In this document: positions 1 to 7,221 of the stretch, piece after piece | Layout: every line of letters begins with the position of its first letter | Position numbering within the stretch: the stretch's first letter is position 1 | Virus record (IMG/VR): IMGVR_UViG_2531839523_000007 | From: a virus | Taxonomy: Duplodnaviria > Heunggongvirae > Uroviricota > Caudoviricetes | Direction: 5' to 3' (one strand) | DNA length: 7,221 nucleotides | Translations under genes and position numbers: made by a program | The notes under the pieces: model-generated | Databases searched by the model: none | Seen by the model: only the letters and a program-made list of their open reading frames with translations | Told to the model about the DNA's origin: nothing

Positions 1-2263
<2,263 letters not shown>

Positions 2264-2281
2264 ATTTTATAACCCAGAACG

Positions 2282-2308
2282 GGCGTCAGAAATGACGCCT
2301 TTTTTATT
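2282..2308 (+). terminator. Rho-independent terminator downstream of J
   Basis: Perfect 7-bp stem GGCGTCA (2282-2288) / TGACGCC (2293-2299) with a GAAA tetraloop, followed directly by TTTTTT (2300-2305) then ATT. Confidence 0.7.
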
Positions 2309-2329
2309 GCAGAAAAGCGAGAGGTAATT

Positions 2330-2929
2330 ATGCGTAAACTTTATGCCGCCATTTTGTCCGCAGCCATTTGTCTGGCCGTATCCGGTGCGCCTGCATGGGC
2401 GTCTGAACATCAGTCCACGCTGAGCGCTGGGTATCTTCATGCCCGGACGAACGTTCCCGGCAGTGATGATCTGAACGGGATTAACGTGAAATACCGTTAT
2501 GAGTTTACGGACACACTGGGGCTGGTTACGTCATTCAGCTATGCAGGAGACAAGAATCGCCAGCTGACCCATTACAGCGATACCCGCTGGCATGAAGATT
2601 CCGTGCGTAACCGCTGGTTCAGCGTGATGGCGGGGCCGTCTGTACGCGTGAATGAATGGTTCAGCGCGTATGCGATGGCAGGCGTGGCTTACAGCCGTGT
2701 GTCGACTTTCTCCGGGGATTATCTCCGCGTAACTGACAACAAGGGGAAAACGCACGATGTGCTGACAGGAAGTGATGACGGTTGCCACAGCAACACGTCT
2801 CTGGCGTGGGGGGCTGGCGTGCAGTTTAACCCGACCGAATCCGTGGCCATTGATATTGCTTATGAAGGCTCCGGCAGTGGCGACTGGCGCACTGACGGTT
2901 TCATCGTGGGTGTCGGTTATAAGTTCTGA
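2330..2929 (+). CDS. lom: Lom/Ail-family outer membrane beta-barrel protein (phage moron), 199 aa
   Basis: ATG at 2330 preceded by a GAGG Shine-Dalgarno (2321-2324). N-terminal Sec signal peptide with an AxA site (..GAPAWA/SEHQ). C-terminal half is close to lambda Lom as I recall it, including the ending ..IAYEGSGSGDWRTDGFIVGVGYKF with a terminal aromatic beta-signal. Position between J and stf matches lambda. Confidence 0.93.
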   Translation: MRKLYAAILSAAICLAVSGAPAWASEHQSTLSAGYLHARTNVPGSDDLNGINVKYRYEFTDTLGLVTSFSYAGDKNRQLTHYSDTRWHEDSVRNRWFSVMAGPSVRVNEWFSAYAMAGVAYSRVSTFSGDYLRVTDNKGKTHDVLTGSDDGCHSNTSLAWGAGVQFNPTESVAIDIAYEGSGSGDWRTDGFIVGVGYKF

Positions 2930-2956
2930 TTAGCCAGGTAACACAGTGTTATGACA

Positions 2957-2982
2957 GCCCGCCGGTTCAGGCGGGCTTTTTT
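2957..2982 (+). terminator. Rho-independent terminator downstream of lom
   Basis: Stem GCCCGCC (2957-2963) / GGCGGGC (2970-2976) with loop GGTTCA, followed by TTTTTT (2977-2982). Starts 28 nt after the lom stop. Confidence 0.75.
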
Positions 2983-2993
2983 GTGGGGTGAAT

Positions 2994-5900
2994 ATGGCAG
3001 TAAAGATTTCAGGTGTACTGAAAGACGGCACAGGAAAACCGGTACAGAACTGCACAATCCAGCTGAAAGCAAAACGTAACAGCACCACGGTGGTGGTGAA
3101 CACGCTGGCCTCAGAAAATTCGGATGAAGCCGGGCGTTACAGCATGGACGTTGAGTACGGTCAGTACAGCGTTATTCTGTTGGTGGAAGGATTCCCGCCG
3201 TCACATGCCGGGACCATCACCGTGTATGAAGATTCCCGACCCGGTACGCTGAATGATTTTCTCGGTGCCATGACGGAGGATGATGCCCGTCCGGAGGCTC
3301 TGCGCCGTTTTGAACTGATGGTGGAAGAGGTGGCGCGTAACGCGTCCGCGGTGGCACAGAACACGGCAGCCGCGAAGAAGTCAGCCAGTGATGCCGGCAC
3401 ATCTGCCCGTGAGGCGGCAACCCATGCGACTGATGCTGCAGGCTCAGCGCGTGCAGCCAGCACGTCAGCCGGACAGGCCGCGACTTCGGCTCAGGAGGCG
3501 TCTTCCAGCGCAGGAACGGCATCAACAAAGGCCACTGAAGCATCAAAAAGTGCTGCCGCTGCAGAGTCCTCAAAAAGCGCGGCGGCCACCAGTGCCGGTG
3601 CGGCGAAAACGTCAGAAACGAATGCTGCAGCGTCACAAAAATCAGCAGCCACTTCTGCATCCACTGCGACGACGAAAGCGTCAGAAGCCGCCACTTCAGC
3701 CAGAGATGCGGCGGCCTCCAAAGAGGCGGCAAAATCATCAGAAACGAACGCCTCCACAAGCGCCAGCAGTGCAGCCTCCTCGGCAACGGCGGCAGGAAAT
3801 TCCGTGAAGGCGGCAAAAACGTCCGAGACGAATGCCAGGTCTTCTGAAACGGCAGCGGAACAGAGCGCCTCAGCTGCGGCAGACTCTGAGACAGCAGCTG
3901 CATCATCGGCCCGTGAGGCGTCCATTAAGGCAGAGGAGGCAGCAGTCAGTGCCACCGCCGCCGGAAAATCGGCAGAAAGCGCCGCATCATCCGCTTCAAC
4001 AGCCACAACGAAGGCTGGCGAAGCCACTGAACAGGCCACTGCAGCAGCGAGGGCTGCTTCCGCAGCGAAGACATCCGAAACGAACGCGAAAGCGTCGGAA
4101 ACCAGCGCAGAATCCTCAAAAACGGCTGCCGCATCGTCCGCCAGTTCGGCGGCGTCATCGGCATCATCTGCGTCTGCTTCAAAAGATGAGGCGACCAGAC
4201 AGGCGTCAGCAGCGAAGGGCAGCGCCACGACGGCATCCACGAAGGCGACAGAGGCAGCTGGTAGTGCGACAGCGGCAGCACAGAGCAAAAGTACGGCAGA
4301 ATCCGCAGCAACGCGCGCTGAGACAGCGGCAAAACGTGCAGAGGATATTGCATCCGCCGTGGCGCTTGAGGATGCGAGCACGACGAAAAAGGGGGTAGTA
4401 CAGCTCAGCAGTGCGACCAACAGCACGTCTGAAACGCTGGCGGCAACGCCAAAGGCAGTAAAAGCAGCCTATGACAATGCAGAGAAACGTCTGCAGAAAG
4501 ACCAGAACGGTGCTGATATTCCCGACAAGGACCGCTTCCTGAGTAACATTAATGTTTACAGCAAAGGTGAAGTGGATCAGAAAAAGGGGATGCGATACGT
4601 TGTGGTAAATGCCCCGGCGGGTGTCCAGGAAGGTAAATATTATCCGTTAGTGATAAAAAGGAATGACAGCCATCGGGCATCCCGCGTTGTCATTTCAACG
4701 CCAAGTCGCTCAGCTAATCACAGAATGAATAATTGTGAGTTTAATGGTTTTGTTTGCGCAGGCGGCTGGACGGACCGGGGTAGCTATGCCTGTGGTATGT
4801 TCTGGGCTTATTCATCATCGGAACGCGCTATTCATTCCATTCTGATGAGTAATAAAGGCGATACCGTAGACAGCGTATTCTATATAGAAGGTGGGGCATT
4901 TCCCGTAGAGGTCTTTTTAGAAGAAGGTCTCTCCGTTACTGCACCTGCTTCTGATTATATTGTTGCTGAAACGACTTATAAATTTGGCGCAACTGATCCT
5001 TATTCTGAATCAGTTGCGGTAAATTTAATTTTAGATTTTAAACAAGGTAATGGATTTTATAGTTCGTATCCTGTTTTGAGTAAGTCAGACATTAGCGGGA
5101 ATAAGATTTACGCTAATGATGAAGTTATTGTCCGTAGTCAGAACGCGTTAAGGATGATTGCAGGTGATTACGGTGTCATATGGCGAAATGATGGAGCAAA
5201 TACTTACTTGCTCATGACTGATAAAGGCGACCAGTACGGTGGCTGGAACGGTCTTCGACCATTTGCAGTAAATAACGCAACAGGTGAAGTGACGATCAAT
5301 ACACCACTTAATTCTCCTAAGGGGATTAAGGGAAATTCTGATACAGCTACGAAACTTCAGACAGCAATAAAAATATCTGGTGTTTCGTTTGATGGTTCTA
5401 CTGATATCACTTTAACCGCTGCGCATGTTGCTGCTTTTGCCAGAAGAGCAACGGATACGTATGCCGATGCGGATGGGGGCGTTCCCTGGAATGCCGAATC
5501 AGGCGCTTACAATGTCACTCGCTCTGGCGACAGCTATATTCTGGTTAACTTCTATACCGGAGTCGGAAGTTGCCGGACCTTGCAGATGAAGGCGCATTAC
5601 AGAAATGGTGGTCTGTTCTACCGTTCTTCAAGAGACGGTTATGGTTTTGAGGATGACTGGGCAGAAGTTTATACCTCGAAAAATCTTCCACCAGAAAGCT
5701 ACCCAGTCGGCGCACCAATCCCGTGGCCATCAGATACCGTTCCGTCTGGTTATGCCCTGATGCAGGGGCAGACTTTTGACAAATCTGCTTACCCGAAACT
5801 TGCAGCTGCTTATCCGTCAGGCGTGATCCCTGATATGCGTGGCTGGATGATTAAGGGCAAGCCCGCCAGTGATCGAGCCGTATTGTCTCAGGAACAGGAC

Positions 5901-6410
5901 GGCATTAAATCACACACCCACAGCGCCAGCGTATCCAGTACGGATTTGGGGACGAAAACCACATCGTCGTTTGATTACGGCACTAAATCCACGAATAACA
6001 CTGGTGCGCATACCCATAGTGTTAGCGGTACGGCTGCTTCAGCCGGTGCACATACCCATTCGATGACATTTGTTTCAGGTGGTTCCAGTGGTGCTCCGGG
6101 AAGTGGATCACCTGATTATTCTAAATACAGTGTTAACACTTCTTCTGCAGGCGCTCATACGCACTCTGTATCGGGTACTGCTGCAAGCGCAGGTGCACAC
6201 GCGCATACTGTCGGTATTGGTGCTCATACGCACTCTGTATCGGGTACTGCTGCAAGCGCAGGTGCACACGCGCATACTGTCGGTATTGGTGCTCATACGC
6301 ACTCCGTTGCGATTGGTTCACATGGACACACCATCACCGTTAACGCTGCTGGTAACGCGGAAAACACCGTCAAAAACATCGCATTTAACTATATTGTGAG
6401 GCTTGCATAA
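2994..6410 (+). CDS. stf: Side tail fibre protein, 1138 aa; mosaic of a conserved N-terminal anchor, an Ala/Ser/Thr-rich shaft, an AT-rich central module, a tail-collar-like domain and a His-box (HxH) tip
   Basis: ATG at 2994 gives [26 protein letters not shown]..., the canonical lambda Stf N-terminus as I recall it; the GTG at 2988 used by the ORF track is probably not the start. A GGGG/GGTG SD-like sequence lies at 2985-2990. Internal [24 protein letters not shown] phage tail-fibre repeat motif (about 4390-4460). Collar-like signature [47 protein letters not shown] (about 5680-5860). About ten HxH motifs of the GAHTHS type (about 5905-6335). Stop TAA at 6408-6410. Confidence 0.93.
3340..4380 (+). 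repeat. Low-complexity Ala/Ser/Thr-rich coding repeat region within stf (predicted fibre shaft) with recurring AKTSETNA units
   Basis: Imperfect dispersed repeats of the type aaaacgtcagaaacgaatgc at about 3603-3625, 3731-3752, 3811-3837 and 4062-4088. The protein is A/S/T/E/K-dominated. Lack of stop codons in several frames generates the spurious overlapping ORFs in the track. Confidence 0.8.
6153..6304 (+). repeat. Perfect in-frame 69-bp tandem duplication (two full copies plus a 14-bp start of a third) in the His-box tip region of stf
   Basis: 6153-6221 and 6222-6290 are identical (gctcatacgcactctgtatcgggtactgctgcaagcgcaggtgcacacgcgcatactgtcggtattggt), encoding [23 protein letters not shown] twice. 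6291-6304 repeats the first 14 nt and then diverges. An older copy at about 6003-6066 encodes nearly the same peptide with different codons. Confidence 0.9.
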
Positions 6411-6994
6411 TGGCATTCAGAATGAGTGAACAACCACGGGCCATAAAAATTTATAATCTGCTGGCCGGAACTAATGAATTTATTGGTGAAGGTGATGCAT
6501 ATATTCCGCCTCATACAGGTCTGCCAGCAAACAGTACCGATATTGCACCGCCAGATATTCCGGCTGGCTTCGTGGCTGTTTTCAACAGTGATGAGTCATC
6601 GTGGCATCTCGTTGAAGATCATCGGGGTAAAACGGTTTATGACGTGGCTTCCGGCGACGCGTTATTTATTTCTGAACTCGGTCCGTTACCGGAAAATGTT
6701 ACCTGGTTATCGCCGGAAGGGGAGTTTCAGAAGTGGAACGGCACAGCCTGGGTGAAGGATACGGAAGCAGAAAAACTGTTCCGGATCCGGGAGGCGGAAG
6801 AAACAAAAAACAACCTGATGCAGGTAGCCAGTGAGCATATTGCGCCGCTTCAGGATGCTGCAGATCTGGAAATTGCAACGGAGGAAGAAATCTCGTTGCT
6901 GGAAGCATGGAAAAAGTATCGGGTATTGCTGAACCGTGTTGATACATCAACTGCACCTGATATTGAGTGGCCTACGAACCCTGTCAGGGAGTAA
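6410..6994 (+). CDS. tfa: Tail fibre assembly protein (chaperone), 194 aa
   Basis: ATG at 6410-6412 overlaps the stf stop (TAATG). The translation [61 protein letters not shown]... matches lambda Tfa (194 aa) as I recall it. GAGG lies 9 nt upstream. Stop TAA at 6992-6994. Confidence 0.93.
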
Positions 6995-7008
6995 TCATTG
7001 GGATTATG

Positions 7009-7041
7009 CCGCAGCACGTCTTAAGCAAGAACGTGCTGCGG
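7009..7041. terminator. Hairpin between convergent genes; candidate bidirectional terminator or protein-binding palindrome
   Basis: Perfect 11-bp inverted repeat CCGCAGCACGT (7009-7019) / ACGTGCTGCGG (7031-7041) around an 11-nt loop containing the palindrome CTTAAG. The T-run TTTTTT (7052-7057) is 10 nt downstream, so it is not a canonical intrinsic terminator on either strand. Confidence 0.4.
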
Positions 7042-7048
7042 TTGGATG

Positions 7049-7221
7049 CTATTTTTTCCCTGAAGCGGAAAACATTACTACAGTACCTTGAACCTTGGTT
7101 TTAACATTCTCGAAATGCTCTGAGAGTATATGTGTTAAGCCTTCTTCGGAATCTTTTGTGTTTGAAAAGATGCCTTTCTGATTGTAAATGCGCATCAGTT
7201 TTTGACCGAAGCTATTGTGCA
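7049..7221 (-). CDS. Hypothetical protein, C-terminal 57 codons only; 5' end lies beyond the right edge; convergent with tfa; AT-rich
   Basis: Minus-strand frame is open from the window edge to a TAG stop (plus-strand cta at 7049-7051), translating ...HNSFGQKLMRIYNQKGIFSNTKDSEEGLTHILSEHFENVKTKVQGTVVMFSASGKK*. An uninterrupted 57-codon frame in roughly 38% GC DNA is unlikely by chance. Absent from the ORF track because the start is off-window. I do not recognise the family. Confidence 0.45.
   Translation of the reverse strand, partial: HNSFGQKLMRIYNQKGIFSNTKDSEEGLTHILSEHFENVKTKVQGTVVMFSASGKK

Follow-up and report, generated by a model that had tools for sequence, protein, structure and literature searches.

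The lom gene and its two flanking terminator-like hairpins in a lambdoid tail module

In bacteriophage lambda, the tail-tip gene J is followed by lom and the side tail fibre gene stf, and lom has been named as encoding a moron product (PMC3594210). A moron, as defined for gene 15 of phage HK97, has a promoter of its own and differs from its surroundings in G+C content (Juhala et al. 2000; reviewed in PMC3594210), and lambda Lom has been assigned a role in adhesion (cited in PMC3594210). In the literature, lom, stf and tfa are assigned to the late transcript that depends on Q (bioRxiv 10.1101/2023.05.14.540688). Expression of lambda lom in lysogens has also been reported (PMC7067206; PMC1151598). 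However, lom mRNA was not detected in lysogens in a microarray study, according to which the promoter of lom is poorly known (PMC2147009). Moreover, terminators in late operons were proposed to silence stray prophage transcription (PMC1151598, citing Juhala et al. 2000).

Here, we have analysed positions 2264-2993 of a stretch of viral DNA comprising 7,221 nucleotides (IMG/VR record IMGVR_UViG_2531839523_000007; hereafter the window). An earlier note on this DNA had described the region as a lom moron that is insulated by intrinsic terminators on both sides and located inside the late tail operon.

Layout of the J-lom-stf-tfa region

The window covers the right-hand end of the tail genes of a lambdoid phage, with the 3' part of J followed by lom, stf and tfa (Table 1). 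The J part matches the Pfam families Ig_J, Ig_J_second, Phage_Tail_Tip and Ig_GpJ_C, and near-identical loci in E. coli are annotated as gpJ in RefSeq. Over 1.1 kb around lom, many temperate phages of E. coli and Stx-converting phages share 95-98% identity with the window, and 4,084 of 5,426 complete E. coli genomes contain the J-lom-stf junction, mostly more than once (median, two copies).

Table 1. Features of the window around lom
Feature	Position	Strand	Remarks
J, 3' part, tail-tip host-specificity gene	65-2263	+	732 C-terminal codons; runs off the left edge; stop codon 2261-2263
TTATAACCC spacer, J stop to T1	2267-2275	+	found in the flanks of 80 viral loci and of genome loci
T1, predicted intrinsic-terminator-like element	2281-2308	+	8-bp stem GGGCGTCA/TGACGCCT, GAAA loop (4 nt), then TTTTTATT; tail TTTTT(A)TT
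lom Shine-Dalgarno sequence GAGAGGT	2319-2325	+	4 nt 5' of the ATG; read from the sequence
lom, precursor of a 199-aa Ail/Lom-family 8-strand outer-membrane beta-barrel	2330-2929	+	signal peptide aa 1-24; stop codon 2927-2929
T2, predicted intrinsic-terminator-like element	2956-2982	+	8-bp stem AGCCCGCC/GGCGGGCT (7 G-C pairs), loop GGTTCA (6 nt), then TTTTTGTG; tail TTTTT
stf ribosome-binding region GGGGTGA and ATG (2994)	2985-2996	+	identical to the start of lambda stf (orf-401)
stf, side tail fibre, 1138 aa	2994-6410	+	Pfam phage_tail_N, Collar, Phage_fiber
tfa	6410-6994	+	Pfam Caudo_TAP

As claimed in the earlier note, lom is flanked on both sides by a hairpin with a T-run (T1, 2281-2300; T2, 2956-2977) and thus lies between two intrinsic-terminator-like hairpins within the J-lom-stf-tfa tail block. 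The distances given there are each too long by 2 nt: T1 begins 17 rather than 19 nt past the J stop codon, and T2 begins 26 rather than 28 nt past the lom stop codon. The T1 hairpin is separated by 29 nt, including the Shine-Dalgarno sequence, from the lom ATG, and the T2 hairpin by 16 nt from the stf ATG. The TTATAACCC spacer is conserved beside J C-termini of widely differing sequence, and the lom Shine-Dalgarno sequence is conserved in lambda and in all related loci.

The corresponding region of lambda (NC_001416, 18904-19649) has the same gene order and similar spacers (J-lom, 61 nt; lom-stf, 64 nt; 66 and 64 nt in the window), with one hairpin and T-run behind J and another behind lom. 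The terminators behind J in lambda (t'J series) were reportedly mapped experimentally by Luk and Szybalski in the early 1980s. In 60-nt windows, the last 100 or so nucleotides of lom, T2 and the start of stf are 85-93% identical to lambda. In contrast, the Lom proteins (199 aa in the window, 206 aa in lambda) are only 47% identical, only 44% of the last 150 residues of J are identical, and Stf of the window has a length of 1138 aa. The hairpin at the T1 position of lambda (CGTCCG-GGAA-CGGGCG, then TTTTATT with four T's in a row) is unrelated to T1 and weaker (-9.0 kcal/mol). Sliding identity to lambda ranges from 0.32 to 0.68 across lom, with one island of 0.82 at 2470-2529, and climbs to 0.85-0.93 from about position 2830, through T2 and into stf. 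Thus, the end of lom, T2 and the start of stf form one mosaic block.

Hairpins T1 and T2 and transcription through them

Folding yielded -13.0 kcal/mol for the T1 hairpin and -17.6 kcal/mol for the T2 hairpin, and both are more stable than shuffled sequences, in agreement with the strong hairpins noted before. In its 36-nt context, T1 reaches -14.7 kcal/mol (z = -4.8), a stability that none of 200 shuffles attained; the z-score of T2 in context is -2.8. T1 and T2 are the two top-scoring terminator-like sites of the window, and both are located in intergenic gaps on the + strand. A strict scan of both strands for perfect stems (7 bp or longer, four or more G-C pairs) with a loop of 3-8 nt and a T-rich tail returned T1 and T2 as the sole sites on either strand of the 7.2 kb. 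Dinucleotide-preserving shuffles (n = 200) contained 0.025 sites per window on average, and 0.5% of them had at least two sites. Thus, the two features are real and non-random. Because the minus strand has no T-run at either site, T1 and T2 would be unidirectional.

An Rfam scan of the whole window with E-values up to 1 gave no match at T1, T2 or lom. A minus-strand match to ST7-AS1_2 inside lom was regarded as noise (24.8 bits; gathering score 50). A palindrome between lom and T2 (TAACAC-A-GTGTTA, 2941-2953) was also discarded: about two palindromes of this size are expected by chance per spacer length in 7 kb, by our estimate, and one variant (L090) alters the palindrome without compensation.

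The evolution of both elements was followed in 80 viral contigs encoding a Lom that is 96-100% identical to that of the window, and in genome loci. The T1 stem occurs as GGGCGTCA/TGACGCC, GGGCACCA/TGGTGCC and GGGCGCCA/TGGCGCC, with the loops GAAA, GGAA, GAGA and TTTC; in the latter case (L050), the loop is inverted and the stem is unchanged. Across 14 distinct variants, 97.3% of the cells are paired, as compared to 32-61% with a slid partner. Two of the eight pairs change on both sides, and the covariation score was reached by none of 500 shuffles. Pairing is kept through double changes from G-C to A-U and from U-A to C-G, and a U-G intermediate is present. Moreover, the T1 position is occupied by the unrelated hairpin in lambda and by GGCACCTC-AG-GAGGTGCC followed by six T's in L091, a variant of the lambda clade, which suggests that the structure and the T-run have been kept while the sequence was replaced. 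The comparison of these sequences indicates that T1 is under structural selection. In the listed flanks, read by eye, the T1 stem variants appeared to follow the upstream J allele. One locus (L081) is a recombinant: its junction falls into the T1 loop, and two of its pairs are mismatched. Two further loci appear to carry insertion sequences at or beside T1, as judged from the upstream open reading frames.

T2 and the entire lom-stf spacer are nearly invariant across the loci, lambda included, with changes from G-C to G-U and rare singletons only, and T2 is therefore uninformative for covariation. The T2 of lambda (AGCCCGCCGG-AA-CCGGTGGGCT) has a similar stability (-17.1 kcal/mol). Instead of selection for its structure, recent recombination could account for the conservation of T2.

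The moron reading raises the question of how lom is transcribed. A scan of the + strand for the sigma-70 consensus (at least 9 of 12 matches), which does not reach weak or activator-dependent promoters, revealed no site upstream of lom or stf. From its sequence, the 29-nt gap between T1 and lom could not hold a promoter. Individual -10 candidates, examined by eye, were also rejected: TATAAC (2268-2273) lacks the last T of the hexamer and a usable -35 element, and AGAAAT in the T1 loop as well as TTTATT and TATTGC in the T-run lack a key -10 base or any -35 element. The TATTAT sequence that follows the T1 hairpin of lambda is not conserved in the allele of the window. A small RNA of Phi24B located 'downstream of lom' (24B_1; PMC4426718) was not considered further because it belongs to another genomic context and is reported to be absent from lambda. 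As there is no promoter-like site between J and stf, stf and tfa would be reached only through T1 and T2, and the earlier claim that both genes depend on read-through of the two hairpins from upstream is borne out for sigma-70-like sites on the + strand.

We consider it likely that positions 2264-2993 represent the lom cassette of a lambda-type prophage and that T1 and T2 act as Rho-independent terminators of + strand transcription that are read through by Q-modified polymerase in lytic growth. In the repressed prophage, unmodified RNA polymerase would halt at T1, which would end stray transcripts of the tail genes, and T2 would end any lom transcript and thereby keep stf and tfa silent. During lytic growth, polymerase that has started at a late promoter outside the window and has been modified by a Q-type antiterminator would ignore T1 and T2, and one late transcript would give rise to J, Lom, Stf and Tfa. 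Because Q and pR' lie outside the window, we infer antitermination at this locus from lambda biology. Q-modified polymerase of lambda ignores terminators.

This property of the polymerase is of relevance for another function of the hairpins, which could mainly stabilise RNA 3' ends or form barriers to processing and decay that set the ratios of the J, lom and stf-tfa messages. Most of the RNA concerned is expected to be made when terminators are ignored; furthermore, a stable stem marks the immediate 3' end of both J and lom, and the compensatory pairing in T1 fits any role of an RNA structure. However, a T-run is located directly 3' of both hairpins and has been kept in lambda, in L091 and in the phages Gifsy-1 and 1H12 despite the replacement of the stems. 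An intrinsic terminator needs a T-run, while a decay barrier does not, and we regard a role mainly in RNA stability as very unlikely.

If T1 and T2 are terminators, as we prefer to think, the lack of a recognisable promoter in the cassette implies that expression of lom in the prophage state starts upstream of or within T1, or leaks through T1. A lysogenic promoter upstream of T1 would in turn mean that T1 is not an efficient terminator for that transcript.

The Lom barrel and its divergence

Lom matches the Pfam family PF06316 (Ail_Lom) over its full length (E = 1.3e-120; 400.8 bits, cut-off 23; residues 1-199 on profile positions 1-199). Read from the sequence by eye, the precursor begins with MRKLYAAILSAAICLAVSGAPAWA, a putative signal peptide ending in APAWA, followed by SE, and the C-terminus (GVGYKF) ends with the aromatic residue of a beta-signal. 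The structure of lambda Lom has been solved (9wso_C). With a shallow alignment confined to close relatives, AlphaFold reached a pLDDT of 40, and this model was discarded in favour of one built on an alignment of both Lom clades, which has a mean pLDDT of 80.1 and eight strands (residues 29-38, 48-58, 63-81, 86-106, 111-135, 141-166, 172-181 and 190-198). Frameshifted lom pseudogenes from Shigella (L090, L105 and L109) were left out of the protein alignments. In the model, the strands are predicted to be antiparallel, with four extracellular loops and both termini in the periplasm, and the best fold matches are Ail (3QRC and 3QRA) and OmpX (1QJ9). The Pfam match, the model and the fold matches thus support the earlier assignment of the protein as an Ail/Lom-type outer-membrane barrel with eight strands and a signal peptide.

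Lom has in common with Ail from Yersinia pestis (3QRA/3QRC) and OmpX from E. coli (1QJ8/1QJ9) an eight-stranded barrel with protruding beta-hairpins (fold E-values from 1e-11 to 9e-11; TM-scores of 0.67-0.77 on the target; sequence E-values of about 1e-18). It differs from both in being phage-borne, in a sequence identity of 28-32% and in much longer loops L2 and L3, which in the alignment have 7 and 15 extra residues, respectively, compared to OmpX.

The earlier note had assumed that the N-terminal half of Lom diverges from lambda Lom and that the C-terminal half is conserved. The contrast does exist but is weak (35% identity for aa 25-110 and 58% for aa 111-199), and loop L3 (aa 122-155) diverges as much as L2 although it belongs to the C-terminal half. 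When the alignment is mapped onto the barrel, with the membrane boundaries within the long strands set by our own estimate, the divergence falls into the surface loops L1-L3; surface loops had also been suspected in the note. Identity to the lambda-type Lom amounts to 11% in L1, 23% in L2 and 24% in L3 (22% for the three loops together), as compared to 61% in the barrel and the periplasmic turns; L4 and strand 8 are 100% identical. Considering all extracellular residues, the identity is 30% versus 61% for the barrel and turns (Fisher p = 6e-5). On the basis of the model, loops versus barrel appears to be a better description of the divergence than N-terminal versus C-terminal half. The identical C-terminus would largely reflect a recombination block at the DNA level and not structural constraint alone.

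Chimeric Lom alleles have been found in both directions: P0072 and P0103 combine a lambda-type N-terminus with a remainder of the window type, and P0148 is the reverse. The existence of such alleles suggests that the loops are exchanged by recombination at conserved strands. Lom would be exported via its signal peptide and would fold into an Ail/OmpX-type barrel with eight strands, of which the long L1-L3 hairpins are variable and exchangeable. The idea that Lom is tuned to the receptor specificity of its own J was rejected because Lom proteins of a single cluster (at least 90% identical) occur together with nine clusters of J C-termini, which are only 17-89% identical.

lom as an added cassette and comparison with morons

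The phage 1H12 lacks lom and carries a single terminator between J and stf, which are 58 nt apart. The J stop codon is followed by ATTTTAAAACCCAAATTC, GGGCACCAGAAATGGTGCC (a T1-type hairpin), TTTTTTATTT and GTGGAGTGAATATG (stf). The left half of this spacer corresponds to the window from J and T1 up to the T-run, and the right half to the sequence following the T-run of T2. According to this alignment, the cassette would consist of the Shine-Dalgarno leader, lom and the T2 hairpin, with its ends in the two T-runs. In PhiR12_2_star, too, a cargo gene is absent from the slot, and a strong hairpin followed by seven T's stands directly in front of the stf-like gene. The lom cassette therefore looks like an insertion at a pre-existing J-stf terminator, as far as the compared sequences tell. 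Since the lom-less 1H12 has kept a T1-type hairpin as its sole J-stf terminator, T1 was probably not acquired to insulate lom.

The ends of the 1H12 indel in the T-runs could also be explained if the intergenic blocks were primarily patches of homology for recombination, that is, module boundaries or linkers, with the hairpins as incidental passengers. Mosaic junctions on these blocks, such as the one of L081 in the T1 loop, would fit this explanation, and so would the occurrence of the same Lom sequence beside nine J C-terminal clusters and the identity to lambda of 92-93% in the block from the lom 3' end via T2 to the stf 5' end, as compared to 32-68% in the body of lom. We nevertheless hold it to be improbable, because the compensatory double changes in T1 and the non-homologous hairpins in lambda, L091 and Gifsy-1 show that structure was kept and sequence was not, which runs counter to the prediction for a pure patch. 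One role does not, however, exclude the other.

Instead of being expressed independently in the prophage, lom might simply be one of the late genes. Its product would keep sibling phages from adsorbing again to cells that are already infected, and T1 and T2 would be general terminators of the late operon. Over-expressed lambda Lom strongly protects against lambda-vir and not against T7, and the levels made by the prophage are not protective (PMC12366544); the same report also states that Lom expression climbs strongly late in infection (citing Liu et al. 2013). The absence of a promoter-like site, the spacing of only 29 nt from T1 to the ATG, an inserted cassette without room for a promoter, and the failure of the one array study to detect lom mRNA in lysogens (PMC2147009) point in the same direction. 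However, several studies report expression of lambda lom in lysogens (PMC7067206; PMC1151598 and references therein), the exclusion was observed with lambda Lom, which is 47% identical to Lom of the window, and the occurrence of one Lom allele, at 90% identity or more, beside J C-termini of only 17-89% identity argues against a Lom that is tuned to its own J. A purely late role of lom thus seems unlikely to us, although less so than the two other explanations of the hairpins.

In Gifsy-1 (NC_010392), a different gene occupies the slot between J and stf. The arrangement resembles that of the window: behind J, a hairpin ending in a T-rich tail precedes a short Shine-Dalgarno leader and a cargo gene whose product has a signal peptide, and a GC-rich hairpin and six T's then lead up to the stf ATG. 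Two hairpin and T-run elements thus flank the cargo. It differs in the cargo itself, an unrelated secreted protein of 81 aa without an Ail/Lom barrel. The J-stf gap of lambdoid phages might therefore be a terminator-bounded cargo slot, in which promoter-less cassettes consisting of a Shine-Dalgarno sequence, a gene for a secreted or outer-membrane protein and a terminator swap by recombination at T-runs. The cargo would be a late gene first, with Lom blocking re-adsorption of siblings, and lysogenic conversion would occur only via leakage through T1. This proposal was suggested by the missing promoter, the indel ends in the T-runs, the other cargo in Gifsy-1, and the late rise and the exclusion of lambda-vir reported for lambda Lom; as a whole, we consider it doubtful. 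If true, the strength of T1 would set the dose of Lom in the prophage state.

A terminator-flanked lom gene in a lambda-type tail operon is already known and very common, and the interpretation given in the earlier note, which is essentially that of the textbook lambda lom, is partly supported. It needs three corrections: the cassette has no recognisable promoter, T1 is probably the ancestral J-stf terminator, and Lom diverges by loops and a recombination block rather than by halves. The descriptive gains are the cassette without a recognisable promoter, the pre-existing J-stf terminator, the structural selection on T1 and the mosaic lom alleles that swap surface loops. These points sharpen an old question, namely where lom transcription originates in the lysogen, which is the one real gap in the interpretation of lom as a moron.

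The insulation of lom by terminators holds in so far as T2 is located 3' of the gene; however, T1 predates lom, as judged from 1H12, and T2 belongs to a block that is shared with the 5' end of stf. Similarly, the moron layout is only partly recovered. Compared with morons of the HK97 gene 15 type, no promoter of lom was detectable in the consensus scan, and its G+C content (0.55-0.58, as compared to 0.47 at the end of J and 0.52-0.53 at the start of stf) is not distinctive in a heterogeneous region, the window ranging from 0.38 to 0.65. What lom shares with these morons is that it constitutes an extra gene in the tail operon, placed between genes that are adjacent in relatives such as 1H12 and PhiR12_2_star, that it is followed by a stem-loop terminator-like element of its own, though one whose block extends into stf, and that its product acts on the cell envelope.

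Length variation and decay of lom

The lom gene, which encodes the 199-aa outer-membrane beta-barrel Lom, contains two copies, 42 nt apart, of the 10-nt direct repeat TGGTTCAGCG. Database variants of the protein carry either a 14-aa deletion (for instance, P0022 and P0063) or a 14-16-aa duplication (P0015 and P0004), and in both cases the changes end at the corresponding WFS motifs. Comparison of the sequences suggests that the length variants arose by slippage between the two copies. In the L3 surface hairpin of the barrel, residue 152 is a cysteine encoded by TGC (motif DDGCHS), whereas nearly all close relatives possess an arginine at this position (DDGRHS).

Decayed copies were found among the compared loci (L034, L010, L088, L090, L105 and L109). 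An apparent insertion sequence separates T1, the predicted intrinsic terminator after J, from lom in L034 and another lies within the left arm of T1 in L010, both elements having been called from upstream ORFs rather than by a scan of a family library. Moreover, lom pseudogenes with frameshifts are present in Shigella flexneri and in the E. coli strain ECMA0423.

Lambda Lom and lambda-type matches

The structure of lambda Lom has been solved (PDB 9wso, chain C; one entry with two chains of that sequence), and a partner molecule in this entry, if present, could bear on the function of Lom. Lambda Lom-type matches in genome_contigs (L092-L104, L106-L108, L110 and L112-L115) come from assemblies labelled as Neobacillus, Kitasatospora, Leeuwenhoekiella, Bradyrhizobium, Pseudomonas, Shewanella and others, and several of the contigs are about 48.4-48.5 kb long. 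The exact lambda T1 sequence occurs in 17 loci, including L001 and L092, and that of T2, the predicted terminator after lom, in 15. The matches in these assemblies are almost certainly due to contamination by lambda control DNA.

The tail fibre genes and the hairpin downstream of tfa

Stf comprises 1138 aa. Alanine accounts for 36%, serine for 22% and threonine for 13% of residues about 120-480, and seven GAH(A/T)H(S/T) repeats are located close to the C-terminus. Within stf, the G+C content drops locally to 0.38, which suggests that Stf is a mosaic fibre. A segment wholly inside the tail-fibre-assembly ORF tfa matches the Rfam family IS009 (RF02111) over its full length, scoring 223.6 bits vs a gathering score of 117. 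The remnant of a tfa gene in a prophage may have been the source from which this "sRNA" family was constructed. The hairpin downstream of tfa is very stable (-23.9 kcal/mol, z = -4.4) and, together with the T-run that follows it, is a possible end-of-operon terminator. It is absent from the calls of the terminator scan, presumably because it exceeds the loop-length limit of the scan. Furthermore, a weak CssrB match below the threshold overlaps this hairpin.

Features of the window and J-stf gaps of other phages
Feature	Sequence	Positions	Strand	Remarks
10-nt repeat	window	2615-2624, 2657-2666		within lom
Codon 152 of lom	window	2783-2785	+	
stf	window	2994-6410	+	
Low-G+C segment	window	about 4800-5250		within stf
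tfa	window	6410-6994	+	
IS009 match	window	6753-6951	+	
Hairpin	window	about 7008-7042	+	directly past tfa stop; stem GCCGCAGCACG/CGTGCTGCGG(T)
T-run	window	7054-7059		~12 nt beyond the hairpin
J-stf gap of 1H12	L120	1440-1503		no cargo, one predicted terminator
J-stf gap of Gifsy-1	L116	2155-2500		81-aa secreted protein flanked by two predicted terminators
J-stf gap of PhiR12_2_star	L119	2319-2500		no cargo; strong hairpin ahead of stf

The J-stf gap in other phages

Comparison with the lom-less phage 1H12, Gifsy-1 and PhiR12_2_star indicates that the gap between J and stf may behave as a cargo slot with predicted terminators at its borders.

Follow-up and report, generated by a model that had tools for sequence, protein, structure and literature searches.

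The stretch of DNA analyzed here, hereafter the window, comprises 7,221 bases, all of which correspond to one entire contig (AQDS01000086.1) of the Escherichia coli draft assembly GCA_000355415.2. It harbors the 3′ two-thirds of the tail-tip gene J, which extends to position 2263 and encodes J C-terminal domains (Pfam), followed by lom (2330-2929; Ail/Lom, E = 1e-120), the side tail fibre gene stf (2994..6410, + strand; 1138 aa) and the tail fibre assembly chaperone gene tfa (6410..6994, + strand; PF02413 Caudo_TAP, E = 3.8e-44), the start of which overlaps the stop codon of stf (TAATG). The stf ORF, spanning 2988/2994-6410, is full length and uninterrupted with intact J, lom, and tfa neighbours, and its product is identical to WP_024171276.1. 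The complete genome closest to the whole window was that of MB15 (97.2% identity), wherein the J-lom-stf-tfa block is located within a lambdoid prophage with intact tail genes, adjoining appY-ompT-envY. In K-12, the appY-ompT region is presumably the site of the cryptic prophage DLP12. The gene order J-lom-stf-tfa and the PF08400 domain of the encoded protein are both those of a lambdoid Stf. The window is thus part of a lambdoid E. coli prophage and its stf an ordinary member of the lambda Stf/E. coli StfR family; the Pfam domains and the synteny with the MB15 prophage uphold the initial annotation of the gene as a side tail fibre. A scan of positions 2200-7221 for promoters and terminators revealed nothing with a bearing on the repeat described below.

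Analysis of the Stf sequence revealed a mosaic organization, with a PF08400 domain at the amino-terminus (Pfam; residues 1-134, E = 5e-71), a long Ala/Ser/Thr-rich shaft, a gp34-trimer-like domain (Pfam Gp34_trimer, residues 655-758), a domain resembling phage Mu S (8JU3, E = 4e-21) and a gp37-type tip. A collar domain (PF07484, residues 906-953, E = 8.7e-12) is present ahead of the needle, along with a Pfam match to Phage_fiber. A phmmer search against the PDB aligned the last 240 residues of Stf end to end with the T4 gp37 tip 2XGF (E = 5.4e-81), with query residues 98-336 corresponding to residues 26-242 of chain 2xgf_A and every HxH motif aligned. Judged from this alignment, the Stf tip is genuinely homologous to the HxH/iron needle of T4 gp37, as had been proposed from the motifs; the duplication aside, nothing sets it apart from other members of the gp37 HxH-needle family. 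In T4 gp37, domain D11 (882-1009) interrupts the collar domain D10 (811-881 plus 1010-1026), and the chain runs out to the head and then returns, making the needle a hairpin (PMC6957217). Seven irons are held by the HxH motifs, H929/H931 being essential, and the ascending and descending limbs contact each other at G921-F970 and G964-H929 (PMC6957217).

The elements of this hairpin could be located in the window, all on the + strand. The initial portion of the collar domain (PF07484) of the gp37-type tip, reaching as far as the first HxH, occupies 5700..5912, where the 2XGF alignment starts from residue 26. The first HxH (KSHTHS, 5913-5921) and a 32-residue ascending spacer with two 10-residue xDxGTK repeats, delimited by counting the HxH spacing, lie at 5913..6005, followed by an ascending 14-residue module with the second and third HxH at 6006..6062, the equivalent of T4 gp37 H915-H931. 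The head (receptor-binding) segment of 30 residues (6063..6152) matches the variable gp37 residues 933-965 in the 2XGF alignment and is the sole part that varies in length among close relatives. The descending limb begins with a 23-residue unit at 6153..6221 (HxH at 6156-6164 and 6198-6206) and a second copy of it at 6222..6290 (HxH at 6225-6233 and 6267-6275), whereas all relatives lack one of the two. The last two descending HxH (AHTHSVA, 6294-6302; SHGHT, 6321-6329) and the return to the collar, as placed by the 2XGF alignment, occupy 6291..6407.

Tandem Repeats Finder reported one array at 6153-6304 with a period of 69, 2.2 copies, 100% matches, 0 indels and a score of 304. Direct comparison likewise showed 6153-6221 and 6222-6290 to be identical, confirming the two perfect 69-bp units recognized earlier; the offset match is perfect for 83 nt up to 6304 and does not continue leftward. 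A perfect offset repeat of 83 nt within 7.2 kb cannot have arisen by chance. The unit begins in frame 0 of the stf ORF and the same 23-residue peptide is encoded twice, the unit-to-unit junction being GGTATTGGT followed directly by GCTCATACGCACTCTGTATCGGG. The remaining '0.2' copy of the array is the 14-mer GCTCATACGCACTC at 6291..6304 (+ strand), a direct repeat that, by sequence comparison, is also found at 6153-6166 and 6222-6235 and represents the microhomology flanking the single unit of the parent. The initial annotation had regarded position 6291 as the beginning of a third unit. The match there is restricted to these 14 nt, which are already present after the single unit in one-copy relatives; therefore, 6291-6304 is an ancestral flanking repeat and not an incipient third copy.

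To identify the parent allele, a 621-nt query (5800-6420) was compared with 5,426 complete E. coli genomes. It matched 3,906 of them, with at least 80% of the region covered in 1,769, and one-copy alleles were common. The best matches were 99.8% identical and spanned 552 nt, i.e., 69 fewer; similarly, the whole window (7,221 nt) was matched over 7,152 nt in complete genomes. Many proteins in the 90% cluster to which the window protein belongs are 1,115 residues long. The 1,115-aa protein P0123 corresponds to the window protein minus the 23-residue unit, with 0 mismatches over 1,115 positions, and at the DNA level the contig L019 (GCA_017761205.1) is identical over 7,128 nt, with 0 SNPs, to the window minus one unit. 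Therefore, the duplication is the sole difference from an existing one-copy parent allele, which is in agreement with the earlier view of a very recent expansion. Contigs of neighbouring assembly accessions, apparently of the same submission series, differed by 2-3 SNPs in lom, and one differed by 8 SNPs.

DNA alignment showed that the single unit of the parent is bracketed on both sides by the 14-nt GCTCATACGCACTC, encoding A-H-T-H-S, and that the duplication junction falls inside this repeat. Slippage hence accounts for the duplication. Replication slippage or unequal exchange between the GCTCATACGCACTC copies would yield either two copies of the unit, as in the window, or none, as seen elsewhere. 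The reciprocal deletion was indeed found: P0034 (loci L005 and L006) and H156 are each missing precisely the 69-bp unit, the join in P0034 falling within GCTCATACGCACTC. A 39-nt probe for the zero-copy junction detected it in 1/5,426 complete genomes; in that genome and in L005, the zero-copy gene survives only as a dead remnant, to which a portal or terminase-side fragment is fused. In a further allele, P0111 (L007), the ascending counterpart of the unit is joined to the unit at an 8-nt match (GGTGCACA), the whole head being deleted in what is again a dead fusion gene. With both the flanking repeat in the parent and the reciprocal deletion found, this is a textbook case of microhomology-mediated tandem duplication. 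The perfect 69-bp repeat would be expected to be prone to loss by the same mechanism.

The ascending counterpart at 6006-6065 had been interpreted in the initial annotation as an older duplication of the unit. The resemblance is real, with 17 of 20 residues but only 38 of 60 nt identical to the duplicated unit; 11 of the identical residues are encoded by different codons, three of them through AGY/TCN switches between serine codon families. It is better read, however, as one half of a pair, standing on the ascending limb opposite the descending 14-residue module; T4 gp37 already has such a pair. Across the family, changes in the number and length of these modules on one limb are mirrored on the other, as in P0273 (12/12) and P0262 (two per limb). 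Although the look-alike may well go back to an ancient duplication, it belongs to the conserved needle design and is not an earlier round of the present one.

The spacing between successive HxH motifs, counted in residues, was used to compare the needle architecture across the family. In T4 gp37, it is 32 and 14 on the ascending limb, 37 across the head and 14, 9 and 9 on the descending limb. The same pattern was found in 115 of the 120 closest database proteins, in which only the head spacing varied (35-56). When the homologue search was widened (150 representatives at 50% identity), the needles retrieved had 5 to 10 HxH, and their two limbs proved to be related in a simple way. The first ascending spacer, S1, measures 12+10m residues and contains m copies of the 10-residue xDxGTK repeat, where m counts the 9-spaced HxH steps of the descending limb (S1 = 22, 32, 42, 52 and 62 for m = 1-5), and the 14-residue HxH modules are equal in number (0, 1 or 2) on both limbs. 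This balanced-limb rule was obeyed outright by 180 of 193 proteins with the collar motif; the 13 exceptions comprised seven C-terminal truncations, two single His substitutions, one extra HxH in the spacer, two dead deletion alleles and the window itself. Natural needles would thus appear to grow by one 10-residue xDxGTK repeat on the way up for each 9-residue HxH unit on the way down, and by a 14-residue module on both limbs.

T4 gp37 and the one-copy parent obey the rule, each with seven sites spaced 32 and 14 before the head and 14, 9 and 9 after it. The window allele has nine HxH spaced 32 and 14, then 35 across the head, and 14, 9, 14, 9 and 9 on the descending limb, which deviates from the balanced architecture. 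The duplication adds 23 residues and two HxH, i.e., one 14-step and one 9-step, to the descending limb only, the ascending limb being unchanged. The resulting order of a 9-step followed by a 14-step (14-9-14-9-9) was observed in none of the 193 homologues besides the window. The balanced-limb rule predicts which repeat changes, natural or engineered, are compatible with folding, a point of use in designing tail fibres whose reach or specificity is altered. Although found along the way, the rule is a more reusable result than the duplication itself.

The distribution of the two-copy form was evaluated using a 40-nt probe across the junction, designed such that none of its 28-mers occurs in one-copy alleles. 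The junction was found in 0/5,426 complete E. coli genomes, the best partial match being 34/40, and the partial matches (30-34 nt) proved to be one-copy alleles with T at one wobble position. Scanning with degenerate DNA for the junction peptide detected no true junction in IMG/VR or GTDB (one genome per species), a serine-specific degenerate scan found no match in the JGI metagenomes, and the junction was present in none of 276 retrieved homologous proteins. A first degenerate scan with WSN codons had yielded matches in five contigs of IMG/VR and in a genome of Erwinia persicina; these were discarded, as they represent the usual C-terminus of a family of shorter needles with five HxH. A tblastn search of 50,697 phage records with the 70-residue duplicated region gave no match, the low-complexity filter having probably masked the query. 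Among the indexed assemblies, a single contig, from a short-read draft, carries the two-copy allele. The UniRef100 entry 'n=24' was not accepted as independent support for the allele, being ambiguous as UniRef100 merges fragments, and a 'samples 3' count is common to the other GCA_00035x contigs looked up and probably reflects versions or mirrors of one assembly.

The comparison of copy number among stf homologues, suggested in the initial annotation as a check, thus yielded no second carrier of two units; relatives have one copy and, rarely, none. Its description of the locus as a hot spot for copy-number variation holds insofar as the site slips both ways and a zero-copy allele exists, but not in frequency, with the two-copy form in 0/5,426 and the zero-copy form in 1/5,426 complete genomes. 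The two-copy form is a one-off and the locus is not hypervariable. A phase-variable or contingency locus was considered and rejected, as the unit is a multiple of three and the copy number almost invariant among strains.

The position of the surplus residues within the needle was deduced from the spacing. When the six descending HxH are labelled a-f, only the last four (c, d, e and f) show the canonical 14-9-9 spacing. Copy 2 together with the HxH of AHTHSVA and SHGHT would hence maintain the canonical seven-site needle, and copy 1, with its two orphan HxH, would form a surplus of 23 residues where head and needle join. This reading increases the head spacing from 35 to 58, a value within the natural range of 32-70 observed in 186 rule-conforming proteins. 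From the sequence, it is most likely that the C-terminal copy keeps the seven-site register and that copy 1 is surplus beside the head; in the other registers, the six-stranded needle would have to absorb an internal bulge of 23 residues, seemingly a more difficult arrangement. AlphaFold2 monomer models showed almost no secondary structure for either the two-copy tip (pLDDT 42) or a one-copy control (pLDDT 44). Taken together, the allele is probably a real and very recent in-frame slippage duplication that retains the canonical needle and carries copy 1 as surplus by the head, rather than an extension of the needle. Such a duplication would likely be short-lived, with an effect on fibre folding or receptor binding that ranges from neutral to harmful.

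Among the other explanations considered, an adaptive one would have the extra segment, bounded by His boxes, remodel the head region of the tip and be selected for altered or wider receptor recognition. Its precedent is found in T4 gene 37, in which laboratory duplications, according to papers citing the work, gave viable mutants with a host range expanded to Yersinia (Tetart, Repoila, Monod and Krisch 1996, J Mol Biol 258:726); therefore, an unbalanced insertion in such a tip can be tolerated and may even be useful. In the window, both ends of the duplication fall within His-box codons, the stf ORF and the tfa chaperone gene are intact, and the surplus unit adjoins the receptor-binding head under the canonical-register model. 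The zero divergence between the copies and the single carrier, however, give no sign of selection or spread, and the unit does not include the head (specificity) segment. Moreover, Stf is dispensable for lambda-type phages (lambda PaPa lacks Stf), prophage fibre genes often decay, and the zero-copy and head-deletion alleles both reside in dead fusion genes. Selection for altered receptor recognition is accordingly improbable. There is an equally small chance, by analogy with T4, that the two-copy allele is functional and marks the beginning of tip remodelling, as a naturally occurring equivalent of the host-range duplications in T4 gene 37; the surplus unit would then enlarge or reshape the head-needle junction, possibly with two extra three-chain metal sites, and change receptor use. 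If true, it would show HxH needles gaining modules before the other limb catches up.

It is very unlikely that the second copy is an artefact of the draft assembly, the strain having one copy or some other number and the assembler having expanded the repeat. The window is the whole of a 7.2-kb repeat-bounded contig, its allele occurs in no other indexed assembly, and the contigs of neighbouring accessions are one-copy with only 2-3 SNPs elsewhere. The 152-nt perfect repeat may also exceed the read length, so that two versus more than two copies is not secure. As a matter of sequence logic, however, any k-mer of at least 16 nt across the unit-to-unit junction is nonexistent in a one-copy allele, and the commonest paralogous alleles have no more than 30 exact nt in common with the junction, departing from it before it is complete. 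Therefore, at the k-mer or overlap lengths in normal use, the junction cannot be assembled unless real reads contain it. In addition, assemblers usually collapse tandem repeats rather than expand them.

The initial annotation had further suggested that the tip would gain length in defined metal-site increments with every unit added, i.e., that the extra unit adds two in-line His6-metal sites to a functional tip. The unit does hold two complete HxH with the natural 14- and 9-residue spacings, homologues vary from 5 to 10 HxH, indicating that needle length is evolvable in modules, and a metal site needs only three HxH, one per chain (2XGF; PMC6957217). But the needle is a hairpin (PMC6957217), its limbs are matched among the 193 homologues and the duplication affects the descending limb only. 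Natural variants grow on both limbs, relative to which the ascending limb of the window (32, 14) is ∼24 residues short, and the 14-9-14-9-9 order is absent from the homologues. As natural needles grow by matched increments on both limbs, the duplication cannot simply extend the iron-stacked needle, and a tip lengthened by a defined increment is very unlikely.

The preferred reading of a recent slippage duplication with a surplus copy beside the head can be placed among known systems. Among the closest is the T4 gp37 tip (2XGF), with homology over the collar, needle and C-terminus and an HxH spacing that the one-copy parent shares apart from the head, which is 37 in T4. A chaperone gene lies directly downstream in both, tfa in the window and gp38 in T4. 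Unlike T4 gp37, the window allele carries nine HxH, an additional 14+9 block being confined to its descending limb; its head segment is unrelated in sequence, and the tip is carried by a lambdoid Stf shaft instead of the T4 distal half-fibre. With lambda Stf/StfR, the window shares the J-lom-stf-tfa synteny and the PF08400 N-terminal domain, and the lambda orf-314/orf-194 region showed 86.8% DNA identity over ∼55% of the 621-nt query. From lambda Stf/E. coli StfR-type genes, it differs only by the 69-bp duplication, one-copy alleles of its gene being common.

The T4 gene 37 duplications are the nearest precedent for the duplication event, being tandem, in-frame and located inside a gp37-type tip, like that of the window. 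Their end-points reportedly lie in the conserved His-motif codons ('His boxes'), and the duplicated segment is said to include the specificity (head) domain. They differ in that they were selected in the laboratory and duplicate the head domain, whereas the window has a duplicated needle-limb block, found in a prophage, with the unit 6153-6221 placed wholly after the head segment 6063-6152. By analogy, this precedent keeps an adaptive functional role alive, if only as an outside chance. From direct-repeat slippage duplications, no difference was observed, as the window shows head-to-tail perfect copies, a 14-nt microhomology, a reciprocal deletion and an otherwise identical parent. The duplication alone matters little, being one recent slippage mutation in a prophage gene that is well known; nevertheless, the zero-, one- and two-copy alleles and the head deletion form a series that, on one allele background, is usable to test how far the needle tolerates irregularity. 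The window allele is a new natural example of a known mutation type in a known protein family.

The needle-forming tips of the gp37 type were found to follow a strict length rule, which was evaluated on window 5913-6329 together with the homologous proteins P0136-P0276 and P0001-P0120. The His-free spacer of the ascending limb measures 12+10m residues, with m xDxGTK repeats, and m equals the number of 9-residue HxH units on the descending limb, while the 14-residue HxH modules occur in the same count on both limbs. The rule holds across needles of 5 to 10 HxH, and 180 of the 193 tips conform outright. A short needle with only five HxH, of the form 34 / 35-37 / 9, 9, characterises a related fibre family (loci L008-L013, from IMG/VR contigs and from Erwinia persicina NZ_JACYMO010000004.1), whose C-terminus also ends differently, in …ITNSFIKLMGWYRSA. 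Upstream in this family, a 37-residue motif is tandemly repeated.

Comparison of the ascending and descending 14-residue modules of the window (6006-6065 vs 6153-6212) showed 85% identity in protein and 63% in DNA, with three serine codon-family switches (AGY/TCN). This divergence may reflect an old split under strong constraint on the peptide. Alternatively, there may have been selection against DNA identity, which would otherwise promote deletion of the head. One allele lacks the whole head segment (L007 988-1902, Logan ERR3061932 contig); its join, from ascending module to descending unit, is an 8-nt match, GGTGCACA (window 6045-6052 and 6189-6196), and it is located in a tape-measure::stf fusion remnant.

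The zero-copy allele, an exact 69-bp deletion, was likewise found in degraded prophage remnants only (L005/L006 4001-5266; L014 2177-2632, accession NZ_CP019961.1). One example is a portal::stf fusion adjoining a resolvase/invertase-family gene and ynaE, a neighbourhood that we take to be a Rac-like region, and another is a remnant adjoining appY. The confinement of this allele to such remnants suggests that tip rearrangements of this kind survive chiefly where selection on the fibre gene has ceased. Both slippage products found are carried on the allele background with the 14-nt direct repeat flanking the unit. DNA alignment of the commoner stf tip alleles (L002 and L003, head type ...VTGASAVSQWSQNGSVHKVVSAASVNTSAAG) revealed an identical unit peptide written in different codons; lacking the perfect 14-nt flanking repeat, alleles of this type should be far less prone to 69-bp slippage.

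Elsewhere in the window, the Ala/Ser/Thr-rich, low-complexity Stf shaft (3300-4500) gives rise to spurious ORFs of considerable length in either orientation, such as one of 311 aa at 3491-4426 on the minus strand, and the public record annotates one such ORF as a gene. Within the J coding region, at 1790-1832, Tandem Repeats Finder located 2.3 tandem copies of a 19-bp unit, with 84% matches. Directly after tfa, at 7008-7056, a long inverted repeat rich in GC, GCCGCAGCACGT...ACGTGCTGCGG, leads into a T-run. Together they look like a terminator that tfa would share with a methyltransferase gene, which in relatives is annotated as convergent. With respect to most one-copy contigs of neighbouring accessions, the sole SNPs are in lom (window 2602 and 2767). 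The relative L018 differs from the window at 11 positions, and their clustering at 2602-2812 hints at a short recombined tract within lom. A promoter/terminator scan placed terminator-like hairpins with T-runs directly after J (2281-2300) and directly after lom (2956-2977), a pair that flanks lom much like the arrangement in a moron insertion.

Follow-up and report, generated by a model that had tools for sequence, protein, structure and literature searches.

The open frame which runs off the right-hand edge of the 7,221-nucleotide stretch of Caudoviricetes DNA analysed here (the window) is, judged by its identity with annotated copies, the 3′ end of ybcY, a gene annotated already in most E. 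coli genomes. We suggest with considerable confidence that the window carries the last 56 codons of an intact ybcY, and that this is a one-gene moron expressed in the lysogen, with a product that methylates a small or lipid-like molecule. The features of the window are collected in Table 1.

Table 1. Features located in the window, with the evidence for each.
Feature	Position	Strand	Evidence
J C-terminus	65-2263	+	strong Pfam match
lom	2330-2929	+	strong Pfam match
Tail fibre, 1115 aa	3063-6410	+	strong Pfam match
tfa, tail fibre assembly	6410-6994	+	Pfam Caudo_TAP, E 3.8e-44
GC-rich hairpin, 35 nt	7008-7042		RNA folding; 54-bp spacer between convergent stops
Left boundary of optional cargo	7043-7048		homology of E. 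coli WY517-2 to the window ends at 7045
ybcY-family class I SAM-dependent methyltransferase gene, 3′ end	7049-7221	-	translation; 100% identity to E. coli MB15

The minus-strand frame comprises 56 sense codons and a stop (7049-7219; the stop is TAG, the complement of 7049-7051), with the translation HNSFGQKLMRIYNQKGIFSNTKDSEEGLTHILSEHFENVKTKVQGTVVMFSASGKK*, which is what the sequence-only reading had counted as 57 codons open up to the window edge. The other two minus frames have 2 and 4 stops over the same stretch. A run of 56 open codons in one given frame appears in about 1.6% of shuffles of the AT-rich end stretch, and as proof of a gene the length by itself is only suggestive. That the frame is a real gene is evidenced by the intact 222-codon CDS to which it belongs in E. 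coli MB15, with which the last 322 bases of the window (6900-7221) are 100% identical, and by its conservation across genera with dN/dS of 0.17-0.22. For the full gene dN/dS is 0.22 and 0.17 against the two unsaturated comparators, and it is 0.22-0.26 over the 56 visible codons; these ratios indicate that the gene is under purifying selection. The frame is oriented tail-to-tail with tfa. J, lom, the tail fibre gene and tfa all lie on the plus strand, thus the flip of polarity reported after the tail fibre genes is real, and so is the low GC content of about 38%: it is 37.6% in 7049-7221 vs 48.2% in tfa and 52.9% in the whole window.

Two further gene calls in the region deserve mention. The longest tail fibre ORF begins with GTG at 2988 and has 1140 aa (2988-6410, plus strand); the start of the RefSeq orthologue is equivalent to 3063 and gives 1115 aa. 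RefSeq also places a 45-aa hypothetical protein (WP_001309429.1) at 6967-7104 on the plus strand, so that it spans the hairpin and runs into the terminal parts of both tfa and the methyltransferase gene. This frame has no Pfam match, and the call is probably spurious.

In MB15 the counterpart of 7049-7221 is located at L001 9150-9322 within the CDS WP_122987548.1, which has 669 bases and 222 codons and is annotated as class I SAM-dependent methyltransferase. Codons 167-222 correspond to 7052-7219 and are followed by the stop, and bases 7220-7221 are part of codon 166; the window holds about one quarter of the gene, with the remaining ~500 bases past its edge. Beyond the methyltransferase gene MB15 has the tfaX remnant, appY, ompT, envY, ybcH and nfrA, in this order, and the site is the DLP12 prophage locus. 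The counterpart in K-12 MG1655 is the pseudogene ybcY (b0562), positioned in DLP12 between tfaD and tfaX. Its DNA is ~99% identical to that of the MB15 gene, with the flanks conserved, and its lesion is a 2-bp deletion that truncates the Met5 ATG.

Of 5426 complete E. coli genomes, 3825 (~70%) carry the gene, every copy with at least 95% identity, and in 3799 of the 3825 it is retained over 80% or more of its length. Beyond the K-12/HB101 lineage the listed copies are full-length (669 bases), and those of K-12/HB101 are 2 bases short. The junction of tfa, hairpin and methyltransferase gene occurs in 3062 genomes, and the gene is present in 15 phage records, including ev243, 2G7b and the PhiR series. 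For the whole window the best complete-genome match is again MB15, with 97.2% identity; the difference from the 100% over the last 322 bases reflects the mosaicism that is usual for lambdoid tail regions.

Since the window has one quarter of the gene and its best whole-window match is 97.2%, we infer the intactness of the source copy. This copy might instead be an inactive remnant, with the open frame as the undamaged end of a pseudogene: the inactivating deletion is shared by K-12 and its derivatives, the rest of the gene is beyond the window and the promoter spacer is marked as H-NS-bound (PMC3946193). However, intact copies are identical over the visible part, and the window, unlike K-12, has the complete J-lom-stf-tfa module that is absent from the K-12 DLP12. 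Together with the gene lengths given above, both for the gene-bearing genomes and for the listed copies outside K-12/HB101, this makes a remnant highly improbable, and we keep to the reading of an intact gene.

The visible peptide, for which the sequence-only reading could name no family, comes from the C-terminal end of a class I SAM-dependent methyltransferase. The Pfam models Methyltransf_12, Methyltransf_23, Methyltransf_25 and Methyltransf_11 exceed their gathering scores (Methyltransf_12 with 37.6 bits vs the cut-off of 30), and PHROG 2132, a family of unknown function, is matched with E 5.2e-156, residues 5-222 falling on profile positions 1-218. The full-length profile match and the orthology with b0562 place the protein in the ybcY/PHROG 2132 family, and the 56 residues from the window align to the family C-terminus without gaps. 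The SAM-binding motifs, which sit outside the window and were read from the 100%-matching genome copy, are complete. Motif I is DIGVGTG at 59-65 (D59-x-G-x-G-x-G65); among 89 homologues D59, G61, G63, G65 and D81 show no variation, with D106 and D120 conserved to 90% or more. The Rossmann-like seven-stranded sheet and these motifs are those of the class I SAM-dependent methyltransferases.

The AlphaFold model (pLDDT 90.3, pTM 0.87), made for a 98%-identical family member with the alignment of 89 homologues, has an N-terminal helical cap and the Rossmann core. The part encoded in the window forms helix 169-180, a conserved loop, helix 191-199 and strands 202-210 and 213-221, the latter two being the final beta hairpin. 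In the C-terminal loop Y178, N179, G182, I183, F184, N186 and D189 are invariant. The family-specific signature, as it is seen in the 89 homologues, consists of Y16, Y24-D-W-W27, H129-C130, H167-N168, Y178-N179, N186 and D189. Of all invariant alignment columns, 10 of 45 are inside the window-encoded C-terminus, which is proportionate to its length; an apparent enrichment of this part in invariant positions was dropped as an artefact of an alignment that included the window fragment. Sequence matches to solved methyltransferases (JHAMT and UbiG in the PDB) cover the Rossmann core only, up to about residue 170. The visible 56 residues looked unfamiliar because they are the family-specific C-terminus past this point.

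The predicted product is a soluble, cytoplasmic 24.5-kDa enzyme, a bare single domain of 218-222 aa. Sequence hydropathy gives neither a signal peptide nor a membrane segment (over 19 residues it peaks at 0.95), and the hydrophilic N-terminus (MVKLMKKNTDDG) is unlike a signal peptide. The whole protein is the methyltransferase domain, and by domain content and hydropathy the cargo types proposed earlier for this position, namely a secreted effector, a DNA invertase or an alternative fibre gene, do not apply. A profile search of 1.84 billion cluster representatives gave 419 clusters at E <=1e-30, nearly all of them single-domain proteins of 210-240 aa, with few longer ones.

Which molecule is methylated is approached here through the relatives of the enzyme. 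All NCBIfam models stay far below their cut-offs for the 89 homologues, the commonest weak resemblances being to CpaM, RquA, Legionella-type PmtA, BioC and UbiE/UbiG. The UbiE and UbiG models (TIGR01934, TIGR01983) are matched weakly in 21-24 of the 89, with best E of 5e-6 and 1.8e-4 and none near the cut-off, and UbiG in the PDB is matched by sequence with E ~1e-3; these values do not make the protein a UbiE or UbiG. The predicted structure is a Rossmann methyltransferase of the small-molecule type, and its neighbours are PmtA, UbiG/Coq5, JHAMT and phosphoethanolamine methyltransferases, none of which is clearly the best. Because of these fold neighbours and the absence of nucleic-acid-binding features, we suggest that the substrate is presumably a small or lipid-like metabolite, of the kind used by UbiE, UbiG, PmtA and phosphoethanolamine methyltransferases, rather than DNA.

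A narrower proposal is that YbcY N-methylates phosphatidylethanolamine or a related ethanolamine/choline-type head group, with the lysogen gaining methylated phospholipids, which are not normally made by E. coli. The top Foldseek match in the PDB is the Rubellimicrobium PmtA (8YS9, E 3.5e-12, TM 0.61-0.67), and several phosphoethanolamine N-methyltransferases and glycine/sarcosine methyltransferases are high in the ranking. The NCBIfam PmtA model is matched weakly in 74 of the 89 family members, but with ~15-30 bits vs the cut-off of 390. The homologue on the Erwinia plasmid pEA29 adjoins a choline transporter gene, although such a neighbour is found in one context only. An aromatic helix at the N-terminus (Y16, Y24-D-W-W27) is reminiscent of the head-group pocket of PmtA, which is lined by Tyr and Trp (PMC11446283). 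Membership in PmtA proper would call for a score above the equivalog cut-off, the catalytic Tyr and phosphate-binding His/Ser (Tyr10, His117, Ser120) and a membrane-binding basic surface; the score with NCBIfam PLipidMtase_Leg is 15.6 bits vs 390 and the PDB profile match to 8YS9 has E 0.054 and is restricted to the core, so that by score YbcY does not qualify as a PmtA. We regard the head-group assignment as very doubtful.

Methylation of a macromolecule (tRNA, rRNA or protein) is unlikely: the bare domain has no RNA-binding or substrate-recognition extension, and both the top PDB matches, by sequence as well as by fold, and the NCBIfam models that most of the family resembles represent small-molecule enzymes. 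Phage-borne methyltransferases usually serve to protect DNA from restriction, and YbcY, which is phage-borne and SAM-dependent, could similarly shield the phage DNA; PADLOC gives a weak match to mad2 (E 0.003, 14.4 bits). However, the protein has neither the (D/N/S)PP(Y/F/W) nor the PCQ motif, a lone ENV at 203 being without PCQ, and no target-recognition domain. It matches no DNA methylase in Pfam, none is among its listed structural neighbours, and many homologues are chromosomal and outside any phage or restriction context. A DNA methyltransferase is thus next to inconceivable here, and this reading is effectively refuted. A defence system was rejected as well, the mad2 match being the single one from PADLOC, generic and non-significant.

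The position beyond tfa had been put forward as a site of accessory cargo, and the gene bears this out: it is a single, AT-rich gene on the opposite strand whose presence at this site is optional. E. coli WY517-2 has the same J-lom-stf-tfa-hairpin module without the methyltransferase gene and with an integrase remnant instead. Its match to the window stops after the hairpin (Table 1); the gene is thus optional, with the left boundary of the cargo at the hairpin. In phage ev243 the methyltransferase gene is found behind a different fibre module. Such presence and absence at one site is what is expected from a moron, which may be present or absent between phage genes that are themselves conserved.

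On either side of the gene MB15 has a direct copy of the tfa 3′ end, ~165 bases long, and the two copies are ~84% identical. The left copy is located at ~6830-6994 of the window; the right one, outside the window, is the tfaX pseudogene with an internal stop (L001 9983-10135; alignment with L001 9930-10150). The bracketing copies look like the scar of a tail-fibre module exchange, and their arrangement suggests that the gene may move with, or be retained by, recombination between tail-fibre modules. The Rfam family IS009 (RF02111) is matched at 6753-6951 of the window on the plus strand, wholly in the tfa CDS, with 223.6 bits vs the gathering score of 117, and on the tfaX remnant at L001 9898-10101 with 110 bits. 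This ‘RNA family’ seems to coincide with coding sequence, namely the conserved 3′ part of genes for tail-fibre assembly, and not with a separate RNA gene.

The hairpin between the two convergent genes (GCCGCAGCACGTCTT-AAGC-AAG.ACGTGCTGCGGT) folds with -28.6 kcal/mol on the plus strand (z -4.4) and -23.9 kcal/mol on the minus strand (z -5.2), and none of 200 shuffles is as stable. It is likely a 3′-end or terminator element shared by tfa and the methyltransferase gene. As a canonical intrinsic terminator it is unsupported: no T run directly follows it on either strand, and the strict terminator scan leaves it uncalled. In the comparison with Rfam CssrB (Shigella sRNA B), at window 6978-7040 on the plus strand, the hairpin is identical letter for letter to the 3′-terminal hairpin of the model. 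The CssrB model overall gives 32.6 bits vs the gathering score of 76, a low score that reflects the lack of the 133-nt model body. The CssrB of Shigella may be a transcript ending at the same prophage hairpin; nothing relevant was found in the literature on CssrB.

At the other end of the gene, the ybcY/tfaX spacer was placed by Shimada et al. (2014) among the constitutive RpoD promoters in an in vitro RNA-polymerase-binding screen, with the spacer marked as H-NS-bound and the ybcY promoter given as TTGATT-17-TATAAC (PMC3946193). Exactly this sequence is present at MB15 L001 9847-9819 on the minus strand, unchanged from K-12, with the -10 element abutting the annotated ATG; a second candidate promoter, TTAACC-16-CATAAT, is just upstream. 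The H-NS binding suggests that the gene may be largely silent. In a screen for Hha toxicity ybcY was without phenotype. As candidate signals of its own the gene has an in vitro RpoD promoter sequence and a stable hairpin, with promoter-like matches in the region no more frequent than in shuffles and with no T tract; the two elements would fit an independently transcribed moron.

The annotated start (MVKLM..., MB15 L001 9804-9818, minus strand, outside the window) is probably four codons too long. Met5 is the likely true start, giving 218 aa, because the -10 element abuts the annotated ATG, the homologues and PHROG 2132 begin at Met5 and the K-12 deletion is located there. GGTGA before Met5 is a possible ribosome-binding site.

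The family is spread on prophages, plasmids and islets, and in every one of the eleven contexts examined it is organised as a single gene. No recurring partner gene is found in these contexts, and the assignment of a substrate from the gene neighbourhood was therefore dropped. In Salmonella and Enterobacter there are chromosomal, non-phage homologues, and one Salmonella prophage has the gene between int and a tail-fibre assembly gene; Klebsiella and Yersinia homologues lie in islets, and others are on a ccdAB plasmid-like contig and beside IS elements. All eight copies with DNA compared are AT-rich (35-47% GC). Full-length homologues are encoded on Erwinia amylovora pEA29 (L021 4001-4660, 53% identity), next to the choline transporter gene mentioned above, and on Rhodococcus equi pVAPN1557 (L020 4968-5654, 41.5% identity). 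The former is the ubiquitous fire-blight plasmid, and pVAPN is the bovine-type R. equi virulence plasmid. On ~600 Klebsiella plasmids the homologue is divergent from rmpA; in K. pneumoniae pRJF999 (L019 5995-6648) it is 64% identical and located beside rmpA-rmpD-rmpC, peg-344 and iroN, and the Klebsiella hypervirulence plasmids often have two copies each. Host-associated plasmids of different phyla thus carry members of the family. The Klebsiella homologue was reported as a marker of liver-abscess strains, with the virulence association by linkage to rmpA only (PMC5126061).

We suggest the following course of events. Transcription would proceed leftward from the sigma-70 promoter in the AT-rich, H-NS-bound ybcY-tfaX spacer, independently of the late tail operon, and would end at the hairpin common with tfa. 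Translation would start at Met5, as the promoter position in MB15 and the alignments indicate, with the synthesis of a 218-aa enzyme. The C-terminal helix-loop-helix encoded in the window might serve as the lid over the substrate, and the benefit to the lysogen would be a case of lysogenic conversion. A more far-reaching possibility is that YbcY is a mobile host-adaptation enzyme methylating an envelope lipid head group (e.g. phosphatidylethanolamine) or another small metabolite. We consider this quite unlikely; if true, the surface or stress properties of the carrier would be altered, which would be relevant in the host or against other phages.

The locus itself is ordinary: it is an annotated gene, and nothing new is discovered in the window. 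The gene is already known as ybcY in K-12, under a RefSeq name in thousands of genomes and as PHROG 2132. The description as unknown cargo thus holds for the biochemical function but not for the gene, which can be named and is common in E. coli. The novelty supposed by the sequence-only reading is lost, as the frame is ‘the tail of a well-known phage gene’, an outcome which that reading had itself named as its refutation. In the literature ybcY is mentioned only incidentally, and a biochemical study of the family was not found; nothing relevant turned up either on SAM-dependent methyltransferases beside tail fibre assembly genes, in lambdoid morons or in DLP12, or on the phages ev243 and 2G7b. 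What is of interest is the family, a very common and conserved mobile methyltransferase with relatives that travel with virulence loci, hence an assignment of its substrate would be useful; this question concerns the family and is not specific to the present locus.

The closest known counterpart is the K-12 ybcY, which, besides being nearly identical in DNA, is joined to tfa on the left via the same hairpin and has the same promoter sequence, with the tfaX remnant, appY and ompT on the right in MB15. Unlike the K-12 gene, which has the deletion at Met5 and is without J-lom-stf, the window-matching copies are intact and belong to a tail module that is complete. The Klebsiella pK2044 protein (BAH65943.1/WP_011251259.1) is similar in being 64% identical over 97% of the length and encoded by a single gene on a mobile element; however, this rmpA-linked homologue is plasmid-borne and divergent from rmpA, not prophage-borne. 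With UbiE/UbiG/Coq5, PmtA, phosphoethanolamine methyltransferase and JHAMT, YbcY shares 12-21% identity, with the likeness in the Rossmann core only, and the H129-C130, H167-N168 and Y178-N179...N186...D189 signature belongs to the YbcY family only, in contrast to the small-molecule and lipid class I methyltransferases. Lambdoid morons, such as lom and bor of lambda, are accessory genes, expressed independently, that have been inserted among conserved genes of the phage. ybcY differs from them in that its hairpin is not a canonical intrinsic terminator and that its expression in the lysogen and benefit to the host are predicted only. It resembles them as a single gene of lower GC that is oriented against the late operon and lies between tfa and the attachment site, has its own candidate signals and is optional in modules that do not otherwise differ.
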